Source: Flavobacteriaceae bacterium
GTDB lineage: Bacteria > Bacteroidota > Bacteroidia > Flavobacteriales > Flavobacteriaceae
Length of the DNA: 64,000 nt
Assembly (NCBI GenBank): GCA_947446865.1
Contig: CANFHX010000004.1
Coordinates: forward strand, 5,901-69,900
Direction: 5' to 3'
Part shown: positions 1 through 64,000 of the stretch, piece after piece
How positions within the stretch are numbered: position 1 is the first letter of the stretch
How the letters are laid out: the number at the start of each line of letters is the position of its first letter
Notes under the pieces: generated by a model
The model's input: only the letters and a program-made list of their open reading frames with translations
Database searches by the model: none
Told to the model about the DNA's origin: nothing
Made by a program: the position numbers and the translations under genes

Positions 1-463
1 TAAACTTGACAATCTCCTCTTTTACTTTAACAACTCTGGAAGCAAAATCTATCATTATATTTCCAAAATTCAGGATTGATTCATTGGTATTACTAGATTT
101 ACTTCGTAACGCAGTTCTAATTCTTGCTAATAATTCTTGAGTTCTAAAAGGTTTTGTTAGATAATCATTAGCTCCATTATCTAAAGCTTTTACAATTTCT
201 TCTTCGGCACTTTTAACCGTTAAAATAATTATCGGATTGTGGTACCATTCTCGCAATTTAACTAAAACATCTTGCCCATCCTGATCTGGCAAACCTAAAT
301 CTAACAGAATTAAATCGGGTTGGTAACTTGCTGCAGCTGTAATTCCGTCTTTTCCATTAACAGCAAAATGAACTTTATAGTCATTCGCTTCCAAAGAAAT
401 TTCTAATAATTTTCTTATTTGAGCTTCATCATCAATTACCAATATGGAATAACCGTTACTCAT
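1..463 (-). CDS. KdpE-like OmpR-family response regulator, 3' end outside window
   Basis: Not in ORF track. Manual translation MSNGYSILVIDDEAQIRKLL...PDLILLDLGLPDQDG...GANDYLTKPF gives the receiver DD, D and KP motifs. ATG overlaps the kinase stop (ATGAGTAA). Confidence 0.9.
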   Translation of the reverse strand, partial: MSNGYSILVIDDEAQIRKLLEISLEANDYKVHFAVNGKDGITAAASYQPDLILLDLGLPDQDGQDVLVKLREWYHNPIIILTVKSAEEEIVKALDNGANDYLTKPFRTQELLARIRTALRSKSSNTNESILNFGNIMIDFASRVVKVKEEIVKF

Positions 464-1565
464 TTTGCAAGGAATTAATAGGTAAACAATCTACATTAAA
501 TTCTAAGGTAAAAATAGCTCCGCCATCTTCAGCATTTTTTAAAGAAATAGTTCCGTTTTGAGTTTCTACAAAACCTTTTACTATAGATAATCCAAGTCCA
601 GTTCCACCAGTTTTAGAATCTTTAAATCTATGAAATTTATCAAATGCTCTATCAATTTCATCTACCGGAAATCCATAACCATTATCAGAAATAGTGATGA
701 TGCACTTTTTTATCAAATCAATATGCATATCAAAATCAACATCTACGTCATATTTAACATTGATTTCAATCGTTGCTCCTTTGGGAGTATGCTGGGAACA
801 ATTGTAAATTAAATTATAAATAATTTGTTCCATCAAACCATAATCTAATTTAAATAGAGGCAAATTATCATTAATTAAATAAACAATTTTATGGTCTTTA
901 GTTTCTTCCGATAAGCGATTGCAAACATTATAGACAATCTCTTTAACATCACACCAGTCTAATTTTGGATGAATATAACCCGATTCTAAACGAGACATAT
1001 TTAACAAGTTCTCTACTTGATAATTTAATTTCATGGATGCTTTTTCAATCTCATTAAACAAATTTTGTTGTTTTTCGATAGATAAATTTACATTTTTTTG
1101 CTGTAAAGTATCAATAGAACCAACAATTGCTGCTATTGGAGTTCGCAATTCATGTGATAGCGAATCTAATAATGTATTGTATAATCTCATTGTACTTGCT
1201 CTAGTTTCTTTAATGTGAATGGCACGTTGCATTCTTCGAAACTTATTGGTTAACACAGCATTAATTAATGCTATTATGAAAAACATTATTAATAAAAATG
1301 CGTCTTCGGCATTATCAATATGAAGGGTGTAATAGGGTTTTATAAATAAAAAATCCAATGCCAAAGCACTTAATATGGCTGCCAATAAAACCGATTTAAT
1401 TTCTAGAAAAATGGCTAATAAAGAAACCAAAAGCAAAAGGATATATCCTACAATTTTATAATCGATAGAATCTCTAACTATAAGACATAACAAAGATACA
1501 ATCACCACCGAGAGTATACTGATTAAGTAAGGTTTAGAAGGACTCTTGTGAAATAACTTTTCCAT
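456..1565 (-). CDS. KdpD-like sensor histidine kinase (4-TM DUF4118-like + HisKA + HATPase)
   Basis: H-box SLSHELRTP, N-box NLIYNC, G-boxes DNGYG and GTGLGL, four N-terminal TM helices. Start moved to ATG 1565 because the TTG at 1583 lies within a -7 promoter octamer. Confidence 0.88.
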   Translation of the reverse strand: MEKLFHKSPSKPYLISILSVVIVSLLCLIVRDSIDYKIVGYILLLLVSLLAIFLEIKSVLLAAILSALALDFLFIKPYYTLHIDNAEDAFLLIMFFIIALINAVLTNKFRRMQRAIHIKETRASTMRLYNTLLDSLSHELRTPIAAIVGSIDTLQQKNVNLSIEKQQNLFNEIEKASMKLNYQVENLLNMSRLESGYIHPKLDWCDVKEIVYNVCNRLSEETKDHKIVYLINDNLPLFKLDYGLMEQIIYNLIYNCSQHTPKGATIEINVKYDVDVDFDMHIDLIKKCIITISDNGYGFPVDEIDRAFDKFHRFKDSKTGGTGLGLSIVKGFVETQNGTISLKNAEDGGAIFTLEFNVDCLPINSLQNE

Positions 1566-1580
1566 TGTTATTATTTTTGA

Positions 1581-1588
1581 CAAAGTTA
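1581..1588 (-). promoter_or_regulatory. Bacteroidota -7 promoter element TAACTTTG for the kinase/regulator operon
   Basis: Exact TAnnTTTG 15 nt upstream of ATG 1565. Confidence 0.6.
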
Positions 1589-1749
1589 CGGTGGAACTTG
1601 TTAGTTAAAAATAATAATAGATATAGAAAGTATAAAGATTTTATAAAGATTTTTTTTTCTACTATTAACACAACTAAACAAATAGGTTTTACTACTTTTA
1701 CATCCTAAATTTAATATCAGAAATTTAATATCTAATATTCCATTATTCC

Positions 1750-2568
1750 ATGTCAGTAGCAAAAAAAGATTACAAAAGAATTACTACCAAGTCCTTAATT
1801 GAAATGAAAGCCAACGGAGAAAAAATCTCTATGTTAACGGCTTACGATTATACTATGGCTAAAATTGTTGACACCGCAGGGGTTGATGTTATTTTGGTAG
1901 GAGATTCTGCCAGTAATGTTATGGCTGGTTATGAAACTACTTTGCCTATTACTTTAGATCACATGATTTATCACGCATCTTCAGTAGTTAGAGCAGTGCA
2001 TAGAGCCTTAGTAGTAGTGGATTTACCTTTTGGAAGCTACCAATCGGACCCCAAAGAAGCGCTACGTTCTTCTATTCGAATTATGAAAGAAAGTGGAGGT
2101 CACGCAGTAAAACTAGAAGGTGGAAGCGAAATTAAAGATTCTATCAAGAAAATATTAAATGCTGGAATTCCTGTAATGGGACATTTAGGGTTAACGCCAC
2201 AATCTATTTATAAATTTGGAAGTTATACCGTTCGTGCTAAAGAAGATGCCGAAGCAGAAAAACTTATAGAAGATGCTAAATTATTAGAAAAACTAGGTTG
2301 TTTTTCTTTGGTTTTAGAAAAAATCCCTGCTCATTTAGCCGAAAAAGTAGCCAAAAGTATCTCTATTCCCGTAATCGGAATTGGTGCTGGTGGTGGTGTT
2401 GACGGTCAAGTTTTAGTGATTCACGATATGTTAGGGATGAACAACGAATTTAGTCCACGTTTTTTAAGAAGATATTTAAATCTTTACGAACAAATGACTG
2501 CTGCCATTGGTAATTATGTTGCTGATGTGAAAAGCAAAGATTTCCCGAATGCTAATGAGCAGTATTAA
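1750..2568 (+). CDS. panB: 3-methyl-2-oxobutanoate hydroxymethyltransferase
   Basis: MLTAYD, ILVGDS, VKLEGG and GHLGLTPQ motifs. Confidence 0.97.
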
Positions 2569-2570
2569 TT

Positions 2571-2605
2571 AGTATTCAGTGATCAGTGGTCGGTGGTCAG
2601 TAATC
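2571..2605 (+). repeat. Five degenerate heptamers (AGTRRTC) right after the panB stop
   Basis: agtattc agtgatc agtggtc ggtggtc agtaatc. Confidence 0.85.
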
Positions 2606-2669
2606 AGAAGAGCAAGTAAATACTTCAGTAGAGCAAAGCAAAAGTTCAATAGAGCATAAATAGTTTATT

Positions 2670-3365
2670 TTGGCAGAAAAAATAATATCTACAAAATCCA
2701 ACCTTCAAGTACTTCACGAAGACAATCATATTATTGTGATTAATAAGCGTGTAGGCGATATTGTGCAAGGGGATAAAACTGGTGACAAGCCTCTTTCGGA
2801 AGTTGTAAAAGAGTTTATTAAAGAAAAATACAATAAGCCAGGGGAAGTATTCTTAGGTGTAGTACATAGATTGGATCGACCTACAACCGGAATAGTAGTT
2901 TTTGCTAAAACAAGTAAAGCATTAACTAGGTTGAACGAACTTTTCAGCAATCGCGAAACCCATAAAACCTATTGGGCTGTGGTGAAAAATAAACCACCTA
3001 AAAACGAAGATAATTTGGTTCATTTTATCAAAAGAAATGAAAAAAACAACACTTCCAAAGCACATCTTAAAGAAGTTCCCGATAGTAAAAAAGCCTCTTT
3101 AGATTATAAGATCATAAAAGAATTAAACAACTACTTTACTTTAGAAATAAATCTTCACACCGGAAGGCACCATCAAATTAGAGCACAATTATCCATTATA
3201 GGTTGCCCAATAAAAGGCGATTTGAAATATGGTTTTGATAGAAGTAATCCCGATGGAGGTATTCATTTACATGCTCGAAAATTAGTTTTTATTCATCCCG
3301 TTTCTAAGGAAGAACTAACCATCCTCGCTCCTACTCCAGAGGATGTAATTTGGAATGCCGTATAA
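2670..3365 (+). CDS. RluA-family pseudouridine synthase
   Basis: HRLDRPTTG catalytic motif, TGRHHQIR, GDLKYG. TTG start. Confidence 0.93.
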   Translation: MAEKIISTKSNLQVLHEDNHIIVINKRVGDIVQGDKTGDKPLSEVVKEFIKEKYNKPGEVFLGVVHRLDRPTTGIVVFAKTSKALTRLNELFSNRETHKTYWAVVKNKPPKNEDNLVHFIKRNEKNNTSKAHLKEVPDSKKASLDYKIIKELNNYFTLEINLHTGRHHQIRAQLSIIGCPIKGDLKYGFDRSNPDGGIHLHARKLVFIHPVSKEELTILAPTPEDVIWNAV

Positions 3366-3563
3366 AATAATATTCTCCGGTTTAAAATAAATTTAACACT
3401 ATAAAAAATACAAATAACACGTTTGAGTTTATTTACAAATAAAAAAGTTTGCTGTTAATAATAGTAAAAGCGAGTAGTTTTTTTTAAAAAAACAATAATT
3501 TATACTTTTAGACTATTCATTAACAATAAAAATTGTATTATTGTAGTATTAATAAATCGAAAA

Positions 3564-3959
3564 ATGAAACTATTAAAATCTCTATTCGCTATTGCATTAT
3601 TTATGGCAATCAATACTATTTCTGCTCAATCTGTTACCGATAAATGGAAACAATTAGGGAATTTTCACGAATTGATGTCTAATTCTTTTAAACCTTCAGA
3701 GGAAGGAGATTTCAAACCAATAAAACTCAATTCTCAGGAATTAGTTACCAAAGTAGACGCTTTAGACATTACTACAATACCACAAGAATTAAGATCTCCA
3801 AGATTAGAATCTGTTCTTACAGTATTGAAAAGCCATACTAAATCACTTAACGAATTAGTAAAATCCAAAGCCCCTGATGCAGAAATAATGAGGGAATTTG
3901 AAAATGTTCACGACATCTACAACAGGGTTGTTTATGTATGTGAGCAACCAAAAAAATAA
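3564..3959 (+). CDS. Secreted helical hypothetical protein, 131 aa
   Basis: Signal peptide MKLLKSLFAIALFMAINTISAQ, amphipathic helices, own terminator. Confidence 0.8.
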   Translation: MKLLKSLFAIALFMAINTISAQSVTDKWKQLGNFHELMSNSFKPSEEGDFKPIKLNSQELVTKVDALDITTIPQELRSPRLESVLTVLKSHTKSLNELVKSKAPDAEIMREFENVHDIYNRVVYVCEQPKK

Positions 3960-3965
3960 GTATCC

Positions 3966-3992
3966 AACCTAGCCGAAAGCTAGGTTTTTTTT
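3966..3992 (+). terminator. Rho-independent terminator
   Basis: aacctagc-cgaaa-gctaggtt followed by a T run. Confidence 0.85.
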
Positions 3993-4022
3993 ATTCTACT
4001 CTTTGATTTGATTTTGTATTCT

Positions 4023-4030
4023 TACCTTTG
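4023..4030 (+). promoter_or_regulatory. -7 promoter element TACCTTTG for prmA
   Basis: Exact TAnnTTTG 13 nt before ATG 4044. Confidence 0.65.
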
Positions 4031-4043
4031 CAAAAAATACTAC

Positions 4044-4877
4044 ATGTCAAATATATATTTAGGCTATCATTTTACCATTTTACCCAAAGAATCGGGATCG
4101 GAAATTCTAATTGCTGAATTGGGTGAAAAAGCCTTTGAAAGCTTTATTGAAACCGATTTAGGAATTGTGGCTTACATCCAAAAAGACCTTTGTACTGATG
4201 ATGTATTAGATGATATCCATATATTATCTTCTCTAGAATTTACTATTACCCATACCATAGAAGAAATAGCACCCGTGAACTGGAATGAAGAATGGGAAAA
4301 GAATTTTGAGCCTATTGATGTAGATGGAAAATGCCATGTTCGCGCTCCGTTCCATCCAAAAACAGAAGCCGAATTTGATATTGTTATTGAACCTAAAATG
4401 AGTTTCGGAACGGGACACCACGAAACAACTCACATGATGATTCAACATTTATTAGAAACAGATGTAACCAGATTGAAAACTCTTGATATGGGCTGCGGAA
4501 CTGCAATTCTTGCAATTCTTGCCGAAATGAAAGGTGCCAAACCTATAGACGCTATTGACATTGACAACTGGTGTTATTTGAATTCGATTGAAAATGCCGA
4601 ACGCAATTACTGCAATGAAATTACCGTTTATGAAGGGGAAGCCGCAATGCTAAAAGGGAAAAGTTACGATTTAATCATTGCCAACATCAACCGAAATATT
4701 TTATTAAACGATATGCAAGCCTATGTAGATTGTTTAAACAAAGGCGGAATCCTTTTATTGAGTGGATTTTACAACCAGGACATCCCAGTTATTGACGCTT
4801 CTTGCACCGAAAAAGGATTGACTTATGTTAAAAAATTCGAACGAAACAATTGGGTTTCTTTGAAATATTTAAATTAG
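4044..4877 (+). CDS. prmA: Ribosomal protein L11 methyltransferase
   Basis: PKMSFGTGHHETT, LDMGCGTAIL, IIANINRN. Start moved from 4008 to ATG 4044. Confidence 0.95.
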   Translation: MSNIYLGYHFTILPKESGSEILIAELGEKAFESFIETDLGIVAYIQKDLCTDDVLDDIHILSSLEFTITHTIEEIAPVNWNEEWEKNFEPIDVDGKCHVRAPFHPKTEAEFDIVIEPKMSFGTGHHETTHMMIQHLLETDVTRLKTLDMGCGTAILAILAEMKGAKPIDAIDIDNWCYLNSIENAERNYCNEITVYEGEAAMLKGKSYDLIIANINRNILLNDMQAYVDCLNKGGILLLSGFYNQDIPVIDASCTEKGLTYVKKFERNNWVSLKYLN

Positions 4878-4903
4878 TAGTTATTCTCTATATTTGAAAA
4901 ATT

Positions 4904-5179
4904 ATGAGTACCATTGAAAAAGTTCAAGAAGAGGTTTTAGTAAAAGATCGATTAGGCATCAACCATGAAATTGTGCTTTATAATGACGATGTCAATACGT
5001 TTGATCATGTTATTGATACTTTGATTAAAGTTTGTAAACACACTTCCGAACAAGCCGAACAATGTGCCATTTTAGTGCATTACAAAGGAAGATGCACGGT
5101 AAAAACAGGTTCGTTTGACGAACTAAAACCACTCTGCACCCAATTACTAGAAGCAGGATTAAGTGCTGAGATAGAATAA
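4904..5179 (+). CDS. clpS: ATP-dependent Clp protease adaptor ClpS
   Basis: LYNDDVNTFDHV and VHYKG motifs. Own -7 element TATATTTG at 4889-4896. Confidence 0.92.
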   Translation: MSTIEKVQEEVLVKDRLGINHEIVLYNDDVNTFDHVIDTLIKVCKHTSEQAEQCAILVHYKGRCTVKTGSFDELKPLCTQLLEAGLSAEIE

Positions 5180-5180
5180 A

Positions 5181-5217
5181 AAATACCCCAAATACTAATT
5201 TAGTTTTTGGGGTATTT
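5181..5217. terminator. Bidirectional terminator between convergent clpS and the HMA gene
   Basis: aaataccccaaa ... tttggggtattt inverted repeat. Confidence 0.8.
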
Positions 5218-5227
5218 CATTTAATTA

Positions 5228-5494
5228 TTAATTCATTCTTCCGATAGCGCAACTTACAAACGATTTTGCTTTAGTGCCAAAAGGATTTTTTTCTCCTACT
5301 TCGGGGTATCCATTGGCTTTCAAGGTTTCTTTCACTTCATGTAGAGCCAAATCGTCTTGATAATCAAAGGTAACCGAATCGTTTTCTACATCCACCATTA
5401 CTCCAGAAACGTTAGCCAAATCACTCACCTTCGTAGTAATCGTATTAGCACAACCATTACATTTCAAATTTTGTATATACAGAGTTGTTGTCAT
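5228..5494 (-). CDS. Heavy-metal-associated (HMA/CopZ-like) domain protein
   Basis: QNLKCNGC CxxC motif in an HMA pattern. C-terminal extension ends SFVSCAIGRMN. Confidence 0.88.
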   Translation of the reverse strand: MTTTLYIQNLKCNGCANTITTKVSDLANVSGVMVDVENDSVTFDYQDDLALHEVKETLKANGYPEVGEKNPFGTKAKSFVSCAIGRMN

Positions 5495-5543
5495 AATTAT
5501 TTATTTTAGATAAACAAAATTAAACAAATAACATCTTATTTTG

Positions 5544-5559
5544 TGTAACATAAGTCACA
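5544..5559 (-). promoter_or_regulatory. Candidate Crp/Fnr-family binding site upstream of the HMA gene
   Basis: Minus strand TGTGAC-TTAT-GTTACA, 21 nt upstream of -7 octamer TAATTTTG (5522-5515). Same motif and spacing at 36943 and 37888. Confidence 0.65.
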
Positions 5560-5569
5560 TAAAGCCAAA

Positions 5570-5983
5570 TTAGTGTGGTAATTTATCTTTAAAATAACCA
5601 TAGATAAAAGTTCCGAATAAGGCTCCAAATAATACAAAACCTATAGTCATAAATCCGGCGCCAATTAAAATAAAAATTGGTCCCGGACATGACCCAACCA
5701 ATGCCCAACCTAGTCCGAAAATTAAACCACCTATCCAATATCGGAATGTACCCCTTTCTTTACCCAAAATTTCAATAGGCAATCCTTTAATATCTTTAAC
5801 TTTTAAACGTTTAATTATTTGAATTCCAACAACTCCCGTAGCAATTGCTGTCATGATTATTCCGTACATGTGGAACGAATCAAACTGAAACATTTCATAA
5901 ATTCGATACCAAGAAACGGCTTCTGTTTTGGTTAAAACTACTCCAAATACAAATCCTACCAATAAATATTTTATTAAATTCAT
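5570..5983 (-). CDS. YeeE/YedE-family sulfur-compound transporter half (DUF6691-like)
   Basis: 4 TM helices, GWALVGSCPGP motif. Confidence 0.85.
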   Translation of the reverse strand: MNLIKYLLVGFVFGVVLTKTEAVSWYRIYEMFQFDSFHMYGIIMTAIATGVVGIQIIKRLKVKDIKGLPIEILGKERGTFRYWIGGLIFGLGWALVGSCPGPIFILIGAGFMTIGFVLFGALFGTFIYGYFKDKLPH

Positions 5984-5993
5984 TTTGTCTTTT

Positions 5994-6551
5994 TTAAAAA
6001 ATTAATGGGAAAATAAAGTTTACCATAATCAAACCTCCAATAAAAAATCCTACCACTGCTTTTAAAGAAGGTAATTGAAAATTACTCAAACCCGATATGG
6101 CATGACCTGAGGTGCATCCCCCAGCATATCGCGAGCCAAATCCAATAAGAAATCCTCCGAAAACCAATAGAAAAATCTTTTTTGGAGAATGAAAAACATC
6201 CGATCCAAAAATAGCATCCGGAATTAATTTACCATTTGGTGCGTCAATTCCTAATTTTTGTAATTTCAAAATAGTGTCTGGATTTATAGAAACATTTGTA
6301 GCATTGGATAAAAAATGGGTTGCAAAATAGCCGCCCATCATCGCGCCAGTAACCACAACTAAATTCCATCGTTGCGATTTCCAGTCCCAATTAAAAAAAG
6401 AAACTCGTTTGCCAATTCCGGTTAACGAACACAAACTTCGGAGATTGGTTGACATTCCAAAAGTTTTTCCAAAATATATTAAGCACAACATTACCATTCC
6501 GATTAGGAAACCAGAAATAGACCAATGCCAGGTTTGCGATAAGAAATTCAT
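5994..6551 (-). CDS. YeeE/YedE-family sulfur-compound transporter half
   Basis: GFGSRYAGGCTSGHAISG signature. Confidence 0.9.
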   Translation of the reverse strand: MNFLSQTWHWSISGFLIGMVMLCLIYFGKTFGMSTNLRSLCSLTGIGKRVSFFNWDWKSQRWNLVVVTGAMMGGYFATHFLSNATNVSINPDTILKLQKLGIDAPNGKLIPDAIFGSDVFHSPKKIFLLVFGGFLIGFGSRYAGGCTSGHAISGLSNFQLPSLKAVVGFFIGGLIMVNFIFPLIF

Positions 6552-6642
6552 TTCGTATTATTTTTTTACAAAAATAGAGAGAGTGGTTTGATTTTTGATA
6601 ATTAATTAACATATTTGAATAAAAATAATTTAGTTTATTAAT

Positions 6643-7107
6643 ATGAAAACCTTTCAACTACTACTTTTAGTACTATTCACAGCTTTTTTTACCTCTTGCG
6701 GAAGCGTAAAATCGACCCTTCAAAATGTAGATAATAACGCCATAAAACCTCCTGTGAGAAGTAATCAATTTATGATTGCCGAATATGCATCAGATGGAAA
6801 ATATGGTTATGATAAAGACTATCCCATCAATCTAGGATTTGAAAATGAGAAATATTCCCCTAAGAATATTGTTTATTTTTTCAATGCTTTGGAAGGTCCT
6901 AAAGGCGAGAAAATTACTTACACTAAAATAGATAACTGTTGTCCATTCCCTTCCAAAAGAAGCGTAATGGGGGCTGGAACCTTGGAAGTTTATATAATTA
7001 CTATGGAAGGAAACGATACAAAATTCAATTTGTATTTAAATATTTATGAAAAAGGGAAAGTACTTTGCCCAAAAGGTTTAAAAATAAAAAAATACATTCA
7101 AGAATAA
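6643..7107 (+). CDS. Conserved hypothetical lipoprotein
   Basis: Lipobox FFTSC, internal NCCPF motif. No KdsA similarity despite adjacency. Confidence 0.8.
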   Translation: MKTFQLLLLVLFTAFFTSCGSVKSTLQNVDNNAIKPPVRSNQFMIAEYASDGKYGYDKDYPINLGFENEKYSPKNIVYFFNALEGPKGEKITYTKIDNCCPFPSKRSVMGAGTLEVYIITMEGNDTKFNLYLNIYEKGKVLCPKGLKIKKYIQE

Positions 7108-7124
7108 CTTTTAATTAACACAGA

Positions 7125-7162
7125 GAAACCTTCTAAATAGAACTTTTAGAAGGTTTTTTCTT
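7125..7162 (+). terminator. Rho-independent terminator
   Basis: gaaaccttctaaa ... tttagaaggtttt plus T run. Confidence 0.75.
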
Positions 7163-7188
7163 ATTATCTTTGCAAAAATTTTCAACAC

Positions 7189-8007
7189 ATGAATTTAACA
7201 CATATTCCTCAAATAAAGCATACCGAAAGTGGTAACTTCTTCCTTCTGGCAGGACCTTGCGCCATTGAAGGTGAAGAAATGGCTTTTCGTATAGCGGAAA
7301 AATTAATGACTATTACCGACAAATTGGAAATTCCATTTGTTTTTAAAGGTTCTTTCAAAAAAGCGAATCGTTCTAGAATTGATAGTTTTTCTGGAATTGG
7401 AGATGAAAAAGCATTGAAAATTTTGAGAAAAATTTCCGAAACTTTTCATGTCCCAACTGTTACCGATATTCATACTAATGAAGATGCTGTTATGGCTGCC
7501 GAATATGTAGACGTTCTTCAAATTCCTGCTTTTTTAGTGCGCCAAACGGATTTAGTGGTTGCTGCTGCAAATACTGGAAAAACGGTGAATCTGAAAAAAG
7601 GACAATTTATGAGTCCGGAAAGTATGAAACATGCCGTTCAAAAAGTGTTGGACTGCCATAATGAAAACGTGATGGTAACCGACAGAGGTACCATGTTTGG
7701 ATACCAAGATATGATTGTGGATTATAGAGGAATTCCAACCATGCAACAATATGCCACCACGGTTCTAGATGTTACCCATTCGTTACAACAACCCAACCAA
7801 ACTATTGGTGTTACCGGTGGAAGACCCGATATGATTGAAACCGTTGCCAAAGCCGGAATTGCTGTTGGTGTAGATGGAATCTTTATTGAAACCCATTTTG
7901 ATCCTGCAAATGCAAAAAGCGATGGTGCAAATATGTTACACCTGGACTATTTTGAAGATTTAATGACCAAATTGGTGGCCATCAGAAAAACTATAAATCA
8001 ATTTTAA
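7189..8007 (+). CDS. kdsA: 3-deoxy-8-phosphooctulonate (KDO8P) synthase
   Basis: AGPCAIE, KGSFKKANRS, LQIPAFL, NLKKGQF, DVTHSLQQP. -7 element TATCTTTG at 7165-7172. Confidence 0.96.
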   Translation: MNLTHIPQIKHTESGNFFLLAGPCAIEGEEMAFRIAEKLMTITDKLEIPFVFKGSFKKANRSRIDSFSGIGDEKALKILRKISETFHVPTVTDIHTNEDAVMAAEYVDVLQIPAFLVRQTDLVVAAANTGKTVNLKKGQFMSPESMKHAVQKVLDCHNENVMVTDRGTMFGYQDMIVDYRGIPTMQQYATTVLDVTHSLQQPNQTIGVTGGRPDMIETVAKAGIAVGVDGIFIETHFDPANAKSDGANMLHLDYFEDLMTKLVAIRKTINQF

Positions 8008-8017
8008 TTTTATTACC

Positions 8018-8911
8018 ATGTTTCCAAAATTAAGAATTCTTTCCGTACTATTTTTAGGAGTTTTAGTTTCAAATGTATCTGCACAAGAAACTCCAAATCC
8101 TGTTAAATACACTGCACATAATAAAGGAAAATTTTACTTTTTTTGGGGAGGCAATAGAGATAGTTATACCAAATCGGACATTCATTTTAAAGGAGATAAT
8201 TATGATTTTACAGTTGCCAATGCTATTGCAGACGACAAACCAAAAGGTTGGCATGTAGATTATGTTAACCCAAGTAGAATGACTATCCCGCAAACGAACT
8301 TCCGTATGGGGTATTTTATCAACGACCATTATAATATTTCTCTTGGTTTAGACCACATGAAATATGTTATGCGACAAGATCAAATAGCAAATGTAACTGG
8401 AAATATAAATCTTCCATCAAGTGATGCAGGATCTATGTACAATGGGGTTTATAATAACACTCCCGTGAATTTTTTAACTAATTACATTGATTATGACCAC
8501 GGAACACCTTTCCCATTTTTAACATTTGAGCACACTGATGGTTTAAATTATATTAATACTGAAATTTCTAGAGTAGATGATTTTTCTAAAATTTTTGGAA
8601 TTACAAATACGGACGTTTTTCAAGTGAATTTAACAGAAGGAGTTGGTGGAGGTTTTTTATTTCCTAAAACAAATGCTCAAATATTAGGATACAAAAGACA
8701 CGATGATTTTCATGTTTCTGGTTATGGTGTTTCAGCAAAAGTGGGATTAAACCTAACTTTTTTCAAACATTATTTTATTCAAGGAGAATTAAAAGGTGGG
8801 TATATAAATATGCCAGATATTAGAACAACTGCTGTCACAAATGATACGGCTAGTCAACATTTCATGTTCTTAGAAAGAGTCATTTCTTTTGGTGGAATTT
8901 TCATCATTTAG
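8018..8911 (+). CDS. Putative outer-membrane beta-barrel protein
   Basis: Signal peptide, then alternating aromatic/glycine beta-strand pattern (FYFFWGGN, YNISLGLDH, YFIQGELKGG). Confidence 0.7.
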   Translation: MFPKLRILSVLFLGVLVSNVSAQETPNPVKYTAHNKGKFYFFWGGNRDSYTKSDIHFKGDNYDFTVANAIADDKPKGWHVDYVNPSRMTIPQTNFRMGYFINDHYNISLGLDHMKYVMRQDQIANVTGNINLPSSDAGSMYNGVYNNTPVNFLTNYIDYDHGTPFPFLTFEHTDGLNYINTEISRVDDFSKIFGITNTDVFQVNLTEGVGGGFLFPKTNAQILGYKRHDDFHVSGYGVSAKVGLNLTFFKHYFIQGELKGGYINMPDIRTTAVTNDTASQHFMFLERVISFGGIFII

Positions 8912-8930
8912 ATTTATAATAGTTAAACAT

Positions 8931-8957
8931 AAATAGAGACTTTACGGTCTCTTTTTA
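8931..8957. terminator. Bidirectional terminator
   Basis: agagac-tttacg-gtctct flanked by A and T runs between convergent genes. Confidence 0.7.
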
Positions 8958-8989
8958 TGTTTAATACTTTATTCTTAATTTTAATTTTC

Positions 8990-10354
8990 CTAATTATACT
9001 TATCAAATAAATACATCAAGGAAGCCATTGTTGCGGCTCCGAGTTCTAATTCGCGTTTGTTTACGGCATCAAATTTATCATTCGCGGCATGATGGTAATC
9101 AAAGTAACGTTGCGAATCGGGATGCAATCCAACCTTCACAATATTTTCCGATTGAATCGGTTCCACATCGGTTCCCGAATGGCCTTTTTCAAAAATATGA
9201 ATCAAATACGGTTCGAATAAATTCTTCCAACCTGCAATTTTAGTAAAGTTCACTTCATCTGAATCTATAGAAAATCCTCTTGGTGAAAATCCTCCCGAAT
9301 CGCTTTCCATGGCAAAAATGTGATTTTCTTTATTTTTAGTGGCTTCTTCTCCATATTTAGTTCCGCCTTTCACTCCGTTTTCTTCATTCATAAATAGCAC
9401 TCCTCGAATCGTATTTTTAGGATGGTAATCCAATTTTTTAAACAATTCCAAAACGGCCATACTTTGCACACAACCTGCACCATCATCTTGCGAGCCATCG
9501 CCTAAATCCCAAGAATCCAAGTGGCCTCCAACTACCATAATTCGCTCCGGATGTTCCGAACCTTTAATTTCACCAATAACATTATACGATTTTACGTCGG
9601 CAAAACTTTGACACGATTGTTTGAAATATAAGGAAAGGTTGGAATTTGTTTTCAGAAGTTTGCTTAAAGCCTCTGCCCCATTGGTAGAAATGGCTGCAGC
9701 AGGAATTCTTTTTTCTATAGGAGTATCTTTGTAATTGGTCATTCCGGTATGCGGTAAATCGTCTAAACGAAGATTCATCGAACGCACAATTACTCCAACA
9801 GCACCCAATTCTCCAGCTTCTCTTGCACCCGAAGATCGTTGGTCTACGCAACTACCGTATGCGTGAAACGTTTCAATAAATTCGGGATTCATTGGTCGGT
9901 TAAAGAAAATAATTTTGCCTTTCACTTTTTCAGCACCTAAGGCTTTTAATTCTTCTATACTTTTCACTTCCAGAATTGAAGCGTTCAAACCATTTTTAGG
10001 CGTAGCAACCGATAAGCCCAAAGCACAAATTGGAAACGTGATTTTATTTTTCCCATCGGTAACATAAGCCACTTCTTTTTCACCTCGCACCCATTTTGGC
10101 ACCATCACTTCTTGTAAATAGACTTTATCCAAACCAAGAGTTTCCATTTGTTGCTTGGTGTACAAAACTCCTTTTTCGGCACCAGCTGAGCCCGATAATC
10201 GTTGTCCTACTTTATTAGACAAATCGTCTAACCAACCATAGCAATGACTTTCGGTTAATGCCGATTTGTAAATTTGTTTCAACATGGCTTCGTCGGCATT
10301 TTGCGAGAAGCATAAAGTAGATTGAAGAAGTACTATAAACAGGGCTTTTTTCAT
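8990..10354 (-). CDS. M28/M20-family peptidase (carboxypeptidase Q-like, with PA domain)
   Basis: GGHLDSWD, DDGAG, EENG, ESD and HH zinc ligands. Signal peptide from ATG 10354. Confidence 0.9.
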   Translation of the reverse strand: MKKALFIVLLQSTLCFSQNADEAMLKQIYKSALTESHCYGWLDDLSNKVGQRLSGSAGAEKGVLYTKQQMETLGLDKVYLQEVMVPKWVRGEKEVAYVTDGKNKITFPICALGLSVATPKNGLNASILEVKSIEELKALGAEKVKGKIIFFNRPMNPEFIETFHAYGSCVDQRSSGAREAGELGAVGVIVRSMNLRLDDLPHTGMTNYKDTPIEKRIPAAAISTNGAEALSKLLKTNSNLSLYFKQSCQSFADVKSYNVIGEIKGSEHPERIMVVGGHLDSWDLGDGSQDDGAGCVQSMAVLELFKKLDYHPKNTIRGVLFMNEENGVKGGTKYGEEATKNKENHIFAMESDSGGFSPRGFSIDSDEVNFTKIAGWKNLFEPYLIHIFEKGHSGTDVEPIQSENIVKVGLHPDSQRYFDYHHAANDKFDAVNKRELELGAATMASLMYLFDKYN

Positions 10355-10426
10355 GGTGCGTATAATTTGCATCAAAAATAAATTAAAAAACTTTCAATTT
10401 TACATAAATTCTAAATGTATAAAAAT

Positions 10427-10462
10427 AAACTCCGAAAGAAATTACTATTTCAATCGGAGTTT
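10427..10462 (-). terminator. Terminator of the GH97-MFS operon
   Basis: aaactccga ... tcggagttt inverted repeat with flanking A/T runs. Confidence 0.7.
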
Positions 10463-10476
10463 TGTTTTTAAAAAAG

Positions 10477-10518
10477 TTCACTGAACACTAATTACTGATC
10501 ACTGAATACTGAACACTA
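10477..10518 (-). repeat. Six degenerate heptamers right after the MFS stop, same family as 2571-2605
   Basis: Minus strand TAGTGTT CAGTATT CAGTGAT CAGTAAT TAGTGTT CAGTGAA. Confidence 0.85.
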
Positions 10519-11955
10519 TTAATGCCCCCCACTAATTTTTTTATCAAAATCAATTCCTTGACTTTTTAATATCGAACTTACTTTCCAACCATAAAATGCT
10601 AGATAAGCAAAGCAAAGAACTCCCACTATATAACTATATTGAATTCCTATTGAATCGGCAACGGTTCCTTGCAACCAACTTACAATTCCACCACCCATAA
10701 TCATCATAATCAAGAAACTACTTCCTTGGCTAGTGTGTTTTCCCAAGCCACTTACTGCCAAAGTAAAAATACATGGCCATAACGTACTACAGAACAAACC
10801 AACGCTAATAAAAGCATATACCGAAACCATTCCGCTAGTTGCCATACCAACAAATAAAGAGATAATTCCCAATGCAGAGAATATTAACAACATTCGTGCA
10901 GGATTTCCTTTACTTGCAATATCTGCAGCAATTAACACTAAAATGATTACAGCATAAATATAGAAAGGTGCTAAATCGTGTTTTGCAATAGCATTAACTA
11001 CTAAGAAAACACCAAAAGCCAAATACGGTGCTACAAATCGCAATATTTTTTGCAAATCCATTTTATCGGTAAAGGCTTCTACCGCTCCAGTCCATCGACC
11101 AATCATCAAACTTGCCCAATATAAAGAAACATACGGAGCAATATCTTTAGTTAAAAACCCAAGACTTTTTTCCATATAAGCAGGTAAATTACTTGCTGTA
11201 GAAACTTCTACCCCTACATAAATAAAAATAGCAATCATACCCAAAATTAATTGTGGGTATTTCAAAGCCGAACTTCTAGAGTTTTTTTCATCATCAACAG
11301 ATTCTACAATAGTTGCAGGATGTTCTGGCAAAGAAGACATTTTAAGTAATATTGCTACTAGTAAAAAGGCAACTCCTAATATTAAATACGGAATTTTCAC
11401 GCTTTCAATACTCATTTCGGTATTTCCTGAAGCAGCCGATCCAAAAATGGCAAAACTCACAATTAATGGTCCGATGGTAGTTCCAAGATTATTAATTCCT
11501 CCTGCTAAAGTCAATCGTTGCGATCCTGTAGTTATTGGTCCTAAAGCAATTGCTAACGGGTTGGCAACTGTTTGTTGTAACGAAAACCCTAAGGCAACGG
11601 TAAACAAACCAGATAACATTAAAGGAAACGAATGCATATTTGCCGCTGGATAAAACAATAAAGTTCCTAAAGCAGAAATGGTTAATCCTAATGCCAATCC
11701 GTTTTTGTATCCAATTTTGTTTACTAAATCTTTTCCTATTGCTAGTGAAATTAGCATGTAAATAATAGAACCTACAGTGTAAGCGATATAAAATGCAACC
11801 GAAACCAATTGGCTTTGCCCTTGTGTTAAATCGAATGCTTTTTTGAAAACGGGAATTAAAATATCATTACTAGCTGCAACAAATCCCCAAAAGAAGAATA
11901 CGGTTACTAGCGGAATAAATTGCGCCCAATTAGTTTTAGTTTGTTCTGAATTCAT
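10519..11955 (-). CDS. MFS sugar transporter (FucP/GluP glucose-galactose type)
   Basis: About 12 TM helices, FFFWGF, LQQTVANP, IYVGVEV, GGGIV motifs. Confidence 0.9.
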   Translation of the reverse strand: MNSEQTKTNWAQFIPLVTVFFFWGFVAASNDILIPVFKKAFDLTQGQSQLVSVAFYIAYTVGSIIYMLISLAIGKDLVNKIGYKNGLALGLTISALGTLLFYPAANMHSFPLMLSGLFTVALGFSLQQTVANPLAIALGPITTGSQRLTLAGGINNLGTTIGPLIVSFAIFGSAASGNTEMSIESVKIPYLILGVAFLLVAILLKMSSLPEHPATIVESVDDEKNSRSSALKYPQLILGMIAIFIYVGVEVSTASNLPAYMEKSLGFLTKDIAPYVSLYWASLMIGRWTGAVEAFTDKMDLQKILRFVAPYLAFGVFLVVNAIAKHDLAPFYIYAVIILVLIAADIASKGNPARMLLIFSALGIISLFVGMATSGMVSVYAFISVGLFCSTLWPCIFTLAVSGLGKHTSQGSSFLIMMIMGGGIVSWLQGTVADSIGIQYSYIVGVLCFAYLAFYGWKVSSILKSQGIDFDKKISGGH

Positions 11956-11984
11956 AGTTTTTTAGTTTGGTTGGTTTTAGTTGG

Positions 11985-14084
11985 TTAATTTATAGGTTGA
12001 AAACTAATAGCAGTTCCACCTCCGTTAGCCAAATGTAATTTAATTTTTGACTTAAAAGTAACTTGTATAGCTTTTATTTGATAACTTTTTGGATTATTTT
12101 TCCAATCGGCATCGGTACCATCCTTATATATAATGGCTTTGTATTTTTTATTAGGAGAAAGAAAATCCAATTTAATTTCTGTATCTCTTGCATTTTCATC
12201 GGTAATTGCTCCCAAAAACCAACGTTCTCCATTTTTTTCTTTTCTTGCAACGGTCAAATAATCGCCTGGTTCAGCTTCTAAATATTTAGAATCTTGCCAA
12301 TCTACAGCAACGTCTTTTATAAACTGAAAAGCATCTGGGTAACGCTCGTAATTTTCTGGTAAATCGGCTGCCATTTGCACAGGCGAATACATCGTTAGGT
12401 ATAAAGCCAATTGTTTTGCCAAAGTGGTATGCACTTGTTCGGTTTTGGTTTTATCGTAATAACTCATTTTGATTTCAAAAATTCCAGGTGTGTAATCCAT
12501 TGGACCACCTAATAATCTAGTGAAAGGCAAAATCGTTTCGTGCATTGGCGGATTTCCAACACTCCAAGCATTGAATTCATTACCACGAGCGGCTTCGGCA
12601 GCAACATAATTAGGATAGGTTCTGCTGTAACCTGTTGGTCGTGAACTTTCGTGAGAATCTACCATTAGTTGGTAATCGGCTGCGCGTTGTGCAACATAAT
12701 TAAAATGGTTTACCATGGTTTGTCCGTCATGAAATTCGCCACGAGGAATGATTCTTCCTACATAACCCGTCTTCACTGCTGGGTAACCGTATTCTTTCAT
12801 CAAATTAAAAGCACGATCCAAATGTCTTTCGTAATTAGCCACCGAAGCCGAAGTTTCGTTGTGCATAATCATTTTCACTCCTTTGGATTTTGCGTAATCG
12901 TTTACTTCCTTCAAATTATAATCTGGGTAAGGCGTAACGAAATCGAAAACATTTTCTTTCCAATTCCCAAACCAATCTTCCCAACCGGTGTTCCAGCCTT
13001 CTACAAGAACTCCGTCGAAACCATTTTTGGCAGCAAAATCAATGTATCTTTTAGTGTTTTCAGTAGTTGCACCGTGTTTTCCAGATGGTTTTAACTTTCC
13101 GTCGGCAGCATTTTGTGCATTTTGAGAACCTGCATAATCCCAAGTAGATTTACCCACGTGCATTTCCCACCAAACTCCTACAAATTTCATTGGTTTAATG
13201 AACGAAACATCTTTAATTTTACATGGTTCGTTAAGGTTCAAAATCATTTTAGAACCCACAATGTCACGGGCATCATCACTTACCATGATGGTTCTCCAAG
13301 GAGAAACACAAGGCGTTTGCAAATAGGCTTTATCCCCAATGGCATTGGGCACTAAATGAGAAGTAAGTTGGAAAGCCTCAGGAACTAAATCCAAATGCAT
13401 TACAGGATAATTTACCACTGCTGCTTCAAAGATATTAATGTAAACTCCTTCTGCCGATTTCATCATTAAGGGCGATTGAATAACGAATTTTCCGGCAATA
13501 GATTTTAATCCGATACCGTTATTTTTATCAATATTATCGGTGTTTATTTCGGATAATTTTGATTCGGTATAAGGATATTCTTGGCTATCAAAATCTCCTG
13601 GAAGCCAAAAAGTTTTATGATTCCCGGTTAAATTAAATTGCGTTTTTTCATCTGAAATGATAAAATAATCTAGGTTTCTTTGCTTCGGAAAATCATAGCG
13701 AAACGCCACTCCTTCATCAAATACTCTGAAAACAATATTTATTTTTCTGTTAGTTGATTGTTGGGAAAGCGCAACCTTCATTTCGTTGTAGTTGTTTTTT
13801 ATGTTGGACTGCTCTCCCAGAACAGGCTGCCAAGTTTCGTTAACCTTTTTTTGACCTATACTGTCGATGCGGAAATTAGCATCTAAAGCAGGTAATCCTT
13901 TTAATAGAATTGCTAAAGTACTTTCCTTTACAATGGATTGATTTTTATAATTTACGAAATAGGTTGGTTTTCCCTCTTTGGAAAGACTAAAAGTAAGGCT
14001 TACCTTTTGGGATGGCGAAAGAATGTTTTGGGAATTACCAATGGTGACACAAAACAATAACACTAATAAGGGTAGTTTTTTCAT
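11985..14084 (-). CDS. Glycoside hydrolase family 97 (SusB-like alpha-glucosidase)
   Basis: VLVEGWN, MHNETS, VKTGYV, EAARGNE, GPMDYTPGIF motifs. Signal peptide from ATG 14084. Confidence 0.93.
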   Translation of the reverse strand: MKKLPLLVLLFCVTIGNSQNILSPSQKVSLTFSLSKEGKPTYFVNYKNQSIVKESTLAILLKGLPALDANFRIDSIGQKKVNETWQPVLGEQSNIKNNYNEMKVALSQQSTNRKINIVFRVFDEGVAFRYDFPKQRNLDYFIISDEKTQFNLTGNHKTFWLPGDFDSQEYPYTESKLSEINTDNIDKNNGIGLKSIAGKFVIQSPLMMKSAEGVYINIFEAAVVNYPVMHLDLVPEAFQLTSHLVPNAIGDKAYLQTPCVSPWRTIMVSDDARDIVGSKMILNLNEPCKIKDVSFIKPMKFVGVWWEMHVGKSTWDYAGSQNAQNAADGKLKPSGKHGATTENTKRYIDFAAKNGFDGVLVEGWNTGWEDWFGNWKENVFDFVTPYPDYNLKEVNDYAKSKGVKMIMHNETSASVANYERHLDRAFNLMKEYGYPAVKTGYVGRIIPRGEFHDGQTMVNHFNYVAQRAADYQLMVDSHESSRPTGYSRTYPNYVAAEAARGNEFNAWSVGNPPMHETILPFTRLLGGPMDYTPGIFEIKMSYYDKTKTEQVHTTLAKQLALYLTMYSPVQMAADLPENYERYPDAFQFIKDVAVDWQDSKYLEAEPGDYLTVARKEKNGERWFLGAITDENARDTEIKLDFLSPNKKYKAIIYKDGTDADWKNNPKSYQIKAIQVTFKSKIKLHLANGGGTAISFQPIN

Positions 14085-14221
14085 AACAAAATAAGAGATA
14101 CGAGAGCTAAATAAACTTGGATTTTTAATTCGATTTAAAATTGAATTGTTCCTAAACAATAAATTTTCATAAAAATACATTTATAAACAATGCGTAATAA
14201 AATTACCTACAAAAAAAGTTT

Positions 14222-14237
14222 ACGCAAACGTTTTCTT
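14222..14237. promoter_or_regulatory. Candidate LacI-family operator over the GH97-MFS promoter
   Basis: ACGCAAACGTTTTCTT with CG-centred AAACGTTT core. Overlaps a TTTG (-33) located 19 nt from TAATTTTA (14205-14198). Confidence 0.6.
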
Positions 14238-14252
14238 GTTGACAATTTCCAT

Positions 14253-14279
14253 AAAAAAATCCCGATTTTACTCGGGATT
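14253..14279 (-). terminator. Rho-independent terminator
   Basis: aatcccga-ttttac-tcgggatt with an A run (U tail on minus strand). Confidence 0.8.
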
Positions 14280-14284
14280 GAATT

Positions 14285-15487
14285 TTATTTTCCATCTACA
14301 TAATCTTGTAGGTAAGCGAATCGTTCGGTTAGTTTACCGTTTTCGGTCATTTTTGCTCGTTGTAAAATACCGTCCTTATCGCCATTAAAAAATGCTGGAA
14401 TAACATGTTGCATGAACATTTCTCCAAAGCCTTCGCTGGCATCTTTTGGTAATTCGCAAGGCAAATTATCTACGGACATTACCAATATAGAACCTGGATG
14501 CGTGTAAGGAACTTCTTTATTTTCGGAAGCCAAATACCCAAAGAAAGGATCGGCAATAGTAGATGCTTTGAGGGTACAAGCCACAGGACCATTAACATCA
14601 CAAGAAATATCGGCAACGACTTTAATTTTGCAATCGGCTGCTTTTAGCATTTCGTTAGTTAAAATATCTGGAGCGCCATTTCCGTGAAAATGACCTGCCA
14701 TATAAATATCGGAAACTTTAGTGAATCGCTCAAAATCGGAAGTGTACTCTTGAGGATTTTTATAGAAATCTTTATTGTCTAAAACTTTTCCGTCCAAACG
14801 TTTGTTATAATCTAAAACATCAATTTGAGTATATACTGGTGAAGAATATTTTTTATTTAAAAAATCGGATACAGAAACCTCTTTTATCTTCATTCCGTCT
14901 AGCATTTCTTTAATTCCCATGCCTACTTTTCCGAAACCTGTAACTACAATTTTAAGATTAGGAAGCGTTTGTCTTTTTAGTCTAACAATTAAATCTTCTT
15001 GATTTTTTAAAGTTTCAGCTTTGGGCAAATTAAATAAATCGTATTTGATTCCGAAACCTCTAAAACCATTGTAAGCACCAACAATTCCGGCATATCTTCC
15101 AAAACCAATTAATCGTCTATTATTAGCGTCTACAATTGTTTCGTGATCGTAAAGTTCGATGTTTTTATCTAAAACTGCTTGCAATAATTTTCTGTTATAG
15201 GGCTGTTTTTTTATCGTATGCGAAAAGAAAAAATATTTTTTATTTGGAATTAATGCTTCTACAGGAATTTCTTTTACTCCAAAAAGCACATCGCAATCGC
15301 TTAAATCCGTTGCAACTTCAATACCTAAATTGGTGTATTGTTCATCAGTAAAAACTCTAATATCCGATGTTTCCACTTTAACAATGGCATCTGGATGTTC
15401 GGCTTGTAATCTAACTAATTCTTCGGGGGTGAAAACTACTCTTCTATCGGGTGGGTTTTTTCTTTCTTTAACTATTCCAAATTTCAT
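14285..15487 (-). CDS. AlaDH/PNT-family NAD(P)-dependent oxidoreductase (saccharopine dehydrogenase / lysine-ketoglutarate reductase-like)
   Basis: PPDRRVVFTP, GVKEIP, FFSHTIKKQPYN, ADISCD, VDNLPCELPKDAS. Start moved to ATG 15487. Confidence 0.85.
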   Translation of the reverse strand: MKFGIVKERKNPPDRRVVFTPEELVRLQAEHPDAIVKVETSDIRVFTDEQYTNLGIEVATDLSDCDVLFGVKEIPVEALIPNKKYFFFSHTIKKQPYNRKLLQAVLDKNIELYDHETIVDANNRRLIGFGRYAGIVGAYNGFRGFGIKYDLFNLPKAETLKNQEDLIVRLKRQTLPNLKIVVTGFGKVGMGIKEMLDGMKIKEVSVSDFLNKKYSSPVYTQIDVLDYNKRLDGKVLDNKDFYKNPQEYTSDFERFTKVSDIYMAGHFHGNGAPDILTNEMLKAADCKIKVVADISCDVNGPVACTLKASTIADPFFGYLASENKEVPYTHPGSILVMSVDNLPCELPKDASEGFGEMFMQHVIPAFFNGDKDGILQRAKMTENGKLTERFAYLQDYVDGK

Positions 15488-15713
15488 TTGTAGGGTGTTC
15501 TTGTTTGTTTGTGTGGCAAAAATACCATTAACGAAATCGTTTTCAAAACATTTAAGAGAATAATTACAAATACACAAATAGTACTATTTACTGAAAAACA
15601 AAGGATTACCATTTTGTAATCCAAGATTGTGAAAAACATGTTAATAGCTTTCTCAAAAACTGTTTTGGCAGGGAATTGTATTACTTATATTTGCTTTTTT
15701 ATCCCCCCAATTA

Positions 15714-16910
15714 ATGAAAAAAAGAATTCTCCTATATAGTCTCTTACTTGTTTCTCTAACTACTTCAGTCAGTAGTTGTAAAAAAAACACAAATACTCCT
15801 GAAAAAGTAGTTAAAATCAATGAAAATGGACTTCCTGTATTGCATCCTTTACAAGATGAAATGCCCCAACTTACTTCTAGTTATTGCATGGATAAAAAGT
15901 TACATATAGATTCTTTTTTTCATAAAGTATGGAATAAAGAAGATAATGTAAGTTTCTTGGTGGCGCAAAACGGACAAATTTTGTACGAAAATTACAATGG
16001 ATTTGCTAATAGAAGCAAAAAAGAATTAATTACTGCAGATACCCCGCTTCATATTGCTTCAGTAAGCAAGGTAGTAACTTCAACCGCAGTATTAATGTTA
16101 GTAGATGCAGGCAAAATTAAACTAGAACAAAAAGTAACCGAATTTCTGCCTGATTTTCCTTATCCTGATGTAACTATTTTAACTTTGTTGAACCACCGAA
16201 GCGGCATGAAAAATTATGCTTATTTTACTTACGATGATGGCAATTGGGACAGAAAAAAAGAACTTAGCAATCAAGACATTATTAAGGTAATGAATGACAA
16301 ACATATTGCATTAGAATCAAAAACAGATACTCGTTTTGGCTATTGCAATACAAATTATGCCATGTTGGCATTAATTATCGAAAAAGTTACCGAATTAAAA
16401 TATCCAGAAGCGATGCAAGAAATGATTTTCAAACCTTTGGGCATGACGCACACTTTTGTTTACGAAACTGCCAAACATAAAGGCAAAGTTTCTTTATCCT
16501 ACAAAGGCAATATGGACTTAGCTGTTGAATATTTGGATGGCGTTTATGGTGATAAAAACATTTACTCTACACCAAGAGATTTATTAAAGTTTGATGTGGC
16601 GCGCTACTCTCCTTCTTATTTAAATCCGAAATTATTGGAAAAAGTGTACCATGGTTATAGTAATGAAAAGAAAGGGAAACGAAATTATGGATTGGGAATT
16701 CGAATGTTAGAATTTGAAGAAGGAGAACCTTTTTATTACCACAATGGATGGTGGCATGGTAATACTTCTTGTTATATCAACATGAAGAAAGAAAAGGTTA
16801 CAATGTTCGTCATCTCTAATAAATACACTCACAAAACCTACAAAACAAAACAATTAGCTCCTTTATTTGGCGACTATCCTTTTAAAACAATAGATGAAAA
16901 GGAAGAATAG
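15714..16910 (+). CDS. Serine hydrolase, beta-lactamase class C / PBP-like lipoprotein
   Basis: SxxK (SVSK), YxN (YCN) and HNG motifs, lipobox-like VSSC. Confidence 0.88.
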   Translation: MKKRILLYSLLLVSLTTSVSSCKKNTNTPEKVVKINENGLPVLHPLQDEMPQLTSSYCMDKKLHIDSFFHKVWNKEDNVSFLVAQNGQILYENYNGFANRSKKELITADTPLHIASVSKVVTSTAVLMLVDAGKIKLEQKVTEFLPDFPYPDVTILTLLNHRSGMKNYAYFTYDDGNWDRKKELSNQDIIKVMNDKHIALESKTDTRFGYCNTNYAMLALIIEKVTELKYPEAMQEMIFKPLGMTHTFVYETAKHKGKVSLSYKGNMDLAVEYLDGVYGDKNIYSTPRDLLKFDVARYSPSYLNPKLLEKVYHGYSNEKKGKRNYGLGIRMLEFEEGEPFYYHNGWWHGNTSCYINMKKEKVTMFVISNKYTHKTYKTKQLAPLFGDYPFKTIDEKEE

Positions 16911-16951
16911 TGTATACTAAATAATCCTACCGAGTTGACTTATTACATACC

Positions 16952-16986
16952 TAAACCATCATTTTTTGATGGTTTATTTTTTTTTA
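16952..16986 (+). terminator. Rho-independent terminator
   Basis: taaaccatca-ttttt-tgatggttta plus T run. Confidence 0.85.
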
Positions 16987-17040
16987 GTAAACTTCACTAA
17001 AAATTAACAATAGTTAAAACTTCTTGAAATTAATTTTAGC

Positions 17041-17076
17041 ATAAGTTTTTTCTATTATAAGATAAGAATAAATCAT
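17041..17076 (+). promoter_or_regulatory. Possible OxyR-type (LysR) site upstream of ahpC
   Basis: ATAA-N7-CTAT-N6-ATAA-N7-TCAT just upstream of TTG (17088) and TAAATTTG (17109-17116). The sequence is AT-rich, so the match is weak. Confidence 0.4.
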
Positions 17077-17152
17077 AAAAACTACTATTGTACTGGTAAT
17101 ACATTTCGTAAATTTGTATTCAGAAATAAATTAATAACTAAAATTATATATT

Positions 17153-17788
17153 ATGTCTTTAGTAGGAAAACAATTCCCAAACATTACAGTAGATGCTATC
17201 TCTTTTATGGGAGATAACTTAAAAATTAACGTTCTTGAAGAAGCAACTAAAAACAAGAAAAAAGTAGTTTTGTTCTGGTATCCAAAAGATTTTACTTTTG
17301 TATGTCCAACCGAATTACATGCTTTTCAAGCTGCTTTGCAAGAATTTGAAAAAAGAAACACAATGGTTATTGGTGCTTCTTGTGATACTAACGAAGTACA
17401 TTTTGCTTGGTTAAATACACCTAAAAACAACGGTGGAATTGAAGGAGTTACTTACCCAATTTTGGCGGATACTACTCGTAACTTATCTTCTGCATTAGAT
17501 ATTTTGGATGCAGAATGGGTTTACGATGAAGAATTAAACGACGAAATATTAGAAGGCTCTAATGTTACTTTCAGAGCTACCTATTTAATTGATGAAGAAG
17601 GTAAAATTTTCCACGAAAGTGTAAATGACATGCCACTAGGAAGAAACGTTCATGAATATATTCGTTTAGTGGATGCATATACTCACGTACAAACTAAAGG
17701 TGAAGTTTGTCCTGCTAACTGGGAAGAAGGAAAAGATGCTATGAGTCCGGATAGAGAAGGTACTGCTTCTTATTTAGCCTCTCATTAA
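17153..17788 (+). CDS. ahpC: 2-Cys peroxiredoxin (AhpC/Prx1)
   Basis: FWYPKDFTFVCPTE and GEVCPANW. Confidence 0.93.
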   Translation: MSLVGKQFPNITVDAISFMGDNLKINVLEEATKNKKKVVLFWYPKDFTFVCPTELHAFQAALQEFEKRNTMVIGASCDTNEVHFAWLNTPKNNGGIEGVTYPILADTTRNLSSALDILDAEWVYDEELNDEILEGSNVTFRATYLIDEEGKIFHESVNDMPLGRNVHEYIRLVDAYTHVQTKGEVCPANWEEGKDAMSPDREGTASYLASH

Positions 17789-17795
17789 TAATTTG

Positions 17796-17855
17796 TTTCA
17801 GGTTTAAAGTTTCAAGTTGTAATAACTTGAAACTTTAAACTTTAAACCTTAAACT
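17796..17855. repeat. Inverted arrays of AAACYTN heptamers forming an intergenic hairpin
   Basis: tttcagg tttaaag tttcaag ttg / aacttga aacttta aacttta aacctta aact. Confidence 0.8.
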
Positions 17856-17862
17856 AAAAAAC

Positions 17863-18171
17863 ATGTTTTCAGAAATAGAACAAGATAATTTAGCCGAAGT
17901 TATTGCATCCAATGATGTTGTAGTTGTTCAGTATGCTGCATCCTGGTGTGGTAACTGCCGAATTATGAAACCAAAATTCAAAATGTTGGCTTCACAAAAT
18001 GAAGGAATTCCGTTTTTAATTGTAGATGCTGAGAAATTTCCAGAATCAAGAAAATTGGCTAAAGTAGATAATTTACCCACTTTTGCCACTTTCAAAAATG
18101 GCGTTTTAGTAAACCAAAGTCAAACGACTAAAGTTGAAGTTTTAACAGAATTAGTGAACGAAGTGGTTTAG
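17863..18171 (+). CDS. Thioredoxin-family protein (WCGNC)
   Basis: ASWCGNCR active site and LPTF cis-Pro loop. Confidence 0.9.
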   Translation: MFSEIEQDNLAEVIASNDVVVVQYAASWCGNCRIMKPKFKMLASQNEGIPFLIVDAEKFPESRKLAKVDNLPTFATFKNGVLVNQSQTTKVEVLTELVNEVV

Positions 18172-18189
18172 TAGATTACTTTATAAAGA

Positions 18190-18264
18190 TTCTAAGGTGC
18201 TAAGGTTCTAAGTTGCTAAGGATTTTAAAACTTAGATTCTTAGAACCTTAGCAACTTAGAACCT
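18190..18264. repeat. Inverted arrays of 8-mers (TKCTAAGK) forming an intergenic hairpin
   Basis: ttctaagg tgctaagg ttctaagt tgctaagg / acttagat tcttagaa ccttagca acttagaa. Confidence 0.85.
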
Positions 18265-18282
18265 ACTTAAAAAAAATATAAA

Positions 18283-18540
18283 ATGAAATTACCTGTAATA
18301 AAACATTTAACTCAATTTATTGAGAATAACGATCAAGATTATTTAGTGGAAACTATTGAAGTTCTTGAAAACCTTTGTGAAGTTTCTTCTTTAAAGGATG
18401 AAGAACTAGAAGTAATTGGAGAGTTAATTTCTAATATGTACGGCGCTTTAGAAGTGAACAAAATGATTAAAGAAGGTAAAGACAAAAAAGAGGCTTTAAA
18501 CGATTTTATGAAAAGGGTTTTAGGCTCTATTGACAAATAA
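18283..18540 (+). CDS. Small conserved acidic helical protein (DUF6952-like, recalled)
   Basis: 85 aa, third gene of the ahpC-trx unit, followed by a terminator. Confidence 0.8.
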   Translation: MKLPVIKHLTQFIENNDQDYLVETIEVLENLCEVSSLKDEELEVIGELISNMYGALEVNKMIKEGKDKKEALNDFMKRVLGSIDK

Positions 18541-18560
18541 TTCAATTAATATACCAAAAC

Positions 18561-18603
18561 AAAAAAATTCGCAAATAGATTTATTTTATTTGCGAATTTT
18601 TTA
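18561..18603. terminator. Bidirectional terminator between the ahpC operon and the ars operon
   Basis: aaaaattcgcaaata ... tatttgcgaattttt. Confidence 0.85.
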
Positions 18604-18605
18604 TT

Positions 18606-18673
18606 TAAACCGTTAAGATATTAAGGTTAATTAAGTACTAAACTTAATTTTTCTTAATTCCTTAATGGTTTTA
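18606..18673. repeat. Palindromic element built from TTAAG/CTTAA units
   Basis: aaaccgttaag...attaag...ttaag / cttaa...cttaa...cttaatggttt. Confidence 0.7.
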
Positions 18674-18679
18674 AAAAAT

Positions 18680-19711
18680 CTATTTATAATATTTTTTTCG
18701 AAGCCAAAAAGCCACATTAACCAAGGTAATCAATGCTGGAACTTCTACTAAAGGCCCGATAACTCCCGCGAATGCTTGACCGCTATTGATCCCGAAAACT
18801 CCAATAGAAACCGCAATAGCCAACTCAAAATTATTACCCGAAGCAGTAAACGAAATAGCGGCATTATCCCTATAATCAGCACCTACTTTTTTTCCCACAA
18901 AGAACATAAGTAAAAACATTATAGCGAAGAAAATCACTAATGGAATTGCTATTCGAATAACATCCTGTGGTAGTTGCACAATCATTTCGCCTTTTAAACT
19001 AAACATCACCACAATGGTAAAAAGTAGCGCTATTAAGGTTATTGGCGATACAAATGGTAGAAACTTTTGATTAAACCATTTATCACCAAGGAATTTCTTT
19101 ATTAAAAATCGGCTGGTTACTGCTAAAGCAAATGGAATTCCGAGGTAAATTCCAACCGTAGTTGCTATTTGATAAATCGTTATGTTTAATTCCAAGCCTT
19201 TTATTCCGAATAACGGCAGCATGATTTCTAGATAAAAATAGGCATACAAACTAAAAAATAATACTTGCAACAAACTATTAATTCCAACTAAACCTGCAGT
19301 TAGTTCGCGGTTTCCTTCAGCAAGTTCGTTCCAAACAATTACCATGGCAATACAAGGTGCTAAACCAATAATGATTAATCCGGTCATGTATTCGGGATAG
19401 TCTTTAAGGAAGAAAATGGAGAGTAAAAACATTAAAAAAGGGCCAACAATCCAGGTGATGATAAAGGAAGCCAAAAGAATTTTAGGTTTCTTAAACATTA
19501 ACGGAATTTTACTAAAGTCGACTTTAGTCAATGGCGGATACATCATTAATATTAACCCAATTGCTAACGGAATATTCGTAGTTCCGGAAGAAAATGAATT
19601 GATGAAATTAGCCGAATTTGGAATAAAATATCCTATCCCAACGCCAATAAGCATTGCTAGAAATATCCAAATAGTTAAAAAACGGTCGAGGAAATTAAGG
19701 TGTTTTTTCAT
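18680..19711 (-). CDS. acr3: ACR3-family arsenite efflux transporter
   Basis: LILMMYPPL, GLAPCIAMV, GNNFELAIAV, GPLVEVP. Start moved to ATG 19711. Confidence 0.95.
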   Translation of the reverse strand: MKKHLNFLDRFLTIWIFLAMLIGVGIGYFIPNSANFINSFSSGTTNIPLAIGLILMMYPPLTKVDFSKIPLMFKKPKILLASFIITWIVGPFLMFLLSIFFLKDYPEYMTGLIIIGLAPCIAMVIVWNELAEGNRELTAGLVGINSLLQVLFFSLYAYFYLEIMLPLFGIKGLELNITIYQIATTVGIYLGIPFALAVTSRFLIKKFLGDKWFNQKFLPFVSPITLIALLFTIVVMFSLKGEMIVQLPQDVIRIAIPLVIFFAIMFLLMFFVGKKVGADYRDNAAISFTASGNNFELAIAVSIGVFGINSGQAFAGVIGPLVEVPALITLVNVAFWLRKKYYK

Positions 19712-19767
19712 ATTAATTAACCGCAAAGGCACGAAGAATTCGCAAGGTTTGCAAAGTTTTTAAAAAT

Positions 19768-20379
19768 TTATAAATTTATTTGAGAAAATACAAAATACAT
19801 TTCGGATGCAATTTCTAAACTGCGTTCGGCATATTTTTCGTTCATTAAATCGGTTCCATCAAATGCTTTAGGGTCATTATATTTTATTGGAAATCGGGCT
19901 TCTGCACCAAAAACCATAGGACAACCTTCGTCGGCATTATTACAAGTCATGATGGCACCAAAGTTGCTTTTGGGATTAAAATCATCACTATACGTTTTAG
20001 AAAAACAAATAATTGGAGCCTGATTTTTATCCAATTTTACAGCATAAACCGGATTGTTATCTTGACTTAATTTCTGAATTTGAAATCCTTGATTAACTAA
20101 AGTTTCGGCAACTTTTGGAAACATAGCAGTAGCCTCGGTGCCACCAGAATAACAAAAAACCTTATCAATTTTAAATTGGAAAGCCATTGTTTGCGCCCAT
20201 ATTTGAGACAAATGACTTCTTCGGGAATTGTGTGTGCAAATAAAATTCAAGCGAATTTCTTGATTAGTAGTTACTTTGTTTTGGATGTAATCAATTAATG
20301 GTTTTACTACTTCTTTTCGTTCATCTGAAACGGGGATGTTAGAAATAATTTCTACTGTTTTTAGTAAATCTGGGTACAT
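19768..20379 (-). CDS. arsC: Thioredoxin-type arsenate reductase (LMW-PTP fold)
   Basis: P-loop CTHNSRRS, resolving pair CNNADEGC, DP motif, ars operon context. Confidence 0.8.
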   Translation of the reverse strand: MYPDLLKTVEIISNIPVSDERKEVVKPLIDYIQNKVTTNQEIRLNFICTHNSRRSHLSQIWAQTMAFQFKIDKVFCYSGGTEATAMFPKVAETLVNQGFQIQKLSQDNNPVYAVKLDKNQAPIICFSKTYSDDFNPKSNFGAIMTCNNADEGCPMVFGAEARFPIKYNDPKAFDGTDLMNEKYAERSLEIASEMYFVFSQINL

Positions 20380-20381
20380 AT

Positions 20382-20999
20382 TTAGTTCTTTTTAAAGGTA
20401 CAAAAAATAAAATTTTGAATAGTATTAAATGGTGTTGGATGGTTTTCTGTAAAGCAATTTAGTTTAGTGAAATCAGTTGCAAATATTCTTTCTAATTTAG
20501 ATTCTGAATATTGTGTAATTTCAAGTCCACTGCATTTTAATGGTCCATTTTCGGAGAAGGTTCCTAGGAATAGAAAACCATTTTCGGAAACCGAATTGGA
20601 AACTAATTTTTGATAATTATCTATGTCTTTTTCGGTAGTTAAAAAATGAAAACTTGCTCTATCGTGCCAAACATCAAAAGTGGTTTCTGGTTGAAATTCT
20701 AAAATATCCGAAACGATGAAGGTCACTTTTTCGGCATTGGCCCCTAGCCTATTTTTAATTCTGTTTATAGCATTTTCGGAAATATCCAACAGAAATAAAT
20801 TAGTATATTCTAATTCTAATAAATTATCAATCAGATAACTATCGCCTCCACCAATATCTATTACTTTAGCATCTTTTGGAATAGCATTTTCTATGAAAAA
20901 GTTTATGGATGTTTGTGGTTTGGATTGGTACCAACTCACTTCGGTTTCTTGCTTGGTAGCAAAAACGTTTTGCCAATGTTCTTTTTTGGAGATATTCAT
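20382..20999 (-). CDS. Class I SAM-dependent methyltransferase (TPMT/TehB-like)
   Basis: VIDIGGG motif I, LLDIS, WHDRASFHFL. Confidence 0.85.
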   Translation of the reverse strand: MNISKKEHWQNVFATKQETEVSWYQSKPQTSINFFIENAIPKDAKVIDIGGGDSYLIDNLLELEYTNLFLLDISENAINRIKNRLGANAEKVTFIVSDILEFQPETTFDVWHDRASFHFLTTEKDIDNYQKLVSNSVSENGFLFLGTFSENGPLKCSGLEITQYSESKLERIFATDFTKLNCFTENHPTPFNTIQNFIFCTFKKN

Positions 21000-21049
21000 A
21001 CCTAAATTTTTTTAATTTAAATTACTTATGTCTTGGTTTCTTACTTTTT

Positions 21050-21194
21050 TAGCCCTGATTGAAATGGAAAGCTTTTTGTAAAAGAAAACTAGTTTTTTGT
21101 TTCTAAAAAAAAGCGACCAACGGAAGCTCTTTTTTTAGATTACAAAAACAGTTTTCTTTGCAAAAACTTGGAATGAAAAGCAGGAATAGCTTCT
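21050..21194 (-). repeat. Modular 3'-UTR repeat, copy A (Flavo-1-like candidate) with a long AT-rich central hairpin
   Basis: Minus strand AGAAGCTATTCCTGC ... TTTCCATTTCAATCAGGGCTA. Shares ends with copies at 42398, 50553 and 63168. Confidence 0.8.
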
Positions 21195-21204
21195 GAAAAC
21201 AAGT

Positions 21205-21681
21205 TTAGCAACAACCTGAATTTGGCGTACAACTAGAATTTTCTTTTACCTTCCACTCGCCTATTTTAACTTTCAATTTTTCGAGTGGAATACCACATTT
21301 ATCTTTAGCCAAACAATCGGTTAATTTAGAAAGCAATTGAAAGTTAGTCCCGTCAAATTGAAGATCGAATTTACCGATAGTTTCTTTCATTTGGTACTCG
21401 ACTTCAATTTCTAAATCGGGGATTTGCAGTTTTTCTTCGGATAGTTCGATGATGTGAAGCAATTTTTCGGGATGCAAACGGTGGTCAAAATCGTTAGCTT
21501 CCCAAAGTTGAAAATTTGCCACTTCTTCTGTTCGAACAACCCCACCGCAATCGATGAAATGCTTGGTTATTTTACCAACTTCGGTAACATGAAAATGACT
21601 CGGCACCAATTCGCCATCGGGCAATTGAAAAGCAATTTGAGAAAGTTTTTTTAATTCGGATTTAATTTCGGATAGTTTCAT
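21205..21681 (-). CDS. DUF6428-like hypothetical protein in the ars operon
   Basis: HFHVTEVG, FIDCGG, C-terminal Cys cluster CTPNSGCC. Confidence 0.8.
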   Translation of the reverse strand: MKLSEIKSELKKLSQIAFQLPDGELVPSHFHVTEVGKITKHFIDCGGVVRTEEVANFQLWEANDFDHRLHPEKLLHIIELSEEKLQIPDLEIEVEYQMKETIGKFDLQFDGTNFQLLSKLTDCLAKDKCGIPLEKLKVKIGEWKVKENSSCTPNSGCC

Positions 21682-21725
21682 AGTTTAAAGTAGTAAGATG
21701 AAAGTAGTAAGATTTTTTGAAATTA

Positions 21726-22049
21726 TTAGCAACATTTATTTTTTAATTGAAAGGTAATGGAACTGAAATGCTTCTCAATTTTTTGGATGGTTTCTGGATT
21801 GATGCAATAGCAAATTGCTGTCCCCTCAATGGTTCCTTTAATGATGTTGGCGTTTTTTAATTCCTTTAAATGCTGCGAAATTGTAGGCTGCGCTAGAGGC
21901 AATTCGTTTACAATATCCCCGCAAATACAAGTATCTACCGACAACAGATAATCTACAATTGCTACTCGTGCAGGATGGGCCATCGCTTTAAACAAGGTTG
22001 CCATTTCGTTATGCTCTGCAGAAAAAGATTCGGATTTAGAGGCTCCCAT
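21726..22049 (-). CDS. arsR: ArsR/SmtB-family repressor
   Basis: AMAHPAR, TCICGDIV As-binding Cys pair, QPTISQHLKEL HTH, C-terminal CC. Confidence 0.93.
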   Translation of the reverse strand: MGASKSESFSAEHNEMATLFKAMAHPARVAIVDYLLSVDTCICGDIVNELPLAQPTISQHLKELKNANIIKGTIEGTAICYCINPETIQKIEKHFSSITFQLKNKCC

Positions 22050-22067
22050 AATTTTATTAATTATTAT

Positions 22068-22083
22068 ATTGCAATATTACAAT
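22068..22083. promoter_or_regulatory. Candidate ArsR operator
   Basis: Near-perfect palindrome ATTGCAATATTACAAT 18 nt upstream of the arsR ATG. Confidence 0.65.
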
Positions 22084-22212
22084 ACAATGATACTTTTTCC
22101 AAATTTTTAGTGTTAAATTTGATGTTGTTAAGAAATTCAAAATTCCTGATTTCAAGTTCTCCATTCCAAATTATTTTTTACTACTTTTGGTCTCTTAAAA
22201 ACCGATATAAAA

Positions 22213-22710
22213 ATGGCTTCAATAACTTTAGGGGGAAACCCAATAAACACAAGTGGTGAATTAACAAAAGTAGGTACATCTGCACCAGATTTTCAATTAG
22301 TAAAAAACGATTTATCAGTGGTTTCTTTGGCTGATTTTAAAGGGACTAAACTGGTTTTAAACATTTTTCCAAGTATTGATACAGGAACATGTGCAACTTC
22401 TGTTAGAACTTTTAATGCTAAAGCAAGCGCTTTAGAAAACACTAAAGTGTTGTGTATTTCTAGAGATTTACCTTTTGCACAAAAACGTTTTTGTGGTGCT
22501 GAAGGTTTAGAAAATGTAATTAATTTATCTGATTTTAAAACAGGTAGCTTCGGAAAAGATTATGGTTTAGAAATTGTTGATGGCCCGTTGGCAGGCTTGC
22601 ATTCTAGAGTGGTAATCGTTTTAGACGAAAACGGAACGGTGAAATATGCCGAACAAGTTGGCGAAATTGCTAACGAACCAAATTACGAAGCGGCTTTAGC
22701 AGCACTATAA
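22213..22710 (+). CDS. tpx: Thiol peroxidase (atypical 2-Cys Prx)
   Basis: [31 protein letters not shown]. Confidence 0.95.
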
Positions 22711-22720
22711 TAATTGCATT

Positions 22721-23092
22721 ATGGAATTTGAAAGAGACAAGAATTTTTTTACGGGAAGATTTAAAAGTATGGGCTTTGCGCTAAAAGGTGCTATCAAGCT
22801 GATTACTACTGAGCACAGTGTTATGGTGCAAACTTCAATAGGAATTTTAATGATTATTGCAGGATTTTATTTTCATATTTCTCACGAAGAATGGATGATT
22901 CAAACTCTAGCTATAGGATTGGTTCTAGGAATTGAAGGGATTAACACTGCCGTTGAAAAAGTTGCCGATTTTATTCACCCAGAGTTTCATGAAAGAATTG
23001 GATTTATAAAAGACATTGCTGCTGGCGCAGTTTTCTTTGCTGCAATGACTGCAATTGCAATTGGCTGCATGATATATATTCCTAAAATATAA
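22721..23092 (+). CDS. dgkA: Diacylglycerol/undecaprenol kinase family
   Basis: EGINTAVEKVAD and IKDIAAGAV, 3 TM helices. Confidence 0.88.
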   Translation: MEFERDKNFFTGRFKSMGFALKGAIKLITTEHSVMVQTSIGILMIIAGFYFHISHEEWMIQTLAIGLVLGIEGINTAVEKVADFIHPEFHERIGFIKDIAAGAVFFAAMTAIAIGCMIYIPKI

Positions 23093-23141
23093 GCGTTTAA
23101 ATATAAATTTCTATATTTATGGCATCTATCCCAAATAAAAA

Positions 23142-25613
23142 ATGGCAAAAACAGTAAAGAAAGACACAAGCAAATCTAACCTTCCGAGTGAAAAACTTCC
23201 TTGGCAAATTAAGAGACAATACAAAGTAATTATTGGATTTCTTTTAATATTACTTTCCGTTGGTTTATTGGTGGCATTTATTTCCTGGTTTAAATATGGA
23301 TCAGAAGACCAAAGTAATTACAACCATTTTCCTAGTTTGAAAACCGAATCTGGAAATTGGGCTGGACAAATTGGCAGCTTTTTATCCGAATTTTTTATTC
23401 GTAATGGTTTTGGAATAGCATCCTTTATTTTTGTTAAAATATTTCTCCTAACAGGGACCTACTTGGTATTGGATTTACCCTTGAAAAAACTAAAAGCCTC
23501 TTGGTTTTGGGATTTATATTTTCTTGTATTACTTTCGGTTACATTAGGATTTTTTGCTCATACAATTCCAGATCTAGGAGGAACTATAGGTTTTGAAATA
23601 AATGATTTCCTCAGAGTTTTTGTTGGAAATGTTGGAACCATACTTATTTTAGTTTTTGCCGTGTTGATTTATTTATTTTTCAAAGTAAAAGTTTCTCCCG
23701 ATGGTATAAAGACTTTTTTCGAGAAGAGGCAAAAACAGATGAGTGAAGATTTGGCAGAAATGCAATCGGCAGAAAGTGCTTCTTCAGCCTATAATTTAGA
23801 GGAATATGCTGTAGAAGATCCTAATGATGATTTGGATAATCTTATGGAAGCACCCTATATTAAACCTGCTTCACAATTCGAATTAAATAAAGAAGCATTA
23901 AAACCAACTATATCTAGCTATTCGGAAATTGAATTGGAGCCAACTTTGAAATCAGAACCCAAAGCTACTCCCTCTGGTCCTGCCCTTCAAATTAATGAGC
24001 TTGAAATAGTTCCTGCAGTTGAAGATGTTTTTGTAATTGAAAAAGCCCTTGAAGAAGATATTATAGAAGAAAATTTAGCATCTAGATTAGTTGCCGATTT
24101 TGGTTTGTTTGACCCTACTTTAGAACTTTCTAATTATAAATTTCCAACCATTGACTTATTAAAAGAATATTCTTCAGTTGGAATTACCATCAACCAAGCC
24201 GAATTAGAAGAAAACAAAAATAACATTGTAGAAACGCTTCGCAATTACAAAATTGAAATTGCACAAATAAAAGCAACCGTTGGTCCATCGGTAACCTTAT
24301 ATGAAATTGTACCCGAAGCCGGAATTCGTATTTCAAAAATTAAAAGCTTAGAAGATGATATTGCGCTTTCTTTAGCAGCATTAGGAATTCGTATTATAGC
24401 ACCAATTCCCGGTAAAGGAACCATTGGTATTGAGGTTCCTAATAAGAATCCAACTATGGTACCAATGAAAACGGTTATTGGTTCCGCAAAATTTCAAGAG
24501 GCCGAAATGGAATTGCCAATTGCTTTAGGGAAAACAATTTCTAATGAAACCTTTGTAGTAGATTTAGCAAAAATGCCTCACTTATTGATGGCAGGTGCCA
24601 CTGGGCAAGGAAAATCAGTTGGATTAAATGCCGTTTTAACTTCTTTATTATACAAAAAACATCCAGCCGAAGTTAAGTTTGTTTTGGTAGATCCTAAGAA
24701 AGTGGAATTAACGCTTTTCAATAAAATTGAAAGACATTATTTAGCCAAACTTCCGGATTCGGAAGATGCTATCATAACCGATAATAGCAAAGTAATCAAT
24801 ACTTTAAATTCGCTTTGTATCGAAATGGATAATCGATATTCTTTGTTAAAAGATGCGATGGTCAGAAACATTAAAGAATACAACGACAAATTTAAATCTA
24901 GAAAATTAAATCCTGAAAACGGACACCGTTTTTTACCTTATATTGTTTTGGTTGTAGATGAGTTTGCCGATTTAATAATGACGGCTGGTAAAGAAGTAGA
25001 AACTCCTATTGCTCGTTTGGCTCAATTGGCACGTGCTATTGGAATTCACTTAATTATAGCAACTCAAAGACCTTCGGTGAATGTTATTACGGGTATGATT
25101 AAGGCCAACTTTCCGGCTAGAATTGCGTTTAGAGTAACCTCTAAAATAGATTCGAGAACTATTTTAGATACCGGTGGAGCTGATCAATTAATCGGACGTG
25201 GGGATATGCTTTACACCAATGGAAATGATTTAGTTAGGGTGCAATGTGCCTTTGTAGACACTCCGGAGGTAGAACGAATTGTAGACTTTATTGGTTCACA
25301 AAAAGCCTATACAACAGCCTACCTCCTTCCAGAATATGTAGGTGAGGAAAGTAATATTAAATTAGACATCGATGCTTCCGAAAGAGACAACATGTTTAGA
25401 GAGGCTGCAGAAATAATTGTAACCGCCCAACAAGGTTCGGCATCATTATTGCAAAGAAAGTTGAAACTAGGCTACAATCGCGCTGGAAGATTGATTGATC
25501 AGTTGGAAGCAGCAGGAATTGTAGGACCTTTTGAAGGCAGTAAAGCAAGAAGTGTAAACATTTCTGATTTAGTTGCCTTAGACCACTTTTTAAACGACGA
25601 ACAAAATAATTAA
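23142..25613 (+). CDS. ftsK: DNA translocase FtsK
   Basis: N-terminal TMs, Walker A AGATGQGKS, VDEFADL, ATQRPS, C-terminal gamma domain LQRKLKLGYNRAGR. Confidence 0.97.
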   Translation: MAKTVKKDTSKSNLPSEKLPWQIKRQYKVIIGFLLILLSVGLLVAFISWFKYGSEDQSNYNHFPSLKTESGNWAGQIGSFLSEFFIRNGFGIASFIFVKIFLLTGTYLVLDLPLKKLKASWFWDLYFLVLLSVTLGFFAHTIPDLGGTIGFEINDFLRVFVGNVGTILILVFAVLIYLFFKVKVSPDGIKTFFEKRQKQMSEDLAEMQSAESASSAYNLEEYAVEDPNDDLDNLMEAPYIKPASQFELNKEALKPTISSYSEIELEPTLKSEPKATPSGPALQINELEIVPAVEDVFVIEKALEEDIIEENLASRLVADFGLFDPTLELSNYKFPTIDLLKEYSSVGITINQAELEENKNNIVETLRNYKIEIAQIKATVGPSVTLYEIVPEAGIRISKIKSLEDDIALSLAALGIRIIAPIPGKGTIGIEVPNKNPTMVPMKTVIGSAKFQEAEMELPIALGKTISNETFVVDLAKMPHLLMAGATGQGKSVGLNAVLTSLLYKKHPAEVKFVLVDPKKVELTLFNKIERHYLAKLPDSEDAIITDNSKVINTLNSLCIEMDNRYSLLKDAMVRNIKEYNDKFKSRKLNPENGHRFLPYIVLVVDEFADLIMTAGKEVETPIARLAQLARAIGIHLIIATQRPSVNVITGMIKANFPARIAFRVTSKIDSRTILDTGGADQLIGRGDMLYTNGNDLVRVQCAFVDTPEVERIVDFIGSQKAYTTAYLLPEYVGEESNIKLDIDASERDNMFREAAEIIVTAQQGSASLLQRKLKLGYNRAGRLIDQLEAAGIVGPFEGSKARSVNISDLVALDHFLNDEQNN

Positions 25614-26263
25614 TGAAAATGAATAGATTCCTCACCATAGCCCTACTACTTTTAGGTTTTAGTGCGATCACCAATGCGCAAGATAAAAAAGCCAAAACGT
25701 TACTAAGTGCTGTAACGAACAAAATTAAAAGTTATGACAATATTGCCATAGATTTTAAATACACTTTAAATAATTCTAAAGAAAACATTAACCAAGATAG
25801 CAAAGGAAATGTAACTCTTCAAGGCAATAAATACGTTTTGAACTTAATGGGAGTAACAAAAATATTTGATGGAAAAAAAACCTATACTATTGTTCCGGAA
25901 GATGAAGAAATCACAATATCTAATTTAAATGATAGTGATGAAAAAGCAATTACGCCATCTAAAATGCTAACCTTTTTCAATAGTGGATATAAATTTACTT
26001 GGGATATTCTTCAAGACATTAAAGGACGTAAAATTCAATACATCAAATTAACACCAAATAACAACAGAGACCAACGTAAAGAAATTCTTTTAGGTATTGA
26101 TATTCAAACCAAAACGATTTACAACCTTATTGAAATTGGAAAAAATGGTACAAAAACAACTTTGACTGTTAATTCTTTCAAAACCAATCAGCCTTTATCA
26201 AAAAATCAATTCACCTTTGTAGCTAGTAAATATCCAAATTACTATATCAATAAATTAGATTAG
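25613..26263 (+). CDS. lolA: Outer-membrane lipoprotein carrier LolA-family protein
   Basis: Signal peptide, FDGKKTYTIVP, position after ftsK. Confidence 0.85.
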   Translation: MKMNRFLTIALLLLGFSAITNAQDKKAKTLLSAVTNKIKSYDNIAIDFKYTLNNSKENINQDSKGNVTLQGNKYVLNLMGVTKIFDGKKTYTIVPEDEEITISNLNDSDEKAITPSKMLTFFNSGYKFTWDILQDIKGRKIQYIKLTPNNNRDQRKEILLGIDIQTKTIYNLIEIGKNGTKTTLTVNSFKTNQPLSKNQFTFVASKYPNYYINKLD

Positions 26264-26268
26264 TCTTT

Positions 26269-28098
26269 GTGAAAATATTAGATAAGTATTTATTAAAAAC
26301 CTTCTTGATTACATTTACCACGGTATTTGTAATCTTGTTTTTTATATTTATACTTCAAACCGTTTGGTTGTTTATATCCGAGCTTGCAGGAAAGGGATTA
26401 GATGTTATAATGATTCTTAAATTCTTGCTTTTTGCGATGCCTCGCTTAATTCCTTTAGTACTGCCACTTTCAGTGCTTTTAGCTTCTATCATGACATTTG
26501 GAAGTTTATCCGAAAATTATGAATTTGCTGCAATGAAATCTTCAGGAATTTCTTTTCAAAGATCATTAAGAAGCACCACTGGATTTATTATTTTTCTAAG
26601 CGTAATTTCTTTTTTCTTTGCTAACAATGTTATTCCGTATGCCGAATATAAATTTATTAATTTCCGCAGAAACATTGCTCAAGTAAAACCTGCAATGGCA
26701 ATAGCGGAAGGGCAATTTAGTGAAGTAGGGAATTACACTATTAAAGTAGACAAAAAATCAGGTGACAAAGGAAATTACTTAACCGGAGTAACAATCCATA
26801 AAAAACTAGATAATGGCGAAGGAAGCACTACAGTAATTAAAGCCGAAAAAGGAGAATTAGTTAGTAGTGAAACTTCTAATACTCTTAAATTAGTGCTCAC
26901 CAACGGAAATTATTACGAAGACATTATCCCAAAAGATTACGGAGAACGAAATAAAATTCCTTTTGCTAAAGGAACTTTTAAAAGGGATGTTATTAATATT
27001 GACTTATCCAAACTGAACCAATCTAGCATGGAAAGTATAGATATTTCCAATAATACAACCATGTTAAACATACATGAATTACGCTTTACTTTAGATTCCT
27101 TAAATAAAAATTACAAGAAAGATTTAATATCGTATACTGATAATATATATCTTCGAACTAGTGTTGCTAGTACTTTTTACCTTCCACCAACAGCACTAAA
27201 ATTAAAGAAAATTACAGATACTGATTTCATAAAAAAACTTCCTAAATTAGATAAACAAGAAATTTATAAAATAGCAATTAATAACATTGAAAATACTGGG
27301 TTTACCATAAGTAGCTCGATGTTTGAAATGGAATCTAAAGAAAAAAACATCAACAGCCATTGGATTGCCTTTTATGATAAATTCATGATTGCCTTTTCCT
27401 GTTTGCTAATGTTTTTTATAGGAGCGCCCCTTGGATCTATTATCCGTAAAGGAGGACTTGGATTGCCAATAGTATTTGCAGTTTCTATATTTATTGTATT
27501 TCACTTTATTAATACTTTTGGAAAAAGAGTTGCTCAAGAAAATGAAATGTCTGCATTTATGGGAGTTTGGATGTCCTCTTTGATTCTTACACCACTTGCA
27601 ATTTTATTAACATATAGAGCCATCAATGACATTGGCGGAATGGTTAGTTTTGACGGAATGCTAGATCCACTAAAAAAGACTTTAGTTTTTCAAAAAATTA
27701 AAAGTCTTTTCATTAATTCTTCTGAAAATGAAGAAATTATAGACGAAGCTACTTCTATTTCAGAAAAAATTACTGTAGTTTATCCTAAAGAATTAATTGC
27801 AGAATACCATAAAATAAACAAAATTGCTTTAGTCCTTTATGCTATTACAGTCGCAATAGCACTAATTCTAATAAAAATAAATACTCTGATAGTTCTTCTA
27901 CTTGGAGCCATGACTTTACTTGCTTTTTTATATTTTATTTTTAAAGTTCAAAAGAAAATAGAAGAAATTGAAATACAAATACATCAAAAAATAGAACCCG
28001 GAATATTCATTAGCCTTTTAGTAGCATTTCCGTTTTACTTTATTATCTATTTATATTCTAAGAAAGAACTTAGCAAATTGCTAACTACAAACAACTAA
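26269..28098 (+). CDS. LptF/LptG-family LPS export permease with C-terminal membrane extension
   Basis: ILDKYLLK start, [26 protein letters not shown]. About 130 extra C-terminal residues. Confidence 0.88.
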
Positions 28099-28121
28099 AC
28101 CTAATTAACAATACCCTAATA

Positions 28122-29252
28122 ATGTCAAAATCCATACAACTCAATACCATTGAAGAAGCAATAGAAGACATCCGCCAAGGAAAAGTTATTATTGTAGTGG
28201 ATGATGAGGATCGGGAAAACGAAGGTGATTTTTTGGCTGCGGCCGAAAAAGTAACTCCCGAAATGATTAACTTTATGGCTACCCACGGACGCGGATTAAT
28301 CTGTGCTCCGCTTACCGAAAGTCGTTGTAAAGAATTAGAACTTCGCCCTATGGTGAGCAACAATACCGATCACATGGAAACTGCCTTTACTGTTTCCGTT
28401 GATTTAAAAGGTAATGGCGTAACCACCGGAATCTCCGCAGCAGATAGAGCCAAAACCATATTAGCCTTGGTGGATCCTTCTACCAAACCTTATGATTTAG
28501 CACGGCCAGGACACATTTTCCCTTTGGTAGCTAAACAAGGTGGCGTATTAAGAAGAACTGGGCATACCGAAGCAGCAATTGATTTTGCGCGCCTTGCAGG
28601 TTTTAAATCGGCGGGAGTTATTGTAGAAATCATGAATGAAGATGGAACAATGGCAAGACTTCCGCAATTATATGAAGTGGCGCAAAAATTCAATTTGAAA
28701 TTAGTTTCTATTGAAGATTTAGTAGCATACCGAATGCAACACGACAGCCTTATCGTTAAAAAAGAAGATTTTGAGGTACAAACCCGCTTCGGGGATTTTA
28801 GATTGCGTGCTTACCAACAAACAACCAATAAACAAATTCACATTGCGTTAACCAAGGGAACTTGGAATTTAGGTGAAACTGTTTTAACCAAAATAAACTC
28901 CACCCAAGTAAACAACGATTTGTTGGGAACTTTAACCAATAATGCCGACCAACAACTGGACGATATTTTCACCATCATCAACGAAAAAGGTCAAGGTGCA
29001 GTGATTTTCATCAACCAAGATATGCAATCGGTGAATTTATTAAATAGAATTACCGAGTTAAAAACATTACAAGAACAAGGAGTTTTAAAAGCACCCAAAA
29101 TAATCATTGACAGTAAAGATTTTGGTATTGGCGCGCAAATTCTACACGATATTGATATCTCTAAAATACGTTTGATTTCAAATGCCGAGCAAACCAAAAG
29201 GGTTGGAATGATAGGTTACGGCCTTGAAATAATAGAATATGTAAAATATTAA
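28122..29252 (+). CDS. ribB: 3,4-dihydroxy-2-butanone-4-phosphate synthase fused to a degenerate GTP cyclohydrolase II-like domain (RibBX type)
   Basis: [10 protein letters not shown] and RTGHTEA present. C-terminal domain lacks the HSEC...RCDC zinc ligands. Confidence 0.9.
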
Positions 29253-29361
29253 TTATTCAAATTCTAAATTGAAAAAATCTGTAATTTTTTTTTGTTAAAA
29301 ATTTGTAAATAAAATTTATAGATATTCTATTTAATTTATTGAAAAGATTTATTCATGGTTA

Positions 29362-29604
29362 TTAATTGTTCCATGAATTCTTATCGTAAACTTCAATAGT
29401 CTCTTCATTTAGAATTTCAGTCCAAGGGGGCACTTCTCTCTGAGTTCTTATCTGTTTAAGAATTTGGTTGGTTTCTATGGATGTTGTGCAACAAATAATA
29501 GAATATTTTTCATTTTTAAAATGATTAAAATGTGCAGATTGGATATTATAATCAACTTCTAATAAAATAGTATTTTTCAAAGTCATAATCGAAATAAAAT
29601 TCAC
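29362..29604 (-). CDS. Small hypothetical protein, 74-80 aa
   Basis: Fills a 660-bp gap with protein-like composition (ICCTT, VPPWTEIL). Alternative ATG at 29586. No family recognised. Confidence 0.5.
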   Translation of the reverse strand: MNFISIMTLKNTILLEVDYNIQSAHFNHFKNEKYSIICCTTSIETNQILKQIRTQREVPPWTEILNEETIEVYDKNSWNN

Positions 29605-29849
29605 ACAATTGACAGATTTTCCACATTGATTGAAATAACTATAAACTCAGCTTTCTACAAAAAAATAATTTCTACCAATTTGATTTTATAATTTTACTTC
29701 CTAAAAAATGCAGAAGATGTATTTATAGGAATTAGTCTTATTATAGATTATTAATAGCATTTAATTTATTTAAAATTTTAAAATTCGTGGAATTTTAAAG
29801 CTATTTATTGAGTAATAAACAAATATTTTTATTAAAAAAACCAAAATAA

Positions 29850-29905
29850 AACGTTAAATTTAGTTAAATAACTATAAAAATAGTTGTGTAACTAAAAATA
29901 TAGTT
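29850..29905. promoter_or_regulatory. Three tandem BlaI-type operators at 20-bp period
   Basis: AACGTT-AAAT-TTAGTT, AACTAT-AAAA-ATAGTT, AACTAA-AAAT-ATAGTT, ending 1 nt before -7 octamer TATGTTTG (29907-29914). Confidence 0.7.
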
Positions 29906-29944
29906 ATATGTTTGTTTCATAGTAATGAATTTAAAGTCAAACCC

Positions 29945-30304
29945 ATGCAAAAGTTAACCAATAAAGAAGAAGAAATAATGCATATTTTATGGAAGTTAAA
30001 AAAGGCTTTTGTAAAAGATGTGATGGCTGAAATAACAGAAGAGCAACCACATTATAATACACTTTCCACCATCGTCAGAAACCTAGAAGAAAAAGGCTAT
30101 GTTGGACATAATGCTTATGGAAATACCCACCAATATTTTCCGATTATAGCATTAGAAGATTATCGAAATACCTTCATGAATACGGCTATTGAGAATTACT
30201 TTAATAATTCTTATAAAAATATGGTTTCCTTTTTTGCGGAAGAAGATAAAATTTCGGCAAAAGAATTACGGGAGATTTTGGAGATTATTGAAAATAGAAA
30301 ATAG
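29945..30304 (+). CDS. BlaI/MecI/CopY-family repressor
   Basis: LTNKEEEIMHILW, HYNTLSTIVRNLEEKG. Start moved to ATG 29945. Confidence 0.93.
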   Translation: MQKLTNKEEEIMHILWKLKKAFVKDVMAEITEEQPHYNTLSTIVRNLEEKGYVGHNAYGNTHQYFPIIALEDYRNTFMNTAIENYFNNSYKNMVSFFAEEDKISAKELREILEIIENRK

Positions 30305-30325
30305 GGATTTTAAATTCTATAAATT

Positions 30326-32395
30326 ATGCAAGAATTAATTATTTATCTTTTAAAAGCAAGTGGTTTACTAGTTGCATTCTTTTTGGCGTATCATTTATTG
30401 TTGCGCAAAGAAACTTTTTTCTCAAGCAATCGTTGGTTTTTACTATTCGGATTGGTTGCTTCTGCCCTATTGCCCTTGTTGTTTTTTAAGAAAATAGTTT
30501 ATGTAGAACGCCCTAAAATTTCGTTAGACGATTTAATTGCAATGTCCAATAATCCGAAAGTACTACCATTTAATACTATTACACCTACAATAGAAACTAT
30601 AGATTGGCTTCAAGTTTTTGTATTTGGATATGGCATTGTGGCTTTACTACTTTTAGTTAGAGTAATTGTCAATATTTATTCCATCAGCAGATTATTAAAA
30701 AATAAAGTAGTTCAAAAAGAAAATAGTTTTTCTTTAATTGATTTAAAGGAAAATATCGCTCCGTTTTCATTTTTCAATTTCATTGTATATAATTCGATTT
30801 TATATTCTGAAAATGAATTAGATAGTATCTTATTACATGAAAAAGTGCATAGCCGTCAGAAGCATTCATTAGATGTTTTACTAGTACATTTATTTACAAT
30901 TATTTTTTGGATAAACCCAATAGTATGGTTATACAAAAAAGCGGTTATTCAAAATTTAGAATTCATTGCTGATAGCAAAGCAATCCAACATATAGAAGAT
31001 AAAAAAGCCTATCAAAAAGCGCTTTTAAAGGTAGTTTCTCATCAAAACTGCTTACCAATTACCAATCTTTTTTATCAATCATTAATCAAAAAACGAATCG
31101 TTATGTTAAACAAAAAGCAATCCCACAAAAGAAGTTCTTGGAAGTACACAGTAGTAATTCCGGCATTAATCGCCTTTGTATTTTTATTTCAAATAAAAAT
31201 AGTGGCTCAAGAGAAGGTAGAAAAAGATCCATCAAAAGCAGTAATTGCTATAGTAGTTGGCTTTTCAACTGACAAAAATGCTACTAACGAAGAAATGAAA
31301 AATTATACTAAAGTAGCCAAAGAACAATTAGGTATCGATTATAAATTTTCTAATGTTAAACGAAATGACAAAGGAGAAATTATTGCTATCAAAATTGAAT
31401 ACAAAACCAAAGAAGGTAAATCGGGTAAAATTGAATTGGATTCCGATAATCCAATAGAGACCATTTACTTTAATGCCGATGGGGATAAAGTGGGATTTTC
31501 AAAAAATGAATTTCAAAATTCATCTGATGAAAATAATACCACAGTGGGAATAAATTATAAGGATGCCATCAACTTGGTAAAACAAAATAATGACGGACGC
31601 ACAAATGCGGTTGCTATTCCAAATAACAATGAAGTATCCTTTATAACAAAAAATAAAAACAATGACGATGTTGTAGTCATTCGTCAAGGAAATTTTACTG
31701 GAATAAAAGTTCCAGGAGAACCTACTTTAAATCTAAATAGTAAACCTATTATTGTATTAGATGGTTCTATTGTTGAAGGGGATACTGATAAAATCATCAA
31801 TATGATTAATCCCGATAATATTGAAAGTATGAATGTTATTAAAGGGGAAAATGCTATTAAAAATTATGGCGATAAAGGAAAAAATGGAGTAATTGAGATT
31901 TATGCAAAAGTTAAAACTAAATCAACCAATACTCCTAATAGTATTACTGATAGTGATTATCTATCTATTGTATTAAATTCTAGTGAACCTGATGCGGTTT
32001 GGTATTCTCTATCTAATTATTTCAAAAAGCAAAATATAATTACTGATATTTCTAACATTAAAAGAAATAAGGAAAATAAAATTATTGCCATCACTATAGT
32101 AATGAAATCTAATGATGGAAGAGTTCAAAAATTAAATATAGAAAGAAACACACCTATTAAATCAATTGAACTATTTGTAGATAAAACAAAAAACAAAAAT
32201 TGGGATTTTGGAGTTAAAGAACTTGACCGAGAAATTGAATATAAAAGTGAATTAGATTCAAGTAAAAAGGATGAAATACAAGCGAGAAAAGATGCTATCC
32301 AAGCGAGAAAAGATGCTATCCAAGCAAGGAAAGATGCAGTTCAAGCAAGAAAAGATACGGAACAAGCAAAACTCGATTTAAAGAATAAAAAGTAA
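30326..32395 (+). CDS. BlaR1-like peptidase M56 signal transducer with periplasmic repeat domains and a TonB-receptor plug-like segment
   Basis: PFSFFNFI, HEKVH (HExxH), LEFIAD, LIKKRIVML. C-terminal half includes KPIIVLDG...INPDNIESMNVIKG...YGDKGKNGVIEI. Confidence 0.9.
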   Translation: MQELIIYLLKASGLLVAFFLAYHLLLRKETFFSSNRWFLLFGLVASALLPLLFFKKIVYVERPKISLDDLIAMSNNPKVLPFNTITPTIETIDWLQVFVFGYGIVALLLLVRVIVNIYSISRLLKNKVVQKENSFSLIDLKENIAPFSFFNFIVYNSILYSENELDSILLHEKVHSRQKHSLDVLLVHLFTIIFWINPIVWLYKKAVIQNLEFIADSKAIQHIEDKKAYQKALLKVVSHQNCLPITNLFYQSLIKKRIVMLNKKQSHKRSSWKYTVVIPALIAFVFLFQIKIVAQEKVEKDPSKAVIAIVVGFSTDKNATNEEMKNYTKVAKEQLGIDYKFSNVKRNDKGEIIAIKIEYKTKEGKSGKIELDSDNPIETIYFNADGDKVGFSKNEFQNSSDENNTTVGINYKDAINLVKQNNDGRTNAVAIPNNNEVSFITKNKNNDDVVVIRQGNFTGIKVPGEPTLNLNSKPIIVLDGSIVEGDTDKIINMINPDNIESMNVIKGENAIKNYGDKGKNGVIEIYAKVKTKSTNTPNSITDSDYLSIVLNSSEPDAVWYSLSNYFKKQNIITDISNIKRNKENKIIAITIVMKSNDGRVQKLNIERNTPIKSIELFVDKTKNKNWDFGVKELDREIEYKSELDSSKKDEIQARKDAIQARKDAIQARKDAVQARKDTEQAKLDLKNKK
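32279..32362 (+). repeat. Coding 21-bp x4 tandem repeat encoding (QARKDAI)n heptads
   Basis: caagcgagaaaagatgctatc x2, then variants with mostly synonymous changes. Confidence 0.9.
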
Positions 32396-32405
32396 TTTTA
32401 AAACT

Positions 32406-32436
32406 AAAAGATTGTATATAAATACAATCTTTTTTT
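32406..32436 (+). terminator. Rho-independent terminator
   Basis: aaaagattgtat-ataa-atacaatctttt plus T run. Confidence 0.8.
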
Positions 32437-32555
32437 GTTATTAATAAAAAGTTAATTTCGTTAAAAATTTGCAAAACTATTTTCTACAAAAAAAATCTCT
32501 TTTTAATTTTGTTTGGATTTAAAACTAATACATAAAACCCTAAATTTAATTTGTT

Positions 32556-33460
32556 ATGTTACCAAATAAAAATTATTGGAACTATTCGTTTCTATTAGCG
32601 TTGTTGTTACCTATTTTTTCTTTTGCGCAAAGCGATACGTTTGCGTTAACCGATAACAATATTCATCAAGAGGATATTGTCATGACTTGGAAGAAAAACA
32701 CTCCCGAGAAGGAAATGAAAGACGACTGTAAAGCCTTGGCAGAAAAAGGAATCACTATTAAATATTCGGACGTAAAACGTAACAGTAAAGACGAAATTAC
32801 CGGAATTCGTGTGGAATATTCGGATAGAAAAGGCAACAAAGGAAATTTGGAATACGACAACCAAAAACCTATTGGAACCATTACTTTTTATAAAAATGGC
32901 GAGGAAGTTGGTTTTGGGGAACCCAACAATACTAACGGAATTGCTAGCAATGATTTTATGAATGGTTTTTCCAATCCGCAAGAAATGCTAAAACAATTTC
33001 AATTAGGAAACGGTAATGATAATTCGCAATCGTTTAGTTTTAGTTCCCTAAAGATGGAGAGGGTTTTGGACAGTCGAAATCGAGAATTCAAATTCAAAAA
33101 GACGGAAAGAAACCTTTAGTTATTGAAGATGGAAAAGTTATTGAAGGTGGTGAGGATTATTCTCCCGAAGATTTAGATAAAATAAAAAGCGAAAATAAAG
33201 TAGAACATTTTGGCTTTTCTAATGAAGATGGAAAATCTAACGAGTTTGACTTTAGAAACCAAGAAGGATTGGACAATTTCAAAAAAGAAATGGATAAATT
33301 GATTCCTAATTAGTTAGATAAATCCAAATCAGAAATGGATACTACCAAAGAGGAAATGCTTAAAGCAAAAGAGGAAATGCTTAAAGCAAAAGACGAATTG
33401 GAAAAAGCACGAAAAGAATTAGAAAAATCGAAGGTGAAAGTGAAAACGCAAAAAGCCTAG
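32556..33460 (+). pseudogene. Interrupted secreted protein (about 300 aa) sharing a domain and heptad tail with the M56 protein
   Basis: Signal peptide and domain in the ORF-track frame. A -1 shift at the CCC run 33046-33048 opens PKDGEGFGQSKSRIQIQKDGKKPLVIEDG..., with in-frame TAG at 33311-33313, then (KEEMLKA)n heptads to TAG 33458-33460. Confidence 0.85.
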
Positions 33461-33482
33461 ATAAAACTAATTTAAAAAGTTA

Positions 33483-33541
33483 AACCGCAAATTCGCAAAT
33501 TTATTCACTTTTAAAGTGTTTTAATTTGAGAATTTGCGGTT
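33483..33541. repeat. 19-bp inverted repeat of 9-mer units, likely a bidirectional terminator
   Basis: aaccgcaaattcgcaaatt ... aatttgagaatttgcggtt between convergent genes. Confidence 0.8.
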
Positions 33542-33563
33542 ATTTATTTGAAGGGAAATTTAA

Positions 33564-34595
33564 TTATTTTCCGTCTTTGTCTACTATAATTCTAGCATCA
33601 CGATTGGCTAATTCCCATGTGATAGAGAAACCAAGTTGTGCTCTTTTTGTTAAAGCATCAAACTCAATTTTATCCACTTCATCGCTGGCTTTGTGGTAAT
33701 CGGCGTGCACTCCGTTAAATAAAAACACAACCGGAATTCCATGTTTTGCAAAATTATAATGATCGGAACGGTAATAAAAACGGTTAGGATCTTTTCTGTC
33801 GTTGAATTTATAATCTAAATTAAGATGGGTATATTTAGTATTTACCGCTTCGCAAATATTAAATAAATCGGTAGATAAATAATCCGAACCAATTAAATAA
33901 ACATAATTATTGCTGTCTTTGTGTAATTCGTCTCTTCTGCCTATCATGTCAATATTCACATCTGCAACAGTATTAGCAATAGGAAATAATGGGTTTTCAG
34001 AATAATACTCTGAGCCATACAATCCATGCTCCTCACCTGTCATGTGTAAAATTAATATGGACCGTTTTGGTCCGTGCCCTTCTTTTTTGGCTTTTTCAAA
34101 TGCTTGAGCAATTTCTAATAAAGATACCGTTCCAGAACCATCATCATCGGCTCCGTTATATACTTCTCCGTTTTTAATGCCCACATGGTCGTAATGTGCC
34201 GAAACTACTACAATTTCGTTTGGTTTTTCAGAACCTTCAATAAACGCCCAAATATTAGCTGAATCCGGAAGATTTTCACCTGAATCTTTGTTCATAAATG
34301 CCGCAGGAACCTTTTGATAATAACTATCGGCACCCTTTGGAAACGGAATTCCATCTTTTTTATATTGTTCCACTAAATAGCGTCCAGCCTTTTTTTGGCC
34401 TTCGCTTCCAGTATCTCTACCTTCCATAGTATCGGCAGCAATAATATTTAAATGGACTTTTAACTCAGATTCTGTAATCGAATTAATATAACTTACTTCA
34501 ATTGCTTCTCTATTTTTTGAAACAATTGGGGTTTGAGCATTAGCATAAGAAGCTATTAATAAAGCTACTATTACAAAGGAGGTGATTTTTTTCAT
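33564..34595 (-). CDS. M28-family aminopeptidase
   Basis: SAHYDH, GADDDGSG, GEEHGL, NIDMIG, RSDHYNF, DYH. Signal peptide. Confidence 0.92.
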   Translation of the reverse strand: MKKITSFVIVALLIASYANAQTPIVSKNREAIEVSYINSITESELKVHLNIIAADTMEGRDTGSEGQKKAGRYLVEQYKKDGIPFPKGADSYYQKVPAAFMNKDSGENLPDSANIWAFIEGSEKPNEIVVVSAHYDHVGIKNGEVYNGADDDGSGTVSLLEIAQAFEKAKKEGHGPKRSILILHMTGEEHGLYGSEYYSENPLFPIANTVADVNIDMIGRRDELHKDSNNYVYLIGSDYLSTDLFNICEAVNTKYTHLNLDYKFNDRKDPNRFYYRSDHYNFAKHGIPVVFLFNGVHADYHKASDEVDKIEFDALTKRAQLGFSITWELANRDARIIVDKDGK

Positions 34596-34598
34596 AAA

Positions 34599-35759
34599 TT
34601 AATGGATATTGATAAAGGTGTAAATTGCAAATAAAGTTAAAATGACAAAGATGAAAAATATATTGATAAAGAAGATTATAGTTCCTTTTAAAATAGTTAA
34701 ACCTCTGCTATCACCATAAAAACGATGGTGTGCTGGAAAAAAATAATAAAACATATAAATTATTGCAACGGTGGTAAATATATAATCTATTATTCTAAAA
34801 ATAAGATAATTATCTAGTAAACTTAATAAATAATTTCCCACACTTATTAGTAATATTCCTAAAAGTAAAAAGGAAAAATAATGCAGTGTAAAAATTCCGT
34901 GATCAAAATAATACCATTTCTTTTTATCTTGAAAAAGCCATAAAATAAAGGCAAATAAAGGCATGTAAATGAAAAGAGATTTTGGCAAATTATGTACAAA
35001 GGATTCTATAAATTTTTCTTTTATTTCTTCTTTGGAATATTTTTCTTCTACTAAAAGTATTTTGTGAACAAACCAATATTTAATTGGACTTAATTTTTCG
35101 GATGGTTTACCAAATTTTTGTATAGAATCTAACGCACTCACCGTTTTATATTTTGTCTTAAAAAAGGTAACTTCTTTATTTTCTTTTTCTATTGACTTTT
35201 CTTTATTTGCAATTTTTATATAATTGCGTAATGAGTCTGCTTCTTTTTTAGAAATTATCCCCTTTTTTCTTAACAGATTTATTTTATTAACAATAGAGTC
35301 TTTTTTGGGTAGTGATTTTATAGATTTTTTTGCAGGGTTATCTAATTTATCTTTATAATAAAGTCCTTCATTTGAATTAGATCCTTTATCTGCTTCAAAA
35401 GTAACCAACCCTTTTTCTTTTTTAACCCCATTGTTTTCATCACTTGGAAGCATACTTATCAAAAAGAAAGTAACAAAACTCACAAAAATATATAGACGAA
35501 CTGGTGCCAAATAAGACATTCTTTTTCCTGACAAATATTCTTTACTTAAAGAAGCAGGTCGGAAAATTAAATTTTTTATGGTTTTCCAAAAAGCATTTTC
35601 ATAATGGGTTAAATCTTCAAAAAAATGCACAAATAAATGAAAGAAAGTTTTTCTGGATTCGGTATTTTCTTGACCACAATTGGGGCAAAATCTTTTATCA
35701 ACTACATAATTGCAGTTCAAACAAGTTTTGTCTTTTCGCAAGGAATCGTGTTTGGACAT
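34599..35759 (-). CDS. DUF3667-like membrane protein with N-terminal zinc ribbon
   Basis: CLNC...FCPNCGQE, EYLSGKR...PVRLY, several TM helices. Confidence 0.82.
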   Translation of the reverse strand: MSKHDSLRKDKTCLNCNYVVDKRFCPNCGQENTESRKTFFHLFVHFFEDLTHYENAFWKTIKNLIFRPASLSKEYLSGKRMSYLAPVRLYIFVSFVTFFLISMLPSDENNGVKKEKGLVTFEADKGSNSNEGLYYKDKLDNPAKKSIKSLPKKDSIVNKINLLRKKGIISKKEADSLRNYIKIANKEKSIEKENKEVTFFKTKYKTVSALDSIQKFGKPSEKLSPIKYWFVHKILLVEEKYSKEEIKEKFIESFVHNLPKSLFIYMPLFAFILWLFQDKKKWYYFDHGIFTLHYFSFLLLGILLISVGNYLLSLLDNYLIFRIIDYIFTTVAIIYMFYYFFPAHHRFYGDSRGLTILKGTIIFFINIFFIFVILTLFAIYTFINIH

Positions 35760-35853
35760 AAATGGATATACTATTATTTGATGTAAATCTATTAAAAAAA
35801 ATTATTACTACTTTTGTTTATTATATTTAGTTTTTAAATTTAATTTTAAAAAA

Positions 35854-36315
35854 ATGCAATCCAAAGCAAGCACCCCCGAAGAATACTTATCCGAACTGCC
35901 AGAGGACAGAAAAATTGTTGTTCAAAAAATTCGAGAAGTAGTATTACAAAATTTACCCATAGGCTTTAAAGAAGTCATTTCCTATGGAATGTTAGGATAC
36001 GTAGTTCCGCATGAAATCTATCCTGATGGTTATCATTGTACTCCCAAGTTGCCTTTGCCTTTTTTTAATATCGCATCGCAAAAAAACTCGGTAAACATCT
36101 ACAATTTAGTAATTTATGCAAACAAAGACATTCACGATTGGTTTGTATCCGAATATCCAAAACATAGTAAATACAAGCTAGACATGGGCAAAGGCTGCAT
36201 CCGATTTAAAAAACTAGATGCTATTCCGTATGAATTAATAGGGGAATTAATATCAAAAGTTTCGGTAGAACAATGGATTGAAATGTATGAAAACACGATT
36301 AAAAACAAAAAATGA
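35854..36315 (+). CDS. DUF1801 (YdhG-like) protein
   Basis: ISYGMLGYVVP, IASQKN, DMGKGCIRFKK. Confidence 0.85.
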   Translation: MQSKASTPEEYLSELPEDRKIVVQKIREVVLQNLPIGFKEVISYGMLGYVVPHEIYPDGYHCTPKLPLPFFNIASQKNSVNIYNLVIYANKDIHDWFVSEYPKHSKYKLDMGKGCIRFKKLDAIPYELIGELISKVSVEQWIEMYENTIKNKK

Positions 36316-36947
36316 AGCAATTACTGACACAAATTTACAGCAGTGTATTTGAAGAAAAACTGGTTGAAGAATTGGCTTTAGTTTCTACTTTACATTCCTT
36401 TGAATCTGGAGATATCATTATTGATTTTGGAAATACAATAAATCAAATGCCATTATTGGTTAATGGTGCCATAAAAATTTTAAGAGAAGATTTTGAGGAA
36501 GGCGAATTACTATTGTATTTTATTGAAAAAGGAGATACCTGCGCCATAACTTTAACCACTTGCATCAACCAATCTAAAAGTGAAATTCGAGCAACTGCAG
36601 AAACTAATGGTCAGGTAGTAATGATTCCATTAGAAAAAATGCAGGAGTGGTTGGGTAAATATACAAGTTGGCGCAATTTTATTTTTAATAGTTATAATAA
36701 TAGGTTAAAAGAAATGCTCTCGGCTATTGATACACTAGCTTTTATGAATATGGAAGAGCGATTATTGCACTATTTAATAGACAAGGCAAAAATTAATCAT
36801 TCTCGAGAAATAAATAGTACGCATCAAGAAATTGCTTACGATTTGCATAGTTCAAGAGTGGTTATTTCTAGGATGCTCAAAGTTTTAGAAAACAAAGGAT
36901 GCCTACAATTACACCATGGCTCTATAACCTTAACCAGTCGAAAGTAA
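36312..36947 (+). CDS. Crp/Fnr-family transcriptional regulator
   Basis: cNMP-like domain (GAIKI...LLYFIEKGDTC) and HTH THQEIAYDLHSSRVVISRMLK. ATGA overlap with the DUF1801 gene. Confidence 0.92.
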   Translation: MKQLLTQIYSSVFEEKLVEELALVSTLHSFESGDIIIDFGNTINQMPLLVNGAIKILREDFEEGELLLYFIEKGDTCAITLTTCINQSKSEIRATAETNGQVVMIPLEKMQEWLGKYTSWRNFIFNSYNNRLKEMLSAIDTLAFMNMEERLLHYLIDKAKINHSREINSTHQEIAYDLHSSRVVISRMLKVLENKGCLQLHHGSITLTSRK

Positions 36948-36958
36948 CATTTGTAGCA
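36943..36958 (+). promoter_or_regulatory. Candidate Crp/Fnr-family site upstream of the TauE gene
   Basis: AGTAAC-ATTT-GTAGCA, 20 nt before TAAATTTA (36979-36986). Confidence 0.55.
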
Positions 36959-37018
36959 AACAATAATTGAATTAGTTGTAAATTTACCCTTTAATCCTAT
37001 TAACCCAAATCAAACTAA

Positions 37019-37822
37019 ATGGAACTAAATTCTATTTTTGGATACCTATCTGCCGTACTTGTTGGAGTTACTTTAGGATTAATTGGCAGTGGCGGATCGA
37101 TTTTGTCTGTTCCAATATTAGTTTATATCATGGGTGTCGAACCCATTTTGGCTACAGCCTATTCCCTTTTTATTGTTGGAACCACTGCCCTATTTGGTGG
37201 TTTTCAAAAGGCAAAACAAAAACTAGTCGATTTTAGAAAAGTAGTTTTATTTGGTATCCCAACTATTCTTTCGGTATTCATAACCAGAAAAATAATTGTT
37301 CCTAGAATACCGGAAATAGTATTTTCAACTTCAGTTTTCACCTTACATAAATCGGTTTTCATCATGATTATTTTTGCAATAGTCATGATTTTTGCTTCCA
37401 TTCGAATGATAAAACCTTTGCAAATTGAAATTCAAGAAGGGGAAGGAAAACTAAATTACATTAAAATCTTTATTCAAGGAGTATTAATTGGTTTAGTTGC
37501 AGGATTTGTAGGTGCTGGTGGGGGATTTTTAATCATTCCAGCCTTGTTGTTTCTTGCCAAAACTCCAATGAAAATGGCAGTAGGAACCTCTCTTTTTATT
37601 GTTGCTGCCCAATCTTTAATTGGGTTTCTTGGAGATTTAAGACCCGAACAAAACCTAAATTGGAATTTACTAATAACTTTTACAATCTGCTCCATAATAG
37701 GTGTTTTTACAGGAAGTTATTTATCTAAAAAAATAGAAGGCGAAAAACTAAAAACCGGATTTGGATGGTTCGTTTTAGCAATGGGAATTTACATTATTTT
37801 AAAAGAAATAATTTTAAAATAA
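37019..37822 (+). CDS. TauE/SafE-family sulfite exporter
   Basis: GLIGSGGSILSVP and GFVGAGGGFLIIP repeats, AVGTSL, about 8 TM helices. Confidence 0.92.
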   Translation: MELNSIFGYLSAVLVGVTLGLIGSGGSILSVPILVYIMGVEPILATAYSLFIVGTTALFGGFQKAKQKLVDFRKVVLFGIPTILSVFITRKIIVPRIPEIVFSTSVFTLHKSVFIMIIFAIVMIFASIRMIKPLQIEIQEGEGKLNYIKIFIQGVLIGLVAGFVGAGGGFLIIPALLFLAKTPMKMAVGTSLFIVAAQSLIGFLGDLRPEQNLNWNLLITFTICSIIGVFTGSYLSKKIEGEKLKTGFGWFVLAMGIYIILKEIILK

Positions 37823-37887
37823 TTCACTAAAGATTATGTTTATTTTAGGATGTTACTTTTAACGTTCCTTGTTTTATTTACTAACTT

Positions 37888-37903
37888 TGTAACAACTGTT
37901 ACT
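37888..37903 (+). promoter_or_regulatory. Candidate Crp/Fnr-family site upstream of the MBL-rhodanese gene
   Basis: TGTAAC-AACT-GTTACT, 21 nt before TACTTTTA (37925-37932). Confidence 0.65.
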
Positions 37904-37951
37904 TACATTACCGAGTAACCTTATTACTTTTACTTTTTAATTTAGTTTATT

Positions 37952-39358
37952 ATGAAAATTGAACAAATTTATACTGGTTGTTTAGCACAAGGTGCTTATT
38001 ATATTGAGAGCAATGGCGAAGTTGCAATTATTGACCCATTACGCGAAGTGCAACCCTATATTGACCGAGCCAATGCCGATAACGCATCTATAAAATATAT
38101 TTTTGAAACCCATTTCCATGCTGATTTTGTTAGCGGTCACGTGACTTTATCCGAAAAAACTAAGGCTCCAATAGTTTTTGGTCCAAATGCTAATCCGAGT
38201 TATGATGCAGTTGTAGCCACTGACGGACAAGTTTTTCCGCTTGGAGATATTACCATAACTTGCTTGCATACTCCTGGACATACTATGGAAAGTGCCTGTT
38301 ATTTGTTAAAAGACAAAGACGGAAAAGATTATGCTTTATTTAGTGGAGATACGGTGTTTTTAGGTGATGTTGGAAGACCCGATTTAGCCCAAAAAGCAGC
38401 CCACATGACACAAGAGGAATTGGCTGGTTTATTATTTGATAGTATTCAAACTAAAATAATGCCCTTAGCAGATGATGTAATTATATACCCAGCACATGGT
38501 GCCGGTAGCGCTTGTGGAAAAAATTTAAGCAAAGAGACTGTTGGAACCATTGGCGATCAAAAAGCTACTAATTATGCGCTTCGTGCCAACATGACCCGTC
38601 AAGAATTCATTAACGAAGTTACCGATGGCTTGCTGCCTCCTCCTGCTTATTTTCCGATGAATGTGAAATTAAATAAAGAAGGTTATGGCAATGTAGAAGA
38701 CATCATAAGCAATGCCAAAGCGCTAAATGCGAAAGATTTTGAACTTATAGCCAATGAAACCAGTGCTTTGATTTTGGATGTTCGTAGTGAAGATGAATTT
38801 GCTAAAGGACATATTCCTAATTCCATTTTTATCGGAATTAATGGTGCTTTTGCCCCTTGGGTTGGTGCTTTAATTTTGGATATTAAACAACCCATTCTTT
38901 TGGTAACCCCAATTGGAAAAGAAGCAGAAACTATAAAAAGATTAGCCCGTGTTGGATATGATGCCACCATTGGATATTTGGAAGGTGGATTGGAAACATG
39001 GAAAAATGCGGGCTTCGAATTGGATACAATAAATTGTATTTCTGCTGAAACTTTAGAAGAAAAAATACAAGAGAATATAGCAGTTTTTGATGTTAGAAAA
39101 CCAGGCGAATATACTGCCGAACATCTTAACGAAGCACCTTCTACTCCTTTGGATTTTTTAAACGATCATTTATCGGAATTTCCAAAAGAGAAAGAATTTT
39201 ATCTTTTTTGCGCTGGCGGATACCGCTCTATGATTGCGGCGTCCATCCTTAAAGCAAGAGGATACGATAATGTAATTAATGTAAATGGCGGATTTGCTGC
39301 CATCAAAAAAACCGGAATTAAAACAACAAATTTTGTTTGTCCATCTACTATTAAATAA
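37952..39358 (+). CDS. Persulfide dioxygenase-like MBL-fold protein fused to two rhodanese domains (CstB/Blh-like)
   Basis: ETHFHADFVSG, HTPGHT, GDVGRPDL, PAHGAGSACG. Rhodanese LDVR...GHIP and DVR...FCAGGYRS. Confidence 0.9.
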   Translation: MKIEQIYTGCLAQGAYYIESNGEVAIIDPLREVQPYIDRANADNASIKYIFETHFHADFVSGHVTLSEKTKAPIVFGPNANPSYDAVVATDGQVFPLGDITITCLHTPGHTMESACYLLKDKDGKDYALFSGDTVFLGDVGRPDLAQKAAHMTQEELAGLLFDSIQTKIMPLADDVIIYPAHGAGSACGKNLSKETVGTIGDQKATNYALRANMTRQEFINEVTDGLLPPPAYFPMNVKLNKEGYGNVEDIISNAKALNAKDFELIANETSALILDVRSEDEFAKGHIPNSIFIGINGAFAPWVGALILDIKQPILLVTPIGKEAETIKRLARVGYDATIGYLEGGLETWKNAGFELDTINCISAETLEEKIQENIAVFDVRKPGEYTAEHLNEAPSTPLDFLNDHLSEFPKEKEFYLFCAGGYRSMIAASILKARGYDNVINVNGGFAAIKKTGIKTTNFVCPSTIK

Positions 39359-39549
39359 TGAAAAATATTTTATTTACAAATTGGAATATAATGCGAATTA
39401 TTCGTTTGGCTTTTGCGATAGTATTATTTACTCAAGCGGCTCAAAAGTTCGAGTGGTATTTAATTATATTTGGATTGTTTTTTCTGGTTCAAGCAGTATT
39501 TAATTTTGGATGTAGTGCCAACGGATGTGCAATTCCTAAAAAGAAATAA
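39358..39549 (+). CDS. Small 2-TM protein (DUF2892/YgaP-like)
   Basis: MRIIRL, two TM helices, C-terminal FGCSANGC. Translationally coupled to the upstream gene. Confidence 0.75.
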   Translation: MKNILFTNWNIMRIIRLAFAIVLFTQAAQKFEWYLIIFGLFFLVQAVFNFGCSANGCAIPKKK

Positions 39550-39551
39550 AG

Positions 39552-39857
39552 ATGAATAGTTCCTTTCAAGCTCTAATAGCTTCCGAAAAACCAGTATTAA
39601 TAGATTTCTATGCAACTTGGTGTGGTCCTTGCAAAATGCTTTTCCCAATATTAAAAGAAGTAAAAGACACTTTGCAAGAAGAACTATCAATTATTAAAAT
39701 TGATGTAGATAAAAACCAAGAAATTGCAGCATTATATCAAGTTCGAAGCGTTCCAACACTACTATTATTTCAAAACGGAAAAGTAATTTGGCGGCAATCG
39801 GGAGTAGTTCCTAAAGAAGAAATAATACAAAATATTAAGGCTAAAAATATTTCCTAA
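39552..39857 (+). CDS. Thioredoxin
   Basis: FYATWCGPCK, SVPTL. Confidence 0.93.
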   Translation: MNSSFQALIASEKPVLIDFYATWCGPCKMLFPILKEVKDTLQEELSIIKIDVDKNQEIAALYQVRSVPTLLLFQNGKVIWRQSGVVPKEEIIQNIKAKNIS

Positions 39858-39945
39858 TTATTATGATAAATTTAGCAATCGCATTATAATATTTTTTTTA
39901 TATTTGAAATATAAATAATAAAACAACAATTTAAAACAATAAACA

Positions 39946-40128
39946 ATGAAAAAAGTAATTTCAGTTATGGCGGTTGCGGCATTCTTATTTGCTGCTAATG
40001 TAAATGCTCAAGAGCAAAAACCAAAAGAAGAAAAAAAAGAGTGTAGCAAAAAAGAAATGAAATCTTGTGATAAAGATAAAAAAGGTGGATGTTGCGCTGG
40101 AAAAAAAGCAGCAGAAAAAAAATCTTAA
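39946..40128 (+). CDS. Small secreted Lys/Cys-rich peptide
   Basis: Signal peptide ending VNAQ, mature part KKECSKKEMKSCDKDKKGGCC. Own -7 element TATATTTG and terminator. Confidence 0.8.
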   Translation: MKKVISVMAVAAFLFAANVNAQEQKPKEEKKECSKKEMKSCDKDKKGGCCAGKKAAEKKS

Positions 40129-40149
40129 TTAAAGATTTAAATCAATTTT

Positions 40150-40179
40150 AAGTGCTTGAGAAATCAGGCACTTTTTTTT
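40150..40179 (+). terminator. Rho-independent terminator
   Basis: aagtgcttga-gaaa-tcaggcactt plus T run. Confidence 0.85.
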
Positions 40180-40290
40180 GTGTTAATCCTAAATAAAATC
40201 GGGAGTTTTGACTATTTTTGTGTTTACTAATTCTAAAGTGTAAATCACAAATACGAAGGGTGATAACAATTCTATTTATAATTCATTACC

Positions 40291-40959
40291 ATGTCAATAG
40301 CCCAAAACCTACTACAAATAAAATCCCAACTTCCAAATCACGTAACCTTGGTAGCAGTTTCTAAAACCAAACCGGTTGCCGATTTAATGGAAGCCTACAA
40401 TGCTGGTCAACGTATTTTTGGTGAAAACAAAATCCAAGAAATGACCGAAAAATGGGAACAAATGCCCAAAGACATTCAGTGGCACATGATTGGGCATGTG
40501 CAAACCAACAAGGTTAAATTCATGGCAGAATACGTGAGTTTGATTCATGGTGTGGATAGTTTGAAATTACTGCAAGAAATCAACAAGCAAGCACTAAAAC
40601 ACCATCGCGTAATTGATTGTTTATTACAGATTTACATCGCCGATGAGAAAACAAAATTTGGTTTAGATGAAACTGAATTAGTAGAATTACTAACTTCCAA
40701 TGAATTCAAAGAATTACAAAACATACGAATTGTTGGTTTAATGGGAATGGCAACTTTTACGGATAATCAAAACCAAATCAAAGAAGAATTTGAACATTTA
40801 AAAGAGATTTTCGACAACACAAATAAACTTGAAACCTTAAACCTGAAACTCGAAACTCTTTCCATGGGCATGTCTGGCGATTATAAACTAGCAATGGATT
40901 GCGGAAGTACTATGGTTCGGATAGGAAGTAGTATCTTTGGCAATAGAAATTATCAATAA
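40291..40959 (+). CDS. yggS: PLP homeostasis protein YggS/PROSC family
   Basis: VAVSKTK, FGENKIQE, WHMIGHVQTNK, GLMGM, SMGMSGD, VRIGSSIFG. Confidence 0.95.
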   Translation: MSIAQNLLQIKSQLPNHVTLVAVSKTKPVADLMEAYNAGQRIFGENKIQEMTEKWEQMPKDIQWHMIGHVQTNKVKFMAEYVSLIHGVDSLKLLQEINKQALKHHRVIDCLLQIYIADEKTKFGLDETELVELLTSNEFKELQNIRIVGLMGMATFTDNQNQIKEEFEHLKEIFDNTNKLETLNLKLETLSMGMSGDYKLAMDCGSTMVRIGSSIFGNRNYQ

Positions 40960-41026
40960 TCCTTTTGGTTAAGTATGAGATTCCTATAAAATGACAAACT
41001 GAACACCGAACACTGAACACTAGCAT

Positions 41027-42388
41027 TTGTACGCAATAATAGACATAGAAACTACCGGAGGGCAATTCAACGAAGAAGGAATTACCGAAATCGCTATCTA
41101 CAAATTTGATGGTAGCGAAGTCGTGGACCAGTTCATCAGTTTGGTGAATCCCGAGAAACCCATTCAACCCTTTGTGGTGAAATTAACGGGGATCAATAAT
41201 GCTATGTTGCGTTCGGCTCCAAAGTTTTTTGAAGTTGCAAAACGAATTATTGAAATTACCGAAGGCTGCATCCTAGTGGCGCACAACACCTCCTTTGATT
41301 ACCGAATATTGCGATGCGAATTCAATCGTTTGGGATATGATTTTGTAAAACCAACCCTTTGCACGGTAGAATTATCCAAAAAATTAATCCCAGAACAACC
41401 TTCCTATAGTTTAGGAAAATTAGTCCGAGCACTCGGAATCCCAATGTCCGATAGGCATAGAGCCAGTGGTGATGCACTTGCTACGGTAAAATTATTTCAA
41501 ATGCTTTTGGCAAAAGATACCGAGAAAGAAATTTTAATCGGATTGATAAAAGCTGAAATAAAAAGCGGTCTTTCTCCTAAATTATTAGACATTGTAGAAG
41601 GGCTTCCTAGCAAAACTGGAATTTATTACATACATAATGAAAAAGGCGATTTAATTTATATCGGAAAAAGTAAAAACATAAAAAAAAGAGTCAACCAGCA
41701 TTTCACAGGTAAAAACAGCAAAAGCAAAAAGTTACAATTGCAGGTTTTCACCGTTACTTATGAAGAAACTGGCAGCGAACTAGTGGCACTTTTAAAGGAA
41801 AGCGAAGAAATAAAAATCAACAAACCCATTCACAATCGGGCGCAGCGAAAAAGCATTTTTCAATGGGCGTTGTATGAAGTGCTGGATGACAATGGCTATC
41901 TAAACCTAAAACTTCTTAAAGCCGATGGCCGCAAGAAAGAAATAACGTCCTACACCACCGCTCAAGAAGGAAAAAATGCCCTATTTCGCATTACCGAAAA
42001 ATACAATTTGTGTCAAAAATTAAACGGATTATACGAAACCCAAAACGGCTGTTTTCAGCATAAAATAAACGAATGCAACGGAGCTTGTTTGGGCAAAGAA
42101 ACTCCCGAAGTTTACAACCAAAGAGTCGAAGAATTTCTTACCGAAATGGCATTTGAAAACAACAACATGATTATCGTAGATCGTGGCAGAAAAGTGAGTG
42201 AACGAATCGCAATTTTAATTGAAAACGGCATCTATAAAGGCTATTGTTTTTATGATTTAAATTACCAAATCACCAATGTCGAAGTATTGAAAAACATACT
42301 AATTCCGATGCAAAACAACCGCGATACTCGAACAATAATTCAAAGTTATTTGCGTAAAAATAAAGTAATGAAAATTATAAAGTTTTAA
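41027..42388 (+). CDS. DEDDh exonuclease (DnaQ-like) fused to a GIY-YIG/UvrC-N (Cho-like) nuclease
   Basis: IIDIETTG, AHNTSFD, HRASGDA, GIYYI...YIGKSKNIKKRV, Cys motif C...CFQHKINECNGAC. TTG start. Confidence 0.88.
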   Translation: MYAIIDIETTGGQFNEEGITEIAIYKFDGSEVVDQFISLVNPEKPIQPFVVKLTGINNAMLRSAPKFFEVAKRIIEITEGCILVAHNTSFDYRILRCEFNRLGYDFVKPTLCTVELSKKLIPEQPSYSLGKLVRALGIPMSDRHRASGDALATVKLFQMLLAKDTEKEILIGLIKAEIKSGLSPKLLDIVEGLPSKTGIYYIHNEKGDLIYIGKSKNIKKRVNQHFTGKNSKSKKLQLQVFTVTYEETGSELVALLKESEEIKINKPIHNRAQRKSIFQWALYEVLDDNGYLNLKLLKADGRKKEITSYTTAQEGKNALFRITEKYNLCQKLNGLYETQNGCFQHKINECNGACLGKETPEVYNQRVEEFLTEMAFENNNMIIVDRGRKVSERIAILIENGIYKGYCFYDLNYQITNVEVLKNILIPMQNNRDTRTIIQSYLRKNKVMKIIKF

Positions 42389-42397
42389 TTTTTTTAA

Positions 42398-42479
42398 GGA
42401 GCCATTTCCTGCTATCCGTTACAATCTTTTCTTTTTTTAAAGAAAAAAAAGAAAAGGATTTCCACTGCTATCAGGGCTA
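42398..42479 (+). repeat. Modular 3'-UTR repeat, copy B (Flavo-1-like candidate) with poly-U/poly-A hairpin
   Basis: GGAGCCATTTCCTGCTATCCGTTACAATC-T-rich/A-rich-GGATTTCCACTGCTATCAGGGCTA. Confidence 0.82.
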
Positions 42480-42507
42480 GACCTACCAATCATTAGGCAT
42501 TTTATAA

Positions 42508-43467
42508 ATGCTTTGGATAAAACAAACTGAAGTTTTGAAAAAAAATATTTTAATAACCATCATCGGGCCAACCGCCATCGGAAAAACTTCCTTAAGTATT
42601 GCTTTGGCGCAACATTTTGGTTGCGATATAATTTCCTGTGATAGTCGGCAGTTTTTTAAAGAAATGAAAATTGGTACCGCAGTTCCAACAGATGCTGAAT
42701 TGGCAGGAGCACCCCATCATTTTATTCAAAATAAATCCATTTTTGAAAACTATACCGTTGGCGATTTCGAGAAAGAAGCCATTGCCAAATTAGACGAATT
42801 ATTCTTAAAAAATAACATTCAAATAATGGTTGGTGGCTCAGGATTGTATGTCGATGCAGTATTAAAAGGATTGGATTCTTTTCCAGCTATTGCTCCAGAA
42901 ATTCGGGATGAAGTTCGAACCACCTTTGAAGAAAAAGGATTGGATTACCTTCAAAATAAATTAAAAGAAATGGATGCTTTGTATTATGAATCGTTGTTGC
43001 AAAACAATCCACAAACACTTCAAAATCCGCACCGAATGATGCGTTTTGTAGAAGTTTGTTTAGGAACAAGTAAACCCTATTCTTCCTTTATTAATAAAAA
43101 AGAAAACAAGCGCAACTTCACTCCTATTGTTATTGGCTTAGAAGCCAATCGCGAAATAATGTACAACAGAATCAACCAAAGAGTGGATATAATGCTTAAC
43201 GAAGGACAACTGCAAGAAGCCGAAAGATTGTTCCCAAACAAAGAATTGAATGCCTTGCAAACGGTTGGTTATAGAGAATTGTTTGATTATTTTGAAGGAA
43301 AAATCACTTTAGATTTTGCCATTGAAGAAATCAAGAAAAACACTAGACGCTTTTCTAAAAGACAATTAACTTGGTTTAAACGAACCGAAAATGCAATTTG
43401 GTTTGATTATTTAACTGATAGAAAAGAGATAATAGATAATTTACAATTGATAATAGATAATTCATAA
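42508..43467 (+). CDS. miaA: tRNA dimethylallyltransferase
   Basis: GPTAIGKT, ISCDSRQ, IGTA, VGGSGLY, TVGYREL, SKRQLTWF. True start may be TTG 42535. Confidence 0.96.
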   Translation: MLWIKQTEVLKKNILITIIGPTAIGKTSLSIALAQHFGCDIISCDSRQFFKEMKIGTAVPTDAELAGAPHHFIQNKSIFENYTVGDFEKEAIAKLDELFLKNNIQIMVGGSGLYVDAVLKGLDSFPAIAPEIRDEVRTTFEEKGLDYLQNKLKEMDALYYESLLQNNPQTLQNPHRMMRFVEVCLGTSKPYSSFINKKENKRNFTPIVIGLEANREIMYNRINQRVDIMLNEGQLQEAERLFPNKELNALQTVGYRELFDYFEGKITLDFAIEEIKKNTRRFSKRQLTWFKRTENAIWFDYLTDRKEIIDNLQLIIDNS

Positions 43468-43473
43468 TTAAAA

Positions 43474-44199
43474 ATGCCAATAGCGCCTAACTTCACTTCG
43501 ATACTAACTAGAGATTGGGAAATTAATTTTTTGCAATGCTACCCCAACGGCTATTTAAAATATACCGAATTGTGCAATCTTTTTCAGTTGACTGCTGCAA
43601 CACATTCAGAAATTGGTGGGATTAGTTTTAGCGACATGCAAGAATACAATCAGGCATGGGTGCTCAGTAAAATGCGAGTGGAAATACATCGTTTACCCAA
43701 ATGGAAAGATACCGTAACGGTAAAAACTTGGATACATTCGTTAGAGAATTCGCGTTCTACTCGTTGCTTAGAATTGTATATTGGTGAGGAGAAAATAGTG
43801 GGTTGCGAAACCTTTTGGGCGGTGTTCAACACCACAACCCGAAGACCCGAGGCTTTGGCTTTACCCCACGAACATTTTGAAAAATATCCTAATCATATTT
43901 CCATTGAGAAGACTTTTTCTAAAATAAATATCGCTCAAGAATTGGATGTAGTGCACCAAAGAGTGGTGCAATTATCCGACTTGGATATTGTAAATCATGC
44001 CAATAGTGTGAAATATTTAGAATGGTGCTTGGATTGCATGGAACCCAAACTGCTCTTAAACCGAAGTTTGAAGAGTTTTGAAATGAATTTCTTGAAAGAA
44101 GTATCGCATTTGGATGCTATCGAAATCGCAAGAAATTCAAATCTTTTTACCATTCAGAAAGAAGGAAAAACTTGTTTTGCGTTGGAACTTGAATTTTAA
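43474..44199 (+). CDS. Acyl-ACP thioesterase (double hotdog)
   Basis: AWVLSKMRVE, TVKTW, DLDIVNHANSVKY. Confidence 0.88.
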   Translation: MPIAPNFTSILTRDWEINFLQCYPNGYLKYTELCNLFQLTAATHSEIGGISFSDMQEYNQAWVLSKMRVEIHRLPKWKDTVTVKTWIHSLENSRSTRCLELYIGEEKIVGCETFWAVFNTTTRRPEALALPHEHFEKYPNHISIEKTFSKINIAQELDVVHQRVVQLSDLDIVNHANSVKYLEWCLDCMEPKLLLNRSLKSFEMNFLKEVSHLDAIEIARNSNLFTIQKEGKTCFALELEF

Positions 44200-44317
44200 A
44201 ATTAGAGCTTTTTTTTATTCTACAGCGTTAGTCCATTTAGTAATAGAAAGTTTTGCTTAGCAAAAATCTATTTATTTATGTAAATTTATTAGAAACCTAA
44301 CTGATAAAAAATATATT

Positions 44318-45307
44318 TTATTTTTTCAAGAAATCAATCAATCCATTCATATACGTTTGTTGGTCGTCATACATACTCATATGGCTTCCGTTAGCGCAAT
44401 ATAAATAAGTTCCTTTTGGGAATTGAGTAGCCATCCATTTCATGTATTCAGGATCCATAGTGTCGTATTTCCCTCCAATAACTAAAGTTGGAATCGTAAT
44501 GTTTTTCAATTCTTTAGAAACATCCCACTTAGCTAATTTACCAGAAAGTCCTAATTCACTTGGTCCTTGCATAGTAATGTATAAGGATTGATTCATTCTT
44601 CCCGAAGATCTAGTTACCGGTTCCGGCCATTCAGTAAGAGGTTTTCTTAAAATGTGTTGGTTGTAGAAATTTGCCATTAACAATTCCATGTATTTAGGAT
44701 TGGCATAATCTTTTTTGGCTTCCAAATCTTTGATGGTTTTTAAGACATCCGGATTCATTTGTTTTTCTAAAATTTTAGAATATTCTCCATATTTAGGGCA
44801 ACTAGCCATCATATTAGAAACCACTAAACCTTTTAAATTATTTTGGTATTTCAAGGCATATTGCATGGCTAAAATTCCACCCCAAGAATGTCCTAACAAA
44901 TAAAAATTATCATTATTAAGATGTAAGGCCACACGAACTTGCTCTACTTCCTCTACATATCGGGGTAAATCCCACATGGTAGTATCATTAGGATTTTCTG
45001 AAAAACCAGTCCCCAATTGATCATAATAAATAAATTCGATTCCTTCTTTAGGAAGAAAACTTTCCATACACTCAAAATATTCGTGCGACAATCCGGGACC
45101 GCCATTTAGCAATAGCACTTTTATTTTCGGATTATTTCCAAAACGTTTCGTCCAAACATTAAACTTACCTTTTGGAGTTTCAATTGCAATCATTTTAACT
45201 CCGCCATTTTGAATTCCGGTTTCTTCCGATTGGAAGTAAGTAGAAGGTTTTTCTTGCTTACAAGATATTAAAGTAAGAAAGGCGAAAAACATAATTATTT
45301 TTTTCAT
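44318..45307 (-). CDS. Proline iminopeptidase-family alpha/beta hydrolase lipoprotein
   Basis: GGPG, YDQLG, GHSWGG nucleophile elbow, GSH, lipobox LISC. Confidence 0.88.
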   Translation of the reverse strand: MKKIIMFFAFLTLISCKQEKPSTYFQSEETGIQNGGVKMIAIETPKGKFNVWTKRFGNNPKIKVLLLNGGPGLSHEYFECMESFLPKEGIEFIYYDQLGTGFSENPNDTTMWDLPRYVEEVEQVRVALHLNNDNFYLLGHSWGGILAMQYALKYQNNLKGLVVSNMMASCPKYGEYSKILEKQMNPDVLKTIKDLEAKKDYANPKYMELLMANFYNQHILRKPLTEWPEPVTRSSGRMNQSLYITMQGPSELGLSGKLAKWDVSKELKNITIPTLVIGGKYDTMDPEYMKWMATQFPKGTYLYCANGSHMSMYDDQQTYMNGLIDFLKK

Positions 45308-45332
45308 AATTGGTTAGTTTTAGGTTGTACTA

Positions 45333-45395
45333 TTGGGTATTGGGTTTTGGAATTTGGAAGTTGGAAGTTGGAATTTGGAAGTTGGAATTTGTAAT
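45333..45395. repeat. Nine degenerate heptamers (TTGGAAN) after the ppx stop
   Basis: ttgggta ttgggtt ttggaat ttggaag ttggaag ttggaat ttggaag ttggaat ttgtaat. Confidence 0.9.
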
Positions 45396-45396
45396 T

Positions 45397-46287
45397 TTAT
45401 ATAGTCCCATAATACATTGCTTTCACAATTCCATCGGAAAGTCCTATTTTAGGTACATATATTTGTCGAGCACCACTCCATTTCATAGCATTCAGATAAA
45501 TTCTGGTTGCTGGAATGATAACATCGGCACGGTCGGTATTTAATCCGAGTTCGGCAATTCGTTGCTCGTAAGTTAAAGAATTCAAATATTGGTATTGCGA
45601 ATTCAAATACAAGAACGACAACGGTTTATCTTGCTGTTTTTCAGAAAGTTTGAATAGTTTATTAATATTTCCACCCGAACCAATTAGTGTAATATTTTCA
45701 TAGGGTGCACAATTGGTGGTAATCCATTTTTCAATTTCTTGCCAAACCACTTCATTTACCATATCGTTTAATAATCGAACGGTTCCGTTTTTAAACGATT
45801 TAGAAGCCACCATTTCACCATCTGCAAAAAGTGAAAATTCAGTGCTACCGCCACCAACATCTACATACAAGTACGTTTTATCTGTAACAATAAAATTATG
45901 CAAATCAGAAGATGCTATAATTGCAGCTTCTTGTTTTCCGTCAATTATTTCAATTTTAATTTTTGATTTTTCTAAAATAATTTCTACAACTTCTTTTCCA
46001 TTATAAGCTTCTCTCATTGCCGAAGTAGCACAAGCTTTATATTTATCTACCTTATATACTTTCATTAAAAGTCGAAATGCTTCCATAGCATCTACCATTC
46101 TATCGATATTTTCGGGAGTGATTTCTCCAACAGTAAAGGCATCTTGACCTAAACGTATAGGTACTCTTATAAGTGCCGATTTGTTAAATTGGGTTTCTTT
46201 TCCTTCTTGTTCAACTACGTTAGTTATAAGCAACCGCATAGCATTGGAACCAATATCTATTGCAGCATATTTTTTTATTGAAATCAT
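45397..46287 (-). CDS. ppx: Ppx/GppA-family exopolyphosphatase (short form)
   Basis: AAIDIGSNAMR, ATSAMREA, VDVGGGSTE, RADVI. Confidence 0.9.
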   Translation of the reverse strand: MISIKKYAAIDIGSNAMRLLITNVVEQEGKETQFNKSALIRVPIRLGQDAFTVGEITPENIDRMVDAMEAFRLLMKVYKVDKYKACATSAMREAYNGKEVVEIILEKSKIKIEIIDGKQEAAIIASSDLHNFIVTDKTYLYVDVGGGSTEFSLFADGEMVASKSFKNGTVRLLNDMVNEVVWQEIEKWITTNCAPYENITLIGSGGNINKLFKLSEKQQDKPLSFLYLNSQYQYLNSLTYEQRIAELGLNTDRADVIIPATRIYLNAMKWSGARQIYVPKIGLSDGIVKAMYYGTI

Positions 46288-46312
46288 TTATATTTTGGTG
46301 CTTACTATATAT

Positions 46313-48433
46313 TTAAAACATATTTTCATTGGTAGTCTCTTGTTGGTTTTTGTAATAATTATAGGTTTCTTGCTGTGCTCTAAAAACCGGTTCATTTTCT
46401 TTTCGAATACGGTATTTATTGTCTAATTTTTCCGAATGGTAACGTGCTTTTACATTTCCTTTCCAACCAACTTCAAAAGAGTCAATCAATTGTTTTTTGA
46501 TGTCTTCTTGATAAATTGGGCAAGTTACCTCCACCCTTCCATCCAAATTTCTAGTCATAAAATCGGCAGAAGAAATAAAAACATCAGGATTATTATCATT
46601 ACAAAAAATGAATACACGAGAATGTTCTAGAAAATTATCAACTATGCTAATAGCTTCAATATTTTCACTCATACCCTTTATACCAGGGATTAAAGAACAG
46701 ATACCACGAATTTGTAATTTCATTTTCACTCCAGCATTACTAGCTTCGTAAAGTTTGTCTATCATTGCAAAATCAGACAAGCTATTCATTTTCAAATTAA
46801 TATACGCTGGCCTTCCTGCCATGGCATTGTGAATTTCTCTATCAATAAGTTTATAGAATTTAGAACGGGAATAGTGTGGCGAAACTATTAAATGTTTGTA
46901 TCGGTGCAAACGGTAGTTTATATCAAAAAAGTCGAAAATCTTAGTAACGTCTTTTAAAATTTGCGAATGGCTAGTAAATAAAGTAACATCGGTATATACT
47001 TTGGCTGTAGACTCATTAAAGTTTCCAGTAGAGATTAACCCATAACGTTTTATTTTTTTATCTTCAAATCTTTCTATTACACATATTTTACTGTGCACCT
47101 TAAGACCTTTAATGCCAAAGATAAGTTCAATACCTTCTTGTTGCATTTGTTCAGCATATGAAATATTATTAGCCTCATCAAAACGGGCTTGTAGCTCAAT
47201 TTGAACCACCACACGTTTTCCATTCTTTGCTGCGTTTATTAGGGAACTAATGATTTGAGAGTTTTTTGCTAGTCGATACAATGTAATTTTAATTGAACTT
47301 ACTTTTGGATCTAGAGCAGCTTCTCTCAAAAACTTTATTACATATGAATAGGATTGATATGGAGCAAAAATCAGAAAATCTTTTTGGGCAATTCGTTGTA
47401 AAATACTTCCCTCAAAAGTTAAACCAACCACTTCTAATGGTTTTTTTTGTTGGTACAATAAATCAAATCTTCCTAAGTTAGGAAAATCCATATAATCGCG
47501 ACGGTTGTGGTAGCGACCACCTGGAATGATACTATCGGTAGATTCGATTTTCATTCGATTTAAGAAAAATGCTAAAGTATCTTTTTCAATAGTTTCATCA
47601 TAAATAAAACGAACAGGTTCGCCAATTCGTCGTTCTTTTACTGAAGTTGCAATCTTTTGCATCATGCTCTTACGCATATCACTATCAATGTCTAATTGGG
47701 CATCGCGAGTAATTTTTATCATATGAGCCGAAATACTTTCGTAATCAAAAATATTGAAAATATTGGTTAAATTATAACGAATAACATCGTCCAATAACAT
47801 AATATATTTCTTTTCTCCAATAGTTGGTAATACAACAATTCTATTAATGTTTTTAGGGATTTCAATAATGGCATAACGAACCTCTTTCTTCGGTTTAACA
47901 AAACCTAGAACTTTTGATTTTTCATTGGTGTTCATAACCAATTTTATAGCCAAATATCCTGCAGTATCTTTTAACAAAGGAAATTCTGCTAAATCATTTA
48001 AGATAATGGTAACTAGTTCAGGGCTTACTTTTTCAATGAATAAATCATGAACGAAGTCTTGATGTTCTTGACATAACTGATTTTCATTTACAATAATAAT
48101 ATTTTCTTTTTCTAATTGTTTTTCGATAATACTAAGTATTCGCAAACTTTCAGATTGTTGTTTTATAACAATTGCGGTTATATCTTTTACCAATTGTTGA
48201 GCTGTTATACCTCCTAAGATTTTCTCGCCCGTTTCACCAGATAAACTTAATCGTCGAATTGCAGCAAAACGTACTCTAAAAAATTCATCTAAATTATTTG
48301 AGAAAATACCTAAAAAACGAAGCCTGTCCAATAAAGGAACTGATTCGTCAGCAGCTTCTTGTAATACTCTAGCATTAAACGCTAGCCAACTTTTATCTCG
48401 ATCAATATATCTATAATTGGTTCCTGTATTCAT
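46313..48433 (-). CDS. ppk1: Polyphosphate kinase 1
   Basis: SWLAFNARVL, NLDEFFRVR, IKITLYR, ARFDE, KVHSK, FLEHSR, DFMTRNL. Start moved to ATG 48433. Confidence 0.96.
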   Translation of the reverse strand: MNTGTNYRYIDRDKSWLAFNARVLQEAADESVPLLDRLRFLGIFSNNLDEFFRVRFAAIRRLSLSGETGEKILGGITAQQLVKDITAIVIKQQSESLRILSIIEKQLEKENIIIVNENQLCQEHQDFVHDLFIEKVSPELVTIILNDLAEFPLLKDTAGYLAIKLVMNTNEKSKVLGFVKPKKEVRYAIIEIPKNINRIVVLPTIGEKKYIMLLDDVIRYNLTNIFNIFDYESISAHMIKITRDAQLDIDSDMRKSMMQKIATSVKERRIGEPVRFIYDETIEKDTLAFFLNRMKIESTDSIIPGGRYHNRRDYMDFPNLGRFDLLYQQKKPLEVVGLTFEGSILQRIAQKDFLIFAPYQSYSYVIKFLREAALDPKVSSIKITLYRLAKNSQIISSLINAAKNGKRVVVQIELQARFDEANNISYAEQMQQEGIELIFGIKGLKVHSKICVIERFEDKKIKRYGLISTGNFNESTAKVYTDVTLFTSHSQILKDVTKIFDFFDINYRLHRYKHLIVSPHYSRSKFYKLIDREIHNAMAGRPAYINLKMNSLSDFAMIDKLYEASNAGVKMKLQIRGICSLIPGIKGMSENIEAISIVDNFLEHSRVFIFCNDNNPDVFISSADFMTRNLDGRVEVTCPIYQEDIKKQLIDSFEVGWKGNVKARYHSEKLDNKYRIRKENEPVFRAQQETYNYYKNQQETTNENMF

Positions 48434-48435
48434 AT

Positions 48436-48918
48436 CTAATTCTCGCTTGGAAATATAATTTTTTGAGTTGTTCCTTTTGTAATTGTAGCCCAACTAGTAG
48501 TATCAAAATTTATAGATACAAATCCAGATGTTGGTACGTTAGTCACAAATTTATTTCCAAATTTATTAACAAAATCTGTAATAGCACTATTATGACCAAA
48601 AAGAATTAAGTTTTCACATTGATTTGGGCACGATTTAACAATTTCTTCAAGTTGAAGACAATCAAAGGTGTATAAATCGTCATTAACTACTATATTTTTT
48701 GGTTCTAAATTCCAGACGTTAAGAAATATTTCAGCGGTAAGTTGGGTTCTTTGAGCACTACTGCACCAAATTATTGCAGAAGAATTAATGTAATTAATCG
48801 CATTATTGGCAACCTTAATTGACTTTTTTATTCCGCTATTAGTTATAGTTCGTTCTTTGTCTGGAAGAGGTAAATCCCAGTTAGATTTTGCATGTCGGAT
48901 TAGGATAATGTTTTTCAT
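48436..48918 (-). CDS. sixA: SixA-family histidine phosphatase
   Basis: LIRHAKS, SSAQRTQLT, LFGHN. Confidence 0.85.
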   Translation of the reverse strand: MKNIILIRHAKSNWDLPLPDKERTITNSGIKKSIKVANNAINYINSSAIIWCSSAQRTQLTAEIFLNVWNLEPKNIVVNDDLYTFDCLQLEEIVKSCPNQCENLILFGHNSAITDFVNKFGNKFVTNVPTSGFVSINFDTTSWATITKGTTQKIIFPSEN

Positions 48919-49054
48919 TATTTAAAATTAAGAAATGGAAAATGGGACCAATTTCATATTAAAAAGACTCGTATCACACAAATATACTCGAAATTATTGT
49001 CCTACAATTGGTTTAAAAAAAATAATTTCTGGAGAAATACAATTTTAAACAAAC

Positions 49055-49084
49055 AAAAAAGTCTCCTGAAAAAACAGGAGACTT
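49055..49084 (-). terminator. Terminator of the CAP gene
   Basis: aagtctcctg-aaaaaa-caggagactt with an upstream A run. Confidence 0.85.
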
Positions 49085-49119
49085 AACAACATTGAAAAAA
49101 CTATTTAGGGCAAAAAAGT

Positions 49120-49617
49120 TTATTTTTTAATGAACATATTCGTATAATATTTTTTTCCAGTTGAAGGACTTACCGTAATTGAAAGTCCAAAGTGAGTATA
49201 ATCGCTATCTAAATTAGCTTTATGCCCGGGACTATTTTTCCAAGCATTTAATACCGTAGTGGGACAGGAAAAGTTATATGCTAAATTTTCTCCAACTTTA
49301 AATGCTCCTAAAACATCCATTAAATTTTGGGATCTCTCATTAAATAGATCATGAGTTAAAGCATTATTAGTAATCATATAATTATTGTGTTCTAATGATT
49401 TATACGAAATATGATTAATGATTTGAAATTCTGGCATTCCTTGACTAACCCTATAATCATTAATCATTTGCATTAATTGGGTCTCTTCTGGAGAATAATC
49501 AAATTTAGTAACAATAGTCATGTCGACCACTGCTTCATCTTTAGAACTTTTAGAACACGAACTCATTGCAAATACCAATACCATTGGCATAAACAGATTT
49601 AGTAATTTTAGTTTCAT
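49120..49617 (-). CDS. CAP/SCP-domain lipoprotein
   Basis: INDYR, H..YM, GENLAY, WKNSPGHKANL, lipobox MSSC. Confidence 0.9.
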   Translation of the reverse strand: MKLKLLNLFMPMVLVFAMSSCSKSSKDEAVVDMTIVTKFDYSPEETQLMQMINDYRVSQGMPEFQIINHISYKSLEHNNYMITNNALTHDLFNERSQNLMDVLGAFKVGENLAYNFSCPTTVLNAWKNSPGHKANLDSDYTHFGLSITVSPSTGKKYYTNMFIKK

Positions 49618-49717
49618 AATAAAATAGGTTAAGTTTGAAGGCAGATGTGGGGCAACTATCTTCGGGTTAGAAATGTAAGAACGTAAATCGTAATTTGATT
49701 CTTCAAAACTAAAACAT

Positions 49718-49748
49718 AACCGATAAAATACAAAATAAAACCGATGAA
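49718..49748 (-). promoter_or_regulatory. Candidate LytTR-type direct repeat upstream of the CAP gene
   Basis: aaccgataa and aaccgatga at 21-bp spacing, just upstream of -7 TAGTTTTG (49711-49704). Confidence 0.45.
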
Positions 49749-49788
49749 CTACATCTTTTTCACAAAAAGCTATGTAATTTTCCTACAT

Positions 49789-50433
49789 TTATGGAGAGAG
49801 TCTGTCTATTTTCCAACTGAAGTCCGATTGCAGTTGGTAGCGAATTCTGTCGTGCAATCTATTTGCTCGACCTTGCCAAAATTCTACTTCTTGCGGACGA
49901 ACTAAATACCCACCCCAATTCTTTGGGCGAATAATTTCAAGACCTTGATACTCTTGTTCTAGAAGTATTAAATTGGTTTCAAGGTATTCTCTATTAGGGA
50001 TAATCTCACTTTGTGGGGAAACAATTGCACCCAATTTACTTCCATCAGGTCGGGAAGCAAAATAATTATCGGAAATAACCTCTGGAGTTTTCTCGGCTAT
50101 TCCTTTTATGATAACTTGTCGTTCTAGGCTTGTCCAAAAAAAAGAAAGGCAAATGTGAGGGTTATTTTCTATTGCTTTTCCTTTTTCGGAATTGTAATTG
50201 GTATAAAAAATAAAACCTTCTTCGTTGAATTTCTTGAGTAATACCACTCGCGATTTAGGAAAACCATCCAAACCTATAGTTGCTACGGTCATGGCGTTAA
50301 CCTCATCTACTCCACCAAAATCTTCGGTTTCATGAAACCATCTATTAAATAAATTAATAGGATCTTCGGGAATATTGTTTTCTAGAAGTTCGCTTTTTTC
50401 GTAGGATTTTCTGTAATTACTTAGGTCTTTCAT
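49789..50433 (-). CDS. pdxH: Pyridoxamine 5'-phosphate oxidase
   Basis: RVVLLK, FYTNYNSEKG, RQVII, EFWQGRANRLHDR. Confidence 0.96.
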   Translation of the reverse strand: MKDLSNYRKSYEKSELLENNIPEDPINLFNRWFHETEDFGGVDEVNAMTVATIGLDGFPKSRVVLLKKFNEEGFIFYTNYNSEKGKAIENNPHICLSFFWTSLERQVIIKGIAEKTPEVISDNYFASRPDGSKLGAIVSPQSEIIPNREYLETNLILLEQEYQGLEIIRPKNWGGYLVRPQEVEFWQGRANRLHDRIRYQLQSDFSWKIDRLSP

Positions 50434-50552
50434 GGGAGGATATTAAAAAGCAAAGTTCGCAAAGTTTTTGGGATAATTTTTAAAAAATTGAAATGGAATT
50501 AAAGATGGGTGTGTTTTTTATTATCCTAACGAAATTTATTTCCTTTGAAATT

Positions 50553-50657
50553 CTAATTTCACAAAAGACATAACCCGCGTAGCCCTGACAGAAGCAAGCT
50601 ACCTTGTAGCGCGGATGGCAGGAATTGCCTTTACTAAAATGCCTACTGTTTCGCTCC
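50553..50657 (-). repeat. Modular 3'-UTR repeat, copy C (minimal central hairpin)
   Basis: Minus strand GGAGCGAAACAGTAGGCATTTTAGTAAAGGCAATTCCTGCCATCCGCGCTACAAGGTAGCTTGCTTCTGTCAGGGCTACGCGGGTTATGTCTTTTGTGAAATTAG. Confidence 0.85.
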
Positions 50658-50659
50658 CA

Positions 50660-51568
50660 CTAATCTAAAGGGAATTCTTTTCCGTCTTCGGCTAGATGCA
50701 CGTTGGGGAATATGGTTTCTGCCTCATTTTTAAACATTTCAATGCTGCTGTAGCGTGTGGAATAATGGCCTAAAATTAGGTTTTTAACCTTGGCTTTGAG
50801 GGCAATAGTTGCGGCTTGCTTGGCGGTGGAGTGCATGGTTTTTTCAGAAAGTGGTGCTTCGCTTTCTAGAAAAGTGCTTTCGTGGTAGAGGTAATCGACA
50901 TTTTGAATTATTGGAATGATACTCTCGTCGTACTTAGTATCGCTGCAATAGGCATAGGTTTTTACCGGCAGTGGCGGGAAAGACAACTCGGAATTGGGGA
51001 TCACGGTACCGTTGTCGAGGGTAACATCGCCACCAAATTTTATTTTGTTGAAGTATACTTTATCGATGTTGTAATTTTCGATAGTTTCGATATTGAGTTT
51101 ACGTTCTATGTTTTTTTCTTGGAAAAGAAATCCGTTGGTATAGATGCGATGGCTTAATGGGATGGTCTTTACGATTACTTTTTCGTCTTCAAAAACCGTC
51201 ACCGATTCGGTGGATTCTAGTTCGTGGAAATAGAGGTTGTATCCGGTGTAAGAGCCTGAAGCCTTTAATTGCAAAAGGATGATTTCTTTGATACCTTTTG
51301 GGCCGTGAACGTGCAAATCGTTTTCGCGATTGAGCAACATGAAGGTAGAAATTAACCCAATCAATCCGTAAAAATGATCGCCATGAAGATGGGAAATGAA
51401 AATGTGGTTGATCTTGGAAAACTTGATTTTGCTTTTGCGCAATTGCACTTGGGTTCCTTCGGCACAATCAATTAAGAACACTCTGTTTTTTATTTCTAAA
51501 ATTTGGGAGGTTGGGTTGGAGAAGGTTCTGGGTGTTGCGGCATAGCAGCCAAGTATGGTTAGTTTCAA
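50660..51568 (-). CDS. rnz: Ribonuclease Z
   Basis: LTILGC, LIDCAEGTQ, ISHLHGDH, YCSDT, HESTF, MHST, LGHYSTRY. TTG start. Confidence 0.95.
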   Translation of the reverse strand: MKLTILGCYAATPRTFSNPTSQILEIKNRVFLIDCAEGTQVQLRKSKIKFSKINHIFISHLHGDHFYGLIGLISTFMLLNRENDLHVHGPKGIKEIILLQLKASGSYTGYNLYFHELESTESVTVFEDEKVIVKTIPLSHRIYTNGFLFQEKNIERKLNIETIENYNIDKVYFNKIKFGGDVTLDNGTVIPNSELSFPPLPVKTYAYCSDTKYDESIIPIIQNVDYLYHESTFLESEAPLSEKTMHSTAKQAATIALKAKVKNLILGHYSTRYSSIEMFKNEAETIFPNVHLAEDGKEFPLD

Positions 51569-51571
51569 GTT

Positions 51572-51733
51572 TTATTTTTGTTTTTTGGACAAACTATACA
51601 TTCCAAATGCCAAGAATATATTAGAAAATATATTAAATAAATTATAGTTATTTCTTGTATATCCTAAATAGAGATTAACAAATAACAAAATAATATTTAA
51701 GGCCGTCAAAATGTAAAATATTCTTTTATCCAT
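51572..51733 (-). CDS. Unannotated 53-aa two-TM membrane protein
   Basis: Manual translation MDKRIFYILTALNIILLFVNLYLGYTRNNYNLFNIFSNIFLAFGMYSLSKKQK. Fills the gap with 6-nt and 3-nt spacers. Below the ORF-track cutoff. Confidence 0.7.
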   Translation of the reverse strand: MDKRIFYILTALNIILLFVNLYLGYTRNNYNLFNIFSNIFLAFGMYSLSKKQK

Positions 51734-51739
51734 ATAAAT

Positions 51740-51943
51740 TTATTCGGTTTTATCGTTTTCAATTTTACCCAATCGAACTACTTGAAAGGCAACATAAATT
51801 AAGATTACACTGTTTACAGCAATCTTTAAATAATCGAATTCTTGGGTTTTAACTTCTTTAAATACGCGACTTGCCAGCAAATAAGCCAAGACGAATAAAA
51901 AGACTACGTAGATGTAAAGCAATGCTTTGTTATTTATTTTCAT
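51740..51943 (-). CDS. 67-aa two-TM membrane protein
   Basis: Two hydrophobic helices, tight operon spacing. Confidence 0.75.
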   Translation of the reverse strand: MKINNKALLYIYVVFLFVLAYLLASRVFKEVKTQEFDYLKIAVNSVILIYVAFQVVRLGKIENDKTE

Positions 51944-51952
51944 GGGGTGGTT

Positions 51953-52285
51953 TTAAAATCCTAAATCGCGTTCTATTTCTTCCATTTCGATAATGTCGTG
52001 GGCTTCTTGAATGGATGGAACGACTGTTAATTGGGTTGGAATGGCATTAAAATCAATATCGGAAGCCACTAAAACAAAGGATTTTTTTCCCTTGCAATGT
52101 GCTTTCGATAAATCGGAGAATAATTTAATATCTTTTAATTCCACATTTTTATCGTGGGTAACATCTAGAATTAAATTTTGATTTTTAAAAGTAGCATGTT
52201 GTTGGGTAAGTTTCTCCAAGAGATTTTGAATGTTTCCTTGGGTATCTTTAATGATGGTGGTATGGCCTTTTTGTTCTACTTTCAT
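51953..52285 (-). CDS. Conserved hypothetical protein, 110 aa (possibly STAS-like alpha/beta fold)
   Basis: NLILDV, SFVLV, VVPSIQEAHDIIEMEEIERDLGF C-terminus. No MBL motif. Confidence 0.75.
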   Translation of the reverse strand: MKVEQKGHTTIIKDTQGNIQNLLEKLTQQHATFKNQNLILDVTHDKNVELKDIKLFSDLSKAHCKGKKSFVLVASDIDFNAIPTQLTVVPSIQEAHDIIEMEEIERDLGF

Positions 52286-52296
52286 TAGATAGTTCT

Positions 52297-53226
52297 TTAC
52301 TGTTTAATTTTAGAAGCCAATAAATAAATAACTGCCATTCTAATTGCTACTCCGTTTTCTACTTGGTCTAAAATCACCGATTGTTGGGAATCGGCAACAT
52401 CGGAAGTGATTTCAACCCCACGATTGATTGGCCCTGGGTGCATGATAATGATTTCTTTATTTAAGGAATCTAATAAGGCTTTATCTACGCCATATTGCTG
52501 GGCGTATTCTCTGGTGGAAGGAAAATAATTAACATCCATTCGTTCGTTTTGCACGCGAAGCATATTGGCAACATCGCACCATTCTAGCGCTTTTCTTAAA
52601 TTGGGTTCTACCGTAACTCCGAGGCTTTCAATATACTTCGGAATTAAAGTCTTAGGTCCGCATACTTTTACTTCGGCACCTTGCATTTGCAAAGCATAAA
52701 TATTAGAAAGTGCTACACGGGAATGCAACACATCGCCAACAATTACCACTTTTTTACCTGCCACTTCGCCTAATTTTTCTCGGATTGAAAAACTATCTAA
52801 TAAAGCCTGGGTTGGATGTTCGTGAGCACCATCTCCAGCATTGACAATACTTGCTTTTACATTTTGAGATAGAAAATAAGCCGCACCAGGATTGGCATGT
52901 CGCATCACTACCATATCGACTTTCATCGAAAGAATATTGTTCACAGTATCAATAAGGGTTTCCCCTTTTTTAACCGAGGATTGTGCTGCAGAAAAACTAA
53001 TAACATCTGCCGAAAGTCTTTTTTGAGCCAACTCAAAAGATAACTTGGTTCGGGTACTGTTTTCGAAAAAAATATTAGCAATGGTCATGTCTCTTAAAGA
53101 AGGGACTTTTTTAATTGGGCGGTTGATGACTTCTTTAAAATGATCGGCCGTTTCAAAAATCAAATCAATGTCTTCTTTAACTAGGTATTTAATTCCTAAT
53201 AAATGGTTTACACTCAGTTCTTTCAT
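52297..53226 (-). CDS. pyrB: Aspartate carbamoyltransferase catalytic subunit
   Basis: FFENSTRT, KGETL, NAGDG..EHPTQ, LRVQNER, MHPGP. Confidence 0.97.
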   Translation of the reverse strand: MKELSVNHLLGIKYLVKEDIDLIFETADHFKEVINRPIKKVPSLRDMTIANIFFENSTRTKLSFELAQKRLSADVISFSAAQSSVKKGETLIDTVNNILSMKVDMVVMRHANPGAAYFLSQNVKASIVNAGDGAHEHPTQALLDSFSIREKLGEVAGKKVVIVGDVLHSRVALSNIYALQMQGAEVKVCGPKTLIPKYIESLGVTVEPNLRKALEWCDVANMLRVQNERMDVNYFPSTREYAQQYGVDKALLDSLNKEIIIMHPGPINRGVEITSDVADSQQSVILDQVENGVAIRMAVIYLLASKIKQ

Positions 53227-53265
53227 TTATATAGTAGGTGTTGTGTTGTTGTAAATTCTAAATTC

Positions 53266-53805
53266 CTAATTCGTAATTAAATAAACTGCATCTTCTCCTT
53301 CATTTTCTAGCCAGCATACTTTTACTTTTTCACCATTGATGGCATCTACTTGACGACCTCTATAATCAGGTTGAATCGGTAAATGACGACTAAAACGTCT
53401 ATCAATTAGAGTTAAAAGTTCCACTTCGGAGGGTCTTCCAAAAGATTGAATAGCGGTTAACGCGGCATTGATACTTCTTCCGGTATACAATACATCGTCA
53501 ATAAAAACTACTTTTTTATTTTCAACTAAGAAATCTATTTGGGTTTTATTGGCTTCCAAAGGTTTGTCGCCTCTGCGGAAATCATCTCTAAAAAAAGTGA
53601 TGTCTAAAAAACCAAGAGGAATATTTTGGAGTTGGTATTCTGTTTCCAGAATGTGTTGGATACGTTGCGCTAAGAATTTACCTCGTGGTTGCAACCCAAT
53701 CAATACCGTATTCGAAAAATCAAGATGCTTCTCGATTAACTGACAGGCCAAACGATTTAAAATGATAGTAACTTCTTTGGCAGTGAGCAATATTTTTTGA
53801 CTCAT
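53266..53805 (-). CDS. pyrR: Bifunctional PyrR / uracil phosphoribosyltransferase
   Basis: LDITFFRDD, VFIDDVLYTGRS, IDRRFSRHLPIQPDY. Confidence 0.93.
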   Translation of the reverse strand: MSQKILLTAKEVTIILNRLACQLIEKHLDFSNTVLIGLQPRGKFLAQRIQHILETEYQLQNIPLGFLDITFFRDDFRRGDKPLEANKTQIDFLVENKKVVFIDDVLYTGRSINAALTAIQSFGRPSEVELLTLIDRRFSRHLPIQPDYRGRQVDAINGEKVKVCWLENEGEDAVYLITN

Positions 53806-53906
53806 AATGAAGTGCTGTTTGGAGTGTAAAAGTAAAGAAAAATATTGGAATTTAATTCAAAAAAGAAAAACTCCTACAGAATACTAATACAACAATAATT
53901 TTTTAA

Positions 53907-54029
53907 ACACGAATTGCACGAATTTTCACCAATTGTATTGCTTCTAAAAATTACACAAATTTCGCTTGCCTTTAGCAAATTCGTGGAATTATATGACTTT
54001 AAATTTGTGTAAATTCGTGCAATTCGTGT
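53907..54029. repeat. 123-bp palindromic (MITE/REP-like) element with perfect 19-bp terminal inverted repeats
   Basis: acacgaattgcacgaattt (53907) / aaattcgtgcaattcgtgt (54011-54029), plus inner IR ttacacaaattt / aaatttgtgtaa. Confidence 0.85.
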
Positions 54030-54043
54030 CTACTTTTACAGGC

Positions 54044-54631
54044 TTATTTGTTAATCCAATCTACAATTGAAGCATCCGTTGGAAGCACTTGTGGTGCAAT
54101 AACTTTTTCTAATTCTCCTTTTTCGTTGATTAAATATTTCTGAAAATTCCATTCTACTTCACTGTCTTGCAAACCATTTTTAGATTTTTGTGTTAAGAAT
54201 TTATATACTTCACACATATCGTCTCCTTTAACCGAAACCTTCTCCATCATAGGAAAAGTTACACCGTAATTAAGTTGACAAAATTGACTAATTTCTTTAC
54301 TGGTTCCTGGTTCTTGCGAAGCAAAATTATTAGCAGGAAATCCTACAATAACAAAATTCTTCCCTTTGTATTTTTCATAAATAGCCTCCAAGTCTTTGTA
54401 TTGTGGCGTTAATCCACATTTGGAAGCAGTGTTTACAATCAGTACTTTTTTCCCTTTTAAGGAAGCAAAATCAAATTCTTTTCCGCTTAAATCTTTTACT
54501 TTAAACGAATAAATAGTTTCTTTAGTCATGGTTTCTGTATTAGAAATTAATGCAACTGGAGTTTCTTGTGCTTGATTTTTACAACTCGTAAAAAAACTAA
54601 GACTTAGTAATAATAAAGTGATTTTTTTCAT
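54044..54631 (-). CDS. Glutathione peroxidase-family lipoprotein
   Basis: NTASKCGLT, GFPANNF..QEP, FC resolving Cys, WNFQKYLI, lipobox FTSC. Confidence 0.93.
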   Translation of the reverse strand: MKKITLLLLSLSFFTSCKNQAQETPVALISNTETMTKETIYSFKVKDLSGKEFDFASLKGKKVLIVNTASKCGLTPQYKDLEAIYEKYKGKNFVIVGFPANNFASQEPGTSKEISQFCQLNYGVTFPMMEKVSVKGDDMCEVYKFLTQKSKNGLQDSEVEWNFQKYLINEKGELEKVIAPQVLPTDASIVDWINK

Positions 54632-54633
54632 GA

Positions 54634-57600
54634 TTATTTTTTAAATGTTTTACGGTATTTCAAATAAACTATCGTTGAAAAGACCATGTAAATTATAAAG
54701 ATATAAAGGTAAATAGTTACGTTTTGTTTTTCTCCAGAAGCATACGAATGCATACCGGTTAAGTGAAAATTCACTCCAAAATACGTCATTAATATAGAAG
54801 CAAACGCCAAAACACTCATGAAATTAAAAGAGAACAAACCTCTTAATGACGGTACAAATCTAGCATGAATTACAAATGCATACACCATGATACTAATTAA
54901 AGCCCAAGTTTCTTTGGCATCCCATCCCCAATAACGACCCCAACTTTCGTTAGCCCATTGTCCTCCAAGGAAGTTTCCAATGGTAAGCATTACAAGACCT
55001 ATGGTTAAAGCCAATTCGTTGATATAGGTGATTTCTTTAATGTGCAACGTCATAGCCGCTTTGTTCTTTTCATTGGTAAACAACATTAAAAGTAATGCAA
55101 CCAACCCAAGCACCATTCCTAATGTAAATGGACCATAACTTGCTACAATAACGGCAACGTGAATCATTAACCAATAGGAATTCAATACCGGCTGCAAATT
55201 GGCAATAGATGGATCCAACCAATTTAGATGCGCCACCATTAAAATCATGGAAGCCACAAAAGTTCCAGATGCTACGGTAAGTTTGGATTTTCTATCAAAT
55301 GCCAAGGTAAAGAACATCGTAGCCCAAGCCACATAAATCATACTTTCGTAAGCGTTACTCCAAGGCGCATGCCCAGAAACATACCAACGCGCAATTAAAC
55401 CAGCGGTATGCATGGCAAATAAAACTCCTACGGCAATATGAAATAGGTTAATGGCAATTCGTATTGCTTTTGTATTAGAGAAAATACTGACGATAACCAT
55501 AATTAACATCAAACTTCCAGCAAGCATGTACAACCAAAATAAGTTTTTAAATACATCGTATTTGTTTAACAAAATCTCGGAAGATATTTGGTCGTCTGTT
55601 GGTCGAACTGCTTTTCCGTATTTCTTTTGGAAGTTTTCTAAACCAAGAAACATGGTATTTGCCAAGGTGTAATCTTTGGTTTTAGAAGCTTTTGCTAAAG
55701 CATCAAAATAATAAGGTAATGCATTTTTAATAGCATCCAAATCATTTCCCATAGGATGATTGATCTCTAAAAACGACAACCATTTATTGTTTTTATCCCC
55801 TGGAATTGGGAAGATTTTTAAAATGTTTCCACTCAATGCCGCGTTCATCAAATTGACTTTTTTATCTACTTCGATAAAGTCTTTTTGAAACTGATCGGGG
55901 GTATTGGTTTTATAGGCATCTTCTAAATAAGAACCTAATTTATAATTTCCTTTTGCATCAAATAATGATCTAAAAGTAACGTACTTATCTTCTGGATTTA
56001 CTCCAATAATTTTACGGATGCTGTCGTTTCCATTTTTGATATAAATCAAAGGCAACTCAAACCAAGCGGTTGGAAATTGCGACATCGAAATAAAAACCTG
56101 ATCGGAATTCATTCCTTCATAAGTTTCTCTTTTACTCACTTTACGAAGCAATTCCGACGAAAAAGTGTTAATCGGTTTCATCCTTCCACCATCGTCTTGA
56201 ATTACCAAACGACCAAATTTTTCGGCTTGTGCTTCGGGAACTTTATATTTTAAAATAGAATCTAAATAATTGAATTTTGCTAGATTATGTTGGTGTTGTG
56301 CAAAACCATTTAAAGACAACAACAAAATAAGCACCGACAACAATTGGGATTTTTTTACTTTCACTTCTTCTAATTTTCGTTTCACATCGGCAAAACGGGT
56401 GTTTTTTACAAATAAAATGCACATCATGGCAAAGAACAACAAGAAATAACCAATGTAAGTTACCATAGTTCCCCAGTAATCGTGGTTTACCGAAAGGATG
56501 GTTCCCTTTTCATCGGGGTCAAAAGAGGACTGAAAAAATCGATACCCACCATGGTCTAAAATATGGTTCATGTAAATATCGGCATTGAATTTATTTCCAT
56601 TTTCGGTAACCGTAACTTTGCTTTCAAAAGAAGAAAAACTTTTCTCGGTGCCTGGATATTTTTTGGCATTAAAATCATTTAAAGTAATGCTAAACGGTAA
56701 GGTGTACACTTTGCTTCCAAAATAAAGTGTGTATTCTAATTTGCCAATTTTAACTACTTGTGGTTCGCCAATAGAGCCTTTTGAACCAATAAGGGTAACG
56801 TCTTTCGATTTTCCTTCCGATTCAATCGTTAAAACCAAAGCATCGCTAGAAGTTTTCGATTTGAATTTTTTACCAGAAACTACATCTTTAATTCCTTTAA
56901 TTGGTTGGTCTGGAAAAACAAATTGCGCTCCTCCAACATTATATAACGAACGAAACATTAAAGGTTGGGTAATGTCTTTGGCTAAAGTCCCTTGGAATTT
57001 ATCTGCCATTCGCATAAATTGTCCTTCAAAAGGGGCATCAATGGTAGTTCCTGTTGCAGTAGATGTAATATTAATAGCGCCTTTGGTAGGTTTATTTAAA
57101 GCAAAAAGTACGTTGTGAATGTCTTTGATGGTTCCTTCTTGTAGATAATATTCGTGACGAGAACCTCCACCCGATTCAACCATTTTAAGATATAAAGTTC
57201 CGCTTTCAGATTGCTTAATAGTGTCTTTGGCATCCATAATAAAATTTTTGTAACTAATTTTAAAAGGTATAGCATCAAAATTATCGGAAACAGAAAAAGA
57301 ATTACTTGCAAATGGAGGACACACTGCTGGAGATAACAAAAGAGGTTTTTCGAAAACTCTTCTTTTTAATTCGCCATTATGTTGTCCATCTACAAAAAAA
57401 GTAAGGTAATTTTTATCGGAAAACATTTGGTTAGAAGTAGCGCCTTCACGAATGGGCATCATTCCTTCGTAACTAATGTATCGGGTTATGAAAGCACCAA
57501 AAATGATAAATACAAAAGAAACGTGCAGTAATAAAGTTGCCCATTTTTCTTTTTTATACAATTGGTAGCGTTTAATATTTCCTGCAAAATTAATCATAAA

Positions 57601-57771
57601 GAACACCATAATTACTTCAAACCACCACGCATTATAGATCCAAACTCGTGCAGTATCAGTATTGTAATAACTCTCAATAAAGGTCCCAATTCCCATTGCT
57701 AATGCAAAAGTTAAAAACAAAACCGCCATTAATCGAGTGGAAAACAGAAAAGAAAATATTTTTGTATTCAT
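54634..57771 (-). CDS. ccsA: System II cytochrome c biogenesis fusion CcsBA (ResB-CcsA) with large periplasmic domain
   Basis: H..F..I..GA ResB motif, GHAPW...ES, WL.IHV, WANESWGRYWGWDAKETW, GMHSY. Confidence 0.92.
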   Translation of the reverse strand: MNTKIFSFLFSTRLMAVLFLTFALAMGIGTFIESYYNTDTARVWIYNAWWFEVIMVFFMINFAGNIKRYQLYKKEKWATLLLHVSFVFIIFGAFITRYISYEGMMPIREGATSNQMFSDKNYLTFFVDGQHNGELKRRVFEKPLLLSPAVCPPFASNSFSVSDNFDAIPFKISYKNFIMDAKDTIKQSESGTLYLKMVESGGGSRHEYYLQEGTIKDIHNVLFALNKPTKGAINITSTATGTTIDAPFEGQFMRMADKFQGTLAKDITQPLMFRSLYNVGGAQFVFPDQPIKGIKDVVSGKKFKSKTSSDALVLTIESEGKSKDVTLIGSKGSIGEPQVVKIGKLEYTLYFGSKVYTLPFSITLNDFNAKKYPGTEKSFSSFESKVTVTENGNKFNADIYMNHILDHGGYRFFQSSFDPDEKGTILSVNHDYWGTMVTYIGYFLLFFAMMCILFVKNTRFADVKRKLEEVKVKKSQLLSVLILLLSLNGFAQHQHNLAKFNYLDSILKYKVPEAQAEKFGRLVIQDDGGRMKPINTFSSELLRKVSKRETYEGMNSDQVFISMSQFPTAWFELPLIYIKNGNDSIRKIIGVNPEDKYVTFRSLFDAKGNYKLGSYLEDAYKTNTPDQFQKDFIEVDKKVNLMNAALSGNILKIFPIPGDKNNKWLSFLEINHPMGNDLDAIKNALPYYFDALAKASKTKDYTLANTMFLGLENFQKKYGKAVRPTDDQISSEILLNKYDVFKNLFWLYMLAGSLMLIMVIVSIFSNTKAIRIAINLFHIAVGVLFAMHTAGLIARWYVSGHAPWSNAYESMIYVAWATMFFTLAFDRKSKLTVASGTFVASMILMVAHLNWLDPSIANLQPVLNSYWLMIHVAVIVASYGPFTLGMVLGLVALLLMLFTNEKNKAAMTLHIKEITYINELALTIGLVMLTIGNFLGGQWANESWGRYWGWDAKETWALISIMVYAFVIHARFVPSLRGLFSFNFMSVLAFASILMTYFGVNFHLTGMHSYASGEKQNVTIYLYIFIIYMVFSTIVYLKYRKTFKK

Positions 57772-57930
57772 TAGAAAAACTTTTATAATAAACCTAATTT
57801 TAGGGATTACAAAAGTAATTAAAATTGTGGATTATTATTGAATTAAAAAGGTTTTAAGTCATTTTTAAGAGGTGTTTATTTGAGTAAATGAATCTAATGC
57901 AAATTCAAAAAAAAAGAATATTTTTACCGA

Positions 57931-58689
57931 ATGATATCCATTAGTATTATTGGCTCCGGAAATGTAGCCCAACATTTAATTTCGGCTTTCTCAAAAGCAG
58001 AAAATTTAGAGTTGGTACAAGTGTATTCCCGCAATCCAAATTCCCTTTTGGACTTAATGGATGCCACTAAAATTGTAAGCGATTACAAGCAATTACAAGA
58101 AGTAGATTTATACCTAATTGCAGTTTCCGATGACGCAATTGCAACGGTATCTAGCCAACTTCCTTTTGCAAATAAATTAGTAGTGCATACTTCGGGAAGC
58201 GTTGCTCTAGAAGATTTAAGTTCCACAAACCGAAAAGGTGTTTTTTATCCGCTTCAAACATTTACTAAAAATAAAGAGGTGAATTTTAAGGAAATTCCGC
58301 TTTGTTTGGAGGCGGAAAACGAAACCGATTTACAATTGCTTAAAAAAGTAGCGACGGCAATTTCAGACAAGGTATTTGAAATTACTTCCGAACAAAGAAA
58401 ATCCCTGCATGTGGCAGCAGTTTTTGTAAATAATTTTGTCAATCATTTGTATCAAATAGGAAACGATATTTGCAAAGAACACGAGGTTCCATTTGAAATT
58501 TTGAAACCTTTAATTTTAGAAACGGCCAATAAAATAACTACTCTTTCGCCAGAGCAAGCCCAAACCGGACCTGCAAAACGAAAAGACACCACAACAATTA
58601 CCAAGCATCTTGCAACATTAACTGATGCAAATCAGAAAGAAATATACAAAATCCTAACAAAATCTATTATTGATAATGGCAAATTATAA
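57931..58689 (+). CDS. Rossmann-like + DUF2520 oxidoreductase (PanG-like candidate)
   Basis: IIGSGNVA, AVSDDAI, HTSGS, FYPLQTF, LHVAAVFVNNF, QTGPA.R.D. Confidence 0.85.
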   Translation: MISISIIGSGNVAQHLISAFSKAENLELVQVYSRNPNSLLDLMDATKIVSDYKQLQEVDLYLIAVSDDAIATVSSQLPFANKLVVHTSGSVALEDLSSTNRKGVFYPLQTFTKNKEVNFKEIPLCLEAENETDLQLLKKVATAISDKVFEITSEQRKSLHVAAVFVNNFVNHLYQIGNDICKEHEVPFEILKPLILETANKITTLSPEQAQTGPAKRKDTTTITKHLATLTDANQKEIYKILTKSIIDNGKL

Positions 58690-59200
58690 AGAATTAATGA
58701 ACAACATTACCACCTTCATTTTGGATGTAGATGGTGTATTAACCGATAGTTCAGTGCACGTTACTCCAACAGGAGAAATGCTACGAATAATGAACATTCG
58801 CGATGGTTTTGCCATGAAAGCAGCCTTAGAAAGCGGTTATAATGTGTGTATCATTTCTGGGGGAAGTAACGAGGGTGTTCGTATTCGCTTGCGAAATCTT
58901 GGCATTCACGACATTCATTTGGCTTCTCCAAACAAAGTGGAAACCTTTAACGAATACATTGAATTATACAAGATTAAACCTGAAAACGTATTGTATATGG
59001 GGGACGATATTCCGGATTACCACGTTATGCAATTGGTTGGTTTGCCAACTTGTCCGCAAGATTCTAGTCCGGAAATTAAAGAAATATCCAAATACATTTC
59101 CCACAAAAATGGCGGTAAAGGTGCGGTTAGAGACGTTATTGAACAAGTCATGAAAGTACAGGGTAAGTGGCATTTGTATTATAATGGGAAGCATGATTAG
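58676..59200 (+). CDS. kdsC: KdsC-family HAD phosphatase (KDO8P phosphatase-like)
   Basis: LDVDGVLTD, IRDG, YMGDDIPD, GGKGAVRD. Start set at ATG 58676. Confidence 0.85.
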   Translation: MANYKELMNNITTFILDVDGVLTDSSVHVTPTGEMLRIMNIRDGFAMKAALESGYNVCIISGGSNEGVRIRLRNLGIHDIHLASPNKVETFNEYIELYKIKPENVLYMGDDIPDYHVMQLVGLPTCPQDSSPEIKEISKYISHKNGGKGAVRDVIEQVMKVQGKWHLYYNGKHD

Positions 59201-59226
59201 CCTTAAATCGATTCTTTAAAACCAAA

Positions 59227-59404
59227 TTTTCAGGCTCCGAAGGTGAAATTTCAGGCTCCGAAGGTGAATTTTCAGGTTCCGAAGGTGAATTTTCAGGCTC
59301 TGAAGGTGAATTTTCAGGCTCCGAAGGTGAATTTTCAGGTTCCGAAGGTGAATTTTCAGGTTCCGAAGGTGAATTTTCAGGCTCCGAGGGTGAATTTTCA
59401 GGCT
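59227..59404. repeat. Intergenic tandem repeat, 21 bp x 8.5
   Basis: Unit ttttcaggYtcYgaRggtgaa, no spacers. Confidence 0.97.
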
Positions 59405-59484
59405 AAAAGACTCAAATTTCATTTATCCCGTTTTGAACACCCTTATAATTGAACATCAAATAAATAATATTGAATAGTAAAACA

Positions 59485-60411
59485 ATGAAATTCCTACAAT
59501 TAATACGTTACAAAAACCTACTTCTACTAGCCCTAATGCAGTTAATTATTAGGTTTGGATATTTAGAACAAATAAACATTCCGTTGTCGCTTTTTTATTG
59601 GCAATATGCCTTATTGGTTTTGGCAACAGTACTTATTGCTGCTGGGGGTTATGTAATAAACGATATTTTCGACCAAGAAACCGACCAACATAACAAACCC
59701 AACAAAGTAATTATTGGGACCTATATTTCAGAATCTACTGCATATACTATCTACGCAGGTCTAACCATTGCGGGGGTTGCCTGCGGATTTGTTTTGGCCA
59801 ATTCTATTTCGCATCCTAATTTTGCCATTCTATTTGTATTGGTTGCAACCCTACTCTATTTGTACGCCAGCACATTAAAACAAATTGCGGTGGTTGGTAA
59901 CATTCTTATTGCCGCCTTGCTTGCTTTTAGTGTAATTATCATCGGAATATTTGACATTTTCCCAAATACTTTTGAAAGCAACCAACAGCAAATGGCATTG
60001 GCTTTTTCGATATTATTTGACTACGCCAAATTTGCTTTCAGCATCAATCTAGTTCGTGAAATCATCAAAGACATTCAAGACATAGATGGCGATAGACTTG
60101 AAGAAATGAAAACATTACCTATCCGTATCGGAACTAATAAAACAACCAAAATTGCATTTGCACTTTTACTTTTGCCTACCTTATATTTATTCTATTATAT
60201 AAATAATTACTTGTTTCCGAATAACTTGTATTATAGTATATTCTACTTATTAGTTTTGGTAATTGCACCTATGATTTTCGGTTTGATTCGCATTTGGAAT
60301 TCCAAAGAAAAAAAGGATTTTCAACAAATAAGCACGCTTTTAAAATGGATTATTTTCTTCGGAATTTTATCCATCTGGGTAATTACATTTAACATTAAAC
60401 ACCATGCCTAA
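59485..60411 (+). CDS. UbiA-family prenyltransferase (DGGGP synthase-like)
   Basis: GYVINDIFDQETDQHNKP and REIIKDIQDIDGD motifs, about 9 TM helices. Start moved to ATG 59485. Confidence 0.88.
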   Translation: MKFLQLIRYKNLLLLALMQLIIRFGYLEQINIPLSLFYWQYALLVLATVLIAAGGYVINDIFDQETDQHNKPNKVIIGTYISESTAYTIYAGLTIAGVACGFVLANSISHPNFAILFVLVATLLYLYASTLKQIAVVGNILIAALLAFSVIIIGIFDIFPNTFESNQQQMALAFSILFDYAKFAFSINLVREIIKDIQDIDGDRLEEMKTLPIRIGTNKTTKIAFALLLLPTLYLFYYINNYLFPNNLYYSIFYLLVLVIAPMIFGLIRIWNSKEKKDFQQISTLLKWIIFFGILSIWVITFNIKHHA

Positions 60412-60991
60412 ATCCCATAAAATCATCCTAGCATCTGGATCGCCAAGACGCCAACAATTTTTTAAAGATTTTGATCTTTGGGACCGCTTTGATTTTGAAA
60501 TTCGATTAAAAGAAGTAGACGAAATTTATCCCAATACACTTAAAGCAGAAGAAATAACTAATTATCTGGCCGAATTAAAAGCCAAAGCCTTTGACGGAGA
60601 ACTTTTAGATCATGAAATATTAGTAACCAGCGATACACTGGTATGGCTGAATGACAAAGCATTGGGGAAACCAAAAGACTATGAGGATGCAGTTGCTATT
60701 TTAAAATCATTGTCGAATGCTACGCACGAAGTGATTACCTCCGTTTGTTTTAAAACGGCTACTACAACCGAAACTATTTTTGATACCACTAAAGTTACTT
60801 TTAACACCTTAAGTGAGGGTTCCATTCGATATTACTTAGATAATTATAAGCCATTTGATAAGGCAGGAGCCTACGGAATTCAAGAATGGATAGGACTAAT
60901 TGGTATTTCCAAAATTGAAGGATCGTATACTAATGTGGTGGGATTGCCTACCGAAAAAGTATATAATTATTTAACACGAACATTCCTTTAG
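60404..60991 (+). CDS. maf: Maf-family nucleoside triphosphate pyrophosphatase
   Basis: ILASGSPRR, SDTLV, LGKP, DKAGAYGIQ, NVVGLP. Confidence 0.93.
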   Translation: MPKSHKIILASGSPRRQQFFKDFDLWDRFDFEIRLKEVDEIYPNTLKAEEITNYLAELKAKAFDGELLDHEILVTSDTLVWLNDKALGKPKDYEDAVAILKSLSNATHEVITSVCFKTATTTETIFDTTKVTFNTLSEGSIRYYLDNYKPFDKAGAYGIQEWIGLIGISKIEGSYTNVVGLPTEKVYNYLTRTFL

Positions 60992-61027
60992 AATTTGTAG
61001 TTTTACAAAACTTTTAATGACGGAAAA

Positions 61028-61273
61028 ATGGAAACTGAAAAAGAAATAAACGAGAAAATTTTGAAAGTCACAATGGTCATTCAGGAAAACTTCCCCGAAT
61101 TATCTAAGTATCTTAACGAAATGCCAATTACAATTCCTATAGACAGTCGTCCAGAAGTGAACGTGCAAAACCTTCAAAAATACTACGAAACCCTTGTCGG
61201 ATTATTTAGAAATTATGTCGCCGAACACCAATTAAACTATATCAACCAACGATCTGGCACTGGTCATTTATAA
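61028..61273 (+). CDS. Small hypothetical protein, 81 aa
   Basis: FPELSKYLNEMPITIP core, helical. Resembles a recurrent Flavobacterium hypothetical (recalled). Confidence 0.75.
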   Translation: METEKEINEKILKVTMVIQENFPELSKYLNEMPITIPIDSRPEVNVQNLQKYYETLVGLFRNYVAEHQLNYINQRSGTGHL

Positions 61274-61439
61274 AATATATTGAGTACATTTAGAAGAAAT
61301 TAAAATTATAATAAATTAATAATACCTTTTTAAATGCCTAAACCCCACACTTGGAAAACTAATTACACCTGGTTATTAATAACCAATGCTGTTTTTATTG
61401 TTTTGTTTTATGTTTTAATGCAAATATTCTCCTAAAAAC

Positions 61440-63158
61440 ATGCAGCAACTCGATTGGATAGTACTTTCCGTAACCTTATTGTTCATCATTTTATATGGCG
61501 TTTACAAAACACGCGGAAGTAAAAATGTAGAAGAATATATCTTGGCCAACAAAGAAACCCCGTGGTGGGTGGTTGGACTATCCGTTATGGCAACCCAAGC
61601 CAGTGCTATTACCTTTCTTTCCACTCCAGGCCAAGCCTACCACGACGGAATGGGTTTCATCCAATTCTATTTCGGACTACCAATAGCCATGGTCGTAATT
61701 TGCATCGTCTTTATTCCTATTTACCATAAATACAAAGTCTTTACCGCCTACCAATACCTAGAGCAACGTTTCGATTTAAAAACCCGATCCTTGGCCGCAA
61801 TTTTATTCCTAATCCAACGTGGTTTAGCAGCCGGAATCACCATCTATGCACCATCCATAATCCTCTCCACCCTACTCGGCTGGAATTTAACCCTACTCAA
61901 CATCATCATCGGAATATCCGTAATATTCTATACTTTCATTGGCGGAACCAAAGCCGTAAATGTTACCCAAAAACAACAAATGTTTGTCATCCTTTCGGGG
62001 ATGTTTGTCACGTTCTACCTTATCCTTCACATGTTACCAAACGAAATGACTTTTTCCAATGCGCTGCACATTGCAGGAGCCAACGACAAAATGAACATCC
62101 TTGATTTCTCTCTAGATACCGAAACCCGATACACGTTTTGGAGTGGAATCACCGGTGGATTCTTCCTAATGCTGTCCTATTTCGGAACCGACCAAACCCA
62201 AGTCGGGCGCTATCTTTCGGGTAAAACCGATCGTGAAAGCCAACTCGGTTTAATCATGAACGGATTTCTAAAAGTTCCCATGCAGTTTTTTATCCTGCTA
62301 ACAGGAGTAATGGTTTTTGTGTTTTTCCAATTCAATCCGGTGCCGTTAAATTTCAATCCCAATAACAAAACACTAATTGAAAACTCCAAATTCAAAGACG
62401 ATTACAACAAACTCGAAACTAAATTAACCGCCCTAGCCGAAGAAAAAAAAGAATACAACTTACTGTATATTGACCATTTAAATCAAAATTTTGATAATCC
62501 AATTCTCCGAAACAAACTCAAAGAATTGGCAGGAAGAGAAAAAGATTTGCGCGATCAAGCCAAAGAACTGATCGAAAAAGTAGATGTAAAAGCCGAAACC
62601 AACGACAAAGATTACGTTTTCTTGCACTTCATTTTGCACTATCTACCCAAAGGCCTAATCGGACTTCTACTTGCCGTAATCATCTCGGCAGCCATGTCAT
62701 CCTCCGCATCCGAACTAACCGCACTAGCCTCCACCACAGCCATTGACATCTACAAGCGCAACATAAAAAACGAAAAATCCGAAAAACATTTCGTTTACGC
62801 CACCCAATTTTTCACCCTAGGATGGGGAATCATCGCAATACTTTTTGCTTGCGTTTGCATCCTTTTCGAAAACCTAATCCAGTTAGTAAACATCCTAGGA
62901 TCTATATTTTATGGCACCGTACTCGGCATTTTCTTAGTAGGATTTTTAGTAAAATTCGTCAAAGGAAAATCCATATTCTACAGCGCAGCCATCAGCCAAA
63001 TCTCCATCTTTTTCATCTACTACTATTTTATCCACATCTACCCAAGCGGTCAAGAAAAACTAGGATATTTATGGCTCAACTTCATCGGAGCCCTCCTAAC
63101 CTTAGTGCTTTCCATCGTCTTCCAACTCCTCTTAAATTTAAGAAAAAAGACCCTTTAA
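61440..63158 (+). CDS. Sodium:solute symporter (SSS) family transporter
   Basis: GLSVMATQASAITF, YLEQRF, GTDQTQVGRYL, SAAMSS. About 13 TM helices with a long soluble loop. Confidence 0.92.
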   Translation: MQQLDWIVLSVTLLFIILYGVYKTRGSKNVEEYILANKETPWWVVGLSVMATQASAITFLSTPGQAYHDGMGFIQFYFGLPIAMVVICIVFIPIYHKYKVFTAYQYLEQRFDLKTRSLAAILFLIQRGLAAGITIYAPSIILSTLLGWNLTLLNIIIGISVIFYTFIGGTKAVNVTQKQQMFVILSGMFVTFYLILHMLPNEMTFSNALHIAGANDKMNILDFSLDTETRYTFWSGITGGFFLMLSYFGTDQTQVGRYLSGKTDRESQLGLIMNGFLKVPMQFFILLTGVMVFVFFQFNPVPLNFNPNNKTLIENSKFKDDYNKLETKLTALAEEKKEYNLLYIDHLNQNFDNPILRNKLKELAGREKDLRDQAKELIEKVDVKAETNDKDYVFLHFILHYLPKGLIGLLLAVIISAAMSSSASELTALASTTAIDIYKRNIKNEKSEKHFVYATQFFTLGWGIIAILFACVCILFENLIQLVNILGSIFYGTVLGIFLVGFLVKFVKGKSIFYSAAISQISIFFIYYYFIHIYPSGQEKLGYLWLNFIGALLTLVLSIVFQLLLNLRKKTL

Positions 63159-63167
63159 TTTTTTTTT

Positions 63168-63328
63168 AGAAGCGAAACAGTAGGCATTTTAGTAATTGTA
63201 ATTCCTGCCATCCGTTGCAATCTGGCATTGCGAGGAACGAAGCAATCCTATAACAACATAAGCCTATCGCAATGCCAGGATTTCCACTTCTGTCAGGGCT
63301 ACCAAGGTTATGTCTTTGGTGAAAATAG
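63168..63328 (+). repeat. Modular 3'-UTR repeat, copy D, with a nested REP-like hairpin
   Basis: Same leader and tail as copy C. Centre CTGGCATTGCGAGGAACGAAGCAATC...TCGCAATGCCAG. Confidence 0.85.
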
Positions 63329-63534
63329 TTTTTCAAAAAAAAATCCACCATCTTGTCATCCAGATAGGAATCTCAAAATAGATAAGTCAAATTAATCCAT
63401 CTAACAATCCGTTTTAATCTTTGAAAATCCGCGGCAAAATAATATGTACAGAGAAAATAGCAAACCTAAAATTTATTTTGTTTAACTTATTTAATATATC
63501 ATTAAACATTTTGTAGATTTGTAAAAAATTTACA

Positions 63535-64000
63535 ATGAAAATCTACACCTTCCATAGCAAACAAAATTTACCTATTTCTTTAGAAGAAGCTTGGGAGTTT
63601 CTTTCCAACCCAAAGAATCTTAAAACAATCACCCCACCTTATATGGGTTTCAAAACCCTTTCGGGTGACGACAGAGACATGTTTGCAGGACAAATCATTC
63701 AATATATTGTAACCCCAGTATTAGGAATCCCAATGAAATGGGTTACCGAAATTACCCACGTACAAGACAAAAAATATTTTGTGGACGAACAACGCTTCGG
63801 ACCTTATGCCTTGTGGCACCACAAACATTTCCTAAAAGAAATTCCAGGCGGCGTAGAAATGGAAGACATTGTAGATTATAAAGTTCCAATGGGAATTCTT
63901 GGGCAATTGGTGCAGCCATTCTTAGTGGCACCAAAACTGAAAGAAATATTTGATTTCAGAACAAAAAAACTAATCGAACTTTTTGGAGAATTTAAAGGAT
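63535..64000 (+). CDS. SRPBCC-family protein, 3' end outside window
   Basis: Not in ORF track. MKIYTF...EAWEFLSNPKNL..ITPP...WVTEITHV...FVDEQRFGPY..WHHKH. Confidence 0.9.
   Translation, partial: MKIYTFHSKQNLPISLEEAWEFLSNPKNLKTITPPYMGFKTLSGDDRDMFAGQIIQYIVTPVLGIPMKWVTEITHVQDKKYFVDEQRFGPYALWHHKHFLKEIPGGVEMEDIVDYKVPMGILGQLVQPFLVAPKLKEIFDFRTKKLIELFGEFKG

Follow-up and report, generated by a model that had tools for sequence, protein, structure and literature searches.

Organization of the locus

The window, a 64,000-nucleotide stretch of DNA, carries three neighbouring genes on its forward strand. The first is blaI (29945–30304), which encodes a 119-aa repressor of the BlaI/MecI/CopY family. It is followed by the gene for a 689-aa BlaR1-like membrane metalloprotease and sensor of peptidase family M56 (30326–32395) and by a gene for a secreted paralog of the sensor ectodomain (32556–33460), which we call the partner. 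blaI and the M56 gene are both intact and each is the only one of its kind in the genome. The partner gene is broken here; its intact orthologs encode proteins of 291–316 aa (~301 aa).

The Pfam Penicillinase_R model (PF03965) recognized the repressor at E = 1.4e-30, with a score of 106 bits where the cut-off is 22.6. The match runs from residue 4 to 116 of 119, thus covering the winged helix as well as the C-terminal dimerisation/cleavage region, and places BlaI within this family. The neighbouring protein scored 57 bits against Peptidase_M56 (PF05569; cut-off 31). Its zinc-protease motif, HEKVH, occupies residues 171–175 (nt 30836–30850) and, together with a downstream Glu, lies within the multi-pass membrane part, as is characteristic of M56 peptidases; in A3, conservation of the H-E-x-x-H and E..AD columns reaches 90% or more. 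Signal-dependent cleavage of BlaI by its cognate M56 protease is predicted.

The original prediction described this pair as one that has neither a penicillin-binding sensor nor a beta-lactamase next door, and both statements hold. No PBP or transpeptidase domain was found, the C-terminal 400 aa of the M56 protein giving zero transpeptidase matches. With the BlaR1 model NF000326 (NCBIfam), the protein reached 42 bits, below the equivalog cut-off of 400, and the match was limited to residues 160–301. The surrounding genes encode LptF/G, RibBA, an M28 peptidase, DUF3667 and DUF1801. The assignment of the locus to BlaI/M56-type systems without a penicillin-binding sensor is supported.

The sensor ectodomain and its secreted paralog

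The M56 ectodomain consists of two copies of a domain of ~80 aa, here termed domain X, which flank a plug-like piece and are followed by a long C-terminal helix. HMM searches placed copy 1 at residues 314–393 (31265–31504; 1.4e-30) and copy 2 at residues 549–630 (31970–32215; 5e-19). A third copy was found in the partner, at residues 45–123 (32688–32924), behind a signal peptide (32556–32627). In BLASTP comparisons, M56 segment 1 was 41% identical to the downstream protein (E = 2e-21) and 29% identical to segment 2 (E = 1e-10), which, together with the HMM placement, bears out the proposed similarity of the three segments. Structure prediction also gave all copies confident, matching folds. 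Copy 1 was modelled by AlphaFold with a pLDDT of 82–94 and a beta-alpha-beta5 topology, and copy 2 with a pLDDT of 71–89. Two residues, R41 and I72, are invariant in sensor and partner copies alike, and four others (K40, N42, I47 and I50) are at least 90% conserved. In a global hhalign comparison, moreover, the partner proved collinear with the ectodomains of typical neighbouring M56 proteins over their whole length rather than in a single domain (259 columns, E = 8.8e-64). The paralogy is therefore stronger than had been proposed.

The segment between the two domain X copies of the sensor (residues 457–528, 31694–31909) had been compared with the plug of TonB receptors. This was confirmed, albeit weakly and below the curated cut-offs: the segment scored 19.1 bits against PF07715 (cut-off 23.9) and 21.4 bits against the SusC signature TIGR04057 (cut-off 46.2), and matched TIGR04056 with an E-value of 7e-9. 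Its pLDDT was 60–75. Some relatives exceed the plug cut-off, one of them (P0145) with 40 bits. The piece is real but weak, a short plug-like motif rather than a full plug.

Domain X had been called unnamed, and this description stands for the databases searched. A scan of 33 members against our copy of Pfam-A gave no match below E = 1e-3, and NCBIfam gave zero matches. In the PDB, the best hit of a sequence profile had an E-value of 0.53, and two Foldseek runs reached 0.09–0.17 at best, with multi-domain models whose low-confidence linkers lower the sensitivity. Two homologs bear the precomputed labels PF28019 and PF26539; both models are missing from the Pfam-A copy that was searched. In our literature search we found no paper on domain X or on the blaI–M56–partner trio. 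The family comprises 1,274 cluster representatives and is present in 140 out of 250 sampled genera of Flavobacteriaceae. The analysis justifies setting up a new domain family. In a tree of 133 domain copies, built from only 79 columns and with many unresolved forks, copy 2 belongs to a separate "type B" clade with a support of 99/91. Gene conversion between sensor and partner was considered and rejected, as the copies in this tree do not cluster by genome.

A predicted BlaI operator in the blaI promoter

The promoter region of blaI contains two 14-bp dyads of the form TAGTT-N4-AACTA, TAGTTAAATAACTA (29861–29874) and TAGTTGTGTAACTA (29881–29894), which are spaced 20 bp apart and together form the predicted BlaI operator. 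Among 43 Flavobacterium loci, ~40 conserve this arrangement, as do 5 out of 7 loci from other genera. Palindromic operators in the repressor's own promoter are the pattern of the BlaI/MecI/CopY family, and sequence comparison finds it here. A third half-site, TAGTTA, precedes a Bacteroidetes-type -7 box, TATGTTTG (29901–29914, forward strand). Both are conserved in orthologous promoters, and the box probably serves as the promoter element.

An exact tandem match occurs once in the 3.07-Mb genome, in the blaI promoter, which also holds the sole convincing tandem pair. Genome scans for a wider BlaI regulon with strict dyads and tandem dyads returned this promoter alone, and single dyads with one mismatch were found at or below the frequency expected by chance; a strict-motif scan of this kind is blind to diverged or single-dyad sites. 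As the tandem site is unique, the direct BlaI regulon, as far as the strict motif defines it, would therefore be the blaI–M56 operon itself. No BlaI operator was found upstream of the partner; one-mismatch matches in 5 out of 79 loci amount to noise.

The partner has its own upstream element

The partner is preceded by a conserved 16-bp box, GTTAAAAATTTGCAAA (32460–32475), after which comes a -7-like box, TAATTTTG (32504–32511). Nearly every locus, whether or not it has M56, carries the 16-bp box ~95 nt upstream of its partner gene. Comparison with the relative L004 places a left copy, GTTAAAAATTTGTAAA (29294–29309, also on the forward strand), at the junction after ribBA. L004 aligns to 24017–29309 and 32456–39437 of the window, with a single box between, and has its partner gene at the equivalent chromosomal site without blaI–M56. 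The 3.15-kb blaI–M56 segment is an indel polymorphism between 16-bp direct repeats. The box was also considered as a wider regulon motif, which was rejected: its two exact copies in the genome are both at this locus. The same 3.15-kb segment includes an ORF of 80 aa on the reverse strand (29362–29604) with no family match, which shows ~73–75% nucleotide identity in L003, L005 and L006.

Between the M56 stop codon and the right box lies an AT-rich hairpin with a U run (32406–32440, forward strand; dG -11.4 kcal/mol, z -4.56), which resembles a terminator. Similar hairpins, with spacers of 64–76 nt, occur at 5 other loci, and in the clade of the window the hairpin separates M56 from the partner. 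At 25 loci the box starts at -5 to +27 nt from the M56 stop codon, leaving no room for a terminator.

Linkage of the three genes

Co-occurrence of the trio proved recurrent but not obligatory. blaI, M56 and the partner are adjacent in 43 out of 65 Flavobacterium loci and in 7 out of 8 examined loci from other genera. The pairing is kept across at least 8 genera, in either gene order, with BlaI proteins that are 72–79% identical. In the remaining 22 Flavobacterium loci the partner occurs without blaI–M56, and at least 3 out of 5 orphan-partner genomes checked lack any M56 ortholog, some of the orphan-partner genomes being metagenome bins that may be incomplete. Since the partner thus exists without a cognate M56, it has a function for which the sensor is dispensable.

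The partner also evolves slowly. Given this, its own box and the L004 site that has no blaI–M56, we infer that, of the two, the partner is older and an independent core gene, beside which blaI–M56 was installed as an accessory control module.

A proposed regulatory switch

The reading that we prefer, with a probability of roughly 45%, is a regulated-proteolysis switch of the BlaI/BlaR1 type, belonging to a Flavobacteriaceae-wide lineage, in which sensor and partner share one cue and the partner is the output. A periplasmic cue would bind a conserved face of domain X (the K-R-N hairpin and the P-I motif) and activate M56, which would then cleave BlaI and de-repress the operon. In most species, read-through from M56 would raise the partner as well, since there is no terminator between the two genes. 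The partner could act both as output and, because it would bind the same cue as the sensor, as negative feedback. Such likeness between sensor and output would parallel BlaR1, the sensor domain of which is related to beta-lactamase. Some observations run against this explanation: no BlaI operator precedes the partner, and there are both orphan partners and, in the clade of the window, a terminator-like hairpin in front of the gene.

Of the envelope signalling system with a soluble paralogous module that had been suggested, the BlaI/M56 system, the paralog with a signal peptide and the recurrent linkage remain. An obligatory partnership does not, given the 22 orphan loci and the partner broken here.

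The strongest competing explanation, which we regard as unlikely, is that the adjacency is only a historical trace. The M56 ectodomain would have arisen by duplication and fusion of its neighbour, or the reverse, with no functional link today; the partner would work independently, as a periplasmic or secreted protein to which the cue sensed by blaI–M56 is unrelated. A partner that has its own conserved box, lacks a BlaI operator and stands alone in a third of the Flavobacterium loci (22 out of 65) is consistent with this, as are the indel polymorphism flanked by direct repeats and the survival of an intact blaI–M56 next to a broken partner. The domain copies, which do not group by genome, also indicate no recent exchange. 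However, inheritance alone can hardly account for a pairing that persists in at least 8 genera and in either order, in a region that rearranges often. Moreover, identical residues are conserved in the sensor and partner copies, and most loci are packed, without room for a terminator between the two genes.

A tentative extension of the shared-cue reading, which we consider rather doubtful, is that the family as a whole uses "self-similar" envelope switches. In these, the M56 ectodomain would copy the adjacent secreted protein, probably its target, so that a common, hitherto undescribed ligand-binding fold, domain X, reads one periplasmic cue, and blaI–M56 would be a movable cassette that is gained or lost beside the partner.

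Relation to known systems

The closest parallels are BlaR1/BlaI and MecR1/MecI of Staphylococcus aureus. These likewise combine a PF03965 winged-helix repressor and an M56 HExxH protease in one operon, with the repressor acting, here by prediction, on paired dyads in its own promoter and the sensor part following the last membrane helix. The present locus differs in lacking a penicillin-binding sensor domain and a beta-lactamase or PBP2a target gene; its ectodomain is built from an undescribed domain, and its operator half-sites are TAGTT/AACTA. A third gene linked to the sensor–repressor pair, which modulates or completes the system, is also known from mecR1–mecI–mecR2. MecR2 is a cytoplasmic anti-repressor unrelated to the sensor, whereas the partner carries a signal peptide and is paralogous to the ectodomain of the sensor. 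In its proposed logic, the circuit may resemble that of CpxP, a pathway-induced periplasmic protein that damps the CpxA sensor: in both, the regulated unit would yield a periplasmic product that lowers the signal. CpxP, however, is not paralogous to the CpxA sensor domain, and the chassis there is a two-component system.

Cues other than beta-lactams are served by the M56/BlaI chassis elsewhere. Examples are a non-beta-lactam BlaI/BlaR-like pair in Pseudomonas aeruginosa, the atypical BlaIR (PvmSR; bioRxiv 10.64898/2026.08.03.742534), and the M56–TonB_C fusions TonB1/TonB10 in Bacteroides thetaiotaomicron (PMC10350073). The M56 proteins of Bacteroidota carry varied envelope domains (TonB_C, CarboxypepD_reg, Plug-like) and are functionally uncharacterised. 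The present locus differs from PvmSR and TonB1/TonB10 in its unnamed ectodomain and in the adjacent free secreted paralog, neither of which features in the accessible portions of those papers.

Bacteroidota are rich in M56/BlaI pairs, whose cues, beyond the beta-lactam paradigm, are almost wholly uncharted. The locus supplies a clean single-copy example with a defined operator, a new ectodomain family and a recurrent free paralog, and it suggests a testable circuit with one binding module common to sensor and output. Experimental handles include the operator DNA, intact trios in culturable flavobacteria such as Flavobacterium aquatile LMG 4008 and F. mekongense TBRC 19031, and the natural "partner only" and "partner broken" genomes.

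Heptad tails of the sensor and the partner

As originally predicted, both proteins end in heptads encoded by 21-bp repeats. Tandem Repeats Finder located them at 32279–32356 (3.7 copies), within the predicted long C-terminal helix of M56 (32228–32392; QARKDAI heptads, pLDDT 86–92), and at 33332–33427 at the end of the partner (KEEMLKA). It was proposed that the soluble paralog is a physical partner or decoy of the sensor: the two tails would form a heterodimeric coiled coil, by which the paralog docks onto the M56 ectodomain and so tunes signalling. We consider this improbable. The recurrent gene linkage fits it, and so do the long helices predicted for both tails, the common register of the repeats in the window ([A/M][I/L]xA[R/K]x[D/E]), and some 23 Flavobacterium loci in which both tails form mutually alignable heptad helices rich in K/E/A/M. 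However, the partner tail is also conserved beside M56 proteins that have a different tail or no coiled coil: M56 ends in "...VITTK" in at least 6 loci and is of the "FEKEME" type in eight. Partners from other genera lack a coiled coil, their C-terminus being a plug-like motif, and there are orphan partners. In the clade of the window itself the tails have diverged (QARKDAI vs KEEMLKA) and the partner is broken. The a/d positions are mostly Ala/Met, and the highly charged helices are compatible with single stable helices. Comparison of the loci speaks against coiled-coil pairing as a general feature.

Lesions in the partner gene

The third copy of domain X was expected in the next gene, and the copy is present (41% identity), but a single open gene is not. 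Frame 0 ends at 33119 and the remainder runs on in another frame. Compared with its relatives, the window has lost one nucleotide from a T run at ~33044–33045 (AGTTC instead of AGTTTC), and an in-frame TAG at 33311–33313 replaces their TCG. The partner thus appears to be inactivated in this genome by two lesions. It is hardly probable that both arose as assembly or consensus errors and that the organism has an intact gene. One lesion is indeed the loss of a single nucleotide from a short homopolymer, and the genome is a draft (76 contigs, 95% completeness). However, the two lesions, which lie within 270 nt, are independent and differ in kind, one being a substitution (TCG>TAG); no run of broken genes is seen in the rest of the window, and the truncated product of 187 aa has been recorded from 2 contigs. 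Because the partner seems to be inactivated by these lesions and is split off by the terminator-like hairpin, the switch in the window genome would now control only itself.

A BlaI/M56 locus with a third gene

The genome that carries the window is a low-GC, Flavobacterium-like draft of 3.07 Mb (76 contigs, 95% complete). Its single BlaI, its single M56 protein and all three copies of the repeated domain (domain X) lie at the blaI-M56-partner locus. On the forward strand, blaI (29945-30304; Pfam Penicillinase_R, 1.4e-30) is followed by the gene for an M56 protein of 689 aa (30326-32395; Peptidase_M56, 57 bits) and by the partner gene (32556-33460). The BlaI/M56 chassis and its protease motifs are intact, with HEKVH at residues 171-175 of the M56 protein. 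The neighbours are an LptF/G permease, RibBA, an 80-aa ORF without family, an M28 peptidase, DUF3667 and DUF1801.

As the original prediction stated, Pfam and NCBIfam searches found no beta-lactamase or penicillin-binding domain among the trio proteins and these neighbours. By analogy, the system may work like BlaR1/BlaI, but BlaR1 has a penicillin-binding domain that the M56 protein lacks. Because of this absence, and because the M56 protein scores 42 bits against the NCBIfam BlaR1 equivalog model (cut-off 400), the system is not a BlaR1 equivalog. Non-beta-lactam BlaIR systems (bioRxiv 10.64898/2026.08.03.742534) are already known but uncharacterised, as are Bacteroidota proteins in which M56 is fused to an envelope domain (PMC10350073). 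Our literature search found no paper on domain X or on the blaI-M56-partner trio.

The 80-aa ORF (29362-29604, reverse strand) has no Pfam match, and its DNA is 73-75% conserved in the related loci L003, L005 and L006. L006 itself has no blaI-M56.

A new ectodomain family

Three similar segments had been described, two in the M56 protein and one in the downstream protein, and they are indeed homologous: M56 copy 1 shares 41% identity with the downstream protein (E 2e-21) and 29% with M56 copy 2 (E 1e-10). The plug-like piece between the M56 copies is real though weak, under curated cut-offs. In AlphaFold models all copies share one confident fold, a strand, a helix and five strands (pLDDT 82-94 for M56 copy 1, 71-89 for copy 2 and 84-91 for a partner ortholog). 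Prediction is poor for the linkers, and a long helix closes each protein.

The description of the domain as unnamed also held: a profile built from 33 diverse copies had no match in Pfam-A, NCBIfam models or PDB sequences. Foldseek against the PDB gave a best E of 0.09 with whole multi-domain queries, for which weak similarity could be missed. By these searches the ectodomain family is new. Two homologous proteins, P0089 and P0122, have precomputed labels (PF28019.1, PF26539.1) from outside the Pfam copy searched, and a newer release may already cover part of them.

Searched against 1.84 billion representatives, the profile retrieved 1,274 proteins at a threshold of E≤1e-3, of which 672 reach E≤1e-10. 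Among the best 150 of the 1,274 are 111 M56 proteins with one to four domain copies and about 25 secreted proteins of 270-330 aa, each with a single copy and a helical, charged tail; the remainder are mostly fragment-like. With one genome sampled per genus, 140 of 250 Flavobacteriaceae genera carry the domain. In sensor and partner copies alike, R41 and I72 are invariant, and K40, N42, I47 and I50 are conserved in at least 90%.

The partner is a paralog of the whole ectodomain

In most Flavobacterium M56 proteins that adjoin a partner, a single domain copy is combined with a P-x-x-x-D-G piece and a helical tail rich in K, E, A and M. A global profile-profile alignment joined the partner family to these ectodomains over 259 columns (32% identity, E 8.8e-64), and the partner is a free paralog of the entire M56 ectodomain. 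The soluble paralogous module that had been proposed is therefore borne out as to paralogy, but the gene itself is broken in the window. Its relatives encode a single protein of ~301 aa; the window's gene lacks one T of a T run near 33044, and its codon at 33311-33313 reads TAG instead of the TCG of relatives. An assembly error could account for both but is the less likely reading, since the two lesions differ in kind.

In the window's clade the M56 protein has an extra second domain copy, from a separate well-supported subtype, and a diverged tail (QARKDAI). The 21-bp tandem repeats reported earlier are present in the tails of both the M56 and the downstream protein. QARKDA[IV] heptads (32279-32356) number four in the window and three in L003 (tails of L003 and L005 compared), and M56 length is 689 against 682 aa. 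This one-heptad difference between orthologs that are 90-94% identical suggests slippage of the 21-bp repeat. Four loci (L041, L053, L058 and L063) have two tandem M56 genes behind a single blaI. The product of the first has a ...VITTK ending; that of the second has a helical tail, and the partner gene comes next.

Linkage across genomes

The partner family, as defined by set A1, occurs in 101 places, all in Flavobacterium or unnamed flavobacterial bins. Over the 65 loci with sufficient upstream DNA, blaI-M56 lies directly upstream of the partner in 40, directly downstream in 3 and in neither position in 22. The trio, whose co-occurrence had been suggested as a test, stands together in 43 of 65 Flavobacterium loci and not in the other 22; linkage to the sensor is frequent but not constant. 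In five genomes with 'orphan' partners, M56 searches found no ortholog in three, a 42% paralog in one and only a distant M56 in one.

In locus L004 (partner 91% identical) the order at the same site is RibBA, partner, M28, and its DNA aligns with window positions 24017-29309 and 32456-39437. The 3.15 kb absent from L004 comprise the 80-aa ORF, blaI and M56. In the window, identical 16-bp boxes lie at both ends of this segment (29294-29309 and 32460-32475), and L004 has a single box (5904-5923); either insertion or deletion through recombination at the box would fit. In L003, L005 and L006 ribBA is missing from the upstream context, where close relatives differ.

In other genera, seven of eight short domain-bearing proteins examined adjoin blaI-M56, before blaI or after M56, and end in a plug-like motif, not a helix. 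A contig assigned to a Bifidobacterium breve metagenome bin (L020, CALPIE020000062.1) has a typical Flavobacterium blaI-M56-partner locus with a 92% identical BlaI; wrong binning or labelling probably explains this.

Regulatory elements and interpretation

Upstream of blaI, two dyads, TAGTTAAATAACTA and TAGTTGTGTAACTA, lie 20 bp apart, followed by a third half-site that adjoins a TAnnTTTG-type -7 box. This layout recurs, near letter-identical, at about 40 of the 43 Flavobacterium loci and at 5 of the 7 from other genera, where BlaI identity is still 72-79%. The window's genome has no exact dyad matches beyond the blaI promoter, which also holds its sole convincing tandem pair. These features mark a predicted autoregulatory operator before blaI.

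No BlaI-type operator was found in the upstream regions of partner loci. At almost all loci, whether M56 is present or not, a box of the partner's own, GTTAAAAATTTGYAAA, precedes its start by about 95 nt; only two exact copies exist in the window's genome, both at the blaI-M56-partner locus. The box precedes a TAAnTTTG -7-like box by 31-32 nt (window 32460-32511; partner upstream regions of L003-L082). Such spacing is too large for a normal -33 element, so GTTAAAAATTTGYAAA may be a regulator's site. At 25 loci the box starts -5 to +27 nt from the M56 stop codon, too close for a terminator to fit between. Six loci, the window's among them, have a spacer of 64-76 nt that folds into a hairpin; the window's hairpin (dG -11.4 kcal/mol, z -4.6) is followed by a U run.

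Our main reading, to which as a whole we assign a probability of about 0.45, is that sensor and partner share a cue and that the partner, a core gene, is the older of the two. Both would read one periplasmic cue via the domain's conserved face. The partner, its level raised through read-through in most species, would likely serve the switch as output and as feedback element, and blaI-M56 would be an accessory control module. The BlaR1 sensor domain is related to a beta-lactamase, and the kinship of sensor and partner would mirror this. The two genes may instead adjoin for purely historical reasons, given orphan partners and the partner's separate promoter. Direct docking of the partner on the sensor via a heterodimeric coiled coil, as first proposed, is weakened, since the type of the partner tail does not track that of the sensor tail across loci and genera.

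In three loci of other genera (L090-L092), a near-perfect palindrome, AAAGTTTA-GT-TAAACTTT, precedes the short domain-bearing gene by about 70-85 nt, and a GC-containing terminator hairpin lies 3' of that gene, ahead of the blaI operator.

Follow-up and report, generated by a model that had tools for sequence, protein, structure and literature searches.

Among the dedicated reactive-sulfur sensors, most rely on two cysteines that become joined by di- or polysulfide bridges (PMC13467558). CstR of the CsoR family, SqrR, BigR and YgaV of the ArsR family, and FisR share with the locus described here a gene set of SQR, persulfide dioxygenase-rhodanese proteins, TauE-like exporters and sulfurtransferases, and the regulator here has conserved cysteines (C77 always, together with C83 and/or C84) that might react in a similar way. 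However, the regulator of this locus belongs to another protein family and has another DNA-binding fold. While CstR and SqrR repress and FisR activates via sigma-54, this regulator is likely to be a class II activator that works with the housekeeping sigma factor. The original prediction had set it against the CstR/SqrR/BigR repressors usually described for such genes, which holds for most of the described sensors but not for FisR, a sigma-54 activator (PMC13467558).

Closer relatives are found among the Crp/Fnr regulators. CAP uses Glu181 to contact the fourth base pair of TGTGA (PMC10187061). A co-crystal of the CAP E181F variant is held in the PDB as 1RUO. The variants E181V, E181L and E181K reportedly have altered specificity for A:T at this fourth position, as Ebright et al. 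are said to have described in 1984 and 1987. NtcA is an earlier example of a protein with Val naturally at the Glu181 position; it reads GTA-N8-TAC, where the corresponding base is A, and in class II promoters this site has its centre at -41.5 (PMC3898017). The HcpR2 proteins are predicted Crp/Fnr regulators of hcp in Bacteroides, Clostridia and Thermotogales (Rodionov et al., 2005, PMC1274295). The Clr of Sinorhizobium meliloti is also of the Crp family, and in its site the conserved C6/G11 enclose a variable spacer of 4 nt; Glu181 is replaced in its F-helix RPKVNR (PMC10187061).

The locus lies in the window, i.e., the whole 64,000-nucleotide stretch of DNA that was analysed, and comprises the following features.

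35854..36315, + strand: DUF1801 gene, stop overlapping the regulator start codon (ATGA)
36312..36947, + strand: Crp/Fnr-family regulator, 211 aa (Pfam cNMP_binding and HTH_Crp_2; HMMER against CAP and NtcA; 43 orthologues)
36944..36957, no strand: box 1, degenerate, GTAAC-ATTT-GTAGC, 2 core mismatches (GTAGC for GTTAC)
36979..36986, + strand: putative tauE -7 element TAAATTTA, 20 nt after box 1 (21 nt from its core)
37019..37822, + strand: TauE/SafE-family anion exporter, sulfite-exporter family (Pfam PF01925, E = 4.5e-41)
37889..37902, no strand: box 2, exact GTAAC-AACT-GTTAC, core 10/10, centre 37895.5
37925..37932, + strand: putative -7 element TACTTTTA, 21 nt after box 2 (22 nt from its core)
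37952..39358, + strand: persulfide-dioxygenase-like protein with a metallo-beta-lactamase (MBL) fold and, fused to it, two rhodanese domains (Pfam)
39358..39549, + strand: 63-aa two-helix membrane protein, YgaP-like/DUF2892 (weak Pfam match)
39552..39857, + strand: thioredoxin with WCGPC (Pfam, E = 2e-30)

The five genes named in the original prediction (crp-like, tauE, MBL-rhodanese, 2-TM protein and trx) are indeed consecutive and all on the + strand, with coordinates and Pfam in agreement. The NCBIfam similarity of the MBL-rhodanese protein to GloB and Blh stays below threshold, and for the 63-aa protein an orthologous regulon member gives a strong DUF2892/YgaP-like match (E = 1e-20). Because its stop overlaps the regulator start, the DUF1801 gene is probably co-transcribed with the regulator gene, and the same neighbour occurs at loci L019 and L081-L086. 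A consensus -7 element, TACTTTTG, is located at 35809-35816 upstream of the DUF1801 gene, and no box was found upstream of this element.

From its domains, the regulator can be placed in the Crp/Fnr superfamily, with a cNMP-binding-like beta-roll and a C-terminal Crp-type winged helix-turn-helix. The scores are 31.4 bits for PF00027 (cut-off 27.5) and 33.1 bits for PF13545 (cut-off 27), and the structures of CAP, NtcA and Vfr are matched over the full length. The recognition helix SSRVVISR, with R182, V183 and R187, aligns to the CAP helix without gaps in HMMER, placing Val183 opposite Glu181, where Val had been predicted, and also opposite the NtcA Val. The motif SRVV[IV]SR is invariant in the 43 orthologues, Val being present in 43/43. 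Such a natural substitution is not new, since NtcA has the same residue and a GTA-N8-TAC site at -41.5. As judged from sequence, the regulator type is conserved across Bacteroidota. A literature search found no publication describing this regulator type.

The NtcA is the second-best match among solved structures, and its helix STRVTVTR resembles SSRVVISR. However, the two are only distantly related in sequence, the regulator scoring 40.7 bits on NCBIfam TIGR03697 against a cut-off of 245, and NtcA is a cyanobacterial, 2-oxoglutarate-sensing regulator of nitrogen genes without pocket cysteines, whereas the present one occurs in a freshwater Flavobacterium next to sulfur genes and has a site that additionally fixes C6/G11 (GTAAC...GTTAC). 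Identity with NtcA was rejected on the equivalog score, the host and the sulfur regulon. With CRP/CAP it shares the fold, the half-site register and the equivalents of R180/R185, but the cAMP-binding residues are not conserved, cysteines lie in the pocket region, and the regulon is local and dedicated instead of a global catabolite control; CRP proper was rejected on these cysteines and on NCBIfam PRK11753 (60.5 bits, cut-off 266). The FNR, in which a group of N-terminal cysteines and a central one hold a [4Fe-4S] cluster and whose site is TTGAT-N4-ATCAA, was rejected because N-terminal cysteines are absent (the cysteines at 77, 83 and 84 are in the beta-roll) and the site is GTAAC, not TTGAT. 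The HcpR2 has an identical DNA consensus, GTAACnnnnGTTAC, in the 2005 prediction, and is likewise substituted at the Glu181 position, but by Pro (PMC1274295) and not by the Val of all orthologues here; moreover, it co-occurs with hcp and usually controls hcp only, in contrast to the sulfur-detoxification regulon. PF03063 (hcp) matches control genomes but nothing in this genome, which is 95% complete, and in family f20, which has the most genomes in the phylum sample (63), no homologue of the regulator turned up at E <= 1e-25. The motif agrees with HcpR2, but the residue and the link to hcp do not, and this identity was rejected. The Clr differs in binding cAMP/cGMP, in its half-site (TGTT vs TGTAAC) and in Lys197, which reads C6 and is replaced here by Val184.

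The regulator dimer would read the conserved palindrome TGTAAC-N4-GTTACA in the register of Crp/Fnr sites such as TGTGA-N6-TCACA of CRP, with the invariant R182, V183 and R187 as putative readers; Val183 stands in place of CAP Glu181, and the fourth base of each half-site is correspondingly A, not G. Box 2 (TGTAAC-AACT-GTTACT with its flanks, 37888-37903) matches the core exactly. In Flavobacterium psychrophilum, the sigma-A -7 element TAnnTTTG occupies -12 to -5 (PMC9723704), and with a spacing of 22 nt the box centre is therefore at about -41.5; the start of the MBL-rhodanese operon is predicted near 37937. The class II position that the original prediction gave for box 2 (near -41) is thus supported.

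Exact boxes with a -7 element are very significant in Flavobacteriaceae, with 308 occurrences against 12 matches of the reversed control in 121 genomes. The spacing between box and -7 element is 22 nt in 119/125 sites (95%) in a search permitting 21-23 nt, which gives class II promoter geometry with a predicted centre of -41.5 overlapping -35/-33. The box occurs in 94/103 genomes with an orthologue of the regulator and in 1/16 without, and the order crp-box-tauE-box-MBL-rhodanese was seen again in about 20 of 30 loci. Among Glu-type relatives, GTGAC/GTCAC half-sites of the same geometry precede MBL-rhodanese, TauE, DUF2892 and SQR genes. L112, a Glu-type member nested within the Val clade, carries GTGAC-N4-GTCAC, against GTAAC-N4-GTTAC in its sister L105 (Val); the covariation is imperfect, since mixed or A-type half-sites occur at some Glu-type loci. 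This co-occurrence, the adjacency and the Val/Glu-to-A/G covariation support the regulator and the GTAAC-N4-GTTAC box as a putative pair, as had been proposed from the window.

In the same genome, exact or 1-mismatch sites precede RND, rhodanese, SQR-like, DUF2892 and HMA genes, and one of them, the distal box, lies in the window itself.

5228..5494, - strand: CxxC protein of 88 aa with an HMA domain, preceded by the distal box
5515-5522: putative -7 element TAATTTTG of the distal box, 22 nt downstream of it
5545..5558, no strand: distal box, 1 mismatch, GTGAC-TTAT-GTTAC read on the - strand, 22 nt upstream of TAATTTTG

This HMA gene adjoins split YeeE/YedE genes, and HMA genes and YeeE halves turn up again behind boxes in other genomes. 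A paralogue, 65% identical to the regulator, is encoded elsewhere in the genome, with the same box before the RND pump. Both paralogues have the same recognition helix, so that the promoters are not assignable to one or the other.

Across Flavobacteriaceae, TauE is the commonest first gene behind the box (30, with 29/30 cluster members) and MBL-rhodanese the second (19), followed by SQR-like (10), rhodanese (9), OEP (7), 1-Cys peroxiredoxin (7) and YeeE halves (6 + 6). The remaining genes encode CydA/CydB, DUF2892, TPMT, HMA, SorA-like and SoxB-like proteins; an RND pump, SQR-like flavoproteins, YeeE/YedE and cytochrome bd are also encoded behind boxes. The counts support a regulon in which genes for sulfide, persulfide, sulfite and thiosulfate predominate, and most targets agree with the reactive-sulfur regulon of the original prediction; its cytochrome bd and RND pump are not specific to sulfur and would also fit other signals. 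Cytochrome bd oxidase is reported to be sulfide-insensitive.

The cysteines of CAITLTTC, proposed earlier as the sensor, are C77 and C84. Both are present, but the family motif has three pocket cysteines (C77 in 43/43, C83 in 41/43 and C84 in 42/43 orthologues), and since residue 83 of the window copy is Thr, its pair is a reduced version of the motif. The pocket of this copy is remodelled (I79, T83, N86), and with C83 lost as well, its way of sensing may depart from that of the rest of the family. The window lineage retains C77 and C84 only, and the Glu-type branch mostly C77 and C83. The structure model of the regulator (pLDDT 52) is too poor for placing the cysteines.

Taken together, these data are best explained, and we consider this probable, by an uncharacterised Crp/Fnr branch that reads TGTAAC-N4-GTTACA and exerts class II activation on a sulfur-detoxification regulon in response to a reactive-sulfur signal at the pocket cysteines. 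The regulator, with or alongside its paralogue, would most likely activate the MBL-rhodanese/YgaP-like/thioredoxin operon from a strong box and tauE from a weak one; further likely targets are the HMA CxxC protein by YeeE/YedE, the single-domain rhodanese, the SQR-like flavoprotein and the RND efflux pump.

The weak box is the least certain part. Box 1 (AGTAAC-ATTT-GTAGCA, 36943-36958) overlaps the TAA stop of the regulator gene at the predicted place, but it is degenerate, and its core spacing of 21 nt is one base below the canonical value. Composite sites with 2 mismatches are not enriched in this genome (31 vs 86 in the reversed-pattern control), and therefore box 1 is not significant alone. 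It could be a decayed relic or a chance match, leaving box 2 as the only functional one in the window and tauE to read-through from DUF1801-crp across a gap of just 71 nt, in which no terminator-like hairpin was found. We regard this as possible but somewhat doubtful: box 1 sits at the exact orthologous spacer position, where a box with <=1 mismatch occurs in 18/18 other crp-tauE loci; its distal half-site and -7 element are intact; and it is identical in two relatives of 91% identity (L081/L082), with a 1-mismatch site as its counterpart in one of 87% identity (L083). Its orthologous position and this conservation in close relatives are what speaks for box 1 as a candidate site.

The same regulator and boxes would also accommodate a repressor that acts at the -33 region and is released by reactive sulfur like CstR, SqrR and BigR. 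The box does overlap this region, TG is retained at -34/-33 in roughly one site out of two, the dedicated sulfur sensors described so far are mostly repressors (PMC13467558), and NtcA represses some promoters too (PMC3898017). However, the rigid 22-nt phasing suits contact between protein and RNA polymerase better than a mere blocking of the promoter, there is no family of sites lying across the -7 element or the start, and -41.5 is the canonical class II position of CRP, FNR and NtcA. Since C is fixed at -35, the box replaces the consensus -33 TTG, and we infer activation, repression being unlikely. Another reading keeps the regulon but changes the signal to a shortage of oxygen, to oxidative or thiol stress or to thiophilic metals, all of which are met with alongside sulfide, the cysteines holding a Fe-S cluster, a metal or a plain disulfide. 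Cytochrome bd oxidase, 1-Cys peroxiredoxin, thioredoxin, the HMA CxxC protein and the RND pump are not sulfur-specific, so that a redox, oxygen or metal signal would also fit; the family has three conserved cysteines, and FNR-type relatives sense oxygen through cysteine-bound clusters. Against this, the targets that are found most often and are best conserved handle sulfur specifically (TauE, MBL-rhodanese, SQR-like, rhodanese, YeeE/YedE, SorA-like, SoxB-like), the subsets C77 + C84 or C77 + C83 are easier to reconcile with a switch of two cysteines than with a cluster held by three, and the cysteines sit in the effector pocket without an N-terminal FNR-like cluster motif. A signal other than reactive sulfur is therefore held to be unlikely.

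Under the preferred reading of class II activation by reactive sulfur, the family-wide regulon would form a route for detoxification and export from sulfide through persulfide to sulfite and thiosulfate, together with cytochrome bd oxidase, and the likely signal would be sulfide-derived reactive sulfur sensed by C77 plus C83 and/or C84 in the effector pocket. More tentatively, and a little short of an even chance, this may be the first Crp/Fnr-type protein dedicated to sensing sulfide/persulfide, in which sulfane sulfur would bridge or persulfidate C77 and C83/C84 where CRP binds cAMP and thus act like an effector, whereupon the dimer would become a class II activator for the entire sulfide-oxidation and export regulon across Bacteroidota; natural minimal switches would be the copy in the window (C77 + C84) and the branch with Glu (C77 + C83).

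The locus in the window holds five consecutive genes on the + strand, as the original prediction had stated, and the ORF listing and Pfam assigned them as follows, with the promoter element upstream of the regulator:

35809-35816, consensus -7 element TACTTTTG serving the DUF1801-crp pair, with no box
36312-36947, +, Crp/Fnr-type regulator (cNMP_binding and HTH_Crp_2)
37019-37822, +, TauE
37952-39358, +, metallo-beta-lactamase (MBL) fold with two fused rhodanese domains
39358-39549, +, 63-aa two-helix protein, weakly YgaP-like/DUF2892
39552-39857, +, thioredoxin

The regulator ATG overlaps the stop codon of the DUF1801 gene (ATGA) at window position 36312. Because the -7 element of this pair has no box, autoregulation in the window was ruled out and the regulator is probably expressed constitutively in its host; in some other genomes, the regulator gene itself is preceded by a box. 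Directly 3' of the thioredoxin gene, window 39946-40128 (+) encodes a protein of 60 aa that has a signal peptide and a tail rich in Lys and Cys, and the close relatives L081-L083 have a gene of the same size likewise 3' of trx. This small protein may serve the cluster as a periplasmic partner that binds thiols or metals. A terminator-like hairpin lies beyond it at window 40150-40173; the terminator output of the promoter/terminator scan was kept, while its sigma-70 promoter calls were disregarded as inapplicable to Bacteroidota promoters.

Two GTAAC-N4-GTTAC boxes had been predicted at this locus, and they are of unequal quality. The site before the MBL-rhodanese gene (box 2, 37889-37902) is exact, GTAAC-AACT-GTTAC, and is followed after 22 nt by the -7 element TACTTTTA at 37925-37932, with a predicted start at about 37937, 15 nt 5' of the ATG. 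The site before tauE (box 1, 36944-36957), which overlaps the regulator stop codon, is degenerate: GTAAC-ATTT-GTAGC carries two core mismatches and lies 21 nt from TAAATTTA. Within the window, the bare 14-mer with at most one mismatch was found three times against 1.3 expected, which is not significant, so the evidence must come from comparison. In the host genome, sites with two mismatches were not enriched (31 vs. 86 for the reversed control pattern), and therefore only its location and its conservation speak for box 1. Relatives with 91% identity share the identical box, the 87%-identity relative has a one-mismatch site, and the orthologous crp-tauE position has a box with at most one mismatch in all 18 other loci. 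As a site, box 1 is weak. Flavobacterium at large shows the opposite of the window, as the crp-tauE box is good (at most one mismatch in 47 of 51 loci), whereas the tauE-MBL box is frequently absent (at most one mismatch in only 14 of 41 loci).

Of 150 Flavobacteriaceae genomes sampled, 128 encode a regulator homologue with 45-59% identity. The regulator gene is directly adjoined by exact boxes in a set of 30 retrieved loci, typically in the order crp-box-tauE-box-MBL-rhodanese. The composite pattern of an exact box, 21-22 nt and TAnnTTT occurred 308 times in 121 genomes, compared with 12 occurrences of the reversed control. Among the 103 genomes that encode an orthologue (E <= 1e-49), 94 have at least one composite site, as does 1 of 16 genomes that lack an orthologue, a co-occurrence that is clear but qualitative only, because kin genomes are not independent. 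The predicted match between boxes and regulator thus holds across orthologous loci. The same type of regulator, with the same helix, cysteines, adjoining box and sulfur genes, is also encoded, at about 40% identity, in further families of the class and of the phylum, but is not universal even inside Flavobacterium. Its database names are all generic ("Crp/Fnr family transcriptional regulator"). The source of the window is a freshwater Flavobacterium, the nearest record being a lake metagenome-assembled genome with 91% identity; a contig search for further homologues matched solely Flavobacterium, at 65-72% identity. Candidate cultivable carriers of the system are F. lacus, F. croceum and F. 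mekongense, with 67-70% identity. Boxes also recur every 237 nt in an apparent tandem-repeat coding region at contig ends of the host genome (G000:C17:736-1921 and C30:33717-34191); they are unrelated to the regulon and give false positives in bare-motif searches.

The spacing of these sites is nearly uniform. With gaps of 21-23 nt allowed between the box core and the -7 element, 125 non-redundant sites were collected, and the gap was 22 nt in 119 of them; the first ORF begins, as a rule, 20-45 nt past the -7 element. Transcription is predicted to start 12 nt past the T of every -7 element. The sigma-A consensus TAnnTTTG of Flavobacterium psychrophilum spans -12 to -5 (PMC9723704), which would centre the box at -41.5, where CRP, FNR and NtcA, the cyanobacterial nitrogen regulator, act as class II activators (PMC10187061, PMC3898017). 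This agrees with the predicted centring near -41. In 78% of sites the base at the distal flank is T (TGTAAC), while the promoter-proximal flank has no symmetric A and often shows TG at about -34/-33, where a -33 element would be expected. Together, the comparative data strongly support a regulon with a predicted class II architecture.

The 125 sites precede genes for 176 proteins, which were clustered and named with Pfam and NCBIfam. Clusters with at least three members are as follows:

TauE, 30 members
MBL-rhodanese, 19 members
SQR-like flavoprotein, 10 members (closest NCBIfam model type III SQR, with a score under the cut-off)
Single rhodanese, 9 members
Outer-membrane efflux protein (OEP) of an RND pump, 7 members
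1-Cys peroxiredoxin, 7 members
Cytochrome c/Tll0287-like protein, 6 members
Split YeeE/YedE, two clusters of 6 members each
The regulator itself, behind a box, 5 members
Cytochrome bd subunit I, 5 members
Cytochrome bd subunit II, 3 members
DUF2892, 4 members
TPMT-type methyltransferase, 4 members
HMA CxxC protein, 3 members

Smaller clusters of one or two members each include a SorA-like sulfite dehydrogenase, a SoxB-like protein and DoxX. By their predicted functions, the boxed genes are a coherent set for detoxification and export of sulfide, persulfide, sulfite and thiosulfate, plus cytochrome bd oxidase, which is reportedly insensitive to sulfide. TPMT-type (thiol/halide) and ICMT/PEMT-like membrane methyltransferases recur in box-controlled operons of other genera (L073:8325-8915 and related loci), which suggests that methylation of sulfide or thiols may belong to the response.

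In the host genome, exact composite sites precede three units: the MBL-rhodanese operon (box 2), a 102-aa rhodanese on another contig and an RND pump. The pump operon, OEP-MFP-RND, lies directly 3' of a regulator paralogue with 65% identity (G000:C1:194022-200569). This paralogue, outside the window, keeps the canonical three cysteines and is a lineage-specific duplicate inside the Flavobacterium clade of the tree. Boxes before OEP genes are seen repeatedly in other genomes as well. One-mismatch sites were about threefold enriched (12 vs. 4 for the control); those with correct spacing precede the gene of an SQR-like 486-aa flavoprotein and, at 5545-5558, the HMA gene at window 5228-5494 beside split YeeE/YedE, and one with 21-nt spacing precedes a gene for a DUF2892 protein.

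The recognition helix SSRVVISR was aligned to NtcA (STRVTVTR) and to that of CAP, and as the HMMER alignment to CAP has no gaps, Val183 stands opposite CAP Glu181. All 43 orthologues share R182, V183, V184, S186 and R187. E181V variants of CAP prefer A:T at the fourth position of TGTGA. Glu181 itself touches this base pair (PMC10187061). Relatives with Glu at this position have GTGAC/GTCAC half-sites in the same arrangement, with 22-23 nt, before MBL-rhodanese, TauE, DUF2892 and SQR-like genes. Sites of the A/T type made up 63 of 76 near Val-type regulators, and 11 of 13 sites near Glu-type regulators had a G/C half-site, a correlation that is imperfect because mixed sites exist. The tree requires at least five Val/Glu changes; in one of them, the Glu-type L112, nested in the Val clade, has GTGAC-N4-GTCAC, and its Val-type sister L105 has GTAAC-N4-GTTAC. 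These natural variants support a link between helix residue and base, as read from covariation. A hybrid box, GTGAC-AAAT-GTTAC (G000:C40:12011), lies in the host genome 21 nt from TACCTTTG, before a gene whose 128-aa product is rich in Cys; in other Flavobacterium genomes this hybrid sequence adjoins Glu-type paralogues, and no Glu-type paralogue was detected in the host genome at E <= 1e-20.

Known regulators share parts of this picture. The DNA consensus predicted in 2005 for HcpR2, a predicted regulator of hcp, is identical to the box described here (PMC1274295). HcpR2 differs in having Pro at position 181 and in its association with hcp; the window regulator has Val, its regulon differs and no hcp gene was found in the host genome, so membership was rejected. 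Membership in CRP and NtcA was likewise rejected, as the cut-offs of the curated models were not reached. Even so, NtcA already provides an established case of natural Val at CAP position 181, paired with an A-type site centred at -41.5 (PMC3898017). The proposed natural Glu181Val substitution is right in substance but not unprecedented.

The sensor domain has the family consensus GDTCAMT-x2-CC-x-G...KSEIRA, with C77 in 43, C83 in 41 and C84 in 42 of the 43 orthologues. A HMMER alignment to NtcA and a by-eye ungapped alignment to CAP would place these cysteines in the beta6-beta7 effector-pocket region, at about CAP G71 and E77/E78. The window protein has Thr83, Ile79 and Asn86; position 83 is Ser in the 91% relative and still Cys in the 87% relative. 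Most proteins of the Glu-type branch have C77 and C83 and lack C84. In 3DV8, a relative with a solved structure, Cys occupies the positions equivalent to 77 and 83. The common denominator of the family, C77 plus one neighbouring cysteine, would fit a two-cysteine switch of the CstR or SqrR kind (PMC13467558) more readily than a cluster ligated by three Cys. A structure predicted from 33 close homologues had a pLDDT of 52 (about 30 in the sensor domain), so it is unusable for cysteine geometry.

Dedicated reactive-sulfur sensors were assigned in a 2026 review to the CsoR, ArsR and Fis families (PMC13467558). CstR, SqrR/BigR and FisR belong to these other protein families and were characterised in phyla other than Bacteroidota, and for Crp of A. 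baumannii the reports go no further than incidental persulfidation. In the literature we found no Crp/Fnr-type sulfur sensor, no such Flavobacterium regulon and no description of sulfide sensing in Bacteroidota, a phylum with a major part in the breakdown of organic matter that encounters sulfide in waters, sediments and guts. If true, a cysteine-based activator of the Crp/Fnr type would be a fourth sensor family. The specificity of the recognition helix could readily be tested on the naturally occurring Val and Glu variants, which come with matching A and G boxes. The box, 22 nt and -7 element would also, if true, give a simple sequence rule for sulfide regulons in genomes and metagenomes, one that points to unexpected candidates for sulfide defence: the RND pump, the thiol/halide methyltransferase, HMA CxxC proteins and cytochrome bd.

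Follow-up and report, generated by a model that had tools for sequence, protein, structure and literature searches.

Flavo-1 in a Flavobacteriaceae genome: a modular hairpin repeat at the peak of strand-specific T-to-C gradients

Four copies of a repeat in the window

The window analysed here, the whole stretch of 64,000 nucleotides, carries four copies of an intergenic repeat, two on each strand (Table 1). A sequence-only reading had located them, and all four are present at the positions it gave. In the orientation that it used (hereafter the reader orientation), each carries TTCCTGC towards its 5' side and has (A/G)TCAGGGCTA at its 3' end. Their centres are unrelated to one another, as it had also observed: a long AT-rich centre in copy 1 (the 135-139 nt class), a poly-T/poly-A hairpin in copy 2, GCTAC-CTT-GTAGC in copy 3 and, in copy 4, a long loop on a 12-bp stem. 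The last belongs to a class of 99-101 nt with 25 copies in the genome, and copy 3 to a 45-nt class without the inner GGAAATCC/GATTG module.

Each of the four follows the stop codon of a real gene and reads in the sense of that gene. The upstream genes of copies 1 to 4 encode a DUF6428 protein, a DEDDh exonuclease/GIY-YIG protein, RNase Z and an SSF symporter, respectively (Pfam). When the conserved 5' module (a T-run plus AGRAGC...) is counted as part of the element, the distance from the stop codon to its start is 10 nt for copy 1, 9 nt (0 with the T-run) for copy 2, 2 nt for copy 3 and 0-9 nt for copy 4; the short module of copy 1 reaches to within 5 nt of the stop codon. Copy 1 lies in the interior of an ars operon, in the spacer that separates the DUF6428 gene from one for a methyltransferase; copy 2 occupies the spacer between the exonuclease gene and miaA.

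Table 1. Repeat modules and affected genes in the window
Feature	Position	Strand	Basis or value
Copy 1 core	21050..21186	Rfam-sense +, reader -	Rfam Flavo-1 58.0 bits; sequence; neighbour Pfam
Copy 1 type B (short) 5' module ttttcAGAAGCTA	21187..21199	-	flank alignment, 87 copies
Stop codon preceding copy 1	21205-21207		
Copy 2 5' shadow (weaker), exonuclease gene	41027..42388	+	C3 0.242
Copy 2 type B 5' module, T-run + AAGGAGCCA	42389..42405	+	directly 3' of TAA stop 42386-42388
Copy 2 core	42406..42479	Rfam-sense -, reader +	Rfam 83.4 bits
Copy 3 type A 3' module AGGTTATGTCTTTTGTGAAA..TTTCAAAGGAA	50538..50579	-	conservation profile, 67 type A copies
Copy 3 core	50580..50624	Rfam-sense +, reader -	sub-threshold Flavo-1 match, 26.9 bits, E = 9e-4
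Copy 3 type A 5' module GGGAGCGAAACAGTAGGCATTTTAGTAAAGGCAA	50625..50659	-	2 nt past RNase Z stop 50660-50662
Copy 3 5' shadow, RNase Z gene	50660..51568	-	C3 0.377 vs genome mean 0.139 (sd 0.045)
Copy 4 5' shadow, SSF symporter gene	61440..63158	+	third-position C/(C+T) 0.655
Copy 4 type A 5' module, T-run + AGAAGCGAAACAGTAGGCATTTTAGTAATTGTAA	63159..63201	+	directly 3' of TAA stop 63156-63158
Copy 4 core	63202..63301	Rfam-sense -, reader +	Rfam 63.1 bits
Copy 4 type A 3' module ccaAGGTTATGTCTTTGGTGAAAATAGTTTTTCAAAAAAA	63302..63345	+	flank alignment + conservation profile

Family identity and modular anatomy

The Flavo-1 RNA motif (RF01705) was reported by Weinberg et al. (2010) with no function assigned (PMC2864571). 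The resemblance to this motif that the sequence-only reading had suggested is confirmed by the Rfam covariance model for three of the four copies (42401-42482, 63197-63304 and 21047-21191; E 5e-17 to 5e-10). All three exceed the curated gathering threshold of 42 bits, and they match on the strand complementary to the reader orientation. Copy 3 (50577-50629) falls below this threshold and matches in the three outer helices only, its inner module and long stem being replaced by a 5-bp hairpin. It is tied to Flavo-1 by its arms and its type A outer modules, which are common in the family and are also found in copy 4.

Outside the window, the genome has no fewer than 72 copies that score above the cut-off, and scoring 150 of 929 candidates yielded at least 79 Flavo-1 matches. 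Our own pattern inventory comprises 87 copies and misses at least three variants. The number of copies far exceeds chance: in a 5.3-Mb genome the left-arm pattern has 32 matches and its reversed control none. The genome is a draft of 76 contigs, with genes called by a home-made caller, and many copies lie at contig ends. In all, it holds about 90-100 copies of Flavo-1.

The copies are modular in the way first proposed, with two fixed but imperfect arms enclosing a swappable central hairpin that is drawn from several discrete classes. The core is in turn flanked by conserved outer modules, which come in a long form (type A, about 35 + 40 nt) and a short form (type B), so the element is longer than the 76-position Rfam model, and variants with short centres score below threshold. 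Copies of the same class are 73-81% identical, and subfamilies and nested insertions are seen among them. The possibility that the type A modules are an independent element invaded by the core was rejected, as not a single core-less copy was found, and no pairing between the outer modules is predicted. The copies are not intrinsic terminators of the kind in which a G+C-rich hairpin precedes a U-tract: the T-run lies 5' of the hairpin in gene sense, and an A-run lies 3' of it in Rfam sense. A terminator scan flags only copy 3, through a marginal 5-bp match, and its total matches do not exceed those in shuffled controls.

The probable structured strand

The closing stem covaries: at the N position of TAGCCCNGA/GCN'GGAA, every one of the four Watson-Crick pairs is found. 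Compensatory double changes are found in 18 of 22 predicted pairs among 28 copies from four genomes, and within this genome 95% of the pairs are Watson-Crick. Wobble pairs distinguish the two strands. G-U pairs on the Rfam-sense strand outnumber those on the other strand by 10 to 2 in the four-genome set and by 17 to 10 in this genome, a modestly significant difference overall (27 vs 12). Folded as single-stranded DNA, the Rfam-sense strand is the more stable in each comparison (-15.2 vs -12.9, -17.9 vs -14.2 and -7.3 vs -4.8 kcal/mol), the value of -15.2 kcal/mol for copy 2 corresponding to z = -4.2. The arms carry conserved asymmetric internal loops rich in purines, and purine-rich symmetric internal loops likewise speak for the Rfam-sense strand. 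Because the orientation of the Rfam model, the G-U wobbles, the purine-rich loops and the fold energies agree, we favour the Rfam-sense strand as the one predicted to be structured, opposite to the gene sense in which the copies were initially read. For most copies in this genome it is the strand that serves as template for the upstream gene.

Distribution among relatives

Within the genus, counts of Flavo-1 per genome run from 1-5 up to at least 93, and several genera share the conserved motif. In most relatives, the exonuclease-miaA and pdxH-rnz spacers measure 14-130 nt and are free of the element; at the site orthologous to copy 2, relative G014 lacks the T-run as well as the element. An orthologous copy in relative G017 retains its pairing through compensatory changes, which suggests that it has been maintained in place. 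The housekeeping genes upstream of the copies keep their order across the genus. We rejected integron attC sites and gene cassettes as an identity for the repeat, since the copies are dispersed behind these order-conserved and vertically inherited genes.

Rfam annotates Flavo-1 as free-standing genes for trans-acting small RNAs, each of which would have its own promoter and be transcribed in the Rfam sense. The covariation and wobble pairs that favour this strand, and the presence of the motif in several genera, would fit such genes. However, they would have to exist in about 100 copies with interchangeable centres, in numbers that differ manyfold within one genus, at sites that are empty in relatives, and squeezed into operons at 0-20 nt from stop codons. 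By eye, the copies have no conserved Bacteroidetes-type promoter and no terminator, the Rfam-sense hairpin being followed by an A-run, and the supplement of Weinberg et al. (2010) contains no functional evidence (PMC2864571). We consider small-RNA genes very improbable. Given the variation in copy number and the mostly empty orthologous sites, Flavo-1 in this genome is a dispersed, modular, hairpin-forming intergenic repeat rather than a set of small-RNA genes.

Position and orientation relative to genes

The rule proposed from the window, that copies stand in sense just after a stop codon, survives at the scale of the genome as a strong tendency and fails as a rule. Between genes of the same direction, 39 of 47 copies are in sense (binomial p = 6e-6) and eight in antisense, and another 13 copies occupy spacers between divergent genes. 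The start of 29 out of 53 copies falls between -2 and +16 nt from a stop codon, and seven copies overlap a TAG stop. Copies sit inside operons, such as ars and the rnz-pdxH spacer, where sense transcription through them is very probable; at such sites they must not terminate or disrupt transcription. Elsewhere in the genus the bias is the exception. One genome, G003, has it (9:1), whereas the other four of the five checked (G008, G002, G014 and G017) do not, with sense to antisense counts of 9:12, 1:5, 4:2 and 4:2. In the transcriptome of F. psychrophilum, Flavo-1 matches lie in sense, in antisense and outside transcripts (PMC9723704).

These observations bear on the proposal that the repeat is a cis-acting 3'-UTR RNA, that is, the tail of the upstream mRNA, whose hairpin stabilises or processes the message. 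The sense bias here and in G003, the close spacing to stop codons and the probable sense transcription of the copies in operons are all in its favour. Yet the strand that appears to be structured is the opposite one, the antisense and divergent-spacer copies have no place in such a scheme, and neither the unbiased relatives nor the F. psychrophilum matches conform to it. We therefore disfavour a structured RNA read in gene sense and rate it as quite unlikely. Placement after stop codons is, we infer, no sign of a function of sense-strand RNA; it may be a lineage-specific outcome of insertion preference, of purifying selection or of both. A replication-strand rule was also considered and dropped: in the complete genome G008 a replichore bias of 27:5 among 32 matches fell to 36:25 among 61. 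In the draft genome studied here, local skew mixes replication with the footprint of the element itself.

Search for a mobilising enzyme

The second proposal made from the window, a non-autonomous mobile or dispersed element, fits better than a 3'-UTR RNA, although the mobilising enzyme that it calls for was not found. The suggested link to a REP-associated tyrosine transposase is not supported. The genome has one intact Y1 gene (contig C7:24112-24456), which scores 73.6 bits as IS200 and 21.3 as RAYT (cut-off 80). The GTAG-hairpin in front of it differs from Flavo-1 and occurs only twice in the genome, and the contig of the gene carries no copy of Flavo-1. No nicking or mobilising enzyme linked to the repeat was found. 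Of the marks of a MITE, which include terminal inverted repeats, target-site duplications and a parent insertion sequence ending alike, the arms show an imperfect inverted repeat; no target-site duplication is visible at the 87 boundaries, and the available empty sites are too diverged (70-80% identity) to give exact junctions.

Flavo-1 could still be a selfish REP/MITE-like element that is mobilised as single-stranded DNA by an IS200-type Y1 (HUH) transposase, in which case the choice of target would explain where and in which direction it lies, and repeated nicking would produce the gradient described below as a by-product. Y1 enzymes (IS200/IS605, RAYT) tell the strands apart by asymmetric internal loops, and the arms have conserved loops of this kind. 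The intact IS200-like gene, the subfamilies, the nested insertions and the empty sites are also consistent with mobility, as is the co-occurrence of Flavo-1 and Y1_Tnp matches in the same four of 13 sampled genera, although the genera without both have small, streamlined genomes, which is a confounder. Within the genus the association fails, as G002, G003, G005 and G016 have 59-93 or more copies and no full-length Y1 gene. The foreign hairpin at the Y1 gene, the boundaries without visible duplications, the 73-81% identity within classes, which implies no recent burst, and the pairing preserved in the G017 copy further count against transposition of this type, which we regard as unlikely.

A strand-specific T-to-C gradient

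The DNA around the copies has an unusual composition. On the reader strand, third-position C/(C+T) is 0.48 at the element against a baseline of 0.26 and declines smoothly to about 0.29 by -3 kb and 0.25 by +2 kb, with G/(G+A) flat throughout. The enrichment thus extends over 1.5-3 kb, and it is specific to this lineage. Both the apex and a step coincide exactly with the element, and from there the signal fades smoothly to either side. The effect is seen too in genes of the opposite strand (C/(C+T) 0.42), and the gradient is unaffected by gene direction. At equal distance, first and second genes are alike regardless of strand or operon gap, which rules out an effect bounded by transcription units; a 3'-UTR RNA would leave such a gradient, bound to a DNA strand and blind to transcription units, without explanation. 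The polarity index is positive at 78 of 82 copies, with a mean of 0.184 compared to 0.001 +/- 0.069 at 3000 random sites. Of the 13 genes with the highest C3 genome-wide, eleven adjoin a copy, and the remaining two adjoin a contig end and a copy that the patterns had missed. The raw composition profile displays the gradient independently of gene calls. Almost every copy is the peak of a kilobase-long T-to-C zone on one strand.

The window provides three examples. The SSF symporter gene, upstream of copy 4, has a GC skew of -0.21 to -0.26 despite lying on the + strand, and an AT skew of 0.01-0.14. Its orthologues in 13 relatives have C/(C+T) values of 0.23-0.42, and polarised T>C changes number 37 in this lineage versus 11 in the sister lineage. 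For the RNase Z gene (rnz), upstream of copy 3, the corresponding counts are 24 and 3, and C3 is 0.09-0.19 in orthologues from 13 relatives. The exonuclease gene upstream of copy 2 is less clear-cut: C/(C+T) is 0.50 over its last 230 codons and 0.26-0.45 in orthologues.

Several ordinary causes of such composition were rejected. High-expression codon bias is at odds with the C3 of GroEL (0.074) and with the fact that genes on the opposite strand gain G, not C; GroEL is the sole yardstick of high expression, EF-Tu and ribosomal protein L2 not having been found in the assembly. A membrane-protein effect is contradicted by the correlation between hydropathy and skew, which is only -0.05. Ordinary lagging-strand genes do not suffice either, as GC3 skew differs between the strands of a contig by no more than 0.16, which falls well short of a value of -0.38. 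Horizontal import of the rnz and SSF genes is countered by their normal orthologues and by protein identities to the sister genome that equal those of their neighbours (85% for RNase Z, the same as for the adjacent pdxH). Resection from double-strand breaks is disfavoured, since it should leave its mark on different strands to the left and right of the element, and the mark is on a single strand throughout.

It is also conceivable that the element does not cause the zones, and that copies insert or survive in already skewed DNA in a fixed orientation, or that skew and copy were both imported by recombination from another lineage. The gradient is strong in this genome and probably in G003, but weak or absent at the copies of G008, G002, G014 and G017, and the exonuclease gene is moderately C3-rich in relatives that lack the element. 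Intergenic sites near copies are barely shifted (0.304 vs 0.263), which counts against a purely mutational process unless spacers are constrained or turn over fast. Set against this are the position of apex and step, the smooth two-sided decay, the nearly uniform polarity and the proximity of nearly all extreme genes to a copy. Import from a distant donor is unlikely because the element-free orthologues are normal and the protein identities match those of the neighbours. Skew that preceded the element, or arrived with it, is in our judgement rather improbable.

Proposed mechanism

The reading that we prefer, with a probability of roughly 0.55, is that Flavo-1 acts at the level of DNA, as a one-strand hairpin repeat that causes the local T>C gradient. 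When unpaired, the Rfam-sense strand would fold into the full hairpin, at which some process would repeatedly start or stall. Candidates are stalling in which the nascent complementary strand is re-synthesised with errors, nicking that displaces a strand, and prolonged single-strandedness with deamination of adenine. The outcome would be a change of A into G on the Rfam-sense strand and hence of T into C on the gene-sense strand, in an effect that falls off exponentially within about 1-3 kb, with one side more strongly affected. Companion C>T change on the exposed strand is at most faint, and the T>C changes show no strong dependence on neighbouring bases. The weak or absent gradient in relatives with copies indicates that the hairpin alone is insufficient and that a lineage factor is missing from the model. 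A candidate for this factor is the loss of endonuclease V: the enzyme was not found in this genome or in G003 and is present in G008, but it was likewise not found in G002, G014 and G017, which lack the gradient.

More generally, Flavo-1 hairpins may be sites at which one strand is recurrently exposed, nicked or re-synthesised, and which act in some lineages as polar, strand-specific local mutators, a proposition to which we give about even odds. On that reading, up to half of the free T positions in neighbouring housekeeping genes would have turned into C over 1-3 kb. If true, this would provide an orphan motif with an activity at the DNA level. It would also link the motif to the unexplained 'intense skew' of GRINS. 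If such repeats recode genes, methods based on codon usage or GC skew would be locally misled (in the prediction of expression, the detection of horizontal transfer and the finding of origins), and intergenic repeats would be a source of directional change in housekeeping genes.

Comparison with known systems

The elements described here share with Flavo-1 as defined in Rfam the helices, the internal loops, the terminal stem of variable length and the taxonomic range. They differ in being a repeat of about 100 copies where Rfam has the class 'Gene; sRNA', and in extending beyond the model, with outer modules, sub-threshold variants, a gene-sense bias and a flanking gradient. We found neither the gene-sense bias nor the flanking mutation gradient of Flavo-1 described in the literature. 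Three features alter how Flavo-1 is best studied: its behaviour as a modular dispersed repeat, an apparent structured strand that usually lies opposite to the neighbouring gene, and, in at least one lineage, its place at the apex of a strand-specific substitution gradient. Taken together, they open the motif to testable hypotheses at the DNA level, namely stalling, priming, nicking or single-strand exposure.

REP/BIME elements of enterobacteria and BOX elements of the pneumococcus are likewise extragenic, high-copy and hairpin-forming, are built from combinable modules (A-Bn-C in BOX), often lie after genes and inside operons, and vary in copy number between relatives. Flavo-1 is not related to them in sequence, there is no repeat-flanked RAYT gene here, and its arms have asymmetric purine-rich loops. 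To our knowledge, kilobase-scale, strand-specific recoding of neighbouring genes has not been reported for REP or BOX.

In vertebrate mitochondrial DNA, an A>G gradient tracks the time that the heavy strand spends single-stranded (PMC9561281). The gradient around Flavo-1 is of the same A>G/T>C type, peaks at third positions, is graded with distance and is anchored at a stem-loop, which in mitochondria is the light-strand origin. Unlike the mitochondrial gradient, it is chromosomal, arises at many sites, spans about 1-3 kb and is nearly devoid of companion C>T change.

GRINS are duplicated coding segments, each over 500 bp long, that are found in polyketide synthase genes and further gene families and are linked to gene conversion (2021, PMC8256042). 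Both they and the zones around Flavo-1 have local, intense GC and TA skews of the same sign inside functional genes, strongest at third codon positions. GRINS are defined by duplication over more than 500 bp at more than 80% identity and by mean |GC skew| and |TA skew| both above 0.15; the SSF symporter DNA is single-copy, and its TA skew lies under that cut-off. In contrast to GRINS, the DNA affected here is single-copy housekeeping DNA beside an intergenic hairpin repeat, and the change is confined to T>C.

Flavo-1 copies in the window

The four stretches picked out by a sequence-only reading are present as claimed, with TTCCTGC on the left, (A/G)TCAGGGCTA on the right in that reading's orientation, and four unrelated centres. 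ORF and Pfam analysis places each behind a real gene and in that gene's sense, two per strand, with 0-10 nt between the stop codon and the element when the conserved 5' module is included. The suspected resemblance to the Flavo-1 RNA motif is also borne out: Rfam cmscan calls three copies Flavo-1 at 83.4, 63.1 and 58.0 bits (gathering score, 42 bits), and the fourth, with a 5-bp centre, scores a sub-threshold 26.9 bits from a match confined to the outer helices. Flavo-1 is an already known family. Relative to the reader's orientation, its Rfam model matches the other strand; we call TTCCYGC...CRGGGCTA the reader strand and its complement the Rfam-sense strand.

Locations of Flavo-1 copies and associated features (C, contigs; L, extracted stretches; G000, the window's own genome; G008 and G017, other genomes of the genus)
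Feature	Location	Context
Window copy 1, core	window 21050-21186	upstream gene DUF6428, in ars operon (Pfam)
Window copy 2, core	window 42406-42479	upstream gene DEDDh exonuclease/GIY-YIG protein (Pfam)
Window copy 3, core	window 50580-50624	upstream gene RNase Z (Pfam)
Window copy 4, core	window 63202-63301	upstream gene SSF symporter (Pfam)
G017 exonuclease-miaA copy	L002:1085-1195	orthologous to window 42398-42479
Copies with ~46-nt insert	G000 C6:58257-58378, C40:22362-22485, C2:10652-10768, C23:5901-6019	outside the window
Flanks with TTGTCATTCTGACGCAGGAGG-like repeat	G000 C1:217108, C36:28994, C55:15153, C66:719	
Intact IS200-type Y1 transposase, 153 aa	L013:1256-1950 (= G000 C7:23867-24561)	
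SSF orthologue in G008	L147 (G008 C1:181048-185699)	Flavo-1 copy ~380 nt downstream

Census and anatomy

G000 consists of 3.07 Mb on 76 contigs with a G+C content of 33%. It has at least 79 Flavo-1 matches (150 of 929 candidates scored), and pattern searches with a pairing rule recovered 87 copies versus 6 in a non-complementary control; the 87 are a lower bound, at least three further diverged copies having surfaced afterwards. Core lengths are discrete (45, 63-64, 71-74, 99-101 and 135-139 nt). Every length class is built around a different centre, and within-class identity is only 73-81%. The element extends beyond the Rfam model at both ends. Type A (67 copies) has a 5' module of about 35 nt (a T-run, AGGAGCGAA and GGCATTTTAGTAAA) and a conserved 3' module of about 40 nt (AGGTTATGTCTTTTGTGAAA...TTTCAAAAGAAAC); type B (20 copies) has a short AGRAGCYA on the 5' side and AGCCTATC on the 3' side. 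No core-less long modules were found in G000, and no pairing is predicted between the long outer modules.

Other repeats accompany some copies. An element of about 46 nt (ATCTCAC...GGAGTTCGATGAAT...CATT) is inserted in one arm of four copies, always at GATT^G, and looks like a nested repeat with a site preference. A TTGTCATTCTGACGCAGGAGG-like repeat, often 60-70 nt past the 3' module, seems to cluster with type A copies. Contigs C7, C22, C30, C19 and C13 have strongly one-directional genes (22 kb vs 89 kb of coding sequence by direction on C7) and no Flavo-1 copies; contigs of mixed gene orientation carry several. EF-Tu domain 3 (PF03143) and ribosomal protein L2 (PF00181) were not found in the 95%-complete assembly, from which a ribosomal-protein region seems to be missing.

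Distribution among relatives

The 18 other genomes of the genus contain 1, 3, 5 and up to at least 93 Flavo-1 matches each, all lower bounds, and none turned up in 9 of the 12 other genera of the order sampled. The exonuclease-miaA spacer is 14-60 nt long and lacks the element in six relatives; the pdxH-rnz spacer likewise lacks it in the relatives examined. G017, the closest relative, carries a copy in this exonuclease-miaA position. Its closing pair (T-A to C-G) and inner helix both show compensatory changes, and its terminal loop harbours a nested common Bacteroidota repeat (GTCACCCTGAGCGCAGTCGAAGGG). In G000, Flavo-1 behaves as a dispersed repeat, not a gene family. For miaA, the start given by the longest ORF (ATG at 42508) is probably incorrect; the relatives' alignment (MKYLITIIGPT...) fits a TTG at 42535, which would put the gene 55 nt from window copy 2.

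A search for a REP-associated transposase, as the sequence-only reading had suggested, found Y1 genes in G000 (a single intact IS200-type gene, a broken copy and a weak domain match), with no link to Flavo-1 shown. Two tandem 'GTAG + GCAATGGATT-N3-AATCCGTTGC' hairpins precede the intact gene and occur nowhere else in G000; their 3' arm and the Flavo-1 left arm have ATCCGTTGC in common, which may be coincidence. Across the order, the 4 of 13 genera with Flavo-1 matches are also those with Y1 matches, but the remaining genera have small genomes; within the genus, four copy-rich genomes have no full-length Y1 gene.

Orientation and the structured strand

The proposal that copies always follow a stop codon in the sense of the upstream gene holds as a strong tendency in G000. 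On home-made gene calls (2777 genes, 90% coding), 39 of the 47 copies between same-direction genes are in the reader's sense orientation (p = 6e-6); others lie between convergent (10) or divergent (13) genes, overlap small ORF calls (11) or sit at contig edges (6). The 5' module starts -2 to +16 nt from the stop codon in 29 of 53 sense copies, and the TAG stop overlaps AGGAGC in seven. The rule is not general, however, since other genomes are mixed: sense to antisense counts are 9:12 in the closed genome G008, 1:5 in G002, 4:2 in both G014 and G017, and 9:1 in G003. In a published F. psychrophilum transcriptome, Flavo-1 matches are sense, antisense and also outside transcribed regions (PMC9723704). 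Weinberg's supplement gives only the occurrence of the motif.

Predicted pairs in G000 copies are 95% Watson-Crick, and there are 17 G-U pairs on the Rfam-sense strand vs 10 on the opposite strand. Among 28 copies from four genomes the corresponding counts are 10 vs 2, and the covariation check revealed compensatory double changes in 18 of 22 pairs. Two symmetric 3x3 internal loops (GAA/GGA and GGA/GUA) are purine-rich on the Rfam-sense strand only. Folded as single-stranded DNA, this strand forms a complete hairpin and, in each of the three copies tested, is stabler than the complementary strand. The G-U pairs, compensatory changes, purine-rich loops and fold stability thus point to the template strand of the upstream gene as the structured strand of most G000 copies, which counts against a structured RNA in the sense 3'-UTR. 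The cis 3'-UTR reading is therefore supported only in part: such an element would fit the sense bias near stops in G000, but the structured strand appears to be the opposite one and the bias is not general. An intrinsic terminator was rejected as well: the T-run comes before the hairpin in gene sense, the A-run after it in Rfam sense, and a terminator scan does not flag the copies.

A strand-specific T>C shadow

While orientation was being tested against replication, an abnormal composition emerged in the genes just 5' of copies (reader orientation). At third codon positions, genes upstream of the 39 sense copies have a C content (C3) of 0.248 against a genome mean of 0.139 (sd 0.045) and a T content of 0.295 against 0.383, with A and G unaltered. 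The top three C3 values (0.373-0.377) among the roughly 130 genes of the window's contig belong to genes upstream of three copies. A composition profile independent of gene calls gives a GC skew of -0.21 to -0.26 over the + strand SSF gene and +0.18 to +0.25 over the - strand rnz gene.

On the reader strand, C/(C+T) at third codon positions is 0.46-0.48 within 600 nt 5' of the element, from where it declines smoothly and is about 0.29 at -3 kb. The 3' side begins lower, at 0.37, and has dropped to 0.25-0.27 at +1.6 to +2 kb. G/(G+A) is flat along the whole gradient (0.21-0.27). The shift is largest at third, moderate at first and nil at second codon positions, with no strong dependence on neighbour context, and a companion C>T change is faint. 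With C/(C+T) minus G/(G+A) taken as a shadow index, 78 of 82 copies have positive values; the mean is 0.184 vs 0.001 +/- 0.069 at 3000 random sites, and 51 copies exceed the control 99th percentile. Thirteen genes in the genome have C3/(C3+T3) of at least 0.55; 11 adjoin a copy, one a contig end and one a copy missed by the patterns. Every core class and both types show the shadow.

Opposite-strand genes near copies show the same effect (0.42) and so gain G-ending codons, which rules out codon preference, and a GroEL C3 of 0.074 rules out expression-linked bias. First and second genes are alike at equal distance from the copy, and the second gene's value is independent of strand and operon gap. 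These observations show that the shadow tracks DNA strand and distance, not genes or transcription. Intergenic spacers near copies are barely shifted (0.304 vs 0.263).

Origin of the shadow

The rnz gene has a C3 of 0.377 in G000 and 0.09-0.19 in 13 orthologues, with 24 polarised T>C changes on this lineage vs 3 on the sister (G014); SSF has a C/(C+T) of 0.655 against 0.23-0.42 in 13 orthologues, with 37 vs 11 such changes. On the 3' side of the rnz copy, pdxH has 7 vs 7. Identity to the G014 protein is 85% for rnz and the same for neighbouring pdxH. Judged from these orthologues, the shadow arose in situ on the G000 lineage. It is probably present around G003 copies (index about +0.12) and weak or absent in G008, G002, G014 and G017; the genomes showing it (G000 and probably G003) are the same two with sense bias. 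The copy near the G008 SSF orthologue is in opposite orientation, and the gene's composition is normal. The shadow would also need a lineage factor, and none was found; absence of endonuclease V does not track it.

The shadow is bound to strand and distance, peaks with a step at the element and is blind to transcription units. These properties suggest that the hairpin anchors a DNA process; this is the cause we infer, though copies may instead, with lower probability, have inserted into DNA that was already skewed. On the Rfam-sense strand, the one that forms the full hairpin, the change is A>G. That strand may be exposed for long periods, or nicking and strand displacement may be involved; alternatively, a polymerase copying it would stall, and the nascent strand to either side of the block would be resected and re-made in an error-prone manner. 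Symmetric break resection fits poorly, since one and the same strand is affected to the left and right of the element. The best-supported reading is a modular dispersed hairpin repeat acting at the DNA level on the Rfam-sense strand.

Comparison with known systems

The Flavo-1 family itself is known; what is new and noteworthy is the strand-specific T>C shadow. No description of such a gradient, whether around Flavo-1 or around any other intergenic repeat of bacteria, was found in the part of the literature covered, which does not prove novelty. The nearest precedent is vertebrate mitochondrial DNA, where an A>G gradient on the heavy strand, like the A>G change on the Rfam-sense strand here, tracks the time spent single-stranded (PMC9561281). 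GRINS, too, show intense third-position skews of the same sign. They consist of duplicated coding segments (PMC8256042), whereas the zones described here are single-copy and show T>C only.

Follow-up and report, generated by a model that had tools for sequence, protein, structure and literature searches.

Long-hairpin repeats of ~70-170 bp, such as the ERIC/IRU and Correia (NEMIS) elements, lie in intergenic spacers, where they are co-transcribed with their neighbours in either orientation, and they form size variants through internal insertions or deletions. The Flavo-1 RNA has reportedly been presumed to act in trans. Rfam types it as an sRNA gene (RF01705), and with this label it is among the most abundant Rfam-annotated entries on Flavobacterium genomes. 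Its published description (Weinberg et al. 2010, PMC2864571) gives no genomic behaviour, and a transcriptome study of F. psychrophilum found many Flavo-1 hits outside transcribed regions. REP and MITE candidates are known to abound in Flavobacterium genomes (PMC12306157, PMC11602168). Among the papers searched, we found none linking Flavo-1 to REP or MITE elements or describing it as a repeat.

We have analyzed a stretch of 64,000 nt (hereafter, the window) from a Flavobacteriaceae assembly of 3.07 Mb (G000; 76 contigs, 33% G+C). The original prediction, made from the letters of this stretch, described four copies of a repeat with fixed ends and unrelated centres and likened them to Flavo-1. 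All four copies were found where they had been placed. On the strand of the upstream gene (hereafter, the reader strand, its reverse complement being the Rfam strand), each copy carries TTCCYGC at one end and TCRGGGCTA at the other. The centres are a U/A hairpin of 74 nt, an AT-rich segment of 137 nt, a GCTACC-TTG-GTAGC hairpin of 45 nt, and a segment of 100 nt (GGCATTGCG...). The resemblance among the four copies is far beyond chance. With cmscan, three of them scored 83.4, 63.1, and 58.0 bits against Flavo-1 and covered the full model, the gathering score being 42 bits (Table 1). The likeness was thus borne out for these three, and the fourth copy is a truncated relative, scoring only 26.9 bits because it keeps the outer stems and lacks the inner ones.

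Each copy starts 2-10 nt past a stop codon (9, 10, 2, and 9 nt) and reads in the sense of the upstream ORF, as had been noted, with the Flavo-1 model falling on the opposite strand. For the copy under study, the Flavo-1 match and the rod into which it folds are on the minus strand, and both neighbouring genes are on the plus strand. Its 5' box starts directly past the TAA stop codon (42386-42388) of an RNase T/GIY-YIG exonuclease gene, and miaA lies downstream. The box of the long AT-rich copy abuts the stop codon (21205-21207) of a DUF6428 gene. The 5' arms of the two remaining copies begin 1 nt past the stop codon, at 50660-50662 for a gene of the RNase Z-like metallo-beta-lactamase fold and at 63156-63158 (TAA) for a sodium:solute symporter gene. 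The genes adjoining Flavo-1 copies bear no relation to one another. Genome-wide, the 137-nt AT-rich centre is found in five copies and the GCTACC-TTG-GTAGC centre in three. The ends and flanking arms of the truncated window copy match those of the other copies.

Table 1. Parts of the four Flavo-1 copies in the window (positions in nt from the first letter of the window)
Feature	Position	Strand	Basis
Flavo-1 hairpin, short U/A-centre type (copy under study)	42401..42482	-	RF01705, 83.4 bits, full model
TTCC...GGGCTA core of the 42401-42482 copy	42406-42479	+	Sequence
5' box of the 42401-42482 copy (T-run and AAGGAGCCAT)	42389..42405	+	Sequence; conserved across copies and genomes
Flavo-1 hairpin, long (137-nt) AT-rich-centre subfamily	21047..21191	+	Rfam, 58.0 bits
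5' box of the 21047-21191 copy (...TTTTCAGAAGCTA on the minus strand)	21187..21204	-	Sequence, ORFs
Truncated member, outer stems and GCTACC-TTG-GTAGC centre	50577..50629	+	Rfam, 26.9 bits; core 50580-50624
Class I 5' arm (GGGAGCGAAAC...GGCATTTTAGTAAAGGCAA on the minus strand)	50625..50659	-	Sequence, nhmmer
Class I 3' arm (GGTTATGTCTTTTGTGAAATTAGAATTTC on the minus strand)	50547..50579	-	Sequence
Flavo-1 hairpin, 100-nt subfamily, core 63202-63301	63197..63304	-	Rfam, 63.1 bits; module ATTGCGAGGAACGAAGCAAT in the centre
Class I 5' arm (T-run, AGAAGCGAAACAGTAGGCATTTTAGTAA...)	63159..63201	+	Sequence
Class I 3' arm (GGTTATGTCTTTGGTGAAAATAGTTTTTCAAAAA)	63302..63340	+	Sequence

The closing stem had been drawn as UCCUG/CAGGG. 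The stem exists, and its pairing was corrected to CCYG/CRGG with a covarying Y-R pair. The original prediction also suggested a covariation check, and the stems do covary: among 40 copies from five genomes, compensatory changes on both sides are seen in 14 of the 21 pairs, all four Watson-Crick types are represented at some pairs, and ~1% of the cells are G-U. Over 186 distinct copies, 94.4% of the 11 outer pairs are Watson-Crick, and the wobbles, counted with one pair of doubtful register left out, amount to 19 for the Rfam strand and 12 for the reader strand. With so few on either strand, G-U asymmetry is no guide to the functional strand, and this approach was rejected. Only the Rfam strand has GNA/GNA in the two 3x3 internal loops, and this strand gives the more stable fold in 75 of 85 copies. 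The whole rod forms on the Rfam strand with both RNA and DNA parameters, and the reader strand loses the outer stem with DNA parameters. The loops being asymmetric, recognition would be strand-specific. Few wobbles together with perfectly palindromic centres would be expected of a DNA-level inverted repeat or of a folded single DNA strand. The purine-rich GNA/GNA loops and the stabler Rfam strand could just as well be explained by selection on a contact between RNA and protein.

The geometry of an intrinsic terminator is absent from both strands, with a T-run preceding the hairpin on the reader strand and an A-run following it on the Rfam strand, and a terminator function was rejected. On the Rfam strand of many copies, a TTCTTTTG(A) box precedes the hairpin by 14-35 nt (for example, the reverse complement of window positions 50547-50560, and L016:1480-1500). 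This box resembles the Bacteroidetes -7 element TAnnTTTG with one mismatch and is poorly conserved, with variants such as TTCTTAGAAA.

The genome-wide count proposed with the original prediction gave at least 72 Flavo-1 matches above the gathering score in G000 (150 of 929 candidates scored), and at least 93 copies after a search for the two conserved ends combined with a hairpin filter. All of these copies are intergenic, ten apparent exceptions having been traced to short ORFs that are spurious or to start codons set too far upstream. A few outer-stem types (CCCTGATAG/..., CCCCGATTG/..., CCCTGACAG/...) combine with at least eight centre types in this genome, comprising short U/A hairpins, centres of 100 nt (23 copies), 64 nt (10 copies), 45, 61, and 137 nt, and several perfect palindromes. 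The small hairpin module ATTGCGAGGAACGAAGCAAT of the 100-nt centre is also found 10 times outside hairpins, and the related module GTCATTCYGACG..GGARG occupies 36 sites outside Flavo-1 hairpins.

Conserved sequence extends beyond the Rfam model. On the reader strand, a T-run and an AGGAGC box precede every copy, and ~70 copies have an additional arm of ~27 nt before the hairpin and another of ~35 nt after it. The arms were rejected as independent repeats, with 62 of the 67 nhmmer hits to the GGAA-end arm and 27 of the 28 hits to the opposite arm adjoining a hairpin. Of the 28 occurrences of the 5' box, 19 have a hairpin after them, and the nine solo ones are all inside ORFs. Therefore, the box is part of the element, and its interpretation as a pre-existing target motif was rejected. 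Given these conserved outer parts and the exchangeable centres, the element is a mosaic repeat, some 90 to 190 nt long, with the Flavo-1 hairpin as its core.

Other small repeats were observed near Flavo-1. A second intergenic hairpin family (TTGTCATYCNGA...GGAATC), present in the window at 63346-63375 and at 36 sites genome-wide, frequently follows class I Flavo-1 units at a short distance. Several Flavo-1 units are directly preceded by a repeated terminator-like hairpin (CCTAACAGGTTT...AAACCTGTTAGG and T-run; C6:58250, C2:130740, and 18 further G000 sites), suggestive of larger mosaic arrays. There were also cases of nesting: one copy (L246:3150-3175, compared with L248) has a ~17-nt extra small hairpin within its left arm, and GTCACCCTGAGCGCAGTCGAAGGG-type modules were seen within the apex in the congener G017 (L002) and in L192/L253. 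In another congener, G008, four Flavo-1 copies (L017, L018, L022, L032) belong to a repeat that measures at least 1.6 kb; they precede 16S rRNA genes by ~770 nt, and their reader strand is co-directional with the rRNA.

We have then examined placement relative to genes, using for G000 a greedy ORF set that covers 90% of the genome. Between same-direction genes, the reader strand was sense in 42 copies and the Rfam strand in 11 (p = 2e-5). Another 15 copies lay between convergent genes, 12 of them closer to the stop codon of the gene to which they are sense, and 19 between divergent genes. The median distance to a stop codon was 38 nt. The split among the three spacer types agreed with the numbers expected from spacer length (52, 13.8, and 21.3; p = 0.83), so that at this level there is no preference for gene 3' ends. 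In 29 of 55 copies, the distance between the 5' box and the upstream stop codon was at most 19 nt, and in 6 of those 29 the TAG of the box itself serves as the stop codon. A terminator-like hairpin with its T-tract directly precedes most of the others, and such a hairpin was seen before about half of the downstream copies.

The orientation was also scored in six congeners, taking the best 30 copies each of G008, G046, G032, and G067 and the best 30 loci of G017 and G014 together. In same-direction spacers, the ratio of reader-sense to Rfam-sense copies was 5:16 in G008, 10:5 in G046, 13:7 in G032, 8:6 in G067, 6:3 in G017, and 5:2 in G014, or 47:39 for the six pooled. The ratio was heterogeneous among all seven genomes (p = 0.002), and when the best 30 copies were likewise selected in G000, the comparison was 17:2 vs 5:16 in G008 (p = 3e-5). 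Thus, the orientation bias is genome-specific and not a property of the whole family, and this difference between genomes agrees with the F. psychrophilum transcriptome study. The single orientation originally noted in the window (four of four) corresponds to a real bias in G000 and does not hold as a general rule. The strict cis 3'-UTR placement raised at the same time had to be abandoned in spite of the 42:11 ratio in G000, because the congeners stand at 47:39, with one reversed, and 19 of the 93 copies lie between divergent genes. A replication-linked orientation was rejected as well, neither local GC skew in G000 nor replichores in three complete genomes showing polarity (leading:lagging 29:27, 37:46, and 25:30, with the origin at dnaA and the terminus approximated as the opposite point).

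The exonuclease-miaA junction was compared in 80 metagenomic contigs and in congeners (79 lineages). The junction is empty in most lineages, with the genes -1 to 40 nt apart. Flavo-1 fills this spacer in 11 of the 79 lineages, or in 13 when two disrupted copies are included. The elements always start right past the exonuclease stop (...TTTTAA) and are always in the reader orientation, with at least eight different centres of 45, 52, 74, 83, 88, 93, 103, 135, or 137 nt. On the miaA tree, the carriers are scattered; at least eight changes are needed, at least six of which are forced by well-supported branches. Eight independent events in a single orientation have a two-sided probability of 0.008. 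The GTCATTTCGACG module is found at the same position in three other lineages.

A second spacer, past the gene downstream of miaA, contains elements in seven contigs. There, they follow a terminator hairpin and T-tract and have the reader polarity with respect to the convergent gene. At these sites, the element either inserts with site and orientation specificity or is tolerated in one orientation only, and the miaA pattern could in part result from selection on the orientation tolerated inside an operon. No close pair of filled and empty junctions that would define the exact ends was found in the metagenomes, where the highest identity over the full-length miaA product is 82% and one partial match reaches 89%. 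In three lineages other than the Flavo-1 carriers, the miaA spacer is filled by the TTGTCATYCNGA...GGAATC hairpin family.

Copy number varies widely within the genus. Among 61 species, it ranged from 0 to at least 94 per genome, and the three congeners with zero hits are about 99% complete; when 150 candidates were scored per genome, 55 to 94 copies were counted. In an order-wide sample, Flavo-1 was present in 26 of 121 genomes and confined to 5 of 18 families. At loci of six congeners syntenic with the four window copies, Rfam detected Flavo-1 in 1 of 17 cases, the other 16 being empty. Between species, elements at non-orthologous sites are up to 91% identical, vs about 70-80% for flanking genes. 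The family multiplies and turns over within genomes, in spacers only. With regard to the locus of the 21050 copy (window 20382-21204; L148, L149), the adjoining methyltransferase gene and the repeat are both missing in G009, and both neighbouring genes are missing in G014. The methyltransferase gene sits elsewhere in other congeners, and this segment may itself be accessory.

We have searched for an enzyme that could mobilize the element. G000 has three matches to Y1 transposases (PF01797), namely an intact IS200-like TnpA of 153 aa, a truncated copy, and a Y1-like domain in a long ORF, and none of them adjoins Flavo-1. Y1 and Flavo-1 showed no association among the 61 genomes (p = 0.32): nine genomes with at least 40 Flavo-1 hits, five of them about 99-100% complete, were without any Y1_Tnp match, and two with a strong Y1 gene were without Flavo-1. 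The NCBIfam RayT model gave 21-30 bits vs a cut-off of 80. The search for a REP-associated tyrosine transposase that had been proposed along with the mobile-element idea therefore turned up Y1 genes without adjacency or co-occurrence, and Y1 was rejected as the partner. The intact tnpA gene is preceded by an array of other hairpin repeats (L013:1100-1400, 1489-1950; C7:23700-24560), consisting of CTGGACTNAAGTCCAG... and tandem GTTCCGTAGGAACGAT...GCAATGGATTT.AATCCGTTGC, which may be the REP-like partner family of this TnpA and distinct from Flavo-1. The third match (45 bits) is embedded in a reading frame exceeding 1000 aa (L015; C32:2401-2721), an unusual fusion, and similar long frames are present in G062 and G038.

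Other traces of mobilization were sought at the flanks and on possible vehicles. Direct repeats of at least 8 nt were not locus-specific, own flanks matching over a mean of 7.46 nt vs 7.48 nt for exchanged flanks, and a long target-site duplication was rejected, although short ones of 2-5 nt may exist. One G008 copy is bracketed by a 15-nt direct repeat (14/15 identical, containing AAGCCAATTG; L016:1478-1492 and 1593-1607), which was not seen at other copies. No insertion sequence sharing an arm was found in G000, where 69 of 69 occurrences of the left-arm motif lie inside short elements. Carriage by phages or plasmids was rejected, as IMG/VR (searched with an exact pattern), INPHARED, and PLSDB gave no Flavo-1 match among viral contigs, phages, and plasmids; in these searches, low-complexity filtering may hide the centre, whereas the arms stay visible.

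Two rival explanations place the function of the hairpin in RNA. If it were a cis-acting 3'-UTR RNA, co-transcribed with the upstream gene and stabilizing or processing the 3' end of its mRNA, one could account for the sense excess in same-direction spacers of G000, the position of 12 of the 15 convergent copies, the short median distance to stop codons, the single orientation of 13 of 13 miaA-locus elements, and the same lean in five of the six other genomes (42:23). We nevertheless regard this explanation as unlikely, as about a fifth of the copies (19/93) lie between divergent genes just as spacer length predicts, about half of the downstream copies sit past a terminator-like hairpin and T-run, G008 is reversed with significant heterogeneity between genomes, and positions differ between species (1/17 loci kept). 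Moreover, the mRNA-sense strand is the one with the weaker fold, which loses its outer stem with DNA parameters, and wobble pairs are nearly absent. The same near-absence of G-U pairs weighs on trans-acting small RNA genes, each with its own promoter on the Rfam strand, as reportedly presumed by Rfam and Weinberg et al. (2010). Strong covariation, the better fold of the Rfam strand with both internal loops purine-rich on that strand only, and the weak -7 box match upstream of the hairpin in many copies (TTCTTTTG vs TAnnTTTG) are compatible with such genes. A copy number that spans 0 to at least 94 per genome, the lack of a conserved locus, a hypervariable apex, an A-run rather than a U-run after the hairpin, and many F. 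psychrophilum hits outside transcribed regions make them distinctly unlikely.

Two further rivals treat the hairpin as DNA. In REP/RAYT or IS200/IS605-type systems, hairpins are single-stranded DNA substrates of a genome-encoded Y1 (HUH) transposase, and Flavo-1 shares with them a conserved unpaired TAGC 5' of an imperfect palindrome, a high copy number, an extragenic location, and the lack of a long target duplication, in a genome that encodes one intact IS200-like TnpA and one truncated copy. This remains a slim prospect when confronted with the absent Y1 association (nine Flavo-1-rich genomes without Y1_Tnp, two strong-Y1 genomes without Flavo-1), the RayT scores far under the cut-off, the lack of leading/lagging bias in three complete genomes, and the fact that the G000 tnpA gene is flanked by another hairpin repeat. 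Integron-type attC recombination sites at the ends of gene cassettes are barely credible. Their likeness to Flavo-1 is in form only (fixed ends, variable centre, unpaired bases, a position after ORFs, one orientation), whereas the window copies are 8-21 kb apart, the family is spread over most contigs with no cassette arrays, the neighbours are housekeeping genes in conserved order, miaA and pdxH among them, and the ends are unlike the core sites RYYYAAC/GTTRRRY.

Our preferred reading, to which we assign a probability of about 0.55, is that the window copies are members of a high-copy mosaic intergenic repeat of Flavobacteriales, a REP/BIME-like mobile hairpin with polar, T-run-proximal insertion. 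Flavo-1 often lies directly 3' of a T-rich gene end, be it a stop codon in ...TTTTAA or a terminator T-tract, with a fixed polarity to the T-run. Of the two possibilities put forward in the original prediction, a structured RNA with a variable stem and a non-autonomous mobile element with orientation-specific insertion, the first holds for the structured hairpin with its variable apex and not for its strict cis 3'-UTR placement. The second is the best fit, with 0 to at least 94 copies per genome, 16 of 17 syntenic loci empty, and the miaA spacer filled repeatedly and in one orientation, and it is much better supported than the 3'-UTR reading.

The element is built, on the reader strand, of a T-run and AGGAGC box, an arm of ~27 nt in most copies, the hairpin, and a second arm. 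The hairpin is an imperfect one, with fixed outer stems, two conserved 3x3 internal loops, and at its apex a freely exchangeable module, either a perfect palindrome or another mini-repeat. Polar, site-preferring insertion, rather than a 3'-UTR function, would be what makes the G000 copies co-oriented with the upstream gene. As to the hairpin, it would be kept as a substrate, recognized as folded DNA or as an inverted repeat by a mobilizing or recombining machinery, and effects on neighbouring transcripts would be secondary, as for REP/BIME, ERIC, and Correia elements. Neither the Y1 survey of 61 genomes nor the search for arm-sharing insertion sequences gave a candidate enzyme, and the reversed orientation in G008 is not predicted by a simple model of insertion after terminator T-runs, which counts against the preferred reading. 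So do the lack of a locus-specific duplication of at least 8 nt, of close filled and empty junctions, and of copies on phage, viral-contig, and plasmid records, and the alternatives named above for the GNA/GNA loops, the Rfam-strand fold, and the miaA pattern.

We also entertain, tentatively, a more specific possibility, namely that Flavo-1 is an undescribed structure-dependent integrating element that enters with fixed polarity 3' of T-rich ends, relies on an enzyme other than Y1/HUH, hits the same spacer repeatedly in independent lineages, and offers its apex as a landing pad for mini-repeats. If Flavo-1 is a proliferating mosaic repeat, as in the preferred reading, its sRNA annotations and the resulting counts of "sRNA families" would be misleading, its copies would be useful markers of strain-level genome dynamics, and recurrent polar insertion at one site would point to an as yet unidentified targeting mechanism in Bacteroidota.

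Compared with known systems, the window copies share with published Flavo-1 (RF01705; PMC2864571) the sequence and structure family, the covarying stems, and the internal loops, three of the four being above threshold. What goes beyond that description is the dispersed repeat nature, the arms outside the model, the exchangeable centres, the truncated relatives below threshold, and the polar placement at gene ends, with the modelled strand mostly antisense to flanking genes in G000. Integron attC sites are likewise defined by structure, in that their ends are fixed, their centre varies, conserved unpaired bases set the strand polarity, and an ORF lies directly upstream, but Flavo-1 is not arrayed, has no core-site consensus, and has syntenic chromosomal genes as neighbours. 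With ERIC and Correia elements, it has in common the long-hairpin spacer repeats and the size variants. It differs from them in that its arms are not simple terminal inverted repeats, in its conserved asymmetric loops and direct-oriented outer boxes, and in that no TA or other target duplication was detected (with a test for at least 8 nt) and no parent IS shares its ends. REP/BIME elements of Enterobacteria and Pseudomonas are also extragenic imperfect palindromes in tens to hundreds of copies, often at gene ends, with a conserved unpaired motif at the hairpin foot and mosaic mixing with other short motifs, whereas Flavo-1 has no co-occurring Y1/RAYT, a longer hairpin (45-140 nt) with a modular apex, and no GTAG motif. 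The features tested do not support membership in the RAYT, IS200/IS605, DDE-MITE, or attC class. The best comparison for Flavo-1 is with the REP/BIME, ERIC, and Correia-type repeats.
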